The notes under the pieces are model-generated. The model was not told the origin of the DNA. It did no database searches and was given only the letters and a program-made list of their open reading frames with translations. Positions 1-64,000 of a stretch of DNA of 64,000 nt are shown here, piece by piece. The stretch's first letter is position 1; every line of letters begins with the position of its first letter. This DNA comes from Chloroflexota bacterium (GTDB lineage: Bacteria > Chloroflexota > Dehalococcoidia > UBA2979). Location: positions 1 through 64,000 of the forward strand of contig JAQCIU010000009.1 in NCBI GenBank assembly GCA_027593235.1, given 5' to 3'. Both the position numbers and the translations under genes were made by a program.

Positions 1-28
1 GGTCAGGACGTCGTAAGAACCAAGTCTC

Positions 29-69
29 TGGTGGACTTGCCAGGGGTTCGAGCCCCCTCAGGTCCACCA
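29..69 (+). mobile_element. att-like site: tRNA-Ala-type 3' end (T-arm, acceptor 3' strand, ACCA) preceded by an inverted copy of its own 3' end
   Basis: AGGGG-TTCGAGC-CCCCT T-arm (42-58), then CAGGTCC-A-CCA (59-69; U70 and discriminator A fit Ala identity). Upstream TGGTGGACTTG (29-39) is the reverse complement of 59-69 with 1 mismatch; no anticodon arm is present. Confidence 0.65.
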
Positions 70-152
70 CCCAATCCGCACGGTCCCAACCTCCTCCACG
101 CCGCGCTCGATCCCGCCGAGGCTCACCGGCTCAGTCCTTGCTGCCCCTCCCT

Positions 153-698
153 TCAGCGACCCAGCCGGCCGAGCGCAAGCCTGAGTAGAGCGAGCGCATC
201 TGCGCGTGAATCAACCCCGTGGACGATCACGCCGCGATCTGGACCAAATGCCGCCACCGATTCACTGCGGGGATCGGCCCATGACTCGAAACCAACGGCC
301 CGCGCATCCTCGGTGAAGCTCGCGAGCAGCGCACTTCGCCACCGCGCGAATCCGTCGCTGGTGTTGAACACCAACTGAATGAAGACGCCGTTGCCGCTCC
401 AGTAGCAGGAGGACGCGATACGCCCGACCGGAGTGACATCGACGCCCACCACACGCTCGACCTCGGCCGCGGTAAGGAGCGCGTCGCACTCGATGTCGGC
501 CATACCCAGTGGCGGCCCTCGGAACTCGATTGGCAGGCCGTCAGGTGAGCTGCTCGTAGGGCTCCCCACGCCCTCTGGCGGAACGGTTCCTCCAGCAACA
601 GGCGCGGAGCCACCGTTACACCCGGCTACCGCTGCCAGGCAGAGGAGAAGAATCGCAACACGTGCAGAAACCATCGTTCGAGAGTGTCGGCGATCCAT
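153..698 (-). CDS. hypothetical lipoprotein
   Basis: Hydrophobic N-terminus with lipobox LAAVAG-C, a P/S/G linker and a small domain with two Cys. Confidence 0.7.
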   Translation of the reverse strand: MDRRHSRTMVSARVAILLLCLAAVAGCNGGSAPVAGGTVPPEGVGSPTSSSPDGLPIEFRGPPLGMADIECDALLTAAEVERVVGVDVTPVGRIASSCYWSGNGVFIQLVFNTSDGFARWRSALLASFTEDARAVGFESWADPRSESVAAFGPDRGVIVHGVDSRADALALLRLALGRLGR

Positions 699-802
699 CA
701 GCCAACTGTAGGGAGATTGGCGGGGTCGACCAGCACGTCACGCCGCACGACGCGCTGAGATCGGAGCACCCCAGCGCCAGCTACGAGTTCGGGGTGCGCC
801 AG

Positions 803-1312
803 CTATGAGTTCGGCGCGTGCTCCGGTAACCGGAGCACCTGACCAACCTCGATGCGGTTCGGGTCCGCGAGGCCGTTCAACTCCGCCAAGGCCTGTGGTG
901 TCGTCCCGTGGCGAACCGCGATCTCGTAGAGCACATCGCCTGCCGCCACCACGTACGTCCCCGGCGCCGCCTCGACCGGCGGCGTGCTCGCCGACGTGTC
1001 GACGCTCGTTCCCACCACCGAGGGCTGGTCGGTCACCGTCGTGACGCCGTCGTTCGTCGTCGCCGCGGGGACCTCGTCGCCGGCGTCGACGGACGCCGCG
1101 CTCGGCACGCCAGCCTCGGCGCCCCGGCTATCGAGGTAGATCGCGATGTTCGCGGCGGACCCCGCCAGAACCACCAGGAACCCCAGCGCCAGCGCCGTAT
1201 CTCGCGCGATCAGCAACCAGGGTCGGTTGCTGAAACGATCCAGCAGCGACGGTTCGGCGGGCGGGGGTGGGGCGAGCGGAGCTTCAACGTTCACCCCGCG
1301 ATCATCGACCAC
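803..1312 (-). CDS. membrane-anchored LysM peptidoglycan-binding protein
   Basis: One TM segment, T/S/A linker, C-terminal YVVAAGDVLYEIAVRHGTT...LAELNGLADPNRIEVGQVLRLP (LysM). Confidence 0.9.
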   Translation of the reverse strand: MVDDRGVNVEAPLAPPPPAEPSLLDRFSNRPWLLIARDTALALGFLVVLAGSAANIAIYLDSRGAEAGVPSAASVDAGDEVPAATTNDGVTTVTDQPSVVGTSVDTSASTPPVEAAPGTYVVAAGDVLYEIAVRHGTTPQALAELNGLADPNRIEVGQVLRLPEHAPNS

Positions 1313-1425
1313 CCGTATCCCCGACTTCAGGGTTTGCCCCAGGACTCTGGAACCGGGAGGTGCGATGACGTTGAAACCCCCGCGCCCTGGTGGCCCGGGC
1401 GCGGGGGCGGTGCCGCTGGTGACGG

Positions 1426-3036
1426 CTAAGCGCCGCAGTTCACCAGCATCGGCGTCTGAGGCGGAATCTGCTGCGGATAAAGCGAGATCACCTGCGCGTT
1501 TACGAATGCCGGCGCGCCTGCCAGGTAGCCGATCATCGCGCCGCTTTCGCTCACCCAGAACGAACTCACCTCACAGCCAACCAGGTGACCGGCCGCCAGC
1601 ACCTCATCGATCTGGCCTCCACCCCAGACCGCCAGCGCGATCCCGTCAGTCGGGAGCGTTCCGCTGAACGTCGGGCTCACCGCTCCCGCCGCCGCGGTGA
1701 TCGAAATGTTCGCGATGTAGCCCCCGGTGCTCGAATCCAGCAACCCGCCGATCACCAGCAGATAGTCGCCCGTCACCGGAGCCGTGAACTGCAACAGCGG
1801 ATTCAAACCCCAGACGCCGCCGCCACTGTCGTCATCCCACTCCAGCAGTTCCATCGTCCCGTCGTTGAACTCCACCGCCACGAACTGATCCACCAGCAAG
1901 CTGTCGACGGCGACGCCCAGGCGCTGCCCCTTCTCCAGCGGGACCACGAAGATGTCTCGATCAAACGGAATGTCTGCCTGCCCCCAGACGAGCTGGCTCT
2001 TCGTGATTACCTGGCGGTCATCCGAATCCGCGATCAACGACAACGCGGCAGTCGACGAAATGACGAACGTCCCCGCCTCGTCCGTCGCCTGAGCCACCAC
2101 CACGTAGATCGGCATCCCGAGCGCGGGGATCTCGAGCGACAGCGTCAGCATGCCCGCTTCCTCCGACTCAGCCGAATCCAACACCGTGCCGTCATCCCAG
2201 ACGAACCCCACCCACGCCGCGCCGGGCGCCTGCAGCTCGATCAACGCCGTCCCGGTGAAGATCGATGGAACCACGAAGAACGCCTCATCCAGGCTGTCCA
2301 ACAAGGTGAACGACTGATGGTTCTGGATCGCCCCCACCGCCTCAGGGAATCGCTTCCCCAGGTGGTCGACGTCCTGCCCAGCGAGTTCTGCTTGCAGCCG
2401 CGCCGCAACGTCAACCGCGGATGGATTGACCGCGGACGTCCCGTTCAACGACCACTCGTTGAAGGCGATGAGCTGCCCGGTCGCCGTAATCAAGGCGCCC
2501 CCGCTCATCCCGCCCATCACCGCGATGTTCGATTCGACGTACTCGATCCCGAGCGCCGGCCACGTGCGGAACCCCGTGATCTTGCCGTTCATCACCGTCA
2601 GCGGATGGCTGCCGTCCGGCAGCCCTGGGTAGCCGATCGAATAGACCTCGGTCCCGACGGGGTAGCTCGAGTGGTCGACGATCGGTAACGGCGCGACCGG
2701 CGCGTCGGACTTCAGCTCCAGGATCACCATGTCCGCCAGCAAGTCCCACGCCTTGACGACGACGTTCGTGCGCACATCCCCGTTGCTGAACGTCACCCGC
2801 ACCTGGTCGTGCGGGCGCACTACATGCGCGTTCATCATGATCTGCCGAGGCCCAACGACGACGCCGCTCCCGAACGCGAACGGCGTCTCGATCAGCACCA
2901 CCGCCGGCGCGATCAGCGTCTCTGCCTGGCCGGGCGTCAGTGTCCGCTGCTGCGCCGAGGCGTGCGGCGCCGGCGTGAACATCAGACCGATCGCAAGCAC
3001 CAACACGGCGGCAGCCGCACCACGGATTCCAGACAT
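1426..3036 (-). CDS. secreted trypsin-like (S1) serine protease with PPC-like domain and conserved C-terminal domain
   Basis: Signal peptide ending ASA; GSG, NAHV (His), ADM (Asp), GMSGG (Ser); DDDSGGG...NPLLQFTAPVTGDY resembles a PPC domain. Confidence 0.85.
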   Translation of the reverse strand: MSGIRGAAAAVLVLAIGLMFTPAPHASAQQRTLTPGQAETLIAPAVVLIETPFAFGSGVVVGPRQIMMNAHVVRPHDQVRVTFSNGDVRTNVVVKAWDLLADMVILELKSDAPVAPLPIVDHSSYPVGTEVYSIGYPGLPDGSHPLTVMNGKITGFRTWPALGIEYVESNIAVMGGMSGGALITATGQLIAFNEWSLNGTSAVNPSAVDVAARLQAELAGQDVDHLGKRFPEAVGAIQNHQSFTLLDSLDEAFFVVPSIFTGTALIELQAPGAAWVGFVWDDGTVLDSAESEEAGMLTLSLEIPALGMPIYVVVAQATDEAGTFVISSTAALSLIADSDDRQVITKSQLVWGQADIPFDRDIFVVPLEKGQRLGVAVDSLLVDQFVAVEFNDGTMELLEWDDDSGGGVWGLNPLLQFTAPVTGDYLLVIGGLLDSSTGGYIANISITAAAGAVSPTFSGTLPTDGIALAVWGGGQIDEVLAAGHLVGCEVSSFWVSESGAMIGYLAGAPAFVNAQVISLYPQQIPPQTPMLVNCGA

Positions 3037-3215
3037 CGTGAGTTCCCTCCGCCGAGGCGCAATCGGCGGCGCCGTCGTGGCCCTGCAATCTCACAGATGC
3101 CTGTCTGAATCGTCGACCGGCTCCCTCCAGAGTGAAGGCCCCCGGCCGATCCCACAGCCCACGCGGATCGACCGCTCCGAGGGCTGGGCCAGCTGTCGCA
3201 CCACGTGCGGACACG

Positions 3216-3239
3216 AAAACGCCCCCGTTTGGGAGCGCC
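3216..3239 (-). terminator. intrinsic terminator after the CheW-globin gene
   Basis: Minus strand GCGCTCCC-AAAC-GGGGGCGT followed by a T run. Confidence 0.6.
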
Positions 3240-3267
3240 TCCATCGGTCTACGCGCGCTGCCAGGTG

Positions 3268-4428
3268 CTAGACGGAGGCGGCCGCCTTTTTCGCCGCCGG
3301 CTTGCGGCTGCTCGCCTTCGCCGCGGGCTTGCTCGCTGCGGGCTTCTTCTCCGCCGCCTTGCTTGCCGCCGGCTGCTTCGCCGCTGGCGGCTCTACCTCC
3401 GCGGCCGCATCGATCATCACGGACGCGACCAGCGTGATCGCGTCGGACCACACGTCGCGCAGTTCGTTGCTCCACAGGTCGCCGGCGATCTCTCCGATCG
3501 TCTCGATCAAGACCGTCCCAACCGCCTCGTAGTGGGCCGGCACGGCGCCGTAGCCAACGTGACGGCGGCCCATCTCTTGCAGGTGCGGGACCAGCGCCTC
3601 CGGGCTCCGCAGCGACGCAATCACCGTCGCCAGGGCGGAGAGCAGCTTGCCGCGCTGCGCGGACATGTTCGTGCGGTCGAAGAGCGGCACCACAGCCGGG
3701 TGCTGCTCGAACAACTTCTCGTAGAACAGCGCCACCAGCTCCTCGGCGCGTGGCTTCACCAGCTCGAAGCTCTGCTCCAGTAGCTCGATGTTCAGGCCCA
3801 GGTCAACGCCCGCGAACTCCGAGGCGTCTGGCACTCCCGCCGGCGCCTCCTCGGCTGGAGCCTCAGCGGCCGGAGCATCCTCGGCGGCAACCGCGACGAC
3901 CTCGGCCTGCTCAACCACGCGCTCTCGCTGGCGCGCTGCTGGCACCTTGTCGGCGCCGCCGGCCAGCGCTCGCTGCAGGTTGATCAGCACGATCAGCCGG
4001 CCGTCCACGTCCGCCACACCCTCGAGATACTCCGACCGATCGGTCGTCACCTCGCCGGACAGCGCCTGCAACTGGTCGGACTTCAGGCTGACCACCCCGG
4101 TCACCGCGTCGACGTGCACGCCGACAAGCGCGTCGTCGACCTCGATCACAATGATCCGCGTCGCGTCGTTCACCTCGGAGGCGTGGAGCCCAACCCGCTT
4201 GCGCAGGTCGACAATCGGCGTCACACGGCCGCGCAGGTTGATGATGCCTTCGACGATCTCCGGCGTACCGGGGACCACCGTGATTGGCTGGTAGCGAATG
4301 ATCTCGCGGATATCGGCGATATCGACGCCGTAACCCTCGCCATCAAGCGCGAACTCGACGAGCAGGCGTTCCTGAACCGCGGCCCCGCGACTACCCGCGG
4401 CAAGGTCAAAAGACGTTTCGGCGGCCAT
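3268..4428 (-). CDS. CheW-globin fusion protein with Lys/Ala-rich tail
   Basis: N-terminal CheW (YGVDIADIREII...VPGTPEIVEGIINLRGRVTPIVDL...GVHVDAV). C-terminal flavohemoglobin-type globin (FYEKLF..HP...LF, QRGKL, MGRRHVGYG...HY). Confidence 0.9.
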   Translation of the reverse strand: MAAETSFDLAAGSRGAAVQERLLVEFALDGEGYGVDIADIREIIRYQPITVVPGTPEIVEGIINLRGRVTPIVDLRKRVGLHASEVNDATRIIVIEVDDALVGVHVDAVTGVVSLKSDQLQALSGEVTTDRSEYLEGVADVDGRLIVLINLQRALAGGADKVPAARQRERVVEQAEVVAVAAEDAPAAEAPAEEAPAGVPDASEFAGVDLGLNIELLEQSFELVKPRAEELVALFYEKLFEQHPAVVPLFDRTNMSAQRGKLLSALATVIASLRSPEALVPHLQEMGRRHVGYGAVPAHYEAVGTVLIETIGEIAGDLWSNELRDVWSDAITLVASVMIDAAAEVEPPAAKQPAASKAAEKKPAASKPAAKASSRKPAAKKAAASV

Positions 4429-4582
4429 GGATCCGCCGGCTACTCGTTGCGCTCAGTGGGCGCAGCACGAGTGTCGCCGGAGCAGGACGGCCTCCGTCTG
4501 CGGGTATTCCCGCAGACGGGGCCTGCGCGCGGTGACTGTCAGCCGATCAAAAGGATCGGAATTCCACCACGCCCACTGGCGA

Positions 4583-5398
4583 TTAGGCCAACAACTCAGC
4601 CGCCTGCAGCTTGAACTCTTTCATCATGTCGTCGGCGTAGGTGATCCGGCCGGACAGCTCGCTCGCGGGGCTGTAGGACAGGCGCAGACAAGCCTCCGCC
4701 ATGTGCTCCACCGGCGTCTGCCGGTCCTCGTTGGTCTCGTTGATCAGCTTGTGGTGGATCACGCCGGGCGTCGCCACCAGCCCGGGCGAAATCACGTTCA
4801 CGCTCACGCCGTCGGCGTACACCTCGGAGGCCAGCCCCGTGGTGAAGCGCTCCAGCGCCGCCTTACCCATGCCGTAAACCGTGCCGCCGCGACCACCGGC
4901 GTCCAGCTTCGGGTGAATCGCCGCGTGCGAAGAGACGTTGACGATCCAACCCGTCTTCCGCTCGACCATGCTCGGCAGCACGAGCTGGGAGAGGTGGAAC
5001 GGCGCGTAGACCTGCACCTCGTTCATCAGCTTCCAGCGACGCTCCGGGAAGTCGACCACCGGGATGAAGAAGGTGATCGCCGCGTTGTTGACCAGGATGT
5101 CAACCGGGCCGAACGCGTCGGTCGCCGCCTTGATCAGGTCATCGCGATCCTGCGCCACCGCGAGGTCGGAACGCACGGCCAGCGCTTCGCCGCCGGCATC
5201 GGTGATCCGCTTGACCACGCCGTTGATGCTGCCAGGCAGCGGGTGGTCGCCTTCCTCGACGGTGCGCGCCGAGACGACGACCTTCGCGCCCTCCTGTGCG
5301 TAGCGAAGCGCGATCGCCTCGCCGATGCCCCGCGAGGCGCCGGTGACGACCGCCACCTTGCCGGCGAGCAGTCCGTTCTTGTTAATCGATGCTGCCAT
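4583..5398 (-). CDS. SDR family oxidoreductase
   Basis: TGASRGIG, NNAA, YGMGK motifs; start moved to ATG at 5398 after an AAGGAG RBS. Confidence 0.9.
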   Translation of the reverse strand: MAASINKNGLLAGKVAVVTGASRGIGEAIALRYAQEGAKVVVSARTVEEGDHPLPGSINGVVKRITDAGGEALAVRSDLAVAQDRDDLIKAATDAFGPVDILVNNAAITFFIPVVDFPERRWKLMNEVQVYAPFHLSQLVLPSMVERKTGWIVNVSSHAAIHPKLDAGGRGGTVYGMGKAALERFTTGLASEVYADGVSVNVISPGLVATPGVIHHKLINETNEDRQTPVEHMAEACLRLSYSPASELSGRITYADDMMKEFKLQAAELLA

Positions 5399-5481
5399 TC
5401 GGTACTCCTTGCTCAACGCTCGTTGTCGCATACCGCCGGTGCGCGTCGAGCCGCACCGGCGCTATTCAATTCGATGCGGGG

Positions 5482-6831
5482 CTATCCCGCTGCTGCTGCC
5501 CCGGGTTTCGTCGGCGGCTCGATCACCGCGTCCGGTCGCAACGGCTTCTGCGCGAGGCTGATCAGCCCGATCGCCACAAGCGCGAAGAACGCCACCGCGA
5601 GAAACGCGCCGTCATAGTTGCCGACTTGGTCGAAGTAGACGGCGGTCAACAGCGGCGAGCTGGCGCTCAGGAAGAGCGCGAAAGGCATTCCCGCGCTCCG
5701 CACCGCACCCAGGTAGCGACGCCCGAAGAACCCCGCCCACACTACCTCCTGGAGCGGAATGAACCCGCCCCAGCCCACGCCCAGTAAGAAGAACGAGGTG
5801 TAAACGAGCACGTCGGCCCTCGCGCGTACGGAGAACACGAGCAGCACCAGCGATACCGCTGTGACGATGAATCCGAGGATCGACATCTGTTTCGCGTCGA
5901 TCCGGTCGATGAAGTATCCCCATACCGGCTTCGTCAGCATCGCCGGCACCGAAACGACCGTGATCATCAGCGCCGCCGTGGTACTGGAATACCCGGCATC
6001 CTCCATGTACGGGATCGCGTTGATCAGAATCATCCCGATCGAAAGGCCGCCCAGCCCGAAGGCGATCACGATCAGATAGAACGACCGGTTCCGCAGCGCC
6101 TCCGCTCGCGTCAGCGATGTCGCGTAGTCCGCAGCCGCGCGGGCGCCTCCACCGGCGGCGACCTCCGCCGCGGTCTTGCCGTCCGGGTACAGGCCGTGAT
6201 CCTCGGGCGTCCGCCGCATCAGGAACGACACCGGCAGCAGAATCAACACCGCACCAACGGCCAACCAGCGCCACGCCTCGCGCCAACCAATCGTATCGAT
6301 GAGGACCGCGGCCACCGGCGTGATCGCGATTCCCGCGAAAGACACACCCATCGCCGCGATCCCCGCGACGCGGCCCCGCCGCTCAACGAACCATTTCGCC
6401 AGCGTGACGTTCACTACGAGGTTGCCGGTCATCGCGGCACCCGACGTGAGCATCACCCCGTTCAGCAGCCACCACTGCCACAGCTCCTGGACGAACGACT
6501 GCGAAAACATCGCGGCGCCAAGCAGCACCGCGCCGACGCGCATCAGCCGCCGGCCACCATGGCGGTCCACGTACGAGCCGATGAACAGGCCGGTCATCGC
6601 GAACAGCGCCATCCCAATCGTGCGCGCGGCAACGTACTCGGGGCGGCTCCACCCCAACTCCTCGGTCATTGGCTTCTGGAAGGCGCCGAACACGTAGTTC
6701 TGGGCGCCAACGGAGATCAACTGGGCGACGAACGCCGCACCAACCAGCCACCAACCGAAGTAGACCCCTCGGATGCCACGCGCGGGCGCGACCGGCGGCG
6801 GTGCGGATGGTTCGGTTGCGGCCTCGGCCAA
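5482..6831 (-). CDS. MFS transporter
   Basis: About 12 hydrophobic segments; GSYVDRHGGRR motif A; WFVERRGR. Confidence 0.9.
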   Translation of the reverse strand: MAEAATEPSAPPPVAPARGIRGVYFGWWLVGAAFVAQLISVGAQNYVFGAFQKPMTEELGWSRPEYVAARTIGMALFAMTGLFIGSYVDRHGGRRLMRVGAVLLGAAMFSQSFVQELWQWWLLNGVMLTSGAAMTGNLVVNVTLAKWFVERRGRVAGIAAMGVSFAGIAITPVAAVLIDTIGWREAWRWLAVGAVLILLPVSFLMRRTPEDHGLYPDGKTAAEVAAGGGARAAADYATSLTRAEALRNRSFYLIVIAFGLGGLSIGMILINAIPYMEDAGYSSTTAALMITVVSVPAMLTKPVWGYFIDRIDAKQMSILGFIVTAVSLVLLVFSVRARADVLVYTSFFLLGVGWGGFIPLQEVVWAGFFGRRYLGAVRSAGMPFALFLSASSPLLTAVYFDQVGNYDGAFLAVAFFALVAIGLISLAQKPLRPDAVIEPPTKPGAAAAG

Positions 6832-6917
6832 GGCTCAGCCCTCTCACCGTGCCACCCTGAAACGGTGCAGCCGGTCGCGGCATCCTAGAGGAGTTTGGAG
6901 TTAGTTTCACGCGAACG

Positions 6918-7850
6918 TCAGAGTCGAGCCAGCTCCAACGTCCGTTGGCCCGATCGTGCCAGTTCGTCCCACCGCTCCGTGAAAACGTTGTACGCCTGCG
7001 CCTCCAGCCCGACGTAGAGCTGGCACGCGCGGAGCCGTTCGGCGAACCCGGGGACGCCGAGGCCAATCGCAGCGTAGTGCGCCCGCGCGGCGCCAACGAT
7101 GTCGACATCCGCCCACGCCGGGTACCACGGCACCCAGAAGGTGAGCCGCGCCAGGTCATAGAGGAAATCGCCATACATCGCGTTGGCCCAGTCGACGACC
7201 GCCGACACCTCGTCATTCAGCATCCGCAGGTTGTCCCCAACGATGTCCGTGTGCAGCAGGTGACGCCCCTCGGGAACGCTGGGCACGAGCGCCTCGAGCT
7301 GTCGGTACCCCGCCTCGAAAACCGCGAGGTCATCCGGTCGAGCCTCGAGCCGCGCGCGCCAACCGTAGGTTCGACCGCCCGGCGGATCATCGCCTACCGC
7401 CAGCAGTGCCGCCCGCCAGCTTGCGAACGGCGCATCGCCATCCGGCGCCCACATCCCGTACCCGCGCGTCCCCGACACGTCGGCCTCCCGCAACGCATCG
7501 AGGAATCCCAGGATCGACGGCAGCGCCCGCTCCAGCCCGGCAGCATCGAGGTGGTCGAGCGGCTCCCCGAACCGGCGTTCGGAGACCGCGTAGTAAGCAT
7601 CGAACGCCTCGCCGATCTCGATCACCGGCGGGATCGGCAAGCCGGGCCCCGCGTAGCGAACGGCGAACTCGTCCTTGCGGTAGTCCTCGATGTAGGCGCC
7701 GAAGCGGACGACCAGCTCGCGCTCCCCCGCGCGAAACGAAAACGCCTGAGACCACTCCCCCGCGCCAAGCGGAGCAACGTCCGTCACCGCCTGGAAGCGG
7801 CTCTCGAGGAAGCTCGTCGCCTCGGAGATGGAGTGTGACGCGCGAAACAT
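6918..7850 (-). CDS. aminoglycoside phosphotransferase family protein (hygromycin kinase-like)
   Basis: GAGEWSQAF nucleotide loop, HTDIVGDN catalytic motif, VDW, GDFLYDLA. Confidence 0.85.
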   Translation of the reverse strand: MFRASHSISEATSFLESRFQAVTDVAPLGAGEWSQAFSFRAGERELVVRFGAYIEDYRKDEFAVRYAGPGLPIPPVIEIGEAFDAYYAVSERRFGEPLDHLDAAGLERALPSILGFLDALREADVSGTRGYGMWAPDGDAPFASWRAALLAVGDDPPGGRTYGWRARLEARPDDLAVFEAGYRQLEALVPSVPEGRHLLHTDIVGDNLRMLNDEVSAVVDWANAMYGDFLYDLARLTFWVPWYPAWADVDIVGAARAHYAAIGLGVPGFAERLRACQLYVGLEAQAYNVFTERWDELARSGQRTLELARL

Positions 7851-7918
7851 CGCCCGCACGGTAGCGCACCGCGGGGCCCCTGCGCCCAGCCGTCATCGGG
7901 TGGGATGATGCCCGGGTC

Positions 7919-8581
7919 ATGCTCGAGGATCCGCACCCAATCAACCCGCCGCACGGCCTCGTCCGTCCGCTCGCGGCCGTCGCGATCGTCGGCCCGCTGT
8001 TCTACATCGGCCTCACCACGGGGCTCGGCCTCTTCGTCGACGGCTACGACCCGATCCGTGACACCCAGAGCGAACTCGGCGCCGTCGATTCGCCCGTCCA
8101 CCACCTGATGAACTTCGCGGGCTTCGCTCCGCTCGGCCTCTCGATCCTCGGCTTCGCGGCGCTCTACGCGCTCGTCGTGCGACGTGGCTGGGTGCAACTC
8201 CTCGCCGTGCTCTTGCTCGGTATTGCCGGCGTTGGAATGGTCGCGGTGTCGTTCTTCCCCTGCGATGCCGGATGCGTGGACATCACGGACACCGGTCGCA
8301 TGCACGGCCTGCTCAGCGCGCCCGGCGCGATCGGGCTGCCCGTCACCGCCATGATCTCCGCCTACCTGTTCCGCGATGACCCGCGCTTCGGCACCCGCTG
8401 GCAGTCCGTCTCGTTCTGGCTCGGTGCGCTCGCGCTCGCCTCGGGCCCTGTGGTCGCCGCCGGCCTCCTCGAGGACGCGGTCGGCCTCCTCCAACGCGCC
8501 GGGATGTGGTCCCCGCTGATCTGGATGTCCATCACCGCAGCTCGACTCGCTCCCGCCCCGACAGGTACCGGCTCCGAATAG
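7919..8581 (+). CDS. DUF998-like membrane protein
   Basis: GYDPIRDTQSELGA, FPCDAGC, H and GLLQR motifs in a multi-TM protein. Confidence 0.8.
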   Translation: MLEDPHPINPPHGLVRPLAAVAIVGPLFYIGLTTGLGLFVDGYDPIRDTQSELGAVDSPVHHLMNFAGFAPLGLSILGFAALYALVVRRGWVQLLAVLLLGIAGVGMVAVSFFPCDAGCVDITDTGRMHGLLSAPGAIGLPVTAMISAYLFRDDPRFGTRWQSVSFWLGALALASGPVVAAGLLEDAVGLLQRAGMWSPLIWMSITAARLAPAPTGTGSE

Positions 8582-8586
8582 CACGA

Positions 8587-8606
8587 AGCCCGGCTGGTGC
8601 CGGGCT
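8587..8606. terminator. hairpin between convergent genes
   Basis: AGCCCGGC-TGGT-GCCGGGCT. Confidence 0.55.
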
Positions 8607-8636
8607 CCGCATAAATCGAATCAAGGCCGGCAGCGG

Positions 8637-9842
8637 CTAGCCGCGCGGCAACCCCAGACCGCGCGTCGCGATCACATTGCGCTGAATCTCCGAGGTGCCA
8701 CCCGCGATCGTTGCGGACACCGTCGCCATGTACATCGTCGCCCAACGGCCGCGCTGCGGCGTGCCCGCGTAGTTACGGTCGCGCAGATCGCCGTACTTCC
8801 CCAGCAGCTTCGTCGCCGTCCGCGCGATGCGCTGACGGAACTCCGAGGAGAACAGCTTCGTCATCGAGGCTTCGTAATTCGGGATCATCCCGTGCGCCTG
8901 CATCGAGATCACCCGCTGCGACAGCGTCTTCGCGACATTCGCCTCGATGTAGCGCTCCGCGAACTCGTGGCGCGGCGCATCCGCCATCGACAGCCGCGAC
9001 CGCCCACTGTTCTTGTCGCGCTCCTCGATCAGGTAGTCCTTCAGCGAGTCCAGCATCTGGAGCTGACCGACCGCCTGACCGATCGAGGACCGCTCGAAGT
9101 CGAGGTGGGTCGCGCCGACGTACCAGCCACGGTTGATCTCGCCGACGGCGTTCGCCGCCGGGACGCGCACGTCCTCGAAGAACGTCTCGTTGAATTCGGC
9201 AGCGTCGTGCATCTGGACCAGCGGCCGCACGGTGATACCCGGCACGTCCATCGGCGAGAGCAGGTAGGTGATACCGCGGTGTTTCGGCGCTTCCGGATCC
9301 GTGCGCGTGAGCATGAAGATCATGTTCGCGACATGGGCGCCACTGGTCCAGATCTTCTGCCCGTTGACGACAAAGTCGTCGCCGTCTCGTACGGCCCGCG
9401 TCTGCAGTGACGCGAGGTCGGACCCCGAGCCGGGCTCGGAGTAGCCCTGACACCACACGGTGTCGCCGGTGATCATGGGGGGCAGGAATTCCTTCTTCTG
9501 CTCCTCGCTGCCGTGAACCATGATCGTCGAGCCGACGTCCGGGACCAGCGGCTTCGGCGCCATCTCCTCGGCGAACGTCTCGTTCATCACGTACTGCTGG
9601 ACCGCGTCCAGCTCGCCGCCGCCGTACTGCTTCGGCCAGGCGGGGGCGACCCAACCCTTCTCGTTCAGCGCGGCGCGCCACTGCTTCATCGCCGTTTCGC
9701 GCTCGCCACCGCGGGCCTCGCGCCGGAACTCTCCGGCCTCGTCGCGTTGCAGCTTCAGCTCCTGAGGCATGCGCTCGCGAATCATCGTCCGCACTTCCTC
9801 GCGGAACGCCGACTGATCGGCGTTATCGGCGAAATCAACCAT
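8637..9842 (-). CDS. acyl-CoA dehydrogenase family protein
   Basis: WCQGYSEPGSGSDLASL, NGQKIWTS, FNETFF, TIAGGTSEIQRNVIA. Confidence 0.95.
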   Translation of the reverse strand: MVDFADNADQSAFREEVRTMIRERMPQELKLQRDEAGEFRREARGGERETAMKQWRAALNEKGWVAPAWPKQYGGGELDAVQQYVMNETFAEEMAPKPLVPDVGSTIMVHGSEEQKKEFLPPMITGDTVWCQGYSEPGSGSDLASLQTRAVRDGDDFVVNGQKIWTSGAHVANMIFMLTRTDPEAPKHRGITYLLSPMDVPGITVRPLVQMHDAAEFNETFFEDVRVPAANAVGEINRGWYVGATHLDFERSSIGQAVGQLQMLDSLKDYLIEERDKNSGRSRLSMADAPRHEFAERYIEANVAKTLSQRVISMQAHGMIPNYEASMTKLFSSEFRQRIARTATKLLGKYGDLRDRNYAGTPQRGRWATMYMATVSATIAGGTSEIQRNVIATRGLGLPRG

Positions 9843-10050
9843 CGGTACGATCCTCCTGCTGCGGGCGACGTCGGCACTGAGCCCTCACGTACGCTCCAGT
9901 TTACGTCAGGGTTACTCATCAGATCACCTGTCGCGACTCGTCGCACCTGAGCCGGCCCGCTCGCTGTGCTACCGTGCCCCGCGCTGGCCCTCGGCGCTTG
10001 CTGCCCGACGCCAGTCAACACCACAACCAGCAGATCGATGGGGGTACCAG

Positions 10051-10956
10051 ATGGCAGGACGACTCGAAGGCAAAGTTGCGATCGTGACCGGCGCGGGACG
10101 CGGCATCGGCCGCGGTGAGGCGCTCGCACTCGCGAAGGAGGGCGCCGCCGTCGTCGTCAACGACCTCGGTGGCTCGACCGCCGGCGAGGGCGCGGACAGC
10201 ACGCCCGCCCAGGACGTCGTAAACGAGATCGAAGCGGCCGGCGGCAAGGCCGTTGCCAACTGCCAGAACGTCACCGACTACGAAGCGTCCAGCGAGATCA
10301 TCAAGCAGGCCCTGGACACCTACGGCCAGCTCGACATCGTCGTGAACAACGCCGGCATCCTCCGCGACCGTATGATTTTCAACATGTCCGAGGAGGAGTG
10401 GGACTCGGTCATCTCCGTCCACCTCAAGGGCACGTTCAACATCAGCAAGCACGCCTCCGTGCTCTTCCGCCAGCAGCGCTCCGGGCGCTTCATCAACACC
10501 GGCTCGGAGTCGGGCCTCGGCAGCCCCGGGCAGCCGAACTACGGCGCGGCGAAGGAAGGCATCACCGCCTTCACCCGCTCGCTCGCGTCCTCGATGTCCC
10601 GCTACGACTGCACCGCCAACTCGATCCGACCGCGCGCGGCGACCCGCATGACCCTCTCACCCGAGATGGAAGCCGCACGCCAGGCCCGCGTCGCCCGAGG
10701 CGAGGGCCGCGACGGTGACGAGGGCGGTGGCGGTCTCGCCTCGCTCGACCCGAACGTCGTCGGCATGTTCGTCTCCTTCCTCGCGTCCGACGCGGCGCAG
10801 CACATCAACGGCGGCGACTTCCTGGTCGGCGGCAACGAGATCGGCATGTTCTCTCGCCCAACCGTCCAGGCGCGCGTCTTCTCGACCGGCGCCAACTGGG
10901 AGCACGACGAGGTCTGGCAGCGCTTCCCCGACACCATCGGGAAGCTGTTCAGCTAG
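10051..10956 (+). CDS. SDR family oxidoreductase (3-hydroxyacyl-CoA dehydrogenase-like)
   Basis: TGAGRGIG, VVVNDLG, NNAGILRD, NYGAAK. Confidence 0.92.
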   Translation: MAGRLEGKVAIVTGAGRGIGRGEALALAKEGAAVVVNDLGGSTAGEGADSTPAQDVVNEIEAAGGKAVANCQNVTDYEASSEIIKQALDTYGQLDIVVNNAGILRDRMIFNMSEEEWDSVISVHLKGTFNISKHASVLFRQQRSGRFINTGSESGLGSPGQPNYGAAKEGITAFTRSLASSMSRYDCTANSIRPRAATRMTLSPEMEAARQARVARGEGRDGDEGGGGLASLDPNVVGMFVSFLASDAAQHINGGDFLVGGNEIGMFSRPTVQARVFSTGANWEHDEVWQRFPDTIGKLFS

Positions 10957-10991
10957 CGGCCACCGCCGCCGGCAAGGGAACGGGGGGCATC

Positions 10992-11738
10992 GTGACGTAT
11001 CGCAGCATCATGGCGGAGGAGATCACCTACCGCGGGCACGAGGCCGAGCAGATCCAGGCCTACCTGGCCCGACCGCTCGGCGACGGCCCGTTCGGCTCGG
11101 TGATCGTCATCCACCACATGCCGGGCTGGGACGCGGGGATTATGGAAATCACCCGCAAGTTCGCCCACTTCGGATACAACGCGATCGCCCCCAACCTCTA
11201 CACCCGCTTCGGCACCGGCGACGCGGACGAGGTGGCGGCCGTCGCCCGCGCCGCGGGCGGTACACCGGACGCCACCTTCGTCGGCGACATGGCCGGCGCC
11301 GCGGACTACTTGCGGATGATGCCGGCCGCCAACGGCAAGGTCGGCGTGATCGGCTTCTGCTCCGGTGGACGGCACGCCGTCCTCGCCGCCTCGCACCTCC
11401 CCGACCTCGATGCCGCCGTCGACTGCTGGGGTGGTCGCGTGATCGCCGCGCCGGATCAACTCGACGAACGCCACCCCGTGGCGCCGTTCGACCTGACCCC
11501 GCAACTCAACGTTCCGCTGCTCGGCATCTTCGGCAACGACGATCGCAGTCCAACACCGGAGCAGGTCGATCAACACGAAGCCGAGCTGAAAAAGCACGGC
11601 AAGACCTACGAGTTCCATCGTTACGACGGCGCCGGCCACGGCTTCTTCTCCGTGAACCGTCCCGCCTATCGCCCGGAGCAAGCCACCGAGGCCTGGGGCG
11701 AGGTCTTCACCTGGTTCGGGCGCTACCTCAGCGCCTGA
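10992..11738 (+). CDS. dienelactone hydrolase family protein
   Basis: GFCSGG nucleophile motif and AGHGF. Confidence 0.9.
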   Translation: MTYRSIMAEEITYRGHEAEQIQAYLARPLGDGPFGSVIVIHHMPGWDAGIMEITRKFAHFGYNAIAPNLYTRFGTGDADEVAAVARAAGGTPDATFVGDMAGAADYLRMMPAANGKVGVIGFCSGGRHAVLAASHLPDLDAAVDCWGGRVIAAPDQLDERHPVAPFDLTPQLNVPLLGIFGNDDRSPTPEQVDQHEAELKKHGKTYEFHRYDGAGHGFFSVNRPAYRPEQATEAWGEVFTWFGRYLSA

Positions 11739-11769
11739 CGGCAACGAACATCCGAGGCGGGAGCAACCC

Positions 11770-12060
11770 ATGTGCACCTGGATCGTCGAGCGAACCCCGG
11801 TTGATGGCAGCGCGAAGGGACCCAACGGCTGGTTCGAGCTGAACCAGGCGAACGTCTACTACGACCACCCGTACCACGCGCCGCTGGACCATGCGCTCAT
11901 CATCGATTTCGTCGAAACGCCTGATCAGGTGGGCAATCGTGTCGCCGTCGAGCTCAGCGAGGCTGCCGCCCGCCGCCTCGTCGCCAGCATCCTCGCCGCC
12001 CTCGAATCTGGCGAGGAAGGCCACCCAACCCGTGTCGAGGTCAGCGCCGCGACCGCCTAG
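11770..12060 (+). CDS. small conserved protein (DUF6295-like) cotranscribed with the hydrolase
   Basis: MCT..., GSAKG..GW, YYDHPYHAPLDHAL.IDF, RVAVELS; GGGAG RBS. Confidence 0.75.
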   Translation: MCTWIVERTPVDGSAKGPNGWFELNQANVYYDHPYHAPLDHALIIDFVETPDQVGNRVAVELSEAAARRLVASILAALESGEEGHPTRVEVSAATA

Positions 12061-12135
12061 CCAGCGCCGTCCCTCTTCGCTCCAGTGCGGGTCTCCCCTC
12101 GCGTCCGTCCGCGTTTCGCGCCCGATAATCCGGGC

Positions 12136-12906
12136 ATGGACAACGCCTCTCCTCACCAGCTCGCCGCTGCCCTCGCTGGTGGCGAACTCGTGCTGCACTA
12201 CCAACCGATCGTCGACGCCGAGAGCGGCGCCGTCCGCGCCATCGAGGCGCTCGCCCACTGGCGTTCGGCAGACCACGAGGTCCGATCCGCCGCGTGGCTT
12301 TCGGATCGCCTTGGCGACCGCGCCACGCTGCTTCAAGCCTTCGATCGCGCCGTCATCAAAGTGGCACTCGAGGACCGCGCGGCGTTCCCGTTGCTCGGCG
12401 CCGCGAGGCTCTCAATCGCCCAGCACCGCCGCAGCATCTCGATGGACGCTGTCCGCGCCTTCGTCGATTCCTGCGCAAGCCGCGACGGCGGCCCCATCGC
12501 CGTCGCACTCCGTGAGCAGCTCGACACCGCCCAGCTCGCGGCGATGCCCGCTCTCGCCGAGGAACTCGCCGACGCCGGCATCGAGGTCTGGCACGACGAC
12601 TTCGGCAGCGGCGAGCGCACGCTCGCACACCTGATTGCGCTCCCCTCGACGGTCGTCAAGCTCTGCCCGGAGCTTGCCGCGGACGGCGTCGCCTCGGCGC
12701 GCGTCCGCCGCCACGTCCGCTCCGTGATCGCGATGCTCCAGAATCTCGGCAAGACAGTCATCGCCGAGGGCGTCGCGAACGCCGCTTCGGCCGACTGGCT
12801 CACCGACGCCGGCACCGACTGGCTCCAGGGCCACCAGGTTTCCCGCCCCGGCACCGCCGCCGAGATCGCCGGCTGGCTCGAGGAACACAACGACCTCGCC
12901 GCCTGA
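12136..12906 (+). CDS. stand-alone EAL domain protein (possibly degenerate c-di-GMP phosphodiesterase)
   Basis: LHYQPIV, EAL, DDFGSG, VKL, AEGV, LQGH. Confidence 0.85.
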   Translation: MDNASPHQLAAALAGGELVLHYQPIVDAESGAVRAIEALAHWRSADHEVRSAAWLSDRLGDRATLLQAFDRAVIKVALEDRAAFPLLGAARLSIAQHRRSISMDAVRAFVDSCASRDGGPIAVALREQLDTAQLAAMPALAEELADAGIEVWHDDFGSGERTLAHLIALPSTVVKLCPELAADGVASARVRRHVRSVIAMLQNLGKTVIAEGVANAASADWLTDAGTDWLQGHQVSRPGTAAEIAGWLEEHNDLAA

Positions 12907-12918
12907 CTGTCGCCCTCG

Positions 12919-13935
12919 CTAGCGCACCTTGTCCGCGAAGAAATCCCAGATCGCGCTCGACGCATCGAGGTCCCGGCTCGGATCCGAGCGGAGCGGACCG
13001 GTCGGTGCCCCGCCCGCCCAGGCGTGCGTCGCCCCGGCCACTACCTGCGTCTCCACCACGACACCCTCGGCGCACCCGTCCCACCTCGAGGTGGTGACCG
13101 CGCCCTCGACGGTGGCGCGCGGCGTGGTGTCGCAGCCGTTCAGCGCCGCCCACGTCGCGGCGGTCGCCGCCAGCGAGGTGTAGTCGGTATCCGTGAGCGC
13201 GCGCGGGCCGTTACCGCCGCCGATCGGGATGTTCTCGTCCGCGTCCCCGTGGATATTGAGCACCGAAATCGGCTCCGAGGGCGTACAGGACGTCTGCAGC
13301 GGCCCGGAGTAGACCGCAATCGCCGCGATCAGATCGGGCAGCTCGCACGCCAGCCGCTGCGCCATCATCGCCCCGTTCGAATGCCCGGCGACGTACACGC
13401 GGTCCTGATCGATCGGGTACGAAGCTCCGAGCTGGGCGATCAGCGCCGCAATGAACCCGACGTCATCAACCTGCTCCTTCATCGCCGTCCCGCAGCAGCC
13501 GCCGGCGTTCCAGGTACGTGCCTCAAGGAGCCGCCCGCGCTCGATGCCGTCCGGATAGACCGCGATGAACCCGCCGCGCTCCGCCTGCTCGTCGAAGTAG
13601 GCGTCGGCAGCAAACTGCCCGCCCGATCCGAGGCCACCGTGGAGACCGAGGACCAACGGCACCTCGCCGGTTTGCGCGAGCGAGGCGGGGACGTACACCC
13701 GCCACTCCCTCGTGCGTCCGCCGACCTCGAGGGAGTCGCGGGTCGCGCCCGGAACCGGACGGCCGGTCGCGGCCGGCGGGGCGTCGGAGCTGCCAGTGGT
13801 GGCGCTCGCCTCGGGAGCCGCGGGCGCGGATCGGTCGGTGTTGCGCAGCACGGCGCCGAGAACCAGCAGCACGAGGACGGCAACCCCGACCCAGGCGAGC
13901 CATCCTCGAACGCTGCTTGGACGACCAATGTTCAT
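12919..13935 (-). CDS. membrane-anchored/secreted esterase (PHB depolymerase/LpqC family)
   Basis: LHGG, WNAGGCC, DDVGF, GHSNGA, IHGDAD, HAW. Confidence 0.88.
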   Translation of the reverse strand: MNIGRPSSVRGWLAWVGVAVLVLLVLGAVLRNTDRSAPAAPEASATTGSSDAPPAATGRPVPGATRDSLEVGGRTREWRVYVPASLAQTGEVPLVLGLHGGLGSGGQFAADAYFDEQAERGGFIAVYPDGIERGRLLEARTWNAGGCCGTAMKEQVDDVGFIAALIAQLGASYPIDQDRVYVAGHSNGAMMAQRLACELPDLIAAIAVYSGPLQTSCTPSEPISVLNIHGDADENIPIGGGNGPRALTDTDYTSLAATAATWAALNGCDTTPRATVEGAVTTSRWDGCAEGVVVETQVVAGATHAWAGGAPTGPLRSDPSRDLDASSAIWDFFADKVR

Positions 13936-14078
13936 CTGAAGACTGTCGAATCGTTCCCCGGGTTCGTGTACCGGCGGTAGCCCTGAGCGTACGCTGGAGG
14001 TCACATGCCTCGGACATCGATCCGCGGAGGGTGAAGCCGATGTGCGCACCAGATCCCAGCCAGCCTCGCCAGTCGCCA

Positions 14079-14213
14079 ATGCACGTCATCGCCAACTGGC
14101 GCTCCTACGAGGGGCCGTTCCACGAGAAGCTGCGGCTCGCTGCTCGGAACACCTGGACGAAGGTCCGCACACGATCGAACTGTTGCGGGAACTACGGCGA
14201 ACCCGGCTGCTGA
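14079..14213 (+). CDS. 44-aa small Cys-rich protein
   Basis: MHVIANWRSYEGPFHEKLRLAARNTWTKVRTRSNCCGNYGEPGC; fills an intergenic gap with typical codon usage. Confidence 0.65.
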   Translation: MHVIANWRSYEGPFHEKLRLAARNTWTKVRTRSNCCGNYGEPGC

Positions 14214-14302
14214 GCACCCGCACATGAGCCGTCCGGTTCGGACGGCCCCAACGACCAGCCCACCGCCTGAACGACCGGCCTCGAAGGCTTCGACATCGAG
14301 GG

Positions 14303-15601
14303 CTAGGGCGACGCGCTCTCGGCGGCGATGCCGGCGGCAATTCGCCGTTCGGGATGGCCGAGCGTGACCGCGAGGATCGAGAGCACGGGCAGCGTCGCCA
14401 TCACGATCACGCCGAAGTCGTAGCTCCCGGTCAGCCGGTGCATCAGCGCCAGCGGTAGCGGCCCAATCGCCGCGCCGGTGATTCCAACCATGGTCGCTGA
14501 GCCCTGCACGCGCCCCAGGCCAACCCGTCCGTAGTAGTGCGCCCAGATCACGCCCTGCACGATTCGCTGCGTCCCGCCGGTCATTCCCATGCCAACCACG
14601 TAGACGAGCGCCATCCAGATTGAGTTCAACACCAGCGCAAGCAGGCAGACGGTCATCAGGCCGACCATCGCCACCATGAACAGCCGCGCCGGTCCGATCC
14701 GGTCGACGAGGAATCCCGCCGCCATCGAGGTCGATGCCGACGCGATCGCGAACACGACGAACACCGCCGCCGCCGTCGTCGCGCTGAGCCCGTTCTCCTC
14801 GAAGATCGAGGTCTGGTGGAACACCAGCGCCGTGACAACCAGGCCCGGCGTCGCCAACGGGATCGCCAGCATCCAGAAACCGAGCGAGGTCAGCACCCGA
14901 CGGCGCGCCGCCACCGCGGGATCGTAGCCAACCGCCCGCTCGGTCAACGGAGCCTCGTCCGCGCCATCCGGGTGGAGGCCCATGTCCTCCGGGCGATTGC
15001 GGACCAGGAAGATCGCCGGCGGGATCACCAGCAGCATGACGATGATGCCGAGCACGCCATAAGCCTCGCGCCAGCCGATCGTGTCGATCAGGAAGCGCGC
15101 CAGCGGCGGGAGCACCGCGTTGGAGAGCGGGAAGCCAAGGCCCATCACCGCGATCGCGCGACCGCGCTTCGTGACGAACCACTGGTTCACCATCAGCGTG
15201 GCGTTGATCGTCAGCGAGCCCTGTCCCAGCGCGCGCAGCCCAGCGAACGACACGTAGAACGCGGCGAGCCCGGCCGAAAAGGCCATACCGAAGCAGGCCG
15301 CGCCGAAGGCGACACCAACGAGGATCAGGTTCGAGCGTGCGCCCCAGCGATCCGCCATGCGGCTGATCACGGCAACCATCAGTGCGGAGACGCCAGTGCT
15401 CACGGTGTAGAGCGCAGAGATCGTGGAACGCGAGAACCCGGTGTCGTCGATCATCGAGTCGATGAAGACCGAGAAGACGAACGACTGACCCGGACCGCTG
15501 CTGAACGCGACCAGCGCGCCCACGCCGACGATCACCCACCCGTAGTAGAACCGCCCCCCACCGAGGGGCTCACGAGACGGTGTGAGAGCGTCGGTCGGCA
15601 C
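14303..15601 (-). CDS. MFS transporter
   Basis: FYYGW N-terminus, SGPGQSF, ADRWGAR, WFVTKRGRA; about 12 TM segments. Confidence 0.9.
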   Translation of the reverse strand: MPTDALTPSREPLGGGRFYYGWVIVGVGALVAFSSGPGQSFVFSVFIDSMIDDTGFSRSTISALYTVSTGVSALMVAVISRMADRWGARSNLILVGVAFGAACFGMAFSAGLAAFYVSFAGLRALGQGSLTINATLMVNQWFVTKRGRAIAVMGLGFPLSNAVLPPLARFLIDTIGWREAYGVLGIIVMLLVIPPAIFLVRNRPEDMGLHPDGADEAPLTERAVGYDPAVAARRRVLTSLGFWMLAIPLATPGLVVTALVFHQTSIFEENGLSATTAAAVFVVFAIASASTSMAAGFLVDRIGPARLFMVAMVGLMTVCLLALVLNSIWMALVYVVGMGMTGGTQRIVQGVIWAHYYGRVGLGRVQGSATMVGITGAAIGPLPLALMHRLTGSYDFGVIVMATLPVLSILAVTLGHPERRIAAGIAAESASP

Positions 15602-15709
15602 GCGGCCCTTTCGACAGGAGGCTGGACGCGAAGCGCACAGCCTAGGCGCTCGCCCGTCGAGGGGGAACGCGGGCGCCGCGGCACCCCGGTCGCGCGCTGC
15701 CCTCGAGGG

Positions 15710-16948
15710 CTAGCCGCCGGTGCTCTGCTGCGCGGACGGATTGGCCTCGGTGCGTGGCGCGCGACCCGATAGCCCCAACACCACCGCCGCGGTGACCGTC
15801 CCGACGAGGGCGATCACGATCGTTGGGCCTCGGCTACCGGAGGTCTCCGCGATGATCCCCGCGACCAGCGGACCGGCCGCGCCACCGAGGCCGCCGATCA
15901 TCCGCTCGGTCCCCATCAACGTCGCGACCCGGTTCAGCGGCACCAACTCGTGCGCGTAGATCGCCGCCATCGGCGACCAGATACCGATCGCGATTCCCGC
16001 GATCACCACGTAAACGAGGGCGATCGCGATGTTCCCACTGAACGCGAGCAGTACCGCCCCGACCCCGGCCAGCAGATACGTACCAACCAGCACGCGCTTC
16101 GTCCCGAACCGCGGCAGCACCGGAATGACCCCAGCGCGCCCGGCGAACTGGGCAAACCCGCGAACGCCGGAGATCGAAGCCGCCGTACTCAACGACAGTC
16201 CCGCGCCGACCATGAGCGGCACCTGGTAGACCATCATCGTGCTCAGCCCGATCCCACCGATGAACGAGGCGGTGAGCAGCCCTCGTGCAACCGGATCGCG
16301 TAGCGCCTGCCGTACCGAGGGCGCCGGCCCGGACGGCCGGCTGATCCGCCCGCCCCCGCGCAGCGCCAGCGACGCGACGATGAAGCCACCGGCCGACACC
16401 GCCGCCAGCACGACAATCGTCGTGCGCCAATCGGTCGCCTCGACGAGGAAGCCCGTCGCCGGCAGGTAGATCGGCCCGGCAAACGCGCCGTAGAGCGTCA
16501 GCAGCATGATTGCGCGCGCCGGGTTCGCCGGCGCGATCTTCGCGGTCGCCGCCTGCGTCACGTGGTAGAACCCGGACGCCGAAAGCAGCCCACCGCCGAG
16601 GGCGTACGTGACGAAGAACAGGAACTGGTTGGTCATCGCCGCCGACGCGGCGAACAGCGCGCAGCCTGCCAGTCCGCCAAACAGCATCACCGGTCGTGCA
16701 CCAATGAGATCGATCAGCCGACCGGCCTGCGCGGCGCCCAACGCGCCGATCAGCGCCGTCGCCGAGAACGACGCCGTGACCAGCGCTTCCGACCAGCCCG
16801 TGTCATCGAGGATCGGTCCCAGCAGCACGCCGAAGGCGTAGAAGCCCGCGCCATACGCGGCGATCGTCACGAGGCCTAGCGCGGCAATCGCCAGGTGCGG
16901 GACGCGCGGCTTTCCCGGCTCGCCCGGAATCTCGGTCGCTTCGGCCAT
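15710..16948 (-). CDS. MFS transporter
   Basis: GRLIDLIGAR motif A; about 12 TM segments. Confidence 0.88.
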   Translation of the reverse strand: MAEATEIPGEPGKPRVPHLAIAALGLVTIAAYGAGFYAFGVLLGPILDDTGWSEALVTASFSATALIGALGAAQAGRLIDLIGARPVMLFGGLAGCALFAASAAMTNQFLFFVTYALGGGLLSASGFYHVTQAATAKIAPANPARAIMLLTLYGAFAGPIYLPATGFLVEATDWRTTIVVLAAVSAGGFIVASLALRGGGRISRPSGPAPSVRQALRDPVARGLLTASFIGGIGLSTMMVYQVPLMVGAGLSLSTAASISGVRGFAQFAGRAGVIPVLPRFGTKRVLVGTYLLAGVGAVLLAFSGNIAIALVYVVIAGIAIGIWSPMAAIYAHELVPLNRVATLMGTERMIGGLGGAAGPLVAGIIAETSGSRGPTIVIALVGTVTAAVVLGLSGRAPRTEANPSAQQSTGG

Positions 16949-17064
16949 CGACTCCCCGATCGTTGCGCGAGTCTACGGCTGAGCGGCACCGCCTGCTGTC
17001 AGCTTCCGGTGGCCCGTACTATGACCGCCCGAACAACCACGCCCTGCAGCGCGAAGGCTCCCCG

Positions 17065-17496
17065 ATGTCCCTCTATATGACCCGCGACGAGCGCGAGGCC
17101 TTCCTCGCCGAGCTCCACATCGGCGTCCTCGCCATCAACGAGGCGGGCGCCGGTCCCTCCGCCGCCCCCATCTGGTACCTCTACGAACCCGGCGGCGACA
17201 TCGAGTTCTCGATGAGCGGCACCTCGCGCAAGGCGAAGCTGCTCGAGGTGGGGTCGCGGGTCACGCTGGTCGCCCAGCGAGAAACGAACCCACCCGGCTA
17301 CGTCAGCGTCGAGGGCGTCGTCACCAGCATCGGCGATCGCACGACCCTCGAGTTCCTCAAGCGCCTGTACGGGCGCTACCTCGGTGCAGCGGAGGCCGAG
17401 CGGCGACTCGCGGCGATGGGCGACAGCGAGAGTAGCTCCGTGCTCCTCCGCGTGCGGCCGGAGCACTGGCGCACGACCGACTACCGGAAGCGCTAG
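17065..17496 (+). CDS. pyridoxamine 5'-phosphate oxidase-like (split beta-barrel, possibly F420-dependent) protein
   Basis: MTRDEREAFLAELHIGVL, PIWY, SRKA, YVSVEG, PEHW..TDY. Confidence 0.85.
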   Translation: MSLYMTRDEREAFLAELHIGVLAINEAGAGPSAAPIWYLYEPGGDIEFSMSGTSRKAKLLEVGSRVTLVAQRETNPPGYVSVEGVVTSIGDRTTLEFLKRLYGRYLGAAEAERRLAAMGDSESSSVLLRVRPEHWRTTDYRKR

Positions 17497-17553
17497 CGGC
17501 TGTCCCCAGCCTCACCGGCTGGCGCCCGCCTCGATAACCGGTAGGATCACGGC

Positions 17554-17748
17554 ATGCCGTTGACCCGCTGCCATTTCTGCTCCGCCCAGCCACTTCGCGA
17601 GGTCGCCGTGTCCCGCTGGCGCGACGACCCCGATGATCGCGAGCGCCTCACGATCGAGCTGTGCGCGAAGCACTTTCGCCGCGTCAACAACGCCGGCATC
17701 CGCGGGCACAAGCACCTCGGACAGTTCTACAAAACCGGGTTCTGGTAG
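17554..17748 (+). CDS. small putative zinc-binding protein
   Basis: CHFC ... LCAKH in 64 aa; sits between two co-oriented genes. Confidence 0.65.
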   Translation: MPLTRCHFCSAQPLREVAVSRWRDDPDDRERLTIELCAKHFRRVNNAGIRGHKHLGQFYKTGFW

Positions 17749-17759
17749 CGCCTTCCGGG

Positions 17760-18230
17760 ATGCCGTCGTCCGGTGCGCCGTTGACCCTCCGCCTGGCCAC
17801 CACCGAAGACTTCCCCGCCGTGCGCCGCTGCGTTGATGCCGCCTACCGCAATTACATTGGACGCATTGGGCGCCAGCCCGCTCCGATGACCGCCGACTAC
17901 CCGGCGCTGATCGCCCGAGACGCCGTCCACATCGCCGAGGACCCCGACGGATCCGCCGCGGTCGCCGTCTTCTGGCGCGAAGCGGATCATCTCTACATCG
18001 ACAACCTCGCCGTCCGGCCCGAACGCCAGGGCGAGGGGATCGGCTCGCGACTCATCGAGGCGTGCGAAGCACACGCTCGCTCGCTCGGGCTCACCGAGTT
18101 ACGGCTCTACACCAACGAGGCGATGACCGAGAACCTGGCCTTCTACCCACGACGCGGGTTCGTCGAGACTCGACGCGGCGGCGAGGACGGCTTCCGCCGC
18201 GTCTACTTCAGCAAGCAACTCGCCGGCTAG
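17760..18230 (+). CDS. GNAT family N-acetyltransferase
   Basis: LAVRPERQGEGIGSRL, LYTNEAMTENLAFY...GF. Confidence 0.9.
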   Translation: MPSSGAPLTLRLATTEDFPAVRRCVDAAYRNYIGRIGRQPAPMTADYPALIARDAVHIAEDPDGSAAVAVFWREADHLYIDNLAVRPERQGEGIGSRLIEACEAHARSLGLTELRLYTNEAMTENLAFYPRRGFVETRRGGEDGFRRVYFSKQLAG

Positions 18231-18287
18231 CGCGCCCGCGACGTCTGCCGAGCGATAATCCCTGCGGACCGCCTCGCCTGCCGAGCG

Positions 18288-19142
18288 CTAACCGCCAGCG
18301 GCGGCCCGCTCCTCGGGCGTCGCGATGCGGAAGACGGTCCAGTGACGCAGCCGCGCGAGGTCCGTTCCATCCGCGCCGCGCAGCAGCACGTCGTAGTTGG
18401 CGAAGTGGTGAGCGTTGCGCTCGTATGCCTCCAGGAAGTGCGCGCCGCCGGTCACCACCTGTCCCGAGTGAATCGGGGCCAGGTGCTGGATCCGGCTACG
18501 CGTGTGCATCGAGCTGGGCACGTACGTGTTGTGCCGGAGCAGGTTCTCCGCCCATCCGGCCGTCCACGCCGGGTGCAGCAGTGGCTGATCGCCGACGAAT
18601 CGCGCGTCGTCCGAGTGCTGCTTGTCCGCCGCGAACTCGCGCGCCAGCTCCGGCGTCGCGTCGATCGACTTCGCCAGCCAGTCCTGTCCGACCGGTGCGG
18701 ACTCCAGCACGAGCGCCGGGCGCGGGTCGGGCGCGGGTGCGTCGGTCATCTGCTGCGGGGTCGTGTACTCGTCGAGCCAGTCGGCATCGCCGAGGCCAAC
18801 CGTGCCCCAGACGCATTGAACGCCATCCTGGTTCGTCATCGTGATCGACCACGCACCGGAATCGTCGTCCACCGGCTCCGCGACGATCGTGAGCTGGTCG
18901 CCCGGATAGGTCGGTTGGCGGAACCCGAACTCCGACCAGCCACGGCTGAGCCAGCCGTCGCCGAGCGCCTCGAGGATGGCGGGCGTCGCCCAGCCCCAGA
19001 CCGTCACCCCGCCGATCAGCGCGCCACGGAAGCCGAACTTCGCGGCCACCTCGCTGGAGTGAATCGGGTTACTGATGTCGGCGCTGTCCTCGTTCGAGAG
19101 GTAGGCCTCGAGCTGGTGCTCAATCCGGCGTGCGGTGGTCAT
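18288..19142 (-). CDS. double hot-dog fold (MaoC-like) protein
   Basis: NPIHS...A.KFGF.GALIGG MaoC-type motif, F.QPTYPGD; paralog at 47752. Confidence 0.75.
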   Translation of the reverse strand: MTTARRIEHQLEAYLSNEDSADISNPIHSSEVAAKFGFRGALIGGVTVWGWATPAILEALGDGWLSRGWSEFGFRQPTYPGDQLTIVAEPVDDDSGAWSITMTNQDGVQCVWGTVGLGDADWLDEYTTPQQMTDAPAPDPRPALVLESAPVGQDWLAKSIDATPELAREFAADKQHSDDARFVGDQPLLHPAWTAGWAENLLRHNTYVPSSMHTRSRIQHLAPIHSGQVVTGGAHFLEAYERNAHHFANYDVLLRGADGTDLARLRHWTVFRIATPEERAAAGG

Positions 19143-19302
19143 GCATTCCCTATCCCGGCGCGATCTGTCTCGACCGGATGATAGGCCAGCCGAGGCCCAT
19201 CGCGACCAACACGGCGGGACGCGGGATGGGACCGGAAGCCGGAGGGACCGCCGTCCGTGACGCCCAGAGGAATGCGCGTCACGGACGGCGGGACGAAAGT
19301 GA

Positions 19303-20235
19303 CTACGCCGAAGGCGTAACCACCGGGCAGTTCACGACCAGACCCGGCTGCAGAACCTCGAAGCCGGAGTCCACCACCGCCGCGGCGCTGGTGATGCTGT
19401 TCGGCTCGTAGTTGTCCGGGACCACCACCAGGTTCACCAGCCAGAAGGCCGAGTACCCGGCGTCGCCCGGAAGCGCGTCAATGATGTTGTTCTGGCCCTC
19501 GACAAACAGCGGGTTGCCGTCCGCGTCCATGCCTGTGATGAACGCCCAGATCGGGACCGCGACCGCCGGGTTCGCACCGAAGTCCGGGTAGAACACGCGC
19601 TGATCGCGGTACCAACCGCTCACCAGCTCCTCGCCCTGCTCCAGCGTGGATCCGGCCGGCACGACCGGGCAGTTCACCAGCAGGCCGGGCACCTCGGTCG
19701 GGTACGACATCGCCTGCAGATCCGCCGCCGAGTGGATCGAGTTCGCCACGTAGCCCTCGGGGACCGTCACGAGGTTCACCTGCCACAGGTCGGAGTACCC
19801 GGGTTCGCCCGGCAGCGCGTCGATGATGTTGTGCTGTTCCTCGACGAAGACCGGGTTGCCGTCGCCATCCTTGCCGGTGATGAACACCCAGATCGGCGCC
19901 GTCGCCACAACTGGACCGGTGGCCGGCGACTGCGTGCCAAAGTCGTAGTAGACGACCGGCTCGTCGCGGAACCAGCCGTTGACCAGCGCGAAGTCCTTCG
20001 CCGCGCCGAGGTCGGCGTCGGGCAGGTCCATCGAATCCATCATCTCTTCGGTCGCGGTGGCGGACGGGTCGTCATCCATCATCTCTTCAGTTGGCGTGGC
20101 GCTGGGATCGCCATCATCGTCGCCACAGCCAATCAACACCGCGCCGGCGACGCCGGCGACGCCGACTCCGAACCCGCGCAGCAATGCGCGACGACTCGGA
20201 CGGCGAGCGAGAAACGAACCGGGAGCCTGGGACAC
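19303..20235 (-). CDS. Tat-exported lipoprotein with two ~120-aa repeated domains (DUF7482-like, tentative)
   Basis: SRRALL twin-Arg and LIGC lipobox; repeated GW.RD..V.Y.DFG / PIW.FITG.D.DGNP.FVE.Q.NIIDALPG..GYS..W.VNLV / VNCPVV; AGGAGG RBS before GTG 20235. Confidence 0.85.
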   Translation of the reverse strand: MSQAPGSFLARRPSRRALLRGFGVGVAGVAGAVLIGCGDDDGDPSATPTEEMMDDDPSATATEEMMDSMDLPDADLGAAKDFALVNGWFRDEPVVYYDFGTQSPATGPVVATAPIWVFITGKDGDGNPVFVEEQHNIIDALPGEPGYSDLWQVNLVTVPEGYVANSIHSAADLQAMSYPTEVPGLLVNCPVVPAGSTLEQGEELVSGWYRDQRVFYPDFGANPAVAVPIWAFITGMDADGNPLFVEGQNNIIDALPGDAGYSAFWLVNLVVVPDNYEPNSITSAAAVVDSGFEVLQPGLVVNCPVVTPSA

Positions 20236-20411
20236 GAATACCTCCTGGAGCACGAGTGGGCCTGCCAGGAAGTGTCCGTCGCCGAGCTTTCGTCCCCGTG
20301 TCGTTTCTTGCGCAAGCATTACAGCGGGGCTGATGTTCCCCCACGCCAAACACGAGGGTGATGCGCGACTGACGAGGGCGCGACGGGTGTCGGCGCCGCT
20401 GACGCCCCCGC

Positions 20412-21299
20412 TTAGGAGCGCGGCGGCGTCAGTGGCTGCGGAGGCGGCGGGTTGGTCCCCGCCAGGATGTGGTCCGTCCGCAACCGGATCCGGTCCAGTG
20501 GCACGTCCGGCGTCAGGATCCAGAACTGCTCGTCGCGGATCGCGCCCAGCACCTGCTCCGCCACCTGACGAGGTGGCAGGCCGTGTGCGAAGTACGCATC
20601 ACCCTCGGCGATCCGCGTCGCGATCTCGTCCGCCGTCGGCTGCTCGTCGTCGCCCCAGAGGTCGTCGGGACGGTTCCGCCCTGACGAAAAGATGCGTGTA
20701 TTGATGATCCCCGGGCACAACACCGAGGCGTGCACCTTCGCGTTCCGCTCCTGGAGCTGGAAGTACAGCGCCTCCGAAATGCGCACCACGGCGTGCTTCG
20801 TCGCGCCGTAGATCCCGGCCGCCGATCCGCCGAGCAGGCCCGCCATCGAGGCCGTATTCACCACGTGCCCCGGCTCGTCCTGCGCCAGCATGATCGGCAG
20901 GAACGTGCGAATGCCGTGCAGCACCCCGTCCACGTTCACCCCGAACGTCCAATCCCACAGCCGCGGCGACTGCTCCCACAGCGGAAGGCCGCGGTTGCGC
21001 ACGAAATCGAGGTCGCCCGCGACACCCGCGTTGTTGCAGAGCACGTGCACCGCGCCATATGCATCCAGCGTCGCCTGCGCCAACGCCTCGATCTGCGCCG
21101 GATCGGCGACGTTCGCCGTCACGCCAATCACCTCCAGCTCGCGCTGGCGCAGCTCCGCGACCGTTGCCTCGAGGGCCGGCGCCTCCACGTCGGAGAGCAC
21201 CACCTTCATCCCCTCCTCCGCGAACCGCTCCGCGAAGGCGCGCCCCATCCCGGACGCCGCTCCGGTGACCACCGCCACCTTGCCCTCGAACTCCTGCAT
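20412..21299 (-). CDS. SDR family oxidoreductase
   Basis: TGAASGMG, NNAGV, YGATK. Confidence 0.92.
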   Translation of the reverse strand: MQEFEGKVAVVTGAASGMGRAFAERFAEEGMKVVLSDVEAPALEATVAELRQRELEVIGVTANVADPAQIEALAQATLDAYGAVHVLCNNAGVAGDLDFVRNRGLPLWEQSPRLWDWTFGVNVDGVLHGIRTFLPIMLAQDEPGHVVNTASMAGLLGGSAAGIYGATKHAVVRISEALYFQLQERNAKVHASVLCPGIINTRIFSSGRNRPDDLWGDDEQPTADEIATRIAEGDAYFAHGLPPRQVAEQVLGAIRDEQFWILTPDVPLDRIRLRTDHILAGTNPPPPQPLTPPRS

Positions 21300-21311
21300 C
21301 GCTCGCCCCCT

Positions 21312-21350
21312 CGTTGGCCCCGTTGGTCCCGTTGGTCCCGTTGGACCCGT
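21312..21350. repeat. 9-bp tandem repeat (CGTTGGNCC) x4
   Basis: cgttggccc cgttggtcc cgttggtcc cgttggacc cgt, directly upstream of the SDR RBS. Confidence 0.8.
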
Positions 21351-21537
21351 CGCTCACCGAACAATCACGCTCCCGCGCCGTCCACGGCGCGGCGAAGCGG
21401 CGCGATGATAGCCGAGCCCGACCACCGAAACGAGGCGCCGGGCGTCCTTCCACCCGTCGCTTCGCTGTCGCCTTTCTGGCTGACAACGGTGCACGCTGAT
21501 AAACCAATGGCTAGAATCACGCCAAGGGGACACGCCT

Positions 21538-22101
21538 GTGGACATCGATCTGCTCGACTTCATCGACGTCAACGTGGGCCAGGAGGTCGACACGGTCGTC
21601 TTCATGGCGATCGCGATCGTCGCCGCACTCCTCCTCGTCGTCACCTTTGTGATGGGCGAAGCGTTCGAGTTCTTCGGCGACGCCCTCGATATCGATGACG
21701 GCGGCGGCGTCTTCAACATGCAGAGCATCGCCGCGTTCCTCGCGGGATTCGGCTCGATCGCGTGGCTCCTCAGCGGCTACTTCGAGGTCCCGCCGCTGCT
21801 CTCCGCCGCCGGTGGCGTCGCCGCTGGCCTCCCGATGGCCGGCGTCGTCGTCCTCATGACGCGGGCATTCATGCGCCAGTCGGTATCGTCCGGCTTCAAC
21901 CTCACCGATCTCGTCGGCGAAGACGTTCTGGTCTCGCTCACGATCCCGGAGCAGGGCATCGGACGGGTGCAGTTCACTCGGTCGGGTGGCACTCACACCG
22001 CGGGCGCGCGGTCGGCCGCGAAGGTCCGAATCCAACAGGGCACTGTCGTAACGATCGAAAGCGTGGTCGCGGGCGAAGTCGTCGTTCGCGCCACCAGCTA
22101 G
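21538..22101 (+). CDS. NfeD-like membrane protein
   Basis: Three TM segments plus an OB-fold-like C-terminus (LVG...V..TIP..GIGRV; I.QGTVV.I); directly upstream of flotillin. Confidence 0.8.
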   Translation: MDIDLLDFIDVNVGQEVDTVVFMAIAIVAALLLVVTFVMGEAFEFFGDALDIDDGGGVFNMQSIAAFLAGFGSIAWLLSGYFEVPPLLSAAGGVAAGLPMAGVVVLMTRAFMRQSVSSGFNLTDLVGEDVLVSLTIPEQGIGRVQFTRSGGTHTAGARSAAKVRIQQGTVVTIESVVAGEVVVRATS

Positions 22102-22136
22102 GCAAATCGGCCAAGCGCCGAAGGGTGGGGTAACCA

Positions 22137-23663
22137 ATGGCGGCAGGCATCGGACTGATCGTCCTGATCATCGTCCTCGTATTCGGGGCAATTATCGGAA
22201 CCTGGGCACGCCGCTATCGGCGCGCCGGACCAGACGAAGTGCTCGTCATCTCTGGTCGTCGCAACAAGCGGCGCAACGCCGCCGGTGAGATCGAAGAAGT
22301 CGGCTTCCGTGTGATCAGGAACGGCGGCACATTCGTCTTCCCGATCATCGAGGAATTCGAGCGCATGTCGCTCCACGTCATCAGCACTCAGGTGGCGACC
22401 CACAACGCGATCTCCAAGGAAGGTGTCCCGCTGATCGTCGTCGGCACCGCCCTCTTCAAGGTCGCCGGTGACGACACCGGCATCATCAACGCCGCCGAGC
22501 GCTACCTCAGTCGCCCGCAGGAGGACATCGAGCGCGACGTCCAGGCCGTCCTCGAAGGCCACCTCCGTGGCGTCTGCGGACAGCTCACCCCGGAGGAGAT
22601 CTACCAGGACCGCCAGGCGTTCCAGGAGCAGATCGCCGAGCAGGCCCAGGCCGAGCTCACCCAGATGGGCATCACCCTCGACACCCTCACCCTGCGCGAC
22701 ATCAGCGACGAAGTCGGCTACCTCGATGCCCTCGGGCGCCGCCGTACCGCCGAGGTGAGCCGAGACGCCCGCATCGGCGAAGCCAACGCCGACCGTGAAG
22801 CCGCCGTCGCCGAGGCGCTCGCCCGTCAGGCCAGCGAGCGCGCACGCGCCGAAGCCGACGCCGCCATCGCCGAGGCCGAAAAGGACCGCGACGTCCGCAA
22901 GGCCGCCTACGACGCCGAGACCTCCGCCGAGGAAGCCCGCGCCGAGCAGGCCGCCGAGCAGGCCGAAGCCGAAGCCAAACAACGCGTCGCCGAGGCCATG
23001 ACCGCCCTCGCCGAACGGCGTGCCCAGCAGCGTCGCCAGGAACTGGAGTCCGAGGTCGTCGCGATCGCCGAGGCCGACAAGCAACGCCAGATCCTCGACG
23101 CCGAGGCCGACAAGCAGCGCGCCATCCTCCAGGCAGAAGCGGACGCCCAGGCCATCGTCGCCCGCGCCGAGGCGAACAAGCAGTCCGCCGTCCTCTCCGG
23201 TGAAGGTGACGCCCGCCAGATCTCTGACCGCGGTAACGCCGAGGCCTCGGCGATCGCCGCCAAACTTGGCGCGGAAGCGAAGGGCCTCGGTGAACGCGCG
23301 GAAGCGCTGAAGCAATACACCGACGAAGCGATCCGCGTGCAACTCGCCACCGATGTGATCCAGGCGTTGCCGGGCATCGTCGCCGCCGCCGCATCACCGC
23401 TCAGCCACGTCGACGAGATCCGCATCGTCGACTTCGGCGGCGGCAGCCGCGGCAACGGAGGCGCGGGCGGCCCCACCAGTCAGCTCTTCGGGCTTACCCC
23501 CGCGGCGCTCGGTGCCACCGACGAGGCGCTCAAGCAGACAATCGGCGTCAGCCTCGTCGACCTGATCGGCCTCGTCCGCAACGGGACACTCACGCCATCG
23601 GCGGGTGCCGCCGGAACGCCGCCCCCCGCGGGGCCCGCTGACGCGGGCGGTGCTGGCGACTAG
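22137..23663 (+). CDS. flotillin/SPFH domain protein
   Basis: PDEVLVISG, GGTFVFP, LEGHLR, GYLDALG, Ala/Glu-rich coiled coil (AEA repeats). Confidence 0.93.
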   Translation: MAAGIGLIVLIIVLVFGAIIGTWARRYRRAGPDEVLVISGRRNKRRNAAGEIEEVGFRVIRNGGTFVFPIIEEFERMSLHVISTQVATHNAISKEGVPLIVVGTALFKVAGDDTGIINAAERYLSRPQEDIERDVQAVLEGHLRGVCGQLTPEEIYQDRQAFQEQIAEQAQAELTQMGITLDTLTLRDISDEVGYLDALGRRRTAEVSRDARIGEANADREAAVAEALARQASERARAEADAAIAEAEKDRDVRKAAYDAETSAEEARAEQAAEQAEAEAKQRVAEAMTALAERRAQQRRQELESEVVAIAEADKQRQILDAEADKQRAILQAEADAQAIVARAEANKQSAVLSGEGDARQISDRGNAEASAIAAKLGAEAKGLGERAEALKQYTDEAIRVQLATDVIQALPGIVAAAASPLSHVDEIRIVDFGGGSRGNGGAGGPTSQLFGLTPAALGATDEALKQTIGVSLVDLIGLVRNGTLTPSAGAAGTPPPAGPADAGGAGD

Positions 23664-23673
23664 CACCCGCGCA

Positions 23674-23696
23674 ACCGCGGCGCCGGGCGCCGCGGT
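23674..23696. terminator. hairpin between convergent genes
   Basis: ACCGCGGCGC-CGG-GCGCCGCGGT. Confidence 0.5.
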
Positions 23697-23698
23697 CT

Positions 23699-24667
23699 CT
23701 ACCCGTTGCGGTTGTTCCAGCGTAGATCGAGTTCGTCCTCTGGCGGTGCTGCGGTATCCGCCCACGGATCGGGGCGCCCGCCGCCGCCGGCGTCATGTGC
23801 TCGGCTACCCCGCGCCGCTGGCGGCGGAGGCAACGACACCTCGGTGCTGACGGCTTCGCCACTCGGCATCGGCTCGGTCACCAGCTCGAAGCCCTCGTCG
23901 TCACCGATCGGCTCCGCCGTCAGATCCTCCGCGGCGCCCCGGCGCCGCGACTGCCGCGGCGGGCGATCGGGCTGCGAGTCTCGCTGCGGCTGCGCCCGTC
24001 GCTCCGGTTGCGCGTCACGCAGCGGTTGCGCGTCACGGTGCGGCGCCGTCCTCGTCGGTTGCGCATCCCGCACCGGAGCCGCCCGACGGTCCGGCTTCGA
24101 TCGCCACTCCGCAGCAACTGATCGCGCCGTCGCCCCCGGGGCCGTCGCCGGGCGTAGCTGCGGAACCGCCGTCACGATCGACTCCAGCTCCGCTGGCGAC
24201 ACGCCAAGCGCTCGCAGCCGGTCCACCACCAGCACCTCGCTGCCCGGCATCCGCTCGACCAGCTCGCTGATCCGCTCCACCGTCCGCTCCTGCGACAGCA
24301 CCGCGTTCACCACCGCCTCGCGCAGCCGAGGATTGCGACGCGCCACCCGGGTCATCTGGACCGGACTCACGCCGTCGCCGCGAAGCGCTTGCAGCGCCAG
24401 CTCACGCAACTCCGGCACATCCTGGATCAACTCCAGCAGATCCAGCGTGCGCGGCTCCCGCGCCAGCAACCGCCGGCCAAGATCCACCCGCAGCGCCGGG
24501 ATCCGTTCGATCATCCCGCGCAACGCACGACGCGTCAGATAGCGATCCTCCAACGCCGTCACCACGCGGTCATGCATCTCCGGCGTCGTGTCCAGCAACT
24601 CGTGCAGTTCCTCGTCGTTCAACCGCCGCCCCTGGAGGAAGCGATCGAGCACCGTTGAAATCACCAT
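23699..24667 (-). CDS. hypothetical protein with helical repeats and low-complexity C-terminus
   Basis: AAGGAG RBS before ATG 24667; recurring L..(I/V)...P.LR units; RDAQP repeats. Confidence 0.7.
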   Translation of the reverse strand: MVISTVLDRFLQGRRLNDEELHELLDTTPEMHDRVVTALEDRYLTRRALRGMIERIPALRVDLGRRLLAREPRTLDLLELIQDVPELRELALQALRGDGVSPVQMTRVARRNPRLREAVVNAVLSQERTVERISELVERMPGSEVLVVDRLRALGVSPAELESIVTAVPQLRPATAPGATARSVAAEWRSKPDRRAAPVRDAQPTRTAPHRDAQPLRDAQPERRAQPQRDSQPDRPPRQSRRRGAAEDLTAEPIGDDEGFELVTEPMPSGEAVSTEVSLPPPPAARGSRAHDAGGGGRPDPWADTAAPPEDELDLRWNNRNG

Positions 24668-24950
24668 CGTGCGCTCCTTGACATCCACCGCGCGGCCCGC
24701 GACGTCAGGTAACCGGAAGGATACAGAACCCACCTTCGACTCCAAATCCGCCGCCCCAGAACTGGGCAAATGGCCCGTGCGACGCGTCCGTCGCTCAGGT
24801 ACGATTTATCGACTGACCGTGCGGTCAGCGACCCTCAGTCCGCTTCTGGTCGTGTCATCCGAACACCACGTCGAGCAGCTGAGCATCCCAGGGTTGCCGC
24901 AGTTCATGCGGCTGATGAGCCGGTTCAGTCCGGCGTGGAGTTCAAGTCTT

Positions 24951-25310
24951 ATGGCCCAGAGAATCTACGTGGGGAATCTCCCCTACACCTCCTCCGAAGA
25001 GGAGATTGAGCAGCTGTTTGGTCAATACGGCGAAGTCATCTCTTGCGCACTACCGACCGATCGCGAGACCGGTCGCCCGCGTGGCTTCGGCTTCGTTGAA
25101 ATGGGCAACGACGATGCCGCGAAGGCGATCGAAGCCCTCGACGGCGCCGACTTCGGCGGTCGCTCCCTCGCCGTCAGCGAGGCACGCCCCCGTCAGGACC
25201 GCGGCCCGCGCGCCGGTGGCGGCGGTGGTGGCTACGGCGGTGGTGGCGGTGGCGGTGGATACGGCGGTGGCGGCGGAGGCCGCGACCGCGATCGCGACCG
25301 CCGCTACTAG
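24951..25310 (+). CDS. RRM RNA-binding protein with Gly-rich tail
   Basis: IYVGNL (RNP2), RGFGFVEM (RNP1), GGGGYGGG tail. Confidence 0.95.
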   Translation: MAQRIYVGNLPYTSSEEEIEQLFGQYGEVISCALPTDRETGRPRGFGFVEMGNDDAAKAIEALDGADFGGRSLAVSEARPRQDRGPRAGGGGGGYGGGGGGGGYGGGGGGRDRDRDRRY

Positions 25311-25407
25311 ACCCAACCGGGACCGCCAGCCCGGACCGGAGCGCGGCCCTTGCCGCCCATCGGATGCACCGGAAGACGGCTGGCAGTCACCGCGGACCGT
25401 TTGACCT

Positions 25408-25506
25408 GGGAGCCCGGTTCGCCGGGCTCCCTTCATCCCTAACAAACAGCGAGCCCGGTCCATCGGGCTCCCTTCATCCCTAACAGACAGCGAGCCCGGT
25501 CCGTCG
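25408..25506 (+). repeat. 41-bp tandem repeat of a hairpin/terminator unit (about 2.3 copies)
   Basis: GAGCCCGGT starts at 25410, 25451 and 25492; the first copy is GGGAGCCCGG-TTCG-CCGGGCTCCC followed by TTCAT. Confidence 0.85.
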
Positions 25507-25682
25507 AACCCCACGCTCTGGGAGCTACCGCGACACGGTAGGCCGACTGCCCTCGTGGGTGGTAACCGCGCGACCGGGCCCCGCGCGGCACGGTGCCCTC
25601 GAGGAACCTCGCGCGCCGTAGCGCATCCGTCGACGCGTACCTATCGAGGCCTATCCGCCGAGGCGCATCCCTCGAGGCGTAC

Positions 25683-25976
25683 CTATCGCCGGCGCGGCAC
25701 AATCCGGTCGCCGACCCAGATCCCAGCGCCGGCCACGGTCGCAATCACCGCAAACTGTAAGAAAAGCCCATCGCAAAACAGCAGCCGGTTCGCGATCCCA
25801 AGCGGTCCCATGAACGCGACCAGCATCCACCAGAAGCGAGGCGTCCGCATCGGCGCACGGGTCGTCATCATCGACAACCCAAAGCGCCGCAGTGTCAGCG
25901 ACACCCCGCCGATCACCAGCACCGCCACCGCAACCTGCGCCAGTGGATGGGCATCGCAATACACAGCAGCCCCCAC
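25683..25976 (-). CDS. small hypothetical membrane protein (start uncertain)
   Basis: Hydrophobic segments and a basic C-terminus; no recognisable family. Confidence 0.45.
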   Translation of the reverse strand: MGAAVYCDAHPLAQVAVAVLVIGGVSLTLRRFGLSMMTTRAPMRTPRFWWMLVAFMGPLGIANRLLFCDGLFLQFAVIATVAGAGIWVGDRIVPRRR

Positions 25977-26105
25977 AACCGAGGGCTATCGAGACCGCCC
26001 TCTACCGCGAGGAGTCTACGCGAGCGCGCCCCGCCGGCCCGAACGGGGCCCCGGACGTCACCCCGGCTCTCCAACTGGCGAACCGCCCGCCCGCCGTATC
26101 GAGCC

Positions 26106-26285
26106 TCAACCCGCGCGCCGCCAGCGCGTCCCCTCGCGTGCGCGTCGCAGATCCACCACCGCCTCCAGCAGCGGCTTCGACGCGTAGAAGACCGTCCCGC
26201 AGTTCACGCAAAACACCCCGTCCTCATGCCCGCGCAGCGCCCCGGTCACGCATCGCGGGCACGGATCGGACGCAATCCTCGTCAT
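26106..26285 (-). CDS. small zinc-ribbon protein
   Basis: GAGGAGG RBS; MTRIASDPCPRC...FCVNCG (59 aa). Confidence 0.7.
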   Translation of the reverse strand: MTRIASDPCPRCVTGALRGHEDGVFCVNCGTVFYASKPLLEAVVDLRRAREGTRWRRAG

Positions 26286-26566
26286 CGGACCTCCTCGGCG
26301 CGTACGTTGTGCCCCGGAGACCGTGAGTCTATGCGAACGTTCGTTCGCATGTAAGCATCGCCACGTGCCGCAGCGGAGGCCGTGAAGGCGGGCGGCCGAG
26401 ACGGGTCGCAACACCATCGCGCTCCCCCTCGAGAAACTGTCTGTCGCTCTCATGACTCCACAACGCAAGCCACCGTACAACCAACAGACATAATTCTGTC
26501 CGGATTCCGCGCATCTCACGTGTGCATCGGATATCGTCCCGGCGGAACGGCAGCGGAGGCGTAGTC

Positions 26567-28162
26567 ATGCAGACCCCACCCACCCCCTCAAAGACCTCGA
26601 TCGGCCTCGGACGCACCTGGCGCTTCGCCACGGTTGCGCTCGTATTCGCCATCGCCGTCGCACTGATCGGCCAGGCAAACGCCCCGATCGCCTCGGCGCA
26701 GACTCCGGATGCGTACCAACCGACGGCTGTCGCTGGAGACGTCGTCCCCGGTCGATACGCCATCAAGTTGGCTGAAGGCGACCATGAAGCAACATTCGAC
26801 GCTATTGCTTTGGCCGGTTTCGAGGTGGTGCGGGAACTCCCAACGCTTGGTTGGGTAATCGTCACCGAAGCCAACCACGAACTGCGGTCACGTTCCCTCG
26901 AACATGTCGAACTAGCCTTAGCAACTGTGCCCACCGTGCTATCGATCGAACCGGTGCTCACGTACGAACTCACCGGCATCGCCTCTGCTGAAACCACCAG
27001 CCTTCAAGCTCCCGCCGCAGCTGCATCCAACGATCCTCTGCTCTGGCTGCAATGGGGAAATTTCAGCACGAATGAGACGGATGCTTGGGAGATCACCGAG
27101 GGAGCCGGTGTCGTTGTCGCCGTCATCGATTCCGGAATCGACCTCACGCACGAAGACCTCCCGGCGACCGTCCTCCCTGGCTTCGATGTCATCGACGGCG
27201 ATACGGACGTCACGGACACATCCGGCCACGGCACTCATGTTGCTGGGACGATCGCCGCGCCGCGAAACAACGGCCTCGGTGGCTCCGGAATCGCCCCGGC
27301 GGCTCAGATTCTGCCTGTTCGTGCTTGTGACGACATAGTTTGCACATCCGAGACCGTCGCCGCAGGTATCGAGTGGGCGGTCGCCAACGGAGCTGATGTC
27401 ATCAATATCAGCATCCGGGGTCCCCATGACCCGTTGCTGGAGTCCGCGACCTTGCTCGCGCTTGCAAACGACATTGTTGTCGTCGCGGCGACTGGCAACG
27501 ACTATTTCGATGGCGTCCCGATCTACCCGGCAGCGTTTCCCGGAGTGATCGGGGTCGGCGCACTCACTCCCGGACGCGAGGTGGCCGATTTCTCGAACAC
27601 CGGGAGCTTCGTTGACGTCGTCGCACCCGGTGCTGAGATCTGGTCCTCGGTACCGGCAGCAGTCGAAGGGGTTTCGTATCGGGCATGGAACGGCACCTCG
27701 ATGGCCACACCCCACGTCGCTGCGATTGCGGCGCTCCTCCGGGCGGCGAACCCATCGTTCACGCAGGCGCAGGTCTCTGCCCGGATTCAGGCCACGGCAG
27801 TCGACATCGGCATTGGGGGATTCGACACCGAATCGGGGTTCGGAGCGGTCGACGCGTACCGCGCGTTGACGAACGGAGCGAACCCGACAGGCGACTACGT
27901 CGAGATCGATATCGAGCACGCGGCGGTCGGTAACCTGCAAGTCGAACTCGGACATAGCAATAGCGGCTCCCGTCTCCTGTTCGCACCTAATCCCGGGAAT
28001 TCCCACGACGACATTCGCGTGCGGTACTCCCTGCCCGATTCCGCCCTCGCGGCGGTTCCCGGCACCTGGATCCTGGGCGTCGCCGACGTCGTTCCACTTG
28101 TCAGCGGAGAGATCACGGGTTTCAGACGGCGGGTTCAAGGGATCGACGCAACGAGTTGGTGA
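26567..28162 (+). CDS. secreted subtilisin-like S8 protease with P-domain
   Basis: GGAGG RBS, signal peptide, VAVIDSG (Asp), GHGTHVAG (His), GTSMATPH (Ser); C-terminal IDIEH...NLQVEL...GTWIL resembles a P-domain. Confidence 0.92.
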   Translation: MQTPPTPSKTSIGLGRTWRFATVALVFAIAVALIGQANAPIASAQTPDAYQPTAVAGDVVPGRYAIKLAEGDHEATFDAIALAGFEVVRELPTLGWVIVTEANHELRSRSLEHVELALATVPTVLSIEPVLTYELTGIASAETTSLQAPAAAASNDPLLWLQWGNFSTNETDAWEITEGAGVVVAVIDSGIDLTHEDLPATVLPGFDVIDGDTDVTDTSGHGTHVAGTIAAPRNNGLGGSGIAPAAQILPVRACDDIVCTSETVAAGIEWAVANGADVINISIRGPHDPLLESATLLALANDIVVVAATGNDYFDGVPIYPAAFPGVIGVGALTPGREVADFSNTGSFVDVVAPGAEIWSSVPAAVEGVSYRAWNGTSMATPHVAAIAALLRAANPSFTQAQVSARIQATAVDIGIGGFDTESGFGAVDAYRALTNGANPTGDYVEIDIEHAAVGNLQVELGHSNSGSRLLFAPNPGNSHDDIRVRYSLPDSALAAVPGTWILGVADVVPLVSGEITGFRRRVQGIDATSW

Positions 28163-28683
28163 GCACCAAGGTTCTTGGGGAGCTCGTCAAGGAGGGCGTC
28201 GATCCCTTGAACCCGCCCATCCAAATCCTGGATGCCCTGGGCAACCCGCTCACCAGCTTCCCAACGGCGATCGAACTCTCGTTCCTGCTCCCGGACGGCG
28301 TCGACGGTGACGCCCTCTCCGCCTACTTCTGGGACGAGCAGACCGAGGCCTGGGCCAGCGTCGGTGGCAGCGTGGTCGGCGGACGGTTCGTCGTTCAGAC
28401 GAGCCACCTCTCCACCTATGCGCTGTTCCAGTTCGGGGCCGGTGGTGGTTTCAACGGGACGCTCCCGGCCTCCGGGGTCACCATCGCCACCGCACAGGGC
28501 GGCACCCTCACACAGCTCCGTGCCGTGCTGGCACGCGACGGGGCGCAGTCCGTGTTCATCTCCTATCGAGGTCGGTTCGTCGGCTACGTGCTGAACGCGC
28601 CGGACTTCGTGAACGCGGAGTTCCTCGCCGCCACCGGCGGCGTGCTCACACCCGGCCAGGCGTTGATGGTCGTCATCCGCTAA
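28156..28683 (+). CDS. C-terminal module ORF (beta-sandwich plus shared C-terminal domain); probably the frameshifted tail of the S8 protease
   Basis: Overlaps the S8 stop in another frame; no signal peptide or RBS; YFWDE..EAW...SHLSTYAL; last 80 aa align with the C-terminus of 1426-3036. Confidence 0.7.
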   Translation: MVSTKVLGELVKEGVDPLNPPIQILDALGNPLTSFPTAIELSFLLPDGVDGDALSAYFWDEQTEAWASVGGSVVGGRFVVQTSHLSTYALFQFGAGGGFNGTLPASGVTIATAQGGTLTQLRAVLARDGAQSVFISYRGRFVGYVLNAPDFVNAEFLAATGGVLTPGQALMVVIR

Positions 28684-28706
28684 CCCGCGACCCCGCGGAC
28701 CAACGG

Positions 28707-28741
28707 AACGGGCGCCCCGCTGGGGGCGCCCGTTTTCGTTT
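28707..28741 (+). terminator. intrinsic terminator
   Basis: AACGGGCGCCCC-GCTG-GGGGCGCCCGTT followed by TTCGTTT. Confidence 0.85.
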
Positions 28742-28945
28742 CCGCCCATCCCGCCACACCTCGAGCTGCCACCCACCATCGAGGACTGCCGCTAGCGCCC
28801 CCTCAGCTGCGCCCCCACCCACCACAACTGGGCAGCCCGCATCAGCACTGCCACGCGCCCTCCCGAGGGCAAACCCGCAGGATCAGCGCCGCGCCGGCAA
28901 GCGATCATGAGAGCCCACGCCGGCAGACCAAACACGCAGAGCCCG

Positions 28946-29800
28946 ATGACCGACCGAACGTCCGGACACCTCGTTCGCTTTGCCGCCGTCGCCGCGCTGC
29001 TCCTCGCCATCTCTGGCATCCGTGACCACAGCCTCGCGCTCGCCTCGAACGTCCACGTCATCCAGGTCGCCGTCGACGACGTCGCGCCGGACCTGGCGTC
29101 GCCGCTCGTCGCCACCGAGGGTGGTGTCGTTGCCGAGAGCACCGCGCCGGCCGGCGTTCCCGTCCCCTCGGGCATCGCCACCGCCGCGCAATCCCTCGAC
29201 CTCCCGCCGGCGGAGCTGATCGAACGTGCCATCGTTCACGTTCAGACCGCACAGAGCGCCGGCTCCGGGTTCGTCGTCGCCGGGAGCCGCGTCGTCACCA
29301 ACGCCCACGTCATCGGATCCGCCACCACCGCCACCATCTGGTTCTCGAATGGTGCGCGTCGCGACGGCACCGTCGTCGCCAGAAGCGATGAACTGGACCT
29401 TGCGGTCCTCTCCGTGCCGCGCATTCCCATCAGCGCCGGCTCGCTCGAACTCGCCGACCCCACCGCGCCCGCCGCCATGGGATCCGCCGTCTGGGCCTGG
29501 GGCTATCCGTTCGAGGCGGACGTGGTCGCGGCCGGCTTCAGCCGCGCGCCCACCATCTCCGCCGGCATCGTCTCCGCCCGACGTGTCCGCAACAGCGTCG
29601 CCTACATCCAGACCGACGCCGCCGTGAATCCCGGTAGCAGCGGCGGACCGCTGCTCGACGCGAACGCCCGCGTCATCGGCATCAACACCCTGGTGCTCAC
29701 GCCGGGCGGCAAAGACGCCGAGGGCCTGAACTTCGCCCTCGATGTTGCCGCTCACATCGACGCACTGCTGTTCCTGATCGCCCCGGAAGCCGAGCGCTAG
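28946..29800 (+). CDS. trypsin-like S1C serine protease (HtrA-like, no PDZ domain)
   Basis: GSGF, TNAHV, DLAVL, QTDAAVNPGSSGGPL. Confidence 0.9.
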   Translation: MTDRTSGHLVRFAAVAALLLAISGIRDHSLALASNVHVIQVAVDDVAPDLASPLVATEGGVVAESTAPAGVPVPSGIATAAQSLDLPPAELIERAIVHVQTAQSAGSGFVVAGSRVVTNAHVIGSATTATIWFSNGARRDGTVVARSDELDLAVLSVPRIPISAGSLELADPTAPAAMGSAVWAWGYPFEADVVAAGFSRAPTISAGIVSARRVRNSVAYIQTDAAVNPGSSGGPLLDANARVIGINTLVLTPGGKDAEGLNFALDVAAHIDALLFLIAPEAER

Positions 29801-29894
29801 AGCGCAACCGGCCGGCTCCCCAGCGGCAACCCTCCGTCCAACCCACCGAGGACCAACGCGACCTCGGCGTGTCCGAACGAGGACCGCCCGCCTG

Positions 29895-31304
29895 TTACCG
29901 GCGGTGCGGGTCGATCAGCCGCTCTTGCGTCCCGCCAGTCACCGTCAGCGTCAGCGGGATGTCCTGCCGCCGGTACATGCACACACCGGTCGCGTCGTCG
30001 CAGACGAAGTACAGCGCATACGCCTCGACGATTGCGTCGCCCGCCGGCGCGTCCACCGGAGCGCGCAGCTCGAACTCGAACGACCGAGGCTCGTCGCTCG
30101 TCTCCTCGGGCGGCAACTCCACCTCCCCCAGCGCGCGGTCAAGCTCCCACCCGGCCGGCGCCTGCACCCAGAGCTGCGTCGGCGCCATCTCGTTGTTCCA
30201 GTGCGCGCCCAGCGTCGCGTCCGGGCGCAGCGTCAGGTGCACCCGCAACGGATCCCCCGGCACCGCCGTCGGTGGGATCGAGGTGGCCTCGACAGTCACG
30301 AGGCCCTCGATGTCGCGGTCAATCCGCCCCGCTGCATCCGGCTCGCTCGCGGGGCCGGTCGCCACCTCGAACGTCGCCGTCGGTTCGGCGAACTCAGCGC
30401 CACCCGGCTCCACCGCGAGCGCCACGGGCACCTCGCCACGCGCCGCGATCTCCGCGCGAGCAGCGGGCACCCAGTCGTAGAACGGATACGGCTTATCCAG
30501 GCGCGGACCGTACTGCTGTAGCCGCCGCCGCCAGATGTAGTTGTTCGGGCCAATCTCCAGCGCCGTCGCCCAGTGGCGCGCCGCGCGCCCGAAGTCCCCC
30601 GCCTGTCGTCCGTCCGAGTCGTAGCGCATCCGCGCGATCACGCCCGCCACGAAGTGCGCGCGGTCGCTTGGTTCGAGGGCGATCGCAGCGTCGACAGCAG
30701 CCATCGCGTCGTCCAGGCGCGCCGCGCCCGCCCACGTCGCCAGCGCCATCGCGCGCGCCAGCCAGCCAGCCGCGTCGGTCGGTTCGGCCGCCGTCATCTC
30801 CGGCCGCAGATCCACCACCGCCGCGCTGCCCTCGGAGGGTGCCGGCGGCGCGAACTCGCGCTCGATGAACTCCGCCTCCACCGTCGCCAGATCATCCAGG
30901 CGCGGATGGATCATCCGCACCACGCCGTATTCGTCCAGCAGGAAGGTGCGTGGCACCGCCGTGAACCCCAGCAGATTGAACGGCTCCACCATCAGCGGCC
31001 AGTCAAGCTGCTTCCACTGCATGAACAGCGCCGCACGATCGGGGTGCTGCTCCAGCACAATCCCCGCCGTCTGCAGCTTGCCCGCTTCACGCCACGCCGA
31101 GGTCGATTCGTGCCACCCGGGCACGTGCTTCCGACAGCCCGCTCACCACGAAGCAAAGACGTGCAGTGCCAGTTTCTGCCCGCGGAACTGCGAGATCGAA
31201 CGCGGGCGCCCGTCCTCCACCCCCGGCAGCACCAGCTCCGGAAACGGCTCGCCCAGAGCGATCCGCGGCGCCCCGCCGGACTGCTCCTGCAGCGTCTCGG
31301 CCAC
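29895..31304 (-). CDS. selenoprotein: TlpA/AhpC-TSA thioredoxin fold (UxxC) plus TPR-like region plus DsbD-N-like domain, 469 aa
   Basis: ORFs 31143-31358 and 29895-31124 are in frame; read-through of TGA 31143-31145 gives HVFASW-U-AGC-RKH; C-terminal YFVCDDATGVC. Confidence 0.85.
31109..31125 (-). promoter_or_regulatory. candidate bacterial SECIS element
   Basis: CGUGCC-CGGGU-GGCACG; the loop starts after 23 nt downstream of UGA, with G at loop position 2. Confidence 0.55.
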
Positions 31305-31314
31305 CAGCCGCGCT

Positions 31315-32331
31315 CTAATCCCGCCGCGGCGCGCGGTTGAGCGCGGCCACCGGCACATCCAGGTGCAGCGTCTTCGTCTGCGGCAGGAAGCACTCGCGAT
31401 CGTTGCACGCCTGGTAACTGACGGTCACCTCCAGCGGGATCGCCTCAAGGTCCGGCGCCAGTCGCTGGATCCGGATCTTCACCCGCGCATCCTCGGCAAA
31501 CACGCGGAATTCATCATCCAGCCCCTCCAGCCGGAAGGGCGTCGTCGGCGGGTACTCGGGTTCGCCGACCTGGACTCCCTCGGGCGCGCTCACGCGCACC
31601 TCGGTTGGGATGTAGCCCTCGGGAATCGGTTGGCCGTAAACGTGCAGCCCCGGATCGACATGCAAGTCGACATAGAGCATTGCCGTCTCCATGAAGACCA
31701 GGCTCTCGCCGCCCAGCGTCGCTTCGATTCGAATCCCATCCCCGGCCACATCGGCGTGCGGGTGGTTGTCGACCTCGAAGTCCAGCCCGAATCCCTCACG
31801 CAGCACCGTCGAGGCCGAGGGTCGGGTGCGGTAGTGCTGGAAGAAGAGCTTCTCCTCGACGCGCCCGTCAATCCCCAGCACGTAGATCCCCGGGAACGGG
31901 ATCCCGTAGACCGCCTCATCCGGGCGGACCAGCGTGTTCAGAATTCCGGTCGCCTCAATCGCCCGGTGATCCGGGTCGGCCATCATCGGGAACGTGATCC
32001 CGAACTCCTCGGCGAACTTTCGCTGATCCTCGACCGGGTCGTACGAGATCGCGAACAGCGCGATCCCGGCCGCCTCGAACTCTGGAAGATGCTGTTGCAG
32101 CTGCACGAGCTGCGTTCGGCAGAACGGTCACCAACGAACGGAGCGGTGGAACAGCACCAGCGCCCGGCGGCTGCCGCGCGCCTGCTCCAGGTTCACCAGT
32201 GCGCCGGTCTGATCCGGCAACGCAATCTCCGGTAGGCGCTCACCGATCGCCGGTCCCGTCGGGAAATCATCGCTGGCGGGATTCCGCCCGGTTGGTGGCG
32301 TCTCGGGAGGCGTTTCGGGCGGTGTGGTCAC
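31315..32331 (-). CDS. selenoprotein: peroxiredoxin-like AhpC-TSA domain (UxxC) plus DsbD-N-like domain, 338 aa
   Basis: ORFs 32128-32439 and 31315-32106 are in frame; read-through of TGA 32128-32130 gives FHRSVRW-U-PFC-RTQLVQL; C-terminal YQACNDRECFLP. Confidence 0.88.
32097..32113 (-). promoter_or_regulatory. candidate bacterial SECIS element
   Basis: GCAGCU-CGUGC-AGCUGC; the loop starts after 20 nt downstream of UGA, with G at loop position 2. Confidence 0.55.
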
Positions 32332-32488
32332 GCGCGAATCCGTTCTGGTGCGAACGATCGAGGATGACCGAAAGCTTACCAGTCCCCGGTACCGTACCTG
32401 TGACCGCGGTCTCACCCACCGGCAACCGCAGCGGCGCATCGAGGACTCGTCGAAGAGTGTCGAAGGACCGTCGAGAAGCGCCCCGCTC

Positions 32489-33886
32489 CTACGGCTGAAC
32501 GCCTGCCTGTCGAACCCCCGGTGCAGGCGAAATCCGCACCTGTACCACCATCGATCCAGCCCCCGCTGGGTACGCCGACAGCGCCACCCAGCGATCCTCG
32601 GCGCGCTTGGAGATAATCACCGTCGTCGGCCCGGACACCTCGGACCAGCCCAGCGAGCCCATCGAACCGGCGTACGTCTTGAGCATCTCCTGGGCCGCAG
32701 CGGCCGGCAGCTCGTACGACAGGGTCAGATCCGCGCTGTCCTCGGTGTTGACCAACCGGCCCTCGGCCGGCACCAGTACGTCGCGGCTCTGGGTCGATGC
32801 GACCAACCGCAATAGCGGCGGCTTCGGGACCGGGGTTGCGCTGCTGGTAGCAGTCGCTGCGGGATCGCCAGTCGAATCGGCCTCGGGGGTCGCGACCGGG
32901 AACGTCGGCGTCCGCGGCGTCACCGCCAGCGCCGGCGGCACCAGCGCGTGATTGATCGCCGCCGCGATCTCCTCGATCGCCCGCACGCCCGCCGACTTTG
33001 TCGCCGCGCCCTCCGAGAGCACGACCACCACATGCGTCCACGGATCGTCATCCAGGTCGGGCACGCTGATCGCACCGGCAGAGTTCAGCAGCCAGCCCCC
33101 GACCAGCGGGTACCAGCCGTTCTTGATCGCCAGCGTCGCGCCGCTCGATGGCGACAGATCGACACCCGCCGAGGCACCCCAGCGCTGGTCCGCCACCACG
33201 GACTGCATCAGATCGAGGCCTGCCAGCCGCAGTTCGTCCGCCAGCGGCGAATCCTCCGCGATCAGTAACTCCACAAGCTGGGCGATCACCAGCGCTGACG
33301 CGCGCGAGTCCCCCCACTGCCCATCGTCCGCGAAATCGATCGACGTAATGTCGAGGGGCTCGAGGAACGCCGCCACCCCGGCCGCGCCACCCAGCGACTG
33401 CCACAACACGTCCGTCGCGCTATTGCTGCTCGCCGTGATCATCAGCTTCAGCAGTGTGTGTTCGTCCGAGGTCAGCGCCCGCTGCTCGAGCGCGGCCCGC
33501 TCCAGCGTCGCGATCAGCACCGGCAGCTTGACTACGCTCGCCAGCGCGAACTTCCCGTCGTCGCCGCCCACATAGTGCTCGCCGTCAGCGGTGACTACCG
33601 CCACACCAAGCCGCGCCGTGTTCTCGTCGATCAGCGCGGCGGCCGTCGCGAAGCGCACGCCGATCTCCAGCGCGTCGTCCGATGTGAAGCGAGAGCCGGG
33701 CTGGATGCTGGTCGTCACGCTCGGCGCGGCGGACACCGCCGTCGTCGGTACGGGCGCCGACAACTCAGTCGTGGTCGCCTGCACCAGCGGCGTCGCGGTA
33801 CTCACGACGACGCCTGAGCCGTCGCCGCGACACGCCGCAGCGAGCGCCAGCACGCAGAGCAATGTGAGTCCGGGGATTCGAGCCAT
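32489..33886 (-). CDS. lipoprotein, class A beta-lactamase-like serine hydrolase
   Basis: LAAAC lipobox; ASVVK (SxxK), SSN (SxN), KNGW (KTG-like); extra C-terminal domain. Confidence 0.85.
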   Translation of the reverse strand: MARIPGLTLLCVLALAAACRGDGSGVVVSTATPLVQATTTELSAPVPTTAVSAAPSVTTSIQPGSRFTSDDALEIGVRFATAAALIDENTARLGVAVVTADGEHYVGGDDGKFALASVVKLPVLIATLERAALEQRALTSDEHTLLKLMITASSNSATDVLWQSLGGAAGVAAFLEPLDITSIDFADDGQWGDSRASALVIAQLVELLIAEDSPLADELRLAGLDLMQSVVADQRWGASAGVDLSPSSGATLAIKNGWYPLVGGWLLNSAGAISVPDLDDDPWTHVVVVLSEGAATKSAGVRAIEEIAAAINHALVPPALAVTPRTPTFPVATPEADSTGDPAATATSSATPVPKPPLLRLVASTQSRDVLVPAEGRLVNTEDSADLTLSYELPAAAAQEMLKTYAGSMGSLGWSEVSGPTTVIISKRAEDRWVALSAYPAGAGSMVVQVRISPAPGVRQAGVQP

Positions 33887-34082
33887 CGAAACGCCGTCCA
33901 GTGCCCCGCCGTTCCGCGGTTGAGGTTAGCGGTTTTCTGGTCGTTATGGTCAATCACAACCAGCATTCGGCGCATCGGAGCTACCCCGAGGCACTGGAAT
34001 CACCCCTCAGGTGGTCACAAGGCGGGGGTGCCACGCTCGGAACACGCGCAGTTCGCGCCTGTCACGCGGGACGGCGCTGTGC

Positions 34083-34937
34083 TCAGCCGCTCAACGCACC
34101 GCGGAATGCTTGGGCGATCCGCGCGTGCCCAGGATCGCTCGCGTGCAGGCAATCCCCCGTCAGTTCGCCCTCGGACAACGTCCCGATCTCGGCGACCGCA
34201 ACGCCCGCGGCGACGGCCGCCGCCCGAATCTCGTCGTTCACCCCGGCGCTCAGCCCCAGCGCCTCTTCACCTTCAAGCACCACATCGCCGATGAGCTTGA
34301 ATTCATGCAGCGGGCACCCGGCGTGAACCAGCGGGTTGTAGTACGTCATCACCGCGATCGGGACATCCGGACCCGCCGCCGCCTGCAAGGTCTCGAGGAT
34401 GAACAACAGGTTCTTCTGAACGTCCCGGATCCGCACCGCCGCCATCGCCAGGCAGGCGTCGTCGACCACCCCATCGCACAGCGCGACCAGGCCGAAACCG
34501 TCGTTCCCACCGATGCCGACCGTGATCACCTGCACGTCGTCGCCGCGACTCGCCGTCGCCGCGCGGGCATCGATCATCGCGACCGCCTCGGCAAGCTGCC
34601 CGCCCTCGATCATCGAGAGCGTGCCCGCCCCTGAACGCCCGACGTTCACCAGCTGAAGTGGCGCGCCGCCACGATCGTCATTCAGCAGATCGAGCAGCCG
34701 CGGTACGTAGCCCCCGCGTCGCCAGTCCGTCGCCCCAACGCCCACCGCCAGTGAGTCGCCCAGCGCGAGGTAGATCGGCGCGTCGGTGGGAGGTCCGCTG
34801 GTAGCAGTCACGGGTGCCGCGGTCCCCGTCGTTTCCGCCTCAAGCATTCCGTCGGACCCACACGCCACCCCGATCAACGTGATCGCGGCGGCCAGGGCGG
34901 CGGAACGGCGGAGCAACTGCATCGTGAGCTTCATCAT
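34083..34937 (-). CDS. SGNH/GDSL hydrolase lipoprotein
   Basis: GVAC lipobox; YLALGDS, GIGGND, DCLH. Confidence 0.88.
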   Translation of the reverse strand: MMKLTMQLLRRSAALAAAITLIGVACGSDGMLEAETTGTAAPVTATSGPPTDAPIYLALGDSLAVGVGATDWRRGGYVPRLLDLLNDDRGGAPLQLVNVGRSGAGTLSMIEGGQLAEAVAMIDARAATASRGDDVQVITVGIGGNDGFGLVALCDGVVDDACLAMAAVRIRDVQKNLLFILETLQAAAGPDVPIAVMTYYNPLVHAGCPLHEFKLIGDVVLEGEEALGLSAGVNDEIRAAAVAAGVAVAEIGTLSEGELTGDCLHASDPGHARIAQAFRGALSG

Positions 34938-34968
34938 CGCGCAGTGCTCCGCCGCAAGGAGTTAACGG

Positions 34969-37900
34969 TTAGTCATCGTGACCGCCGTGGTGCCCACGGC
35001 CCTGCCACCAGATCGACGTGTACGGCCAGTGGCCGCCACGCTTGTACGGCCAGTACCCGAACCCTGCGTTGCGCAGGATCGTCTCGACGATTGCCGCCTC
35101 GGCCTGCGCCGGAAGCTGTCCACCCTCGACGAGGTTGCACAGCGCAGGCAACGACGGGTGCTGGTAGCGATCGAGGTGATCGCAGATCTCCTCCACCCGC
35201 GTGTTCCCGTTCGCCTCCCACTCCACGAACACCGTTGCCTGTGGCTCCCCGCCATCGAGCACCCCGTCACCATCGAGGTCGGCCCACGCGAGGATCACAT
35301 CCGTGCCGGCGCCGCCGTCACCTCGGTAGCTCCCGGTGGCGCGGCCCTTGTTGTCGGTGCGCTCCTGGTCCGTCTCGCCCTGGTTCGGGCCGCTCGTCAC
35401 CTGGAATCGAACCAGCACGCCGCTCACCTGCGGCGACACGGTTGCCGTCACCTTGTGCATCTTGCCGACCGGCCGATCGTCGAACTGTGGTACCAGCGAA
35501 ATCGCCGAAGCGTTGAGTGCCGTCCACTGCTTCGTCGCGATCGCCTGCGGCTCGCCGTTGTCCACGCGCCCATCTCGGTCGAGATCGACCCAGGCGAGAA
35601 TCACGTCGCTGCCGACGCCACCCTTGCCCTCATAGGACAGATCCGCGCGACCGCTCGAGTTCGTCTTGTCCGAACCCTTCGTCCCGTTGTTCGGCCCGGA
35701 CGTCACCTCGAACCGCACCAGCAGATCGCGCTGGGCAGGTGACACCGTCGCCGTCATCTGATGCTTGCTGTTCACCGGGTTCGTGTCGCTCGCGGGCGTC
35801 AACGACAGCGCCGGCGCCACCGCTGCAGTCCACTGCTTTGTCGCAACCGCCTGCGGCTCGCCTGCATCGATCTGGCCGTTGCGGTTGAAGTCCACCCACG
35901 CCAGCACTACGTCCGTACCGACACCCTTCGTGCCGACGTAGGAGAGGTCGGCACGACCGCCGTTGTTGGTGTCATCGGAACCCTTCGTGCCGGTGTTCGG
36001 GCCAGCCGTGACCTAGAATCGGACTAGCAGCCCGCTCTGCGCCGGCACCACGGTCGCCGTCATCGAATGCCGCGTGTTCACCGGGTTCGTGTCGTTCGCC
36101 GGTGTCAGCGCGAACGAGCTGGCGGCCACCGCCGTCCAGCCTCGGATCACCGCCGTCTGCGGCTCGTTGGCGTCGATCACGCCATCGCCATCGGTGTCGG
36201 CCCAGACCAGCACCAGATCGGATCCGACACCGCCACTCCCGAGGTAAGCGAACGTCGCTTGCCCGCTGGAGTTGGTCAGCGCGATCCCTTCACGTCCCAG
36301 GTTCGGTCCCTGGTTGACCCGGAACCGCACCAGCACGCCGTTCACCGTCGGCGACACCGTCGCCGTTACCGTGTGCTGCGTGTTCACCGCACCGCTGCTG
36401 CTCGTCGGCGTCGCACTGATGCCGCTGGCCTGCGTCGAGGCCCAACGTTGCGCCGCCGTCGCCTGCGGCTCGTTCGTGTCCCGCACACCGTTGTTGTTCA
36501 CGTCGAGCCACGCCATCACCGCGTCGGACCCGACTCCCCCGTCTCCGAGGTAGGCAAACGTCGCGCGCCCCAGGCTGTTCGTCACGCCAACCCCTGCGTC
36601 ACCCTTGTTCGGCCCCGCCGAAACGAAGAACCGCACAATCGCGCCGCTCTGCAGCGGTCCGACCGTCGCCGTCACCGTGTGGGTGGTCCCCACCAACGAA
36701 ACGTTGTCCAGCGGCGCCAGCACAATCGACTTCACCGGAACCGTCGACGTCCACGTCTTGGCCGCCGTCGCCCGCGCCTCGCCGCTGTCGAGCACCCCGT
36801 CGTCGTCGGCATCGATCCACGTCGCGATCGCGTCAGTCCCGGTCGTCGTTCCCCAGTAGCTGAAGGTCGCCTGACCGGCGGTATTCGTGAGCACCCGGCT
36901 GACCGCACCAATGTGCGGCCCCGCCGTGATCCGGAACCGCACGACCAGACCCGACTTCGCCGGGCTAGCCGTGGACGTCACCGTGTGAACCGTCCCCACG
37001 CGGTTGCTCGCCGTTCCTGGGGAGACAATGATCGTCTGGCTCGGCGTTGCGGTTCCCCAGTTCGCGGTCGCCTGTCCTCGCGGCTCGTTCGAGTCAAGCA
37101 GGAGGTTCTGATTCAGGTCCGCCCACGCAACGATCACGTCAACGCCGTCGCCACCGCGCCCAAGGTACGTATACGTGCCGCGCCCACCGCCATCGGTCAG
37201 CGCAACGCCGCGCGCCCCGGCGTTCGGTCCCGAGGTCACCTCGAAACGCATGTAGAGCCCGGACTGGGCCGGAGCCAGCGTCGCATTCACCGTGTGCTGG
37301 CCGCCGACCGCCCGCTGTGCTGTGCTCGGCGCTACGACCACGCCACTGGTCGACCCGGTGGTCCAGACCCGCGTGGCTGTCGCCTGCGCCTCGTTGCCGT
37401 CCCGGATGCCGTCCGAGTGAAAGTCCGGCCACGCCGTGATCGAATCGGTACCCAGACCGCCGTTCCCGCTGTAAGTGAACGTCGCCTGTCCGCTGGCGCT
37501 CGTAATCGCAATCCCCGAAGTCCCGACGTTCGGCCCACTCGGGATCTGGAACCGGACGAGGACGCCGCCTTGGGCGGGCGACAGAGTCGCCGTCAGCGTG
37601 TGTCCGCTGCCCTGCGTACCGCTGGAGCTGCTCGGCGAGAGCTGGATGCCCGTACCGGCGACACCGACCCACTGGACGATCGCTGCACTGACGGGTTCGG
37701 TGCTGTCACGGACGCCATCTCGGTCCAGGTCTGCCCAGACGAGAATCGCGTCGGTTCCCACACCGCCCGTGCCGTTGTAACTGAAGATCGCGAGCCCGTT
37801 CGAGTTCGTATCGAGCGCACCGCTGCCACCGGCATTCGGGCCCGATAAGACCTGGTAGCGAACCCGCACGCCACTTTGCGCCGGCGACACAGTCACACCC

Positions 37901-38094
37901 ACGGCATAGGACGAACCAATCTGGTTCGTCGCATTCGTCGGGCTCACCGACACGCTGCTGGTAATCGCCTGCTGCGCGTCCGCCCGCGTCGTGAGGATCA
38001 GCGCCATCGCTAGCGCTGCCACGAGGGCGACCGCGGCGATCCCGCCCAGTCGCCCCTTCGTCATTGGTGGTCTCGGCAGTTCGGTGAAACTCAT
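34969..38094 (-). pseudogene. large secreted protein with 9 tandem ~100-aa Ig-like (Big-1-like) repeats; in-frame TAG at 36013-36015
   Basis: ORFs 36013-38139 and 34969-35907 are in frame; repeat 7 reads LLVRF*VTAGPN versus repeat 8 LLVRFEVTSGPN; each repeat ends W.D.D.DG..D..EP. Confidence 0.85.
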
Positions 38095-38392
38095 TCGGGG
38101 CCCCGCAACCCTCCTGCGGACGCAAGGCGCCCGCGGCAATGATTAGAATCGTTGCATAATTGCATAGGAGAACGTCGTCCGAGGCCGTTAAGTTCCCGGA
38201 CCTCGAGGGCGCCCCGGCGCGATCCCTGCGCCACCTCCTTATGTATCGCGCCCACGACCGCGACGCAATGATCGTAAGAATACAGACAGCCACCCGCATG
38301 CGCCGCTCCGGCTGTTATTCCCGCGAAACGTTCGTCGCGGAACCGCGGATTCGCATACCGTGTGCCGAGTCACCAGCCACCGAGGGAGCGCC

Positions 38393-38788
38393 ATGCCATA
38401 CCGCGTCAACCACATTCACTTGAAGTCGCACGATCCCAAAGCGACCGCCGATTGGTGGGTCAAGGCCTTCAACTTCACCATCGTCGCCGACGTGGTCCGC
38501 GACGCCGGCGATCGGTTCATCACCTGCCAGAGCGAGGACGGGATGCGCGTCCCGATCTCCGAGCCAATGCCCGGCCAGACCTTCGCCCCCGGCGACGCGG
38601 GACTCCGCGAGGGCCTCGAGCACTTCGGCATCGACTCGGACGACCTCGAGACCGACATCGCCCGCCTCGAAGGCCTCGGCGCCACACTTCTCGACGGCCC
38701 GCGGAACAACGGACCGACGATGCGCATCGCCTTCATCGAGGCACCAGACCACGTCCGCGTCGAGCTGATCCAGCGCCTCGAGGGCTAA
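38393..38788 (+). CDS. VOC/glyoxalase family protein
   Basis: NHIHL, GLEHFG, AFIEAPDHVRVELI. Confidence 0.9.
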   Translation: MPYRVNHIHLKSHDPKATADWWVKAFNFTIVADVVRDAGDRFITCQSEDGMRVPISEPMPGQTFAPGDAGLREGLEHFGIDSDDLETDIARLEGLGATLLDGPRNNGPTMRIAFIEAPDHVRVELIQRLEG

Positions 38789-38835
38789 CTCACCTCGGCG
38801 GCGGCCTGACACGGGACCAGGGGGCGTATCCGGCG

Positions 38836-39519
38836 TTAGCGGGTCGCGAACGCCGCCAGGAACTCACTCTCGGTCGCCACCGTCACCGCCGCGAACGCGT
38901 CGTATAGCGCCGACTCCTCGTCACGGCAGACGTGCCAACCGGCCAGCGGCTCGCACAGCGCTGCTGGAAGTTCCCACGTCTCCGCCAACAGATCGGTCAA
39001 TTCGCAACGGTCCAGCCCGAACAGCCGGGTCTCCAGCCAGTGCAGTTCCTCGAACGTCTCGGTTTCCAGAATCGCCTCGACGTACAGCTCGAAGTTCTCG
39101 GGATCGAGTGTCATCGCAAGGATGCTCGCGTCGACGAGCACACCGGCCGCCGCCGTCTCACCGCCGAAGCGGCTCCACGCGCGAGCAACCGAGATTCCGT
39201 GATTCATCACGTCGTCGAACACCAGTGGCGAGTTCGGTGCGCCAAGCTCGCTGAGCAGGGCGCAGCCCACCGCGACCCGCGTCGCTTCCGCCACCCCGAT
39301 CGTCACGATCGCGTCGCGGACGTTCGAGACCGCCTTGCGACGGCTGAAGTACGCGCTGTTCGCCATCCGCAGCAACTGCATCGTCATCCGCGGATCGCTC
39401 TCGATCGCACGCGAGAAATCCGCCGCGCCCGCCCCCTCGTCCGAGGCCAATGCGAGCACCTCCCGCGCCGCGCGCGGAATCGGCGGTAGTTCGCTGAGCA
39501 GCTCGATCGTCAACGACAC
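38836..39519 (-). CDS. HDOD domain protein
   Basis: LPPIP, IESDP....LLRMANSAYF, AIVTIG, E..LFG.D, W.LP. Confidence 0.88.
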   Translation of the reverse strand: MSLTIELLSELPPIPRAAREVLALASDEGAGAADFSRAIESDPRMTMQLLRMANSAYFSRRKAVSNVRDAIVTIGVAEATRVAVGCALLSELGAPNSPLVFDDVMNHGISVARAWSRFGGETAAAGVLVDASILAMTLDPENFELYVEAILETETFEELHWLETRLFGLDRCELTDLLAETWELPAALCEPLAGWHVCRDEESALYDAFAAVTVATESEFLAAFATR

Positions 39520-39527
39520 CGCGACCC

Positions 39528-41603
39528 CTACGCCGACAGCAAGGAGCGATCGACGGAGCCCCAGTGGGTCGCCTCGCTCTGATCCTGCAACCGCGCACCA
39601 CCCGTCGTGATCGCCAGCAGCAGCCTGTCCAACTCCCCGCGATCGGATCCCTCGAGGGCGATCCCAATCCGAGGTGAGTTCTCCCGGTTCGACCGCACGA
39701 TCCCGACCAGCCGGATCGGCGGCGACCCGATCGGCTGCAGCAGGATGTCCAGCGTCTCGCCCACCTCGAAGTCCGCCGCCACGCCGATCCCCGCCCAGGA
39801 GACGTCCAGCGTCGCGCCAACGTGCGACCGCTTCGAATCGCGGCTACGAATCGCCAGCGGGATGCGCCAAGGGAATCGATACGTGTTCCGCTGCAACGTG
39901 CGCGTCCACAGCAATGGGATCGCGCTCGCCAGCAACAACGTGTTCAGCGTCGCCCAGAACAGGCTCCCCGCGATCAGCCATGGTGGGAACGAACCACTCG
40001 GACCGATCCCAAAGAGACCGGCCAACCCCAGCAGCACGGCTCCACCTGAAGCCGCCGCCAGTACCACCAGCGCGTATGCGTCGATCGATCGCTGCCCGGT
40101 GCCCCGCTTCGGCGTCACCGCGAACCCGAGCGACCGTGAGCCGGCAATCAGCGTCAGGCTCGCGCGCAGCGAGATCAGCATCTTCGCCAACGTAAATCGC
40201 TCCTGGCGCACCAGGCTGCGGAACCCTCGCTGGTTCAACACCGCCACCGCCATGCTCGACACCAGGTACGGCAGGAAAAAACCGAAGTAGCTCCACGGCG
40301 CGACATCGATCGGCGGCACGCCAAACAGCATCACGATCACCGGCAACAGGATCAGTAGGAACCGGATGTGGGCGTCGAAGTAATTGGACACCGACGAGAA
40401 GTAGCTCGCGCGCTGCCCAATCGACAGCCCCGGCGCGATCAACGGATTGTTCCGCGAACGGAGGATCTGCATCGCCCCCTGTGCCCACCGCAGCCGCTGC
40501 GTCTGAAACGAGACCGCGTCGTCGGGCGCGATCCCGTACGAGAGCGAGGTCGGGTCGTAGTAGGTCTTCCAGCCGGCGGCGTGCAACTTCTGCGTCGTCA
40601 GCATGTCCTCGATCACGCAGTCCGTGTTCATCCCGCCGATCGAATCGATCGCCGACCGCCGCAATACCGCGCACGACCCGCACCAGAACGCCGAGTTCGT
40701 CCGGTTCTTCGCGGTCATCACCACATCGAAGAACACGCGCTGCTCGTGCCAGTGATCCTGCGTTCCCAGGTTCTGCGCTGCCGTGTGCTGCACCGAGGTG
40801 AGGTTGTAGTAGTCCTGTGGCGTCTGCACGATCGCGATCCGCTCATCAACGAAGTACCCCAGCGTCCGCGACAGGAAGTCGCGCTGCGGTACGTGATCCG
40901 CGTCGAAGACCGCGATGAACTCCGCCGTCGAGTGCTTCAGCCCGTTGTTGATGTTCCCGGCCTTCGCGCCCTCGTTGGTCTCGCGCGTCAGGTAGTCGCA
41001 GCCAATCTCCGCCGCCATCGCGCGCATCGACTCGCGCCGGCCGTCATCCAGGATCACCGTGCGATGCGGGTACCCCATCGCCAGCACACCGAGGGCGGTC
41101 GCACGGACGATCTCCTCCGGTTCGTTGTACGTCGTGATCATCACGTCCACGGTGTGACCCGCTGCAAGCCGGAACGGTGCCTCACGCACCTCGGCCCACG
41201 TCACGTACCCCAGCAGCGTGGCGTTGAAGTAGATCCCCACCTCCACGAGGAACAGCGGCAAGTTGATGAAGATCACGCCCGTATCCAGCGTGTAGAACGC
41301 GCGCCACCCGAGATAGATCGCGCCCGCGACCACCATGCATGCGATCGCGACCTGCTTCGTCCTGATCGCTCTCGGCCCCGGCACCGAGGGCACCCGATAC
41401 ACCCCTTCGGGTCCCGACACCCGCAGCTCAGCCGGCTCGCCATCGCCGGTGCCGCCACCATCCCCCGAGGCGTTCGCTTCGCCGGTTCCGTTGCGACCGG
41501 CGTCGGCGCCGTGGAGCACGGCAAGCAACAGCAACGGCAGGCGCGACTTCGTTCGCGACCGCGGGAACGCTAGGGGGCGCTTGCCTGCTCGATGCGCACG
41601 CAT
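39528..41603 (-). CDS. bcsA: cellulose synthase catalytic subunit-like GT2 with C-terminal PilZ domain (start uncertain)
   Basis: TYNE, DDG, AKAGN, FDADH, QTPQ, FWCGS, ED, QRLRW, F.VTPK; PilZ motifs RNTYR and DVSWAG. Confidence 0.85.
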   Translation of the reverse strand: MRAHRAGKRPLAFPRSRTKSRLPLLLLAVLHGADAGRNGTGEANASGDGGGTGDGEPAELRVSGPEGVYRVPSVPGPRAIRTKQVAIACMVVAGAIYLGWRAFYTLDTGVIFINLPLFLVEVGIYFNATLLGYVTWAEVREAPFRLAAGHTVDVMITTYNEPEEIVRATALGVLAMGYPHRTVILDDGRRESMRAMAAEIGCDYLTRETNEGAKAGNINNGLKHSTAEFIAVFDADHVPQRDFLSRTLGYFVDERIAIVQTPQDYYNLTSVQHTAAQNLGTQDHWHEQRVFFDVVMTAKNRTNSAFWCGSCAVLRRSAIDSIGGMNTDCVIEDMLTTQKLHAAGWKTYYDPTSLSYGIAPDDAVSFQTQRLRWAQGAMQILRSRNNPLIAPGLSIGQRASYFSSVSNYFDAHIRFLLILLPVIVMLFGVPPIDVAPWSYFGFFLPYLVSSMAVAVLNQRGFRSLVRQERFTLAKMLISLRASLTLIAGSRSLGFAVTPKRGTGQRSIDAYALVVLAAASGGAVLLGLAGLFGIGPSGSFPPWLIAGSLFWATLNTLLLASAIPLLWTRTLQRNTYRFPWRIPLAIRSRDSKRSHVGATLDVSWAGIGVAADFEVGETLDILLQPIGSPPIRLVGIVRSNRENSPRIGIALEGSDRGELDRLLLAITTGGARLQDQSEATHWGSVDRSLLSA

Positions 41604-41748
41604 CGTGCTCCATTCAGATCGTCGGGGCGTCTCTACTAACCATCGAGGTTTTGCGAACCCCAAACGATGAGGAGATCCCCACGCCGCCCCGTTCCGGGAG
41701 CACCCTCGGACCCGCCCGCGAGAACACCAAGGCCCCGCGCAGCTATCC

Positions 41749-44229
41749 CTACCGCCCGCGCGCCCGCGCGAGCGCTTCCTCGCTGAACGTCGTGCCGACG
41801 TAGCCAGCGTCGACCAGCGCCTGGATCCGCGCGTCGTCCCATCCGAGGAGTTCGCGGTACACGTAGTCGTTGTCCGACCCCAGCTTCGGTGGCGGCCGCC
41901 GCGCGGGCATCGAGGTCGCGCGCAGCTTGAACAGCCGCCCCGGGTAGTCGGCCGTCCCGAGGTCATCGCGGGTGATCGGCTCGTACCAGTCGCGCGCCCG
42001 GAGCTGTCGGCAGCCGAACGCGTCGCAGTCGTCCTGCACCGGTCCGGCCGGCACGCCGGCCGCGACGAGCGCCTCGAACAGCTCCTCGCGGTTCCGCCCC
42101 ACCGTCACCGCCTTGATCGCTCGATCCACCTCGCGCCGTCGCGGCCAGCGGCCCGCGGCAGTGCCGAGCGACTCGTCCGAGGCGAGGTCGGTCAGTTCGA
42201 GGACGTCGCACAGCGCGCGCCATTGCGCGTCGGTCTGCACGTCGATCGCGATCCAGCGGTCGTCACCCGTGCAGCGGTAGGCGTTGTGCGGTGCGCGGCT
42301 GCGGTGGTCGTTCGCGACCGACTCGCGGACGCGGTCGTTCATCTGCTGGTCCAGGTACTCGACGCCCATGAGCTGCATAAACGCCTCGGCCTGCGGCACC
42401 TCGACCTGTTGGCCCTCGCCGGTGCGGGCGCGGTGCCGCAGCGCGGCCATCGTCGCGAACGCCGCGGTCAGCCCGGCGACCGAGTCACAGGCGTAGGTCT
42501 CGCCGGCCATGTCCGGCGTGCCGTCCGGGTAGCCGCGCAGGATCAGGTGCCCGGCCATCGCCTCCAGGTGGTTGCCCCAGCAGCGCCAGTTCCGGTAGTC
42601 GCCCGTCAGCCCGAGGCCCGGCATCCGCACGTAGATCAGCCGCGGATTGATCGCGCTCAGGACCTCCCAGCTGAGGCCAATCCGATCGATCGTCTCCGGG
42701 ACGTTGTTCTCGACGATCACGTCCGCGGTCTTCACCAGCTCGAGAAACGCCTCGCGGCCCTCGGCCGTCCGCACGTCCCCCGTGAACGATCGCTTGTCGA
42801 GGCTCGAACAGTTGAAGTTCACCGCGCGGTTCCACGGCGGGTCGTTCGGATCACCCGCCAGCCAGCCCGGGTTGTTCGTGTTGATCGGCCGGGTCTGCGG
42901 TTGAACCGTATTGATCGGCTCCATCTTGATTACCTCGGCGCCCCACTCCGCGAGGAGCTGCGCGGCAAAGGGGCCGGCCCAGACCACCGCCATATCGAGG
43001 ACGCGAATCCCCTGCAGTGGCAGCTCGCGCCACCCCGACGGCGCGGCCACCGGCGCCTCCCCCGAACGTTCGAGGTCCATGAGTTCCCGCAGCACCTCGT
43101 CGCGGTGCTCGTCGAGGAGCGGCGCGCGTTTCGCCTCCGGGCGCGGTGACGCCGACAGGATCGCCGGCCGCCCGTGGTAATCGAGGGCGCCCGCGACCGG
43201 GTGCTCGATCCGCTCCCAGACGCCGCGCGCGCGGAAGGTGGGGTCGGCCAGCGTGTCGGCGACGGTGTAGACCATCCCGCCAAGCACGCGGTGCTCCTGC
43301 GCGATCCGCACCGCGTCGCGCATCTCGTGCTGCAACGACCACCCGAGATACGCCGCCTCGATCTCCTCGACGAGGTCGATCGGCACCTCGTGCGCCGCAC
43401 CGCCGATCTCGGGACGTTCGGCGAGGTCGGGACGGCCGACCATCTTCAGCATCGCGTTCAGCCGGTCGAAGCCAAGCAGGTTGATAAACCCGTCCTGACA
43501 GGGCTTCACCCCGGTCGCGATCGCGAACGCCGCCGGACGGCGTTCGGCGATGTATCCCGTGTACGCGTGCCCCAGGATGTTGAGCTGGCGGCGGTCCTTG
43601 CCGCCCGCCTGCGTCTCGTAGATCGAGAGATCGATCGCGTCGCCACCGCCGCCCGCCTCCGCGCGGAAGGCAGCGAGCAAGACGGCGAACGCTGCCGTCA
43701 GCCCGGCATGCGAGAGCGCGAAGTCGCCACCGAGGCGCAGCGGTTCTCGCTCCGCGTGGCCGGTGGCGTACATCGCCCCGCCCATCGCCTGCAGCACGAG
43801 GTCGCTCTCCGGGAGCTGCGCATACGGCCCGTCCTGCCCGAACGGCGTGATCGAACAGACGACCAGCGCCGGCCGCTCCCGCCGCAACGCCTCGAGGTCC
43901 AGCCCCAGCTCCGCGAGCCGTCCGGGCGCCAGGTCCTCGACGACGATGTCGCTCACCCGAGCGAGCCGCGTCGCCAGCTCGATGCCCTCGAGAGTTTCGA
44001 GGTCAGCGACGACGCTGCGCTTGTTCGTGTTGCGCAGCAGGAACGACGCGCTGGCCTCGGGGTTCGGTTCGTCGCCCGGGAACGGGCCGTCGCGACGCGA
44101 ACGGTCGCCACCGGACGGCTCCAGCTTCGTCACGATCGCGCCAAAGTCGGCAAGCAGCTTTGTCGCGTGCGGACCGGCAACGCCCTGCGTCAGATCAAGG
44201 ACACGCAACCCCTCCAGCGGTGCAACCAC
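41749..44229 (-). CDS. two-domain family III CoA transferase (CaiB/BaiF)
   Basis: Two copies of L.G.RVLD...AGP...LLA..GA.V.K.EP, each ending (A/P)P.L(D/G). Confidence 0.92.
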   Translation of the reverse strand: MVAPLEGLRVLDLTQGVAGPHATKLLADFGAIVTKLEPSGGDRSRRDGPFPGDEPNPEASASFLLRNTNKRSVVADLETLEGIELATRLARVSDIVVEDLAPGRLAELGLDLEALRRERPALVVCSITPFGQDGPYAQLPESDLVLQAMGGAMYATGHAEREPLRLGGDFALSHAGLTAAFAVLLAAFRAEAGGGGDAIDLSIYETQAGGKDRRQLNILGHAYTGYIAERRPAAFAIATGVKPCQDGFINLLGFDRLNAMLKMVGRPDLAERPEIGGAAHEVPIDLVEEIEAAYLGWSLQHEMRDAVRIAQEHRVLGGMVYTVADTLADPTFRARGVWERIEHPVAGALDYHGRPAILSASPRPEAKRAPLLDEHRDEVLRELMDLERSGEAPVAAPSGWRELPLQGIRVLDMAVVWAGPFAAQLLAEWGAEVIKMEPINTVQPQTRPINTNNPGWLAGDPNDPPWNRAVNFNCSSLDKRSFTGDVRTAEGREAFLELVKTADVIVENNVPETIDRIGLSWEVLSAINPRLIYVRMPGLGLTGDYRNWRCWGNHLEAMAGHLILRGYPDGTPDMAGETYACDSVAGLTAAFATMAALRHRARTGEGQQVEVPQAEAFMQLMGVEYLDQQMNDRVRESVANDHRSRAPHNAYRCTGDDRWIAIDVQTDAQWRALCDVLELTDLASDESLGTAAGRWPRRREVDRAIKAVTVGRNREELFEALVAAGVPAGPVQDDCDAFGCRQLRARDWYEPITRDDLGTADYPGRLFKLRATSMPARRPPPKLGSDNDYVYRELLGWDDARIQALVDAGYVGTTFSEEALARARGR

Positions 44230-44238
44230 CGAGGCGGG

Positions 44239-44658
44239 CTAGCCGCGTGGCTGGCTGCGCGGACCAAACGGCTCCGGACGGAACGGATCGTCCCGTGCCT
44301 TCAGGAACGCCCCGAACCCACCCTCGGCCTGCGCCTTGTCCAGGTGCTCCGTGTCGGGACCGTCGTTCTCCGCCTCGACGATCGCGGAGATCACGCCGTT
44401 CATGTTAAGCGCGGAACGCAGCCCCATCGCCTCGAGACCGTAGGTGGTGATCGCCTTGTTCAGCCGCACCGACTCCGCCGGCACCTTCGCCAGCCGCAGC
44501 GCCAGCTCGCGCGCGCGCTCCATCAAATGATCGTGCGGCACCACCTCGTTGATCGCACCGATCCGCAGCGCCTCGGCCGCGTCGAAGTGATCGCCGGTCA
44601 GCGCGTAGCGGTGCGCGTTCTTCCAGCCGCAGAGAATCGCGAACAGCGGCGCCAGCGC
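44239..44658 (-). pseudogene. enoyl-CoA hydratase/isomerase, C-terminal half only
   Basis: ALTGDHFDAAEALRIGAINEVVP....ARELA.RLA..P...VRLNK is a crotonase C-terminus; the upstream sequence is the antisense of another gene. Confidence 0.8.
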
Positions 44659-44659
44659 C

Positions 44660-46450
44660 GCCGGCGCGGGTCTCGCCGGCGCGGTACTGATCGGCTGTGG
44701 CGGAGACGACGATCCGGCCGACGGCGGAGGCGGTAGCGGCGGCGGCGGCAGCAGTGCCACCGCGGCACCAACCTCAGCAGGCAGCGGAGGACCCGCTCCC
44801 GCCGATCAGGTGCGTATCGCCCCGGGCATCTACAACGAGCCCGTGGCCGCAACCGCCGCGGAACTGGATCCCGCGAACAACGCCAAGTACGGCGGCACGT
44901 TGCTCACCCGCTACCTGGATCCGCCGCGGATGGACCTGAACCGCACCATCTCCTGAACGATCTATCACACGCTCAACTACACCAATAACAAGCTGCTCCG
45001 AGGCAAGACCGGTGCTTCTGCTGACCCGTTCAACGTGGAAATCGAGCCGGACCTCGCCGAGTCATGGGAAGCCGTCAGCGACGCGAACGATGAGTTCGTC
45101 TTCCATCTCCGCAAGGGCGTCTTGACGCACGAGAAGGAGCCCGTCAACGGTCGCGAGTTCACCTCGGAGGACGTCGTCGCGACACTCGAGCTGATGAGAG
45201 CCGGTGGCACGCAGAAGGACGTCATGTCCGCGGTCACCTCCATTGCGGCCCCCGATCCGTACACCGTTCAGATCAAACTCGGCCAGTCACTCGCGGACTT
45301 CCCCACCACCCTCGCGTCGTGGGGCTTCATGTACGTCAAGGAACTCGCCGAGAACGAAGACCTCCGCCAGGAAGTCGCCGTCGGAACCGGCCCCTTCATT
45401 CAGGAGGAGTGGTCCCGAGGCGAGCGCAGCGTCTTCAAGAAGAACCCCAACTACTTCGAGGACGGTCTCCCCTACCTCGACGAGATCATCGCGATCGCCC
45501 AGAACGACGCGAACGCGCTGCGCGCCGCGTTCCAGACGGACAACATCTTCGAGTGGGCGCCGCGCGATCAGCCAGACCTCGAGGACATGGCGAAGACCAA
45601 GGACGACATGGTCGCCTCGATCTTCCCACGCTCCCGTGGCGCGAACGTCAACGGCTTCCAGTTCCAGATGAAGAACCCCACCTTCCAGGACGAGCGGGTG
45701 CGCCGCGCCCTCTCGCTGGCGTTCGACCGTGTCGAGTACGACCTCGCCCGAAACTCCGGCGACAACCAGAACCCGGAGGGCCCGTACTCCAACGCACCGA
45801 TGCCATGGCCGCAGCTCTTCGACGAGTACCCTACGGCCGCCGCCAACGGCCCCTGGTACCGATTCGAACCCGCCGAGGCATCCAAGCTCATGAACGCCGC
45901 CGGCTACACCGCCGACGCTCCGCTTGAGATGGAGATGCCTTCGTTCTACTACCGGGTCGAACTGGCGGAACTGGTGGTCCCCGGAATCGTCAGCGAACTG
46001 CCCGAGGTGAAGATCGCCTTCCGCGAGGTCGACAACCCGACTCACGTCACACTGATGTCGGACCGCAACTTCGACGACTCGATCGGCTTCCTCTGGGGTC
46101 CCGGCGGGTTCTCCATGGACCAGTGGGTCTACCCGTTCTACCACTCCACTGGTGGTACGAATTACGGCAGCATCAACGACCAGACACTGGACGCGCTCCT
46201 CGAGAAGAACCGCGCCACCACCGATCTTGAGGATCAGAAGGTCATCTGGAAGGACATCTTCGATCGCATCCACGATCAGGTGTACCAGGCGTGGTTCCCA
46301 GAACCACTCGTCCGCACCGCCTGGCCCAACTACGTGATGAACTACCGCTACCACGGCTTGATGGGCAGCTACGTCTGCTACGTAAGCGACCAGGCACGAT
46401 CGATCTGGCTTGACGACGGTGCCCCAGGCATCACCAACGTCAACCGGTAG
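44660..46450 (+). CDS. family-5 ABC substrate-binding lipoprotein, 5'-truncated, with in-frame TGA at 44954-44956 (Sec or nonsense)
   Basis: One frame runs GAGLAGAVLIG-C-GGDDD...AKYGGTL...DLNRTIS-TGA-TIYHTLNY...IEPDLAESWE...LRKGV...VGTGPF...DERVRRALS. Confidence 0.8.
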
Positions 46451-46467
46451 ATCGGCACCCGAGGGAC

Positions 46468-46495
46468 CGGGCACACCGCCTTGGCGGTGTGCCCG
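46468..46495 (+). terminator. strong hairpin after the SBP gene
   Basis: CGGGCACACCGCC-TT-GGCGGTGTGCCCG. Confidence 0.65.
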
Positions 46496-46524
46496 CCTCG
46501 CGAGCTCCAGAGGGAGGTGAGCAA

Positions 46525-46818
46525 GTGCAGGCACCCGAGGATCCCCGCTGCGATCAGGCAGTCACCGCCGAGGGCTATGGAGACGACTGTTGCGGCCCCC
46601 AGGCCGCCTGTGGAAAGCCTGCCGGTTGGCTACACGCTGAGTCAGGCCTCTCACTCTGCGACGAACACGAAACGAACGCCCGCAAGTACAGCTACAACAG
46701 CGGCACATGGCGCGTCGGCGACGTGGCAGTCTCCTACCCCGACGGCTGGCGCCGCATCGAGGGCAATCGGGTTACCGAGAATCCGCCAGCGCTGGAGGTC
46801 GTTCACATCGAGCGCTAA
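46525..46818 (+). CDS. small Cys-rich hypothetical protein
   Basis: GGAGG RBS before GTG; C...CC...CGKPA...LCDEH. Confidence 0.55.
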   Translation: MQAPEDPRCDQAVTAEGYGDDCCGPQAACGKPAGWLHAESGLSLCDEHETNARKYSYNSGTWRVGDVAVSYPDGWRRIEGNRVTENPPALEVVHIER

Positions 46819-46834
46819 CGCGCATCGACCCGGA

Positions 46835-47614
46835 CTAGAAGCGCGTGTACCCGCCGTCGATCACAAATTGATCGCCCGTGTGATAGGCGCTCGCGTCGCT
46901 CATCAGGTAGACCGCCAGCCCACCGAAGTCCGCGCCCGTCCCCCAGCGTCGCTCCGGAATGCGCTTCTTCACCGCGCCCTCGAACACCGCGCTGCCAAAC
47001 GAGCGCTCCGTCATCGGCGTCTCGATCCAGCCCGGGATGATCGAGTTCGCCGTCACCCCGTGACGCGCCAGTTCCACCGCCAACCCCCGCACCATCGACA
47101 GCATCGCGCCCTTGCTCGATGCGTACGGCTCGCTCCGCGGCGCCCCGTGGATCGTCGACACGCTCGAGGTGCCGACCAACCGCCCGCCCTCGCCGCGCTC
47201 GACCATGTGCTTCGCCGCCGCGCGGAACGTCCAGAACACCCCGTCCAGATTCACCCCCAGCACGCGCCGCCACTCTTCGGTCGAGATGTCGATGAACGGC
47301 GTCCCGTTCCCACCAACCCCCGCGTTCGCCAACGCGCCGTCCACCTTGCCGAACTGCTCAACCGTGGCCGCGAACGACGCCTCAACTGCCGCCTCGTCTG
47401 ACACGTCGCAGATCATCGCCGCGGCCTTCGCGCCGGTCGCCTGGAGCTGCGCCAGCGCCACCTCGTTCTTCGCCGGGTTGGTACCCCAGATACAGACGGC
47501 CGCGCCCGCCTCTGCTAGCGCCTGCGCCATCCCGAGGCCGATCCCACTGTTGCCGCCGGTCACCAGCGCAACCTTCCCGCTGAGGTTCATCGGTTCGTAG
47601 GCCATCGTGCTCAT
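46835..47614 (-). CDS. SDR family oxidoreductase (KduD-like)
   Basis: TGGNSGIG, ANAG, YASSK, IDGG. Confidence 0.92.
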   Translation of the reverse strand: MSTMAYEPMNLSGKVALVTGGNSGIGLGMAQALAEAGAAVCIWGTNPAKNEVALAQLQATGAKAAAMICDVSDEAAVEASFAATVEQFGKVDGALANAGVGGNGTPFIDISTEEWRRVLGVNLDGVFWTFRAAAKHMVERGEGGRLVGTSSVSTIHGAPRSEPYASSKGAMLSMVRGLAVELARHGVTANSIIPGWIETPMTERSFGSAVFEGAVKKRIPERRWGTGADFGGLAVYLMSDASAYHTGDQFVIDGGYTRF

Positions 47615-47751
47615 CTCCTCTGGGTCGGATCGGTCGATGTCTCGTCGCCCGGAATCCTACCGGAGTTGCCGTTCAGGCGACCGCCGTGCGATCTCTATGA
47701 GCAGACGCGCCCACGATCCGCGCGCCTGCCGCCGTACGAGAAAGGCACCCG

Positions 47752-48606
47752 ATGAGCGCAACCGTCGAACGCCAACTGCGCTCCTACATGGCCGAAGCCG
47801 CCAACCCCGATCAACCGAACGTCATCCACTCCACCGTCGGCGCGCAGGCGTTCGGCTTCCCCGACGCCCTCGTCCCCGGCTCGATCGTCTACGGCTCGAT
47901 CGTCTACGGCTGGTGCACACCCGCCATCCTCGAAGCCCTCGGCCCGGCGTGGCTTCACGAGGGTTGGGCCGACGTCCGCTTCCGCCGCCCCGTCCACCCC
48001 GACGATCTGCTCACCGTCCGTCTCGACCCCGTCGGCGACGACGCCTGGTCCCTCGAGGTCCTGCGTGACGCCGAGGAACTCGCGCTCGTCGGCACCCTCG
48101 GCCGCGGCATCCGCGGCGACCTCATCGACGGCTTCCACGAATCGCCTCGCGTGCCCGCGATCCCCGTCCCCGATCCCCCGCCCGTCCTCACCCCGGAGAA
48201 CATCCAGTTCGGCATCCAACTCCCGACCTACCGGACCGCACTCCCCTGGCCGGCTGTTCCGCCGAACGAGGCCTCACCGCGCCAACGGCTCGCCGGCGTC
48301 CTCCTCGATGGGACCGCGTACGCCAATCCCGCCGGCGTCTCCGGGCGCATGAGCTGGTACGGCCACACCTCATACGACTACGCCGGCCCCTCGATCCACA
48401 CGCGCACCCAGGCGCAGCACTTCGCCCCCGCGCACGTCGATGAGCCCCTCGACATCGCCGCGTTCATCCAGGACGGCTACGCGCGCAACGGCCACCACTA
48501 CATCGTCTACGACGGCACCGTCCGCAACGCCGCAGGCGACACGCTCGCACACGTCCGCCACACGGTTATCTACCGCGTCGCGACCCGCTCGGAGGACGCA
48601 AGCTAG
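47752..48606 (+). CDS. double hot-dog fold (MaoC-like) protein, paralog of 18288-19142
   Basis: N.IHS...A..FGF..ALV.G, TPAILEALG..WL..GW, IHTR...QH.AP, RN.HH shared with the paralog. Confidence 0.75.
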   Translation: MSATVERQLRSYMAEAANPDQPNVIHSTVGAQAFGFPDALVPGSIVYGSIVYGWCTPAILEALGPAWLHEGWADVRFRRPVHPDDLLTVRLDPVGDDAWSLEVLRDAEELALVGTLGRGIRGDLIDGFHESPRVPAIPVPDPPPVLTPENIQFGIQLPTYRTALPWPAVPPNEASPRQRLAGVLLDGTAYANPAGVSGRMSWYGHTSYDYAGPSIHTRTQAQHFAPAHVDEPLDIAAFIQDGYARNGHHYIVYDGTVRNAAGDTLAHVRHTVIYRVATRSEDAS

Positions 48607-50012
48607 CCCCGAGGATCGACCGGGCTCGGCGGCGTCCCGCCGCGCTCGATCGCCGCGCCGGCGCGCAGCAAGCGCGCCTCGTGGTGCCGCCCTGCCACAA
48701 GCTGAACACCCACCGGTGACGGACCGAGCGGCGTGTCGACTATGCCCGTACTCACCGTCAGCCCCGGCAAACCCATGAACGGGAATGCGATCTGCAGCAG
48801 TTGCGCTTCCATCACCCGCTCGAACGCCGCGCCTGATTCGAACATCAGCAGATCCGGGAACGGCAGCTCCGAGGACACCGGGCACAGCAGGACCGGATAC
48901 TCCTCAAGGAACAGTCGCCACTGACGTGTCAGCGTCGCCTGCACCCGCAGCGTCTCCATCATCTGATCGAGGTTGGGAGCCGGACAGCGCGCCTCCATGT
49001 GCGCGATTGCGAAGTTCGCGTCCGGATCGTCCTCGCGTGCAAACGCGCCATAGTCGCCCTGCCGGTACTGCCCCAGCCAGAGCCGCGCCTGGTGCTCCCC
49101 CGCCAGCCGGATCGGCGGCGTCTCCACCTCCTCCACCGTCCAGCCGTCAGCCTCCAGCCGGCGCGCGGCGTCGCGCACCGCCGCCTCGACCTCCGGCGCA
49201 ACATCGAGGCCTTCCGGCGCGACGCACATCGCGGCGCGCTTCGGACCCAGTGGAAGCTCCACCGGCACCGCCGCGTAGCAGGGGTCGCGCAGGTTCTCGG
49301 CGGACATCGCTTCGAGGCCAAGTCGTAGATCCTCGATCGTCCGCGCGATCGGCCCCGCGACCGCCATCAACTGACCACCGATATTCCGGTCGCCGCCAGA
49401 AGCGTTGTGCTGAGGCACCCGACCGAGGGACGGGCGCAGGCCATGGATCCCACACGCATACGCCGGATAGCGCACCGACCCGGCGATGTCCGTGCCCTGA
49501 CCGATCGCCCCAATCCCCGCCGCCACCGCCGCGGCCGCCCCGCCCGACGATCCCCCCGGTGTGAGCGCCGGATTCCGAGGATTGCGCGTGTGGCCGTGGA
49601 CTCGGTTCCGCGTGAACCAGTGCAGCGAGAACGCCGGGGTATTGGTCCGGCCGACGATCACCGCGCCCGCCTTGCGGAAGTTCGAGACCACGGGGCTGTC
49701 GACCTGAGCGACGTTGTCCCGCTGGATCAGCAGGCCACCCGTCGTCGCATGCCCCGCCTGATCCGTAACCACCTTGATCGTGACCGGCACGCCAGCGAGG
49801 GCGCCCGGATCCTCCCCGCGAGCGATCGTCTCGTCGACGCGTGCCGCCTCGGCCAGCGCCTCCTCGGGGAACTCGTCGACCACCGCCGTGATCGTCGGGT
49901 TCACCGACGCGAGCCGTTCGAGGACCGATCGCGTCACCTCGACTGCGCTGATCTCCCGCGCACGTACGAGGCGTGCGGTCTCCGCCGCTGAGAGCTGCCA
50001 CAGCTCGCTCAT
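48603..50012 (-). CDS. amidase signature family protein
   Basis: GVPVTIK, GGSSGG, GTDIAGSVRYPA. Confidence 0.93.
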   Translation of the reverse strand: MSELWQLSAAETARLVRAREISAVEVTRSVLERLASVNPTITAVVDEFPEEALAEAARVDETIARGEDPGALAGVPVTIKVVTDQAGHATTGGLLIQRDNVAQVDSPVVSNFRKAGAVIVGRTNTPAFSLHWFTRNRVHGHTRNPRNPALTPGGSSGGAAAAVAAGIGAIGQGTDIAGSVRYPAYACGIHGLRPSLGRVPQHNASGGDRNIGGQLMAVAGPIARTIEDLRLGLEAMSAENLRDPCYAAVPVELPLGPKRAAMCVAPEGLDVAPEVEAAVRDAARRLEADGWTVEEVETPPIRLAGEHQARLWLGQYRQGDYGAFAREDDPDANFAIAHMEARCPAPNLDQMMETLRVQATLTRQWRLFLEEYPVLLCPVSSELPFPDLLMFESGAAFERVMEAQLLQIAFPFMGLPGLTVSTGIVDTPLGPSPVGVQLVAGRHHEARLLRAGAAIERGGTPPSPVDPRG

Positions 50013-50755
50013 CGCGTCCCCTCGCGACGTGCCTCGACGCGATCGATGAACTCCATCACCCGTGGCGCCACGACATCGACGGCGTCCGCCGCGCCGCCGT
50101 GGTCGGCTCCCGCAACCGCGAAGAACGTCGCGTCGTGGGCCGTGGTCGCCAGCGGCGGCATCTCGCGCGCGGCGTCGTTCGGGTCCTCGCTCCCCGCGAA
50201 CATCAGCACCGGAAGCGCGGTGGTGTGAAGTGCCTGCCAGGCGCCTCGCCAGTCGCGAAGTGCCTCGAAGCTGTGTCGCATCGCGTACGGGAAGTCATCG
50301 AGTGAACGCGCGAACAGCGGGTTCGCACGCACCACCGGATTCGACTCGACCGCCGCCCACTCGACCGCGGGCGCCTTGAGCGGGCTGAAGCCACCGATCG
50401 TCAGCGATCGGAACCGCTGCGGCATGTAGATCGCGATCCCGTAGCCGATCCAGCCGCCCATCGAATAGCCGAGGTAGTGCGCCGTCTCGATCCCCGCGTC
50501 GTGCAACACCGAGGCCACGTCCACCACCCGCGTCCGCAGCTCGTACGCCTCCGGGTCGTCCGGCTTGTCGCTCTTCCCGTGGCCTCGCGAGTCCACGAGG
50601 ACGCACTGGTACTTCGGCGCGAGACGCTCGAGGTACCCGCGGCTCCGCCAGCTCTCCAGGCTCGACAGCAGGCCGTGCTGCAGCACCAGCGGCGGGCCGC
50701 TGCCTTCCAGCTCGTAGTGAATGCGGACACCGTCAGGGGCATTGGCGAATGGCAT
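50009..50755 (-). CDS. alpha/beta hydrolase
   Basis: LQHG, DSRGHGKS, GYSMGG, GSED, DH. Confidence 0.9.
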   Translation of the reverse strand: MPFANAPDGVRIHYELEGSGPPLVLQHGLLSSLESWRSRGYLERLAPKYQCVLVDSRGHGKSDKPDDPEAYELRTRVVDVASVLHDAGIETAHYLGYSMGGWIGYGIAIYMPQRFRSLTIGGFSPLKAPAVEWAAVESNPVVRANPLFARSLDDFPYAMRHSFEALRDWRGAWQALHTTALPVLMFAGSEDPNDAAREMPPLATTAHDATFFAVAGADHGGAADAVDVVAPRVMEFIDRVEARREGTR

Positions 50756-50802
50756 GCGACGCTCCTCGCTGCGGGGCGGATGCTAGCAGCGGAGTCTCGC
50801 GC

Positions 50803-51960
50803 TCAGCGCTGCTCCGTCAGCTCATCTAGCAGCATCGAGGCCCCGATCGTTTCGTAGTGTCGGCGCGACGCGGCGATGTGATGCTTCATCACCTGCAGGT
50901 CGCGGTACGCCCGCTCGATCCGGTTGGCGCGAAAGATCGCTGGCGTCCCAACCGCGTCGTACAGGATCCCGACCGCCCGTCCCGCCTCGTGCACCGTGTG
51001 TGTCAGCGCCAGTCGTGCCTCCCGGTCACGCGCCGCGAAGTCGGGCGCGCCGTTCGAGGCCGCATCCCACGCCGCTCCGACGGCGTCGAACAGGAACGCG
51101 CGCGCCGCCCGCACCACCGCCTCCGCCTCGCCGACGGCAAGCTGTACGTGCGCGCGGTCCCGCAACAACGCTGGCGTCACCTTCGACGCGTTGTACTGGG
51201 CAAGCGTGTGCAGGTCATCCAGCGCCCCACGCGCGATCCCCACCGCGTTGCCCCCGTGCAGGCACCAGCCCCACATCTGGCTGAACGGCAGCCGGTAGCG
51301 CGGGCTCGTCGCGAACGGCCGCTCGTCGTTCCGCATCGTCCGATCGGCGCGTACGAACGCGTCGTCGATCACGAAGTCGTGGCTGCCGGTCCCGCGCATC
51401 CCCATCGTGTCCCAGTGATCGACAATCCGCCCGCTCTCCGGCGGCACGAACAGCACCCGGGTCAGCGGGTCGCCGTGCCCGTCGCGCAGCCGCTCACCCC
51501 CGGGACCATCGAGCACGAACACACCAACCGAGACCCAGTTCGCGTGCACGATCCCGCTCACGAAGTTCCAGTGCCCCGTCGCGCGGTACCCGCCGTCAAC
51601 GGCGTACCCCGTGCCCTGCGGCTGAATCGCGCCCGCCATCCGCAGGTTCTGGTCCTCGGACCGCATCTCCTCGATCGTCCCCGGCGAGAGCCAGCCGAGG
51701 AGCGCCGCCTCGTACGAACTGTTCGTCGCGAGCCAGCCCGCCGATCCGTCCGCACGCCCGATCTGCTCCACGGCCCGTATCGCCGTCAGCGGATCGACGT
51801 CCGACCCGCCGTGCTCGGCGGGCGTCAGCAGCGTGAACAACCCCGCCTCCGCCATCGCATCCGCGATCGCGGCCGGGAGCTGTCGATCCGCCTCGATCTG
51901 ATCGCCGGCGGCACGGATTCGCGGGGCAAGCCGGCGCGCGGCCTCGATGACATCGTCCAT
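50803..51960 (-). CDS. acyl-CoA dehydrogenase-like flavin-dependent hydroxylase (HsaA/IacA-like)
   Basis: DGSAGW, GHWNFVSG, WDTMGMRGTGSHD, ERAYRD. Confidence 0.85.
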   Translation of the reverse strand: MDDVIEAARRLAPRIRAAGDQIEADRQLPAAIADAMAEAGLFTLLTPAEHGGSDVDPLTAIRAVEQIGRADGSAGWLATNSSYEAALLGWLSPGTIEEMRSEDQNLRMAGAIQPQGTGYAVDGGYRATGHWNFVSGIVHANWVSVGVFVLDGPGGERLRDGHGDPLTRVLFVPPESGRIVDHWDTMGMRGTGSHDFVIDDAFVRADRTMRNDERPFATSPRYRLPFSQMWGWCLHGGNAVGIARGALDDLHTLAQYNASKVTPALLRDRAHVQLAVGEAEAVVRAARAFLFDAVGAAWDAASNGAPDFAARDREARLALTHTVHEAGRAVGILYDAVGTPAIFRANRIERAYRDLQVMKHHIAASRRHYETIGASMLLDELTEQR

Positions 51961-52143
51961 CGCCGGATGATACGAGGCGCCGTCGGACCCGCGTGGGGCC
52001 ACCCACCCCGCGGCGCTGTATCGATCCGGTCATCACTCTCGATATTACAAAGCGTATAGTGCGACTCAGGTGAGTCTCAGGCTGCGGCGCTGCTCGCAAG
52101 AACGCGAAACGAGCAGCCGCCGGTCGCACATCAGGGGGTCTTT

Positions 52144-52995
52144 GTGAAAGAGCTACGCGGTCGCAACGCCATCGTCACCGGCGCCTCCCGCGGGATCGGC
52201 GTCCACATCGCGCGTGCACTCGCCGACCGAGGCGTCAACCTGATCCTCGCCGCCCGCACCACGGACGAGCTGGAAACGGTCGCGACCGAAATGACCGAGT
52301 TCGGTGTCCGTGCACTCGCCGTCCCCTGCGACATCGCCGACCCGCTCGCCCGCCAGGCGCTCGTGGATGTCGCGCTCTCCCAGTTCGGGTCCGTCGATCT
52401 GCTCATCGACAACGCCGCCATCGAATCAACCATCCACTTCCAACAGCAAACCGACGCCGAGTTCGACCACATGGTGGACGTCAACCTGCTCGCGCCTGTC
52501 GCGCTCACCCGTCTCGTGCTCCCCGGCATGCTGGAGCGCAAGCGCGGACACGTCGTCAACATCTCCTCGTTGGCCGGCAAAGCCGGCACGCCGTACGAGG
52601 TCGCCTACTCCACCACCAAGCACGGATTGATGGGGATGACCCGATCGCTGCGCGGCGAGTTCCGCGACCGCGGAATCGGCTTCTCGGTCATCTGCCCCGG
52701 CTTCGTCTCGGACGTTGGCATGTACGCCGACAGCATGGTCGCCCATGGCATCAAAGCCCCCTGGACGCTCGGCACCTCCAAGCCGGAGAAGGTCGCCCGC
52801 GCGGTCATCAAGGCGATCGAGAAGAACAAGCCCGAAATCATCGTCAACCCGAACGCCACTCGCATCCTGATGACCATCGCCGAGGCATCGCCGATGGCCG
52901 GCGAATGGCTGCTCGCACGCATGGGTGTGAACAAGGTCTTCCGACAGGGTGCCGAACTGCACGCGGCGGAGCAGGCGCGCGCCGCAACGCGGTAG
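52144..52995 (+). CDS. SDR family oxidoreductase
   Basis: TGASRGIG, DNAA, YSTTK. Confidence 0.9.
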   Translation: MKELRGRNAIVTGASRGIGVHIARALADRGVNLILAARTTDELETVATEMTEFGVRALAVPCDIADPLARQALVDVALSQFGSVDLLIDNAAIESTIHFQQQTDAEFDHMVDVNLLAPVALTRLVLPGMLERKRGHVVNISSLAGKAGTPYEVAYSTTKHGLMGMTRSLRGEFRDRGIGFSVICPGFVSDVGMYADSMVAHGIKAPWTLGTSKPEKVARAVIKAIEKNKPEIIVNPNATRILMTIAEASPMAGEWLLARMGVNKVFRQGAELHAAEQARAATR

Positions 52996-53065
52996 TCCCC
53001 CACCCACGAGGCCGGGCGAATCCCCGCGTGCCACGACCTCACCAGGCCGGTACGCTGGTCGCCTG

Positions 53066-54562
53066 ATGGACGAACTCACCCACCTCGAAGCCGGCATGCC
53101 GATCGTCTACGGCGGCAACCGCGTCGCCCACGTCGACGCGGATCTGGCGAACGCCTTCTCCGAGGGCGATCGGCTGGTCGTCGTCCAAACAACCGGCGAT
53201 CTGCTGCACATCCCCGCCGACGTCTGGCGGATCGCGCAGGACGCGGTCGGCGCCGCCTCGGACGCCTTCGCGCAGATGGGCTCCGTGACCGACGATCAGA
53301 TCAGCGCATTCTTCGAGGCGTTCGCACGACGCCTCGAGGACGACGCCACCTTCGCCCCGATCGCCGCCGCTAACGCCGCCGACGTCGCCAGCGCACAGGC
53401 ACGAGGTCGCACGACCACCCGCCTCGTGCTCAGCGCCGGCATGCGCGCCGACATGGTCTCCGGGCTCCGCATGTGGCGCGACGCTCCCGGCGGGAGCGGC
53501 GAGGTCGTCGAGGAGATCCAGCACGAAGGCTGGCGCATCGAGCAGGTGCGCGCCGGGCTTGGCCCCGTCGGCTTCGTCTTTGAGGGCCGCCCCAACGTCT
53601 TCGCCGACGCCACCGGCGTGATGCGCAGCGGCAACACCGTCGTCTTCCGCATCGGCTCGGATGCCCTCGGAACCGCTCAGGCGATCGTCGAGCACGCGCT
53701 CGACCCCGCGCTCGCGGAGGCGGGCCTGCCCGCCGGCGCCGCATCGCTCGTTGCCAGCGCCTCGCGGGCAGCTGGCTGGGCGATGTTCTCGGACCCCCGT
53801 GTCGCCCTCGCGGTGGCGCGCGGCTCCGGCTTTGCCGTCGCTCAACTCGGCGCGGTCGCCCGTCAGGCCGGCCTGCCTGTCAGCCTGCACGGCACCGGCG
53901 GTGCCTGGATCGTCGGCGCAACCACGGCCGATGCCGCCAACTTCACCGCCGCCGTCGCCAACTCACTCGACCGCAAGACCTGCAACACCCTCAACACCTG
54001 CGCGATCGTCGCATCCCGCAAGGACGACCTCGTCCCTGCCTTCCTCGACGGCATCCGCCGCGTGCAGCAGCGCCAGGACGTCTGCGTGAAGCTCCACGTC
54101 GTCCAGGGCTTCGAAGACCTCATTCCTCGCGAGTGGTTCGCCGAACAGCCGATCGGCCGCGCCGAAGGCGACGTCGTCGAACCTCAAACCGAGCTGATCA
54201 CCGCCGACCGCCTCGGCGAAGAATGGGAATGGGAAGCCAGTCCTGAGGTCACGCTCACGATCGTCCCGGACGTCGACACCGCCGTGCGCCTCTTCAACGA
54301 ACAGAGCCCCCGGTTCGCCGCCTCGCTCATCTCCGAGGATCGCGACGAGCACGAGCGCTTCTACAACCTGATCGACTCCCCCTTCATCGGCGACGGCATG
54401 ACCCGCTGGGTCGACGGCCAGTACGCCCTCGGCCGCCCCGAACTCGGCCTCTCCAACTGGCAGTTCGGCCGCCTCTTCGGACGCGGCGGCGTCCTCTCAG
54501 GCGACTCCGTCTTCACCGTCCGCACCCGCGCCTTCCAGTCCGACCCGGACCTCGGTCGCTAG
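53066..54562 (+). CDS. proA: glutamate-5-semialdehyde dehydrogenase-like (divergent ProA)
   Basis: LGPVGFVFEGRPNVFAD, ARG, CNTLN catalytic Cys, TRWVDG...ELG.S. Confidence 0.75.
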   Translation: MDELTHLEAGMPIVYGGNRVAHVDADLANAFSEGDRLVVVQTTGDLLHIPADVWRIAQDAVGAASDAFAQMGSVTDDQISAFFEAFARRLEDDATFAPIAAANAADVASAQARGRTTTRLVLSAGMRADMVSGLRMWRDAPGGSGEVVEEIQHEGWRIEQVRAGLGPVGFVFEGRPNVFADATGVMRSGNTVVFRIGSDALGTAQAIVEHALDPALAEAGLPAGAASLVASASRAAGWAMFSDPRVALAVARGSGFAVAQLGAVARQAGLPVSLHGTGGAWIVGATTADAANFTAAVANSLDRKTCNTLNTCAIVASRKDDLVPAFLDGIRRVQQRQDVCVKLHVVQGFEDLIPREWFAEQPIGRAEGDVVEPQTELITADRLGEEWEWEASPEVTLTIVPDVDTAVRLFNEQSPRFAASLISEDRDEHERFYNLIDSPFIGDGMTRWVDGQYALGRPELGLSNWQFGRLFGRGGVLSGDSVFTVRTRAFQSDPDLGR

Positions 54563-54595
54563 GAACCCCCGGACCGCCCTCGCCGTTCTGCCTGT

Positions 54596-55996
54596 ATGCG
54601 CACTGCCCTCTACCTCGTCGTCGCTGTCTCGCTACTCGCCGTTACCGCCTGCACCTCGCATGACGGCGGCGACACGGCCACCGCAACCCCCACCAGCGCA
54701 ATCGCCGACGCCGCCACTTCGACGGCCACAGCCACCGCCGTCCCGAGCACCTCGCCCTCACCGACCGTCCGCCCCGAACCGCGACGCGTCTCCCCCGGCG
54801 CCGATTACCCGACCGTCGGCCTCCGTCCGGACGGGCTCCCCGTCGCCGCCGAGGGCGCACTCGTGGTCTACGTAAAGGAGCTTCGAGGCGACTCCGCCGT
54901 CGAGGTAGTGATCTTCGACCTCTCCAGGGGCGAACGCCTGTCGTCGTTCTATCTGGAAGCGAACCAGCACTCCTCGGTGCAACTCGCGGGAAATCGAGTG
55001 ATCGCCTCGTTCGGGAGCAAGATCTGGTCGTACGCCCTCGACGGCTCCGGCGGCGTCCTCCTCGATGACAAGCTGGTCACCTCCTACGTCCTGCCCTCCC
55101 CGGACGGCCGCTACCTCGTGGCCACCGGGTCAGACGAGGGTTACCCAACCTCGGTTTCTACCTTCGATCTCGAAAGCGGAAAGCGGCTCTTCCACGTCGA
55201 CCTGCTCGATGAGTTCCCGGACTGGCAGGGCGAGCCGCACCCCGTCCGATGGCTCACCACTGACACCGTCCTCATCGGCGGACTCTGCCATTGCGACGGC
55301 CCGGGCGGCGGATTCTTCGACGTCGTCGTCTCGGCGGGTGGAGGGGCCACCCGCGCCCCCGCCGACCTCCCACCTCCCGCGCCACGATCCGCCGTCATTA
55401 CAGACCAGTTCGCACCCGGGTGTCAGCTCGTGGGCTACGCCGGTGGCCGGACGATCGCGCTCGTCGATGCCGCACGAGGCGATGTCCTCGCCGAGGCACG
55501 CGCGTCTGCGCCAGTCTTCCTGAGCTACGAGCTGTCGCCCGATGGAACCGAGGTGCTGGTCGTCAGCCTCGACGCCGATCAGCCGCTGCGCGATCGACTC
55601 AACGAGCTGCTCGCCTCGGGCCGCTGCAGCGACGATGGCGGCATCGACTGGTCGACCACGGGTCGCACGCTCGGCCTGCTCCGCGCGGGGGGCGATGCAC
55701 TCGAGGTCGTCGATTCACGGCTCGCGGTACTCGACCGCTGGTACCCCGACCAGCTCCCCGTCTTCGTCTGCGACGGCGAGGAGCGCGCGGGCGCGAACAC
55801 CACCCCCTGGCTCCACCCCGCGCTCTGGCGCAGCCCGGTCGGCTTCGGCACCCCGTGGGGCTTCACCTCCGAGGCCTGCCAGGACAACCGCACCACAGTC
55901 ATCGATATGCGCGTCGGCACGACCGTCGTCGACACCGCCGCCGAGGGCTATCGCGTGCTGGCCTTCCTCGACTCGACCCGCACCTCCGAGAACTAA
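54596..55996 (+). CDS. hypothetical lipoprotein, beta-propeller-like
   Basis: VTAC lipobox, T/A/P linker, SPDGRY and SPDGTE blade-like motifs, several Cys. Confidence 0.75.
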   Translation: MRTALYLVVAVSLLAVTACTSHDGGDTATATPTSAIADAATSTATATAVPSTSPSPTVRPEPRRVSPGADYPTVGLRPDGLPVAAEGALVVYVKELRGDSAVEVVIFDLSRGERLSSFYLEANQHSSVQLAGNRVIASFGSKIWSYALDGSGGVLLDDKLVTSYVLPSPDGRYLVATGSDEGYPTSVSTFDLESGKRLFHVDLLDEFPDWQGEPHPVRWLTTDTVLIGGLCHCDGPGGGFFDVVVSAGGGATRAPADLPPPAPRSAVITDQFAPGCQLVGYAGGRTIALVDAARGDVLAEARASAPVFLSYELSPDGTEVLVVSLDADQPLRDRLNELLASGRCSDDGGIDWSTTGRTLGLLRAGGDALEVVDSRLAVLDRWYPDQLPVFVCDGEERAGANTTPWLHPALWRSPVGFGTPWGFTSEACQDNRTTVIDMRVGTTVVDTAAEGYRVLAFLDSTRTSEN

Positions 55997-57261
55997 ACCA
56001 CCCCCTGCGCCCGGAGCTGCGCCACCTCGTCCGGCGCAAACCCCGACTCCTCGAGGATCGCGTCCGCATGCTCCCCGAGCAGCGGCGCCCGCCGCTGGAT
56101 CTGCCACGGGCTCCCGTGGAAGAGATACGGCGCCCCCGGATAGGTGAACGATCGACCGAGGTCCGGGTGTGGCACCTCCGTCGGGAAACGGCGCGCCTTG
56201 AAGTGACGGTCCTCCATCACCTCCTCCGGCGAATAAATGATCCCCACCTGAAACCCGCGCTGTTGCGCCCCCTCGAAGAACTCGTACGCGGACATGTTCT
56301 GGGCGAGCAACACCATCGCGTCGCGCCCCGCCTGGAACATCTCCCGGATCGCCGGATCCGTCGCGATCTTCGACAGGTCGAGGATACCGTGCGACTTCCC
56401 CATCTCCAGCAGCGGCGTCGCCGGGAACTGCTCGTCGAGCCCCCGCTCTGCCAGCCACTGCAGCACCATCTCGTAATCGCGCCCGCGGCGCGCCGGCACG
56501 CCCGTGTTCACCCAGCGCCCGTCACCGCACTGCACCTGCGACGGCGCCGAGGGGTTCACGCCCGCGTGCCGCCCCGTCTGCCGCTGCACCGTCTCCTCCG
56601 CGACCAGCCACGAGTAGCTCCCCGCCTCGGTCGTCACGTTCTGCGCGGCGTGCATGTCGACGTCGATGTGCTGCCCCGCGCCGGTCACGTCCCGGCTCAC
56701 GAGGGCGACCAGCGCCGCCATCACCGCGTAGTGACAGCCCGTCTGGTAGCCCTGGTTGCCACCACCCCGCACCGGCGGCAGCGAGTGATCGTCATAGCCG
56801 CAGCTCCACGCGGGCCCGCCGCCGGCCAGCAGCGTCAGGTCCGTCGCCAGCTCGTGCTCGCGCGGCCCACCGCGCATGAACGGCGCCATCGAGACGCTGA
56901 TCAGCTCCGGGTGCCCGGCGCGCAGCGACAGCGCGTCGATCCCCAGCGCCTCCAGCCGCCCAGCGTCCTCGCTCTCAAGGAACACATCCGCCGTCGCCAC
57001 CAGCCGCCGCAACGCCCCGCGCCCCGCGTCGGTCTCGAGGTCGATCGTGATCCCGCGCTTGCTCGTGTTGTAGTGCCAGAAATAGAGGCTGCGCTCGTCG
57101 CCCGGCTCGTCATCGAGGAACGGCTCGTAGCCCCGCGTCGCGTCGCCGCCCGGCGGCTCAACGAGGATCACGTCGGCGCCCATGTCCGCGAGCAGCTTCC
57201 CCGCGAACGCGATCCGGTCGTTCGCCAGCTCGATCACGCGCAGATCGCTGAGGGCGGTCAT
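55993..57261 (-). CDS. family III CoA transferase subunit
   Basis: LSDLRVIEL, GKLLADMGADVILVEPPGG, NTSKR, APLLGEH. Confidence 0.92.
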   Translation of the reverse strand: MTALSDLRVIELANDRIAFAGKLLADMGADVILVEPPGGDATRGYEPFLDDEPGDERSLYFWHYNTSKRGITIDLETDAGRGALRRLVATADVFLESEDAGRLEALGIDALSLRAGHPELISVSMAPFMRGGPREHELATDLTLLAGGGPAWSCGYDDHSLPPVRGGGNQGYQTGCHYAVMAALVALVSRDVTGAGQHIDVDMHAAQNVTTEAGSYSWLVAEETVQRQTGRHAGVNPSAPSQVQCGDGRWVNTGVPARRGRDYEMVLQWLAERGLDEQFPATPLLEMGKSHGILDLSKIATDPAIREMFQAGRDAMVLLAQNMSAYEFFEGAQQRGFQVGIIYSPEEVMEDRHFKARRFPTEVPHPDLGRSFTYPGAPYLFHGSPWQIQRRAPLLGEHADAILEESGFAPDEVAQLRAQGVV

Positions 57262-58505
57262 ACGACCCCCTCCTCATGCAGTGAGACAAGCTCGGCCGCG
57301 CTGACCCCGAGCAGCTCGCCGAAGACGTAGTCGTTGTGCTCGCCGAGGCACGGCGCGCCGCGCTCGAGCTTCCAGTCCGTCTCGGAGAGGTGCACCGGCA
57401 TCCCATCCACCCGTACATCCCCCATCTCCGTCTGCTTCACCGTCGGCCACAGCCCCCACGCCGCCGTGTCGCCGTCGTGGTCGACGCGCTCCCCCGGCCG
57501 CTGCACCGCCGTCGCCGGCACCCCCGCCGCCTGCAACCGGCTCGCGAGGTCAAAGCGCTCCTGGTGCCGCGTCCAGTCCGTGATCCGCCGATCGAGGTCG
57601 TCCTCGTTCGCCAGCCGGTCCGCCAGCGTCGCGAACCGCGCGTCGTCCGCCCACGCGGTCCCGGCCACGCCGCAGAGCGCCTGCCAGTCCTGCTCGTTGC
57701 GGCACGAAATCCCGATCCAGTTGTCGTCGCCCTCGGTCTCGTAGATCCCGTGCGGCGTCATCGCCGGGAACTGGTTCCGGTTGGAGTTCGGGCTCCCCTC
57801 CCGGCGCAGCCCGCGCCCGTTGACGGTGTAATCGAGGAGTGCCGGTCCGTTGAGGCTCGCCCCCGCCTCGGTACAGCTCATGTCCACCCACTGCCCCTCG
57901 CCGGTCACGTTGCGGTGGTGCACCGCCATCAGGATCGCCATCGCCATGTAGTAGGCGCCCGTGTGATCCATGTAGCTGTAGCCCCAGCCCGCCGAGGGCT
58001 GCCCCGGAAGCCCGGAGGAGAACGTCAGCCCGGAGACCGCCTGCACCACCGGCCCCCACGTCTTGTAGTTCACGTACGGACCGGAGTGCCCAAACCCGCA
58101 GTTGGAGACGTAGATCACGTCGTCCTTCAGCGCCCGCAGCTCCTCGTAGCTCAGCCCCAGCCGTTCGAACACCCCGGCCGCGAAGTTCTCGCTCACCACG
58201 TCCGAGATCTTGATCAGCTCGTGCAGCAGCTCCTTCCCGCGCGTGGTGCGCAGGTTGAGCGTGATCCCCAGCTTCTCCACGTTGTGGTTGTTGAACGACC
58301 CGCCGAGGTTGATCCCGCGCCGCTCATCCTTGAACGGCTGCCCGCCGCGCAGGATGTCCCAGCGTCCCTCGTTCGTCGGATCCTCAATTCGGATCACCTG
58401 CGCGCCAAACGCCGCCAGGAACTTCGTCGCGCCCGCACCGGCAAGCTGGCCGGTGAAATCGCAGATCCGCAGCTGCCCCAACGCCGTGCCATCGGACTCA
58501 CGCAT
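57258..58505 (-). CDS. family III CoA transferase subunit
   Basis: LRICDFTGQLAG, GAQVIRIE, ENF, YMDH, APCLGEHN; 4-bp overlap with its partner gene. Confidence 0.92.
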   Translation of the reverse strand: MRESDGTALGQLRICDFTGQLAGAGATKFLAAFGAQVIRIEDPTNEGRWDILRGGQPFKDERRGINLGGSFNNHNVEKLGITLNLRTTRGKELLHELIKISDVVSENFAAGVFERLGLSYEELRALKDDVIYVSNCGFGHSGPYVNYKTWGPVVQAVSGLTFSSGLPGQPSAGWGYSYMDHTGAYYMAMAILMAVHHRNVTGEGQWVDMSCTEAGASLNGPALLDYTVNGRGLRREGSPNSNRNQFPAMTPHGIYETEGDDNWIGISCRNEQDWQALCGVAGTAWADDARFATLADRLANEDDLDRRITDWTRHQERFDLASRLQAAGVPATAVQRPGERVDHDGDTAAWGLWPTVKQTEMGDVRVDGMPVHLSETDWKLERGAPCLGEHNDYVFGELLGVSAAELVSLHEEGVV

Positions 58506-58645
58506 CGTCTCGCCTCTCTCGTACGCGGCGGAGCATATCTCGAACGCCGTTTGAATCACGAACGCAATCCGATTGCGAGCCCACCGGGGCGCGCCTACGC
58601 TGCGGTCGCCCCGGTGGCACCGCCGCCCGGGGCCAGGAGGCCCAC

Positions 58646-59770
58646 ATGACCACCGCCACGTCCCCGCTCACCAGCCGCATCGCCGCCGCCGCCGACGACT
58701 TCCTCGAAATGCTCGAGCCCGAGCAACTCGAGGCCGCGACGTTCGCCTTCGCCAACGAGGACGAGCGCACGCGCTTCTTCTACACCCCAACCGATCACGG
58801 CGGCATCGAGTTCGTCGACATGTGGCCGCAGCAACACGCCGCCGCCATGCGCCTGCTCGCCGCCACCCTCAGCCCCGGTGCCTACTCCACCGCCGCGACG
58901 ATCATGGGCCTCGAGAACGTGCTCGCCGGCCTCGAGGGCTTCGTCGACTTCGACCACGACGCGGACGAGGTCCGCACGAGGAACCCGAACCGCTACCACG
59001 TCTCCGTCTTCGGCACGCCCGGCGAAGAGCCGTGGGGCTGGCGCTTCGGTGGGCACCACGTCTCGGTCAGCCTGCTCGCCGCCAACGGCGAGGTCCGCCT
59101 GCTCCCCAGCTTCCTCGGCGCCAACCCCGCCAGTTACGACGGCGTCGGCGCGAACCACATCCGCCCGCTCGCCGCCGAGGAGGATCTCGGCCGTGAGCTG
59201 GTCCACCTGCTCAACGAGGAGCAGCTCGCGACCGCCCTCCTCTCGCCCACCGCGCCACCGGACCTGGTGACGATCAACAGCTCGCGGCTCGCGACGCCAA
59301 CTCGTACCGAGGCGGCGCCGTGGAAAATCTGGCGGAGCCGTACCGCGGACGACTTCACCGAGGGCGCGCTCAGCGCCGTGCGGACCGCGGTCGATCGCCT
59401 CGGCGAGGAGCACCTCGCCGCCCTCGAATACACCGCCGAACCGAAGGGGATCCGCGCCAACGCCCTCGACTCCGGCCAGCGCGTCGCGCTCGCCGCGCTC
59501 CTCCGTCAGTACATCGCGCGCATGCCCGACGAACTCGCCGCGACAGAGTTGGCACGCATCGAGGGCATCGATGACGCCGCGATGACCTTCGCCTGGGCTG
59601 GTGGCCTCGAGCGCGGCCAAGGCCACTACTACCGCATCCAGGGACCCGGCCTCCTCGTCGAGTACGACAACACCCAGAACGACGCCAACCACATCCACGC
59701 CGTCTGGCGCGATCCGGAGCGCGACTTCGGCCGCGATCTCCTCGCGGAGCACTACTCCGCGGCGCACTGA
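58646..59770 (+). CDS. DUF3500 family protein
   Basis: WGWRFGGHHVS, FLGANP, YYRIQGP, EYDNTQNDANHIHAVWRD. Confidence 0.88.
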   Translation: MTTATSPLTSRIAAAADDFLEMLEPEQLEAATFAFANEDERTRFFYTPTDHGGIEFVDMWPQQHAAAMRLLAATLSPGAYSTAATIMGLENVLAGLEGFVDFDHDADEVRTRNPNRYHVSVFGTPGEEPWGWRFGGHHVSVSLLAANGEVRLLPSFLGANPASYDGVGANHIRPLAAEEDLGRELVHLLNEEQLATALLSPTAPPDLVTINSSRLATPTRTEAAPWKIWRSRTADDFTEGALSAVRTAVDRLGEEHLAALEYTAEPKGIRANALDSGQRVALAALLRQYIARMPDELAATELARIEGIDDAAMTFAWAGGLERGQGHYYRIQGPGLLVEYDNTQNDANHIHAVWRDPERDFGRDLLAEHYSAAH

Positions 59771-59793
59771 TGCCTGCGAGGGCCGGAGCACCG

Positions 59794-60219
59794 ATGAAGC
59801 GCCCGCTCGCACATCGCCTGGACGTGCTCTTTCGCCTGCACGCGGACCTCGCCGCGACGCTCCCCGCGGAGACGCTCGCCTCCCACCTCGGCACGCTGCG
59901 TTCCAACACCATCGGCCAGCAGCTCTGGTGCGTCGTCGGTGGCCGCGAATCGTGGGCGAAAGCCATCCCCGCCGGCGCGTGGCAGGGCTTCGCCTGCTCA
60001 CTCGACGAGCCGCACGACCCCGCGAGGGTGCGCGCCGCCCTCGAGGCCGGCGCCGCCCAGGTCCGCGCCGTGCTCGACGCCGAACGCTCCGACGCCGGTG
60101 AAACCCAGGCGCTCGGACTCCTCGAACACGAGGCCGGCCACGCCGGCCAGCTCCTGCGCTACGTCCTCGGCCTGGAGCTGCCGCTACCGAAAAGCTGGCA
60201 GGCCTACTTCGGCGTCTAA
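59794..60219 (+). CDS. DinB-like hypothetical protein
   Basis: SNTIGQQLWCVVG.RES, LLEHEAGHAGQL. Confidence 0.7.
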   Translation: MKRPLAHRLDVLFRLHADLAATLPAETLASHLGTLRSNTIGQQLWCVVGGRESWAKAIPAGAWQGFACSLDEPHDPARVRAALEAGAAQVRAVLDAERSDAGETQALGLLEHEAGHAGQLLRYVLGLELPLPKSWQAYFGV

Positions 60220-60262
60220 CGCCGCTCCCCGAGGGCTACAGGTCCGGAGCCGCCCTCGAGGG

Positions 60263-60679
60263 CTACGGGTCGAGGTTGACCAGCTCGCCCGCCACGAAGT
60301 CCAGCTTGCGGTAGTAGCAATTCCGCGCCTCGCCGGCCTCGTTCTTCGTGTGACAGATCCCGCCCGCGTTCGGACGCACCAGGTACAGCAACGAGTTCTG
60401 CTCGCAGTTCACCCGCACCTCCAGCAGATCGAACGTCTCGCCGGAGGTCTTGCCCTTCTCCCACAGCTCGTTGCGGGAGGTGCTCCAGAACACCGCGGAC
60501 CGCGTCTCAATCGCCTTGTCCAGCGCCTGCTGGTTCACGTACGCGACCAGGATCAGCTCCTGCGTGTCCGCGTTTTGCACCGCGCACGGCAGCACCTGGT
60601 TCGCTGGATCGATCGTCGCCAGCTTGTTGAAGTCCAGCGCGACCGCCGCGCCCTCTTCCAGTGCGTTGCTGCTGGTCAT
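60263..60679 (-). CDS. hisI: phosphoribosyl-AMP cyclohydrolase
   Basis: FWSTSRNELWEKGKTSG, NCEQNSL, CHT, CYY. Confidence 0.9.
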   Translation of the reverse strand: MTSSNALEEGAAVALDFNKLATIDPANQVLPCAVQNADTQELILVAYVNQQALDKAIETRSAVFWSTSRNELWEKGKTSGETFDLLEVRVNCEQNSLLYLVRPNAGGICHTKNEAGEARNCYYRKLDFVAGELVNLDP

Positions 60680-60706
60680 CTCGATCCCCCGGGTCGCTGC
60701 GAACGG

Positions 60707-60733
60707 AAAAATGAGGGGCCTCGCAGCCCCTCA
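60707..60733 (-). terminator. intrinsic terminator after the MaoC pair
   Basis: Minus strand TGAGGGGC-TGCGAG-GCCCCTCA followed by TTTTT. Confidence 0.8.
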
Positions 60734-60762
60734 CCATTCTGGGAGTCGAATCGGGTCTGTGA

Positions 60763-61194
60763 CTACCCGCGCGAAGGCACCACCACGATCGCCTTACCGG
60801 GCGCACCCTGCAGGCCGTCCTGGTTCACCACGTTTACGTCCAGGTACACGCGGTGCTCGCCGTCCTCCACCTTCTTCTCGGTGACCACGGCCTGTGTCGT
60901 CAGCGTGTCGTGCTTCTGGTTGATCGCGCGGAACTGCATCGACAGATCGCGGACCTCGGCCTCGTCACCGATCCAGGCCTGCAGCGCGTTCATCACGTAC
61001 GCCCAGCGCAGGTTGCCCATCCCGAACGCCTCGCCCTGGCCGGCCGCCTTGGCGACCGCGTCGTCCATGTGCAGGTACACGAACTCATCGTTCACCGCCG
61101 CGTAACGGTTCCAGTTCATAAAATCGGTCTCGCGGACGACCGGCGGAACCTCTTGCCCGACCTCGACGTCCTCGAAGTACACGTTGATTGCCAT
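60763..61194 (-). CDS. MaoC family dehydratase subunit
   Basis: YFEDVEVGQE, YAAVNDEFVYLHMD, GMG. Confidence 0.85.
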   Translation of the reverse strand: MAINVYFEDVEVGQEVPPVVRETDFMNWNRYAAVNDEFVYLHMDDAVAKAAGQGEAFGMGNLRWAYVMNALQAWIGDEAEVRDLSMQFRAINQKHDTLTTQAVVTEKKVEDGEHRVYLDVNVVNQDGLQGAPGKAIVVVPSRG

Positions 61195-61219
61195 CAGACT
61201 TCCCTTCCTTCGAGGCCGG

Positions 61220-61723
61220 TTAGTAGCGCACGCCGGTCGAGATGCGGCGCTTCACGAGTTGGCCGTTCTGGTTATGCCACTCTGTCTCCGTGAACGTGAA
61301 GATCGTCAGCCCGTGACGCCCCTCGCGCTCGTTCCAGTCCGACAGACGGGTCTTCGAGGTGATCACGTCGCCTGCCCGGATCGGCGCAAAGAACGTGTCC
61401 TGCTGACCGCCGTTCAGGATGTTCTCGCCCTTCTTCGGCGTCTGCCCGGGCACCGGCCCGGCGGACGCGCGCGCCGGGCGGTCGACTGGCCACGTGAACG
61501 GGTTGAAGTCGCGAGGCGCGATGATGCTGCCCCACGTCGTGCCCGCCGCGTACTCCTCGTCCCAGAAGATCTGCGGCGGCTTCTCCGGCCAGTACGTCGC
61601 GATCGCCCACTTTCGAATGTCCGAGGCGGTCACCGGGTACGAGGTCGTCTCGGCCCCCCAGACGCCCTTGGCATCGATCATGTCCTGCGTGACGAGTGTC
61701 GTTGGCTGTTCGGTCGTGGTCAT
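61220..61723 (-). CDS. MaoC N-terminal/FAS1-like dehydratase partner subunit
   Basis: V..SDIRKWA, D.EYA...WG.IIAP, LNGG, PIRAGD.I, NQNG. Confidence 0.85.
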   Translation of the reverse strand: MTTTEQPTTLVTQDMIDAKGVWGAETTSYPVTASDIRKWAIATYWPEKPPQIFWDEEYAAGTTWGSIIAPRDFNPFTWPVDRPARASAGPVPGQTPKKGENILNGGQQDTFFAPIRAGDVITSKTRLSDWNEREGRHGLTIFTFTETEWHNQNGQLVKRRISTGVRY

Positions 61724-61903
61724 CGCTTACCCTCCGCGAGTGCTCTCAGCGCGCACGATACTACGCAGAACCAAACATGAGTAGAAACCGCGGGCCGAAG
61801 CCCGCCGTCCCCCACCCTCATAGACGCGTGAGGAGCGCTTCCCGGATAATGGGGGGCACGCCAGCTTCCTATACGGAGGCTTGACGAGAGCGGAACCTGA
61901 ATC

Positions 61904-64000
61904 GTGATCTTCTGCACAGCCTGTGGCAGCGAAGCAGACGACCAGGCGCTGTTCTGCGATCACTGCGGTACCCAGCTCGTCGCCGCGCTTCCGCGCGTCT
62001 GCACCGAGTGCGGCCGCCGCAACCGCACCAGCGCCAGCTTCTGCAACGCCTGTGGCACCAGCCTCCAGGCCGCGCCCGCCGCAGCCGTCGCGCTCACCAC
62101 ACCGCCACTCACCGTCTCACCGACCCGCGTCGAGCCGTCGCTCCCTCCCGAGGTGCCCTCTGCCCCTGCGGCGTCGGCGCCAACCCCGGCGTCAGCGCCG
62201 GCGCCACCCCCACCCGTCGAGGCCGCGCCATCGCGTCCGCCACCGACGCCCGAGTCGGCAACGCTCGAACCAATCGCGGCGGCGCTCGAATCGGCCGTTC
62301 CCGCGGTCGAGGCACCGACAGGCACCCCGGGGCCCGATCCGTCCGCGGCACCGCCGCCGTCCCGACCGCATCGCGAATCGGACCCTGCCACCCGTGCGCG
62401 TCGACCGGGCCCGCCCCCGCCGCCCTCCCGTTCTGCCGCCGAAAGCGCCAGAGAATGGGCCGCCTCTCGCCAGGCCGACATCCTCCTCTACCTCGGCGCA
62501 TTCCTGCTCGTCGCCGCCGCGCTGCTCTTCGTCTCATCGCAGGGCAACGAACTTTCGTCCGAACTGCGCGTCTCGCTGCTGCTCGTCTACACCGTCGCCT
62601 TCACCGTCGCCGGGCTCCTCGCTCGCCGCACCACCCGGATCCGCGAGGCCGGCGCCGTCTTCCTCGCGATCGGCGCACTGATCACCCCGCTCAACTTCCT
62701 CCTCATCTACACCGAGATCCTTGAGCAACGGGACGTCTCGCCTGATCTCGTCTGGCTGATCGGCTCGCTCTACAGCGCGCTCTTCTACGCCCTGCTCTGG
62801 TCCCGCGGCTACGGCAAGCTCTACGCCGTTCCCGCCGGGCTCTCCATCGTCAGCGCCTGGGCCGCGTTGGCCGCCGTCGTCGATCTCCCCGCCGAGTGGT
62901 TCGGCACCTGGTGGATCGGCTTCCTCGTGATCGCCTCCGCCGTCGCGGTCCGTGTCCGCTACTACGGCACCGAGGTCGCGGCGGTGCTTGGCGCATTGAT
63001 CGCGCTCGTGCTGCTGGGCGAACTCATCGCCTCCGATCTCTTCCTCGGCGATCACGGCGCCGTCCCGCTGCCGTTCAGCTTCGCGCTCATCACCGCCTGG
63101 TTCGCGCTCACCGGCTGGTCGCTGCGCCAGCCGCTACTGCTGCCGTGGGGTGCGACCAGCGCGATCGCCATCGGCATCGCCGCCGTCCGTGCGCTCGGGC
63201 TCGCCGAGGACTGGGGCGCCTACTCCCCGCTCGCGATGGGCTTCGTCGCCGTCTACTCGCGTCGCTGGTGGGCCCGCTGGAACCTCAGCATTGCGCGCCT
63301 CGGCTGGCCGTACGCCGCCGGCTGCGCGCTCACGCCGCTCGCGCTGATCGGCGCCTACGACACCTCCGCCCACGGCGCTGTCTCCTTCCTCGTCGGTGCC
63401 GCCGTGCTCGCCTCGGTCGCCTGGCGCGACACCACCGATGGCGTCCGCCTCCTCGACGAGGTGCCGCGTGGCACCCCCACCACCGTCGCTGAACGCACGG
63501 TGTTCGCCTGGCTCGGCTTCATCTCGCTGCTGATCGGCGTCGGCTACACCCAGCGCGAACTGGGCATCGCGGCTCAGAACACCGGCTGGAGCTACCTCGC
63601 GATCGGCCTCGTCACCATCGCCCTGCTCGCCCGCACGGGACGTCGCTGGAACCCCGCGCTCGCGGTGTTCGCGCCGCCTGCGATCCTCGCGATGCTCGTG
63701 TCGCTCGCCGACCCGGGCGAATACCCGGGCCACGTCGCCGTCCTGCTCGGCGTGCCGGCGCTCGCCTTCCTCGCCAGCTTCGCGATCACCCGCCGCTGGG
63801 GTACGACACTCGTCTCGGCCGCCATCGCCGTCTTCGCCGTCGCAGCCGCCTGGGACGCCCTCGGCTGGACCCCGTGGACGCTCGCCGTCGCCTACTCGCT
63901 TGCCGGGACCGCGCTGTTCGCGTCCCTCACGCCGCTCCGCAGCTACCGCCCCAGGAGCACGCCGACGATCGTCGCCATCCTCTCCTGGAGCTACCTCCTC
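61904..64000 (+). CDS. double zinc-ribbon, Pro-rich linker and multi-pass membrane protein (runs off the window; absent from the ORF track)
   Basis: GTG 61904: IFCTACG...FCDHCG...CTECG...FCNACG, then a Pro/Ala linker and ILLYLGAFLLVAAA followed by many TM segments. Confidence 0.85.
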   Translation, partial: MIFCTACGSEADDQALFCDHCGTQLVAALPRVCTECGRRNRTSASFCNACGTSLQAAPAAAVALTTPPLTVSPTRVEPSLPPEVPSAPAASAPTPASAPAPPPPVEAAPSRPPPTPESATLEPIAAALESAVPAVEAPTGTPGPDPSAAPPPSRPHRESDPATRARRPGPPPPPSRSAAESAREWAASRQADILLYLGAFLLVAAALLFVSSQGNELSSELRVSLLLVYTVAFTVAGLLARRTTRIREAGAVFLAIGALITPLNFLLIYTEILEQRDVSPDLVWLIGSLYSALFYALLWSRGYGKLYAVPAGLSIVSAWAALAAVVDLPAEWFGTWWIGFLVIASAVAVRVRYYGTEVAAVLGALIALVLLGELIASDLFLGDHGAVPLPFSFALITAWFALTGWSLRQPLLLPWGATSAIAIGIAAVRALGLAEDWGAYSPLAMGFVAVYSRRWWARWNLSIARLGWPYAAGCALTPLALIGAYDTSAHGAVSFLVGAAVLASVAWRDTTDGVRLLDEVPRGTPTTVAERTVFAWLGFISLLIGVGYTQRELGIAAQNTGWSYLAIGLVTIALLARTGRRWNPALAVFAPPAILAMLVSLADPGEYPGHVAVLLGVPALAFLASFAITRRWGTTLVSAAIAVFAVAAAWDALGWTPWTLAVAYSLAGTALFASLTPLRSYRPRSTPTIVAILSWSYLL

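Follow-up and report, generated by a model that had tools for sequence, protein, structure and literature searches.

The window analysed here, the first 64,000 nucleotides of contig JAQCIU010000009.1 from a Chloroflexota bacterium (Dehalococcoidia, UBA2979; assembly GCA_027593235.1), carries on its reverse strand two consecutive genes, A and B, that almost certainly each encode a selenocysteine (Sec)-containing thiol-disulfide redox enzyme, as judged from sequence comparison (Table 1). Under translation table 11, both genes are broken, A into ORFs of 103 amino acids (32128-32439) and 263 amino acids (31315-32106) and B into ORFs of 71 amino acids (31143-31358) and 409 amino acids (29895-31124). 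When TGA is read as Sec (U), the four fragments join in frame into two genes, as the initial annotation had proposed, with the readings FHRSVRW-U-PFCRTQ in A and HVFASW-U-AGCRKH in B and with 10 bases between the stop codon of A and the GTG codon of B (31304-31302). In both proteins, the TGA occupies the first position of a WCxxC-type motif, and the GTG starts assigned to the two genes agree with the beginnings of their orthologues.

Table 1. Features of the two selenoprotein genes (positions in the window)
Feature	Position	Strand	Description
Gene A	31315..32331	-	338-codon selenoprotein gene; GTG start 32331, TAG stop 31317-31315; Prx-fold UxxC + DsbD_N
AhpC/TSA (peroxiredoxin-fold) domain of A with U-P-F-C	31852..32247	-	PF00578, E 1.4e-24, 86.9 bits (cut-off 26)
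Sec codon (TGA) of A	32128..32130	-	Motif RW-U-PFC
Putative SECIS hairpin of A	32097..32113	-	GCAGCU / loop CGUGC / AGCUGC; stem begins 14 nt past UGA
DsbD_N domain of A	31360..31686	-	PF11412, E 8.2e-12, 45.6 bits (cut-off 25)
Gene B	29895..31304	-	469-codon selenoprotein gene; GTG start 31304, TAA stop 29897-29895
TlpA/ResA/DsbE-like thioredoxin-fold domain of B	30909..31253	-	PF00578, 30.2 bits (cut-off 26); PF08534, 27.4 bits (cut-off 26.6)
Sec codon (TGA) of B	31143..31145	-	Motif FASW-U-AGC
Putative SECIS hairpin of B	31109..31125	-	CGUGCC / loop CGGGU / GGCACG; stem begins 17 nt past UGA
TPR-like helical domain of B	30504..30812	-	Helices 178-264 in AF2 model
C-terminal beta-sandwich of B	29940..30299	-	Eight strands, residues 336-455 of model; invariant HWNNE + Cys pair

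The position of the TGA is conserved among the relatives of both genes. For A, 22 of the 61 genomes searched gave a match at E <= 4e-71, with one TGA in 21 of the 22, and 19 of 20 aligned orthologues (identity of 40 to 76%) have TGA in the same column, the other one (L035) having the Cys codon TGT. Full-length Cys forms of A exist in the protein database as well, and the named database matches of A are from Dehalococcoidia only. The B family is much larger, with 535 relatives confirmed in contigs from one genome per species and over 1,700 clusters in the database. The TGA column of B was counted in 80 loci from these 535 relatives, and the codon is found in the B gene of the window and in 79 of the 80, within the motif [FW]ASW-U-xGCRxH, while the 80th locus does not contain the domain. 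The phyla represented include Acidobacteriota, Gemmatimonadota, Verrucomicrobiota, Chloroflexota, Latescibacterota, and Planctomycetota. The sequence before and after the TGA is conserved among the orthologues of A and among the relatives of B. Because the codon stands in the same column in so many relatives, two chance nonsense mutations are excluded, and the initial view of the locus as two UxxC selenoprotein genes split by annotation, with homologues that have Sec or Cys at this column, is borne out. Both TGAs are retained in contigs from other samples, where the nearby sequence varies, and many unrelated contigs match only blocks of about 40 nt that comprise the UGA and the hairpin.

For B, a Cys form was found neither in the 80 loci nor among the 120 database matches listed. 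All of these 120 matches are fragments of 336 to 421 amino acids that cover 70 to 84% of the query, and each of the 15 fragments that were aligned starts at or just past the position of the TGA. A search for a Cys form with residues 25-110 gave eight matches, all of them post-Sec fragments, in a word-based search that may miss distant forms. The almost complete lack of replacement of Sec by Cys is unusual and makes the B family a good case for studying what selenium does beyond sulfur. In the cases examined, the stored fragments are called "hypothetical" or "TPR repeat protein" and do not have the catalytic domain. Since B is stored in this truncated form and no NCBIfam model covers the family, the annotation is wrong for many phyla, and so are the selenoproteome counts and the inference of traits.

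Downstream of each UGA, we find a short putative SECIS hairpin, and both hairpins have a G in the apical loop of a stem-loop located shortly past the UGA, as expected for a bacterial SECIS element. The 6-bp stem in A is invariant at the nucleotide level and 100% paired in the 19 Sec-form orthologues, and it is absent from the Cys form L035; the stem shows invariance and no covariation. In B, 97.9% of 480 cells of the 6-bp stem are paired, compensatory changes on both sides were seen in three of the six pairs (nine cells), and the covariation score was reached by 0 of 500 shuffles. The 12 codons past the UGA also have a higher fixation of synonymous codons than the codons elsewhere in the gene, 0.895 versus 0.719 in A and 0.785 versus 0.558 in B. 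The support for the hairpins is comparative only, since single-sequence folds of the two post-UGA regions were not more stable than those of shuffled sequences (z of +1.47 and +1.68). An Rfam search of positions 29500-32800 at E <= 10 returned four chance-level matches (best E of 0.97) and no SECIS family.

The same genome contains selA (544 bits), selB (300 bits), and selD (359 bits), all above the curated cut-offs, and the selD gene itself has one TGA. A tRNA-Sec was found with 72.7 bits, again above the curated cut-off, and ARAGORN reports it as tRNA-SeC with the anticodon TCA. The TGAs could conceivably be read by other means, for instance through near-cognate read-through or under a reassigned code; the two genes could also be pseudogenes broken by nonsense mutations, and the splitting of both genes by standard gene calling would fit such an explanation. 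We give it a minimal chance of being correct, however, in view of the complete Sec machinery, the conserved downstream hairpins, and the purifying conservation on both sides of a codon that keeps its column in 19/20 and 79/80 relatives. In addition, this column is where the CxxC motif has its catalytic Cys, for which a Cys orthologue exists, and TGA still serves as an ordinary stop codon in this genome, where it ends 2 of the 15 Pfam-supported ORFs near the locus.

The Sec residue of A lies in a domain of the peroxiredoxin fold, and the best Foldseek matches to the AF2 model (pLDDT of 94, pTM of 0.87) were Bcp4 (3hjp) and AhpE. An assignment of A as a peroxiredoxin proper was rejected, as the peroxidatic motif PxxxTxxC/U given in a recent review (PMC13188914) is absent from the protein. 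The sequence reads H-R-S-V-R-W-U, with no Thr three residues before Sec; this column is not Thr across the A alignment either, and all NCBIfam peroxiredoxin models scored A under their cut-offs. A is a peroxiredoxin-fold thiol/selenol-disulfide oxidoreductase with a U-P-F-C center and not a TxxC peroxidase. Its C-terminal part is a member of the Pfam DsbD_N family and has the Cys pair YQAC-NDRE-C pointed out in the initial annotation (YQACNDRECF, codons 31407-31405 and 31392-31390), and both residues, C309 and C314, are present without exception in 35 aligned sequences.

In B, the N-terminal domain is assigned to the TlpA/ResA/DsbE-like thioredoxin folds by its fold matches and by the CxxC-type site after the first strand. 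With the AF2 model (pLDDT of 93, pTM of 0.92), Foldseek matched 3gl3 at an E of 8.9e-10 as well as ResA and TlpA, and VIA gave Z scores of 14.3 for 4grf (rmsd of 2.3, 133 residues aligned) and 14.2 for 3gl3. The helical middle had been described as TPR-like from the start, which agrees with the helices of the model and with the precomputed TPR Pfam families on many B homologues. The region runs into the family-invariant stretch PNxYIWRRRxQQYGPRLxKPYxFYDW. The B protein of the window itself reached only a subthreshold match to Pfam TPR_14 (E of 0.034), and the match to 1na3 (Z of 12.6 over residues 175-267) is within background, as helical repeats reach such Z scores by chance.

The C-terminal domain of B is a beta-sandwich and does contain the Cys pair noted at the outset, which is conserved (YFVCDDATGVC), namely, C435 and C442 at 30002-30000 and 29981-29979, with the spacing Cx6C (YFVC-DDATGV-C). 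The initial annotation had described both proteins as fusions to a DsbD-N-like domain. By homology, this stands for A only, because no DsbD_N homology was detected in B: hhalign gave a probability of 0.13% (E of 0.43), and Pfam DsbD_N matched the C-terminal domain in 2 of 30 members at an E of >=0.12. A PDB profile search with the domain gave 0 matches, the Ig-like family NPCBM_assoc gave subthreshold matches in 16 of 30 members, and Atlas returned unnamed clusters together with one DsbD_N lead at rank 30 (score of 0.84). The Foldseek and VIA lists for B are dominated by the N-terminal and TPR parts and not by the C-terminal domain.

No evident signal peptide had been noted in either protein, and indeed, a hydrophobic N-terminal stretch is absent from B of the window, from A, and from every one of the 35 aligned A-family sequences. 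The picture is different for the relatives of B in other phyla. Groups with and without a signal peptide were first set by eye, and hydrophobicity was then scored, with a hydrophobic N-terminal window defined as a Kyte-Doolittle mean of >=1.67 over 12 residues. Such a window was present in 68 of 70 scored non-Chloroflexota relatives and missing in seven of the eight scored Chloroflexota proteins, the remaining row scoring 1.82; in the by-eye grouping, an N-terminal hydrophobic stretch was seen in 0 of 9 Chloroflexota proteins. In a quick tree, the nine rows with no signal peptide all fall to the same side of a branch that has an SH-aLRT of 99. Judging by this distribution, the B relatives in other phyla are exported, and the absence of the signal peptide is a derived feature of the Chloroflexota clade, which is a new observation.

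With the lack of a classical signal peptide as the sole indication of location, A and B are most likely cytoplasmic in this lineage. DsbD_N domains are normally periplasmic, and one could imagine that A and B are exported or surface exposed although neither has a classical signal peptide, with envelope proteins as their targets, as is presumably the case for the B relatives elsewhere with their hydrophobic N termini. The flanking genes in the window, among them a subtilase, a trypsin-like protease, a beta-lactamase-like protein, and a GDSL hydrolase, would fit this, being proteases and hydrolases, and the beta-lactamase-like and GDSL ORFs begin with signal-like hydrophobic N termini. Nevertheless, we consider export to be very unlikely, as the N-terminal hydrophobic stretch is missing in nine Chloroflexota B proteins and in all of the aligned A-family sequences, and a loss that is clade-wide fits a stable change of compartment. 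The disappearance of the signal peptide across the Chloroflexota clade of B, together with the presence of DsbD_N in the signal-less A, suggests that modules regarded as periplasmic are being reused in the cytoplasm.

The tandem arrangement of A and B, also a new observation, was found in the window and in 2 of the 80 B loci, all within this genus, and both same-genus relatives keep it. The genes, close together on one strand, are probably cotranscribed; a consensus scan of positions 29600-32700 for promoters and terminators found none. Elsewhere, the pair does not hold together: six other Chloroflexota B loci have no A neighbor, and among the 21 genomes with a Sec-form A, a full-length B is present in only 3, including that of the window. 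Clustering of 391 flanking ORFs from the 80 B loci gave no cluster spanning more than three loci, and B thus has no conserved neighbor. The tandem is a peculiarity of this genus. The proposal in the initial annotation that the two proteins form a paired relay encoded in an operon is, as a consequence, unsupported: what ties A to B is their adjacency, and the synteny of the pair ends at the border of the genus.

What such a relay would look like can nevertheless be spelled out. DsbD_N domains and TlpA/DsbE-like folds are classes that dock with each other in the DsbD system, and the former is found in A and the latter in B. The UxxC center of A would charge the DsbD_N Cys pair of A, which would reduce the WUAGC domain of B in the way that nDsbD reduces CcmG, and B would pass the electrons on through its Cx6C domain, so that the DsbD pathway would have a soluble equivalent in the cytoplasm. 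Since both proteins are without signal peptides here, they would share a compartment, and the closeness of the genes and its preservation in the two same-genus relatives are consistent with a joint function. We still find a four-centre relay rather unlikely, since neither six other Chloroflexota B loci nor most of the genomes with a Sec-form A preserve the combination and B lacks a conserved partner gene in any of the loci compared. A broader scenario, in which an essentially obligate Sec family of three-domain proteins, spread over many phyla and absent from curated selenoprotein models, moved to the cytoplasm in Chloroflexota and in this genus became wired to A, so that a soluble four-centre Se/S relay replaces the membrane-bound DsbD route, is quite improbable as a whole. 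Neither a CcdA/DsbD membrane protein nor a thioredoxin reductase was found in the surroundings of the two genes, within about 19-46 kb.

A and B are most likely each self-contained, and the explanation that we favor as a whole, and with good confidence, is that both are intact Sec genes whose UGA is decoded with a short downstream hairpin and whose products are oxidoreductases with their own C-terminal Cys pairs, most likely cytoplasmic in this lineage. Decoding of the UGA as Sec, helped by the hairpin directly downstream, would place an exposed Sec in the active site, where it could attack a substrate disulfide or another form of oxidised sulfur. The second residue of the UxxC motif would then resolve the Sec adduct to a selenenylsulfide, and this may exchange with the Cys pair in the C-terminal domain of the same protein, an intramolecular step suggested by the architecture and the high pTM of the models. 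The C-terminal pair would in turn connect the enzyme with a donor of the thioredoxin type or with other clients, the electrons presumably flowing in the direction described. The logic would be that of the alpha domain of DsbD with its thioredoxin-fold partners.

Thioredoxin-fold selenoproteins with a UxxC center are a known class, and the chemistry as such is not new. Shared with DsbD, in which nDsbD works with cDsbD, CcmG, and DsbC, is the combination of a thioredoxin-fold CxxC-type center with an Ig-like domain that has a Cys pair, and the C-terminal domain of A belongs to the DsbD_N family of Pfam. A and B differ from DsbD in having no membrane domain, another domain order, Sec in place of Cys, and a likely cytoplasmic location, and the second domain of B has no detectable homology to nDsbD. 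We found no paper describing the architecture of A or B and none containing the term "WAxxUGC"; BSepDB (PMC13326102) was covered through its matching passages.

In the literature, A comes closest to the selenoproteins called "Prx-like thiol:disulfide oxidoreductase" (PF00578, UxxC), which the 2026 review PMC13188914 gives in its Table 1 and the GOS study PMC2398784 names "Prx-like 1". A has a PF00578 domain with Sec as the first residue of UxxC, here U-P-F-C, and shares with these families the coexistence of Cys and Sec forms. It differs from them in the missing signal peptide and in the additional C-terminal DsbD_N domain, a fusion that was found neither in Table 1 and text passages of PMC13188914 nor in section 9 and passages of PMC2398784. 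For B, two described entries, either of which may be its family, have the same fold class and Sec motif, and neither mentions TPR or a second Cys-pair domain. Among the NCBIfam models, NF041054, "ResA-like WAxxUGC motif-containing protein" (WAxxUGC_long), is the best match of all 38 B members tested, with a match over positions 84-315 of the 354 in the profile that takes in the thioredoxin fold and the helical part. Membership of B in NF041054 was rejected, as B of the window scores 56 bits (best E among the members, 5e-26) against a cut-off of 300 bits and lacks the UGC motif. Instead, B has a UxxC center, W-U-A-G-C, and extends over about 190 further residues that include the Cx6C beta-sandwich.

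We conclude from comparative sequence evidence that both genes of the tandem, A and B, almost certainly decode selenocysteine (Sec; U). Standard gene calling breaks them into four minus-strand fragments that become two frames once TGA is translated through: A, 338 aa from GTG 32331, and B, 469 aa from GTG 31304, with a 10-base gap between the stop of A (TAG, 31317-31315) and the start of B. This bears out the initial annotation, which had merged the fragments into two genes 10 bp apart at these coordinates, and the Cys pairs that it quoted were found in both proteins.

Features of the A-B locus, its genome and related loci (window coordinates unless a locus, L, or a contig of the window's own genome, G000:C, is named)
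Feature	Location	Strand	Detail
ORF fragment (standard calling), A 5' part	32128-32439	minus	
ORF fragment (standard calling), A 3' part	31315-32106	minus	
ORF fragment (standard calling), B 5' part	31143-31358	minus	
ORF fragment (standard calling), B 3' part	29895-31124	minus	
Sec codon TGA of A	32130-32128	minus	...LVLFHRSVRW-U-PFCRTQLV...
Sec codon TGA of B	31145-31143	minus	...ALHVFASW-U-AGCRKHVPGW...
AhpC/TSA domain of A			PF00578, 86.9 bits
DsbD_N domain of A			PF11412, 45.6 bits (cut-off 25)
Extra C-terminal tail of B	29898-29930		also in L063, L064, L079, L098, L132
AhpC/TSA-type gene downstream of B	L110:4359-4775		
AhpC/TSA-type gene downstream of B	L083:2477-2995		
AhpC/TSA-type gene downstream of B	L133:4589-5041		
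selA	window's genome		544 bits
selB	window's genome		300 bits
selD	G000:C16:112734-113672 (L011)		359 bits; profile match spans one in-frame TGA
tRNA-Sec	window's genome		72.7 bits; anticodon TCA by ARAGORN
Redoxin-like match	G000:C34:12706-13011		one in-frame TGA
Redoxin-like match	G000:C11:2826-3323		one in-frame TGA

The window's genome (78 contigs, 3.39 Mb, 89.7% complete, the window being contig 40) encodes all of the Sec machinery sought, namely selA, selB, selD and tRNA-Sec, and the selD product, selenophosphate synthetase, probably contains Sec as well. A general reassignment of TGA is argued against by the stop codons of the 15 Pfam-supported ORFs around the locus (window 19303-46450), two of which terminate in TGA, compared with 10 in TAG and three in TAA. 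The avoidance of TGA stops in this one region might accompany heavy Sec use.

Homologues of both proteins carry Sec or Cys at the predicted column with conserved flanks, as the initial annotation had anticipated. Of 61 genomes searched in six frames (that of the window and 60 relatives), 22 gave matches to A at E <= 4e-71; 21 of the 22 contained exactly one TGA and one contained none. In the alignment of 20 of these, the orthologues are 40 to 76% identical to the window's A, the TGA occupies a single column in 19 and is replaced by TGT (Cys) in one, locus L035, and the surrounding RSxRW-U-P[FY]CR[TS]Q is strongly conserved on both sides. The 120 protein database matches listed for A, of which those named are all Dehalococcoidia, are mostly fragments of about 263 aa that begin past the TGA; roughly twenty are full length (312 to 347 aa), and all 20 aligned have Cys at the site. 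For B, a scan of one-genome-per-species contigs confirmed 535 relatives. In 79 of the 80 loci aligned, TGA stands in the same column within a near-invariant [FW]ASW-U-xGCRxH, and the record titles span many phyla, including Acidobacteriota, Gemmatimonadota, Verrucomicrobiota, Chloroflexota, Latescibacterota, Planctomycetota and Methylomirabilota. The remaining locus, L137 on a Bryobacterales contig, matches from residue 99 on and has another N-terminal region without the WUxGC domain, which may mean that a domain was swapped or that the contig is misassembled. All 120 database matches listed for B are fragments (336 to 421 aa, 70 to 84% of the query), and each of the 15 aligned begins at or just past the Sec position. 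A word-based search with the N-terminal 86 residues, which distant forms could escape, found no full-length Cys form of B.

Support for putative hairpins downstream of both UGA codons comes from the comparison across relatives; the single-sequence folds of the 63 to 65 nt 3' of each UGA were no more stable than shuffles, and Rfam had no match for these regions. The B stem has 6 bp, joining columns 21 to 26 with 32 to 37 (counted from the T of TGA) around a CGGGU-type loop. Pairing holds in 97.9% of 480 cells from 80 sequences, compared with at most 62.5% in slid registers. Both sides change in three of the six pairs (nine cells; for example, GUG/CAC to GUA/UAC or AUA/UAU), and none of 500 shuffles reached the covariation score. 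The A stem, GCAGCU/AGCUGC with loop CGUGC, shows no covariation because it is nucleotide invariant in all 19 Sec-form orthologues, and the Cys-form L035 has a different, nonpairing sequence at this place. Synonymous codon choice is more fixed just past the UGA: over the next 12 codons the mean major-codon fraction is 0.895 versus 0.719 in the rest of the gene for A and 0.785 versus 0.558 for B. When contigs of four metagenome runs, one of which may be the window's own source, were compared with the locus, none of the differences listed fell at either TGA, while polymorphisms were present nearby. Depth spiked exactly at 31109-31148 and 32095-32133 (up to about 150 versus about 12 around), and many contigs otherwise unlike the window matched only these blocks of about 40 nt comprising UGA plus hairpin. 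The nucleotide sequence of the blocks is conserved between organisms.

The initial annotation had each protein fused to a DsbD-N-like domain, and this holds for A but found no support in sequence homology for B. The confident AF2 model of A (pLDDT 94, pTM 0.87) has an N-terminal domain that matches the folds of Bcp and AhpE peroxiredoxins. Since the Thr of the peroxidatic PxxxTxxC motif is absent, A is grouped with Prx-like thiol:disulfide oxidoreductases and not with peroxidases. Both Cys of its YQAC-x4-C are invariant across 35 sequences. No NCBIfam model reached its cut-off for A, the best being a SelL-related redox protein (49 bits versus 120). In the model of B (pLDDT 93, pTM 0.92), a TlpA/ResA/DsbE-like thioredoxin fold spans residues 1 to about 150 (Foldseek 3gl3, E 8.9e-10; VIA Z 14.3 and 14.2) and is followed by TPR-like helices (about 165 to 267), directly after them an invariant PNxYIWRRRxQQYGPRLxKPYxFYDW stretch, and an eight-stranded beta-sandwich (336 to 455) that has an invariant HWNNE and, in its last hairpin, a C-x6-C pair. 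Aligned with the DsbD_N domain of A, this C-terminal domain gave an hhalign probability of 0.13%; Pfam DsbD_N hit two of 30 members at E >= 0.12, the Ig-like NPCBM_assoc matched 16 of 30, below its threshold, and a PDB profile search returned no match. NF041054 (WAxxUGC_long) matched all 38 B-family members tested, all far under its 300-bit cut-off, and by these scores B is a relative, not a member, of this curated selenoprotein family.

Adjacency of A and B was seen in one genus only, at the window's locus and at L061 and L062. At six further Chloroflexota B loci no A gene adjoins, and a distant AhpC-type gene (28 to 31% identity) is found near B at four other loci. Three loci from outside Chloroflexota have, immediately 3' of B and in the same orientation, an AhpC/TSA-type gene 28 to 29% identical to the N-domain of A. 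B has no conserved neighbor: among 391 flanking ORFs of 80 B loci, no clustered family occurred in more than three. The genes around the pair (window 26522-29800 and 32489-35907) encode a subtilase, a trypsin-like protease, a beta-lactamase-like protein and a GDSL hydrolase, with no redox partner among them, and consensus scans of the locus matched no promoter or terminator. At least the beta-lactamase-like and GDSL neighbors have signal-like N termini. The correction of the annotation is solid and the biology moderately interesting; the paired A-to-B relay is a hypothesis drawn from adjacency that we consider unlikely.

Read across all loci, B N termini outside Chloroflexota are signal-peptide-like or lipobox-like, while the nine Chloroflexota sequences (the window, L061 to L064, L079, L095, L098 and L132) begin with a short polar MT.L.DLQD-type peptide. 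A simple hydrophobicity check, taking the maximum Kyte-Doolittle mean over 12 residues ahead of the first conserved strand, gave the same division: the value was >= 1.67 in 68 of 70 non-Chloroflexota loci and <= 1.15 in seven of the eight Chloroflexota loci scored, with two loci too short for scoring. The low-scoring non-Chloroflexota loci are L078 (0.16), whose region ahead of the motif is also unlike the B family, and L120 (1.18), and a different start, a frameshift or real loss may be responsible. Quick maximum-likelihood inference on 80 sequences placed the nine signal-less rows together to one side of a branch whose SH-aLRT is 99. Together, N termini, hydrophobicity and tree indicate that B is exported in most phyla and that export was lost once in Chloroflexota. 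No N-terminal hydrophobic stretch was found in 35 aligned A-family sequences; A thus has no signal, although one of its domains is periplasmic in other proteins. In Chloroflexota, A and B are thus both predicted to be cytoplasmic. A short additional tail at the C terminus, ..RL[RKI]D.. (as in ERLIDPHRR or RRLRDG), is also common to the Chloroflexota B proteins and absent from the exported relatives.

Both UxxC centers sit in thioredoxin-type folds, each in one chain with a beta-rich domain bearing an invariant Cys pair. The established DsbD system and UxxC redoxin chemistry offer a template, by which Sec would be the exposed nucleophile, UxxC would cycle via a selenenylsulfide, and the Cys pair of the second domain may exchange with UxxC, with thioredoxin-type donors or clients supplying or taking up the electrons.

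A 2026 review of the prokaryotic selenoproteome (PMC13188914) lists 119 families, with entries such as "Prx-like thiol:disulfide oxidoreductase (UxxC)," "thiol-disulfide isomerase-like (cd02966, UxxC)," "redoxin family (PF08534, UxxC)" and "UGC-containing TlpA family." As worded in its entries, none is described with the DsbD_N fusion of A or the TPR and Cys-pair extension of B, although B, compared by description only, may already belong to one generic entry. The GOS study (PMC2398784, section 9) describes fusions unlike either architecture, and the literature searched made no mention of "WAxxUGC." New are the signal-less Chloroflexota B clade, the architecture of A and the tandem arrangement. 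Two more redoxin-like matches in the window's genome are possibly further split UxxC selenoprotein genes.
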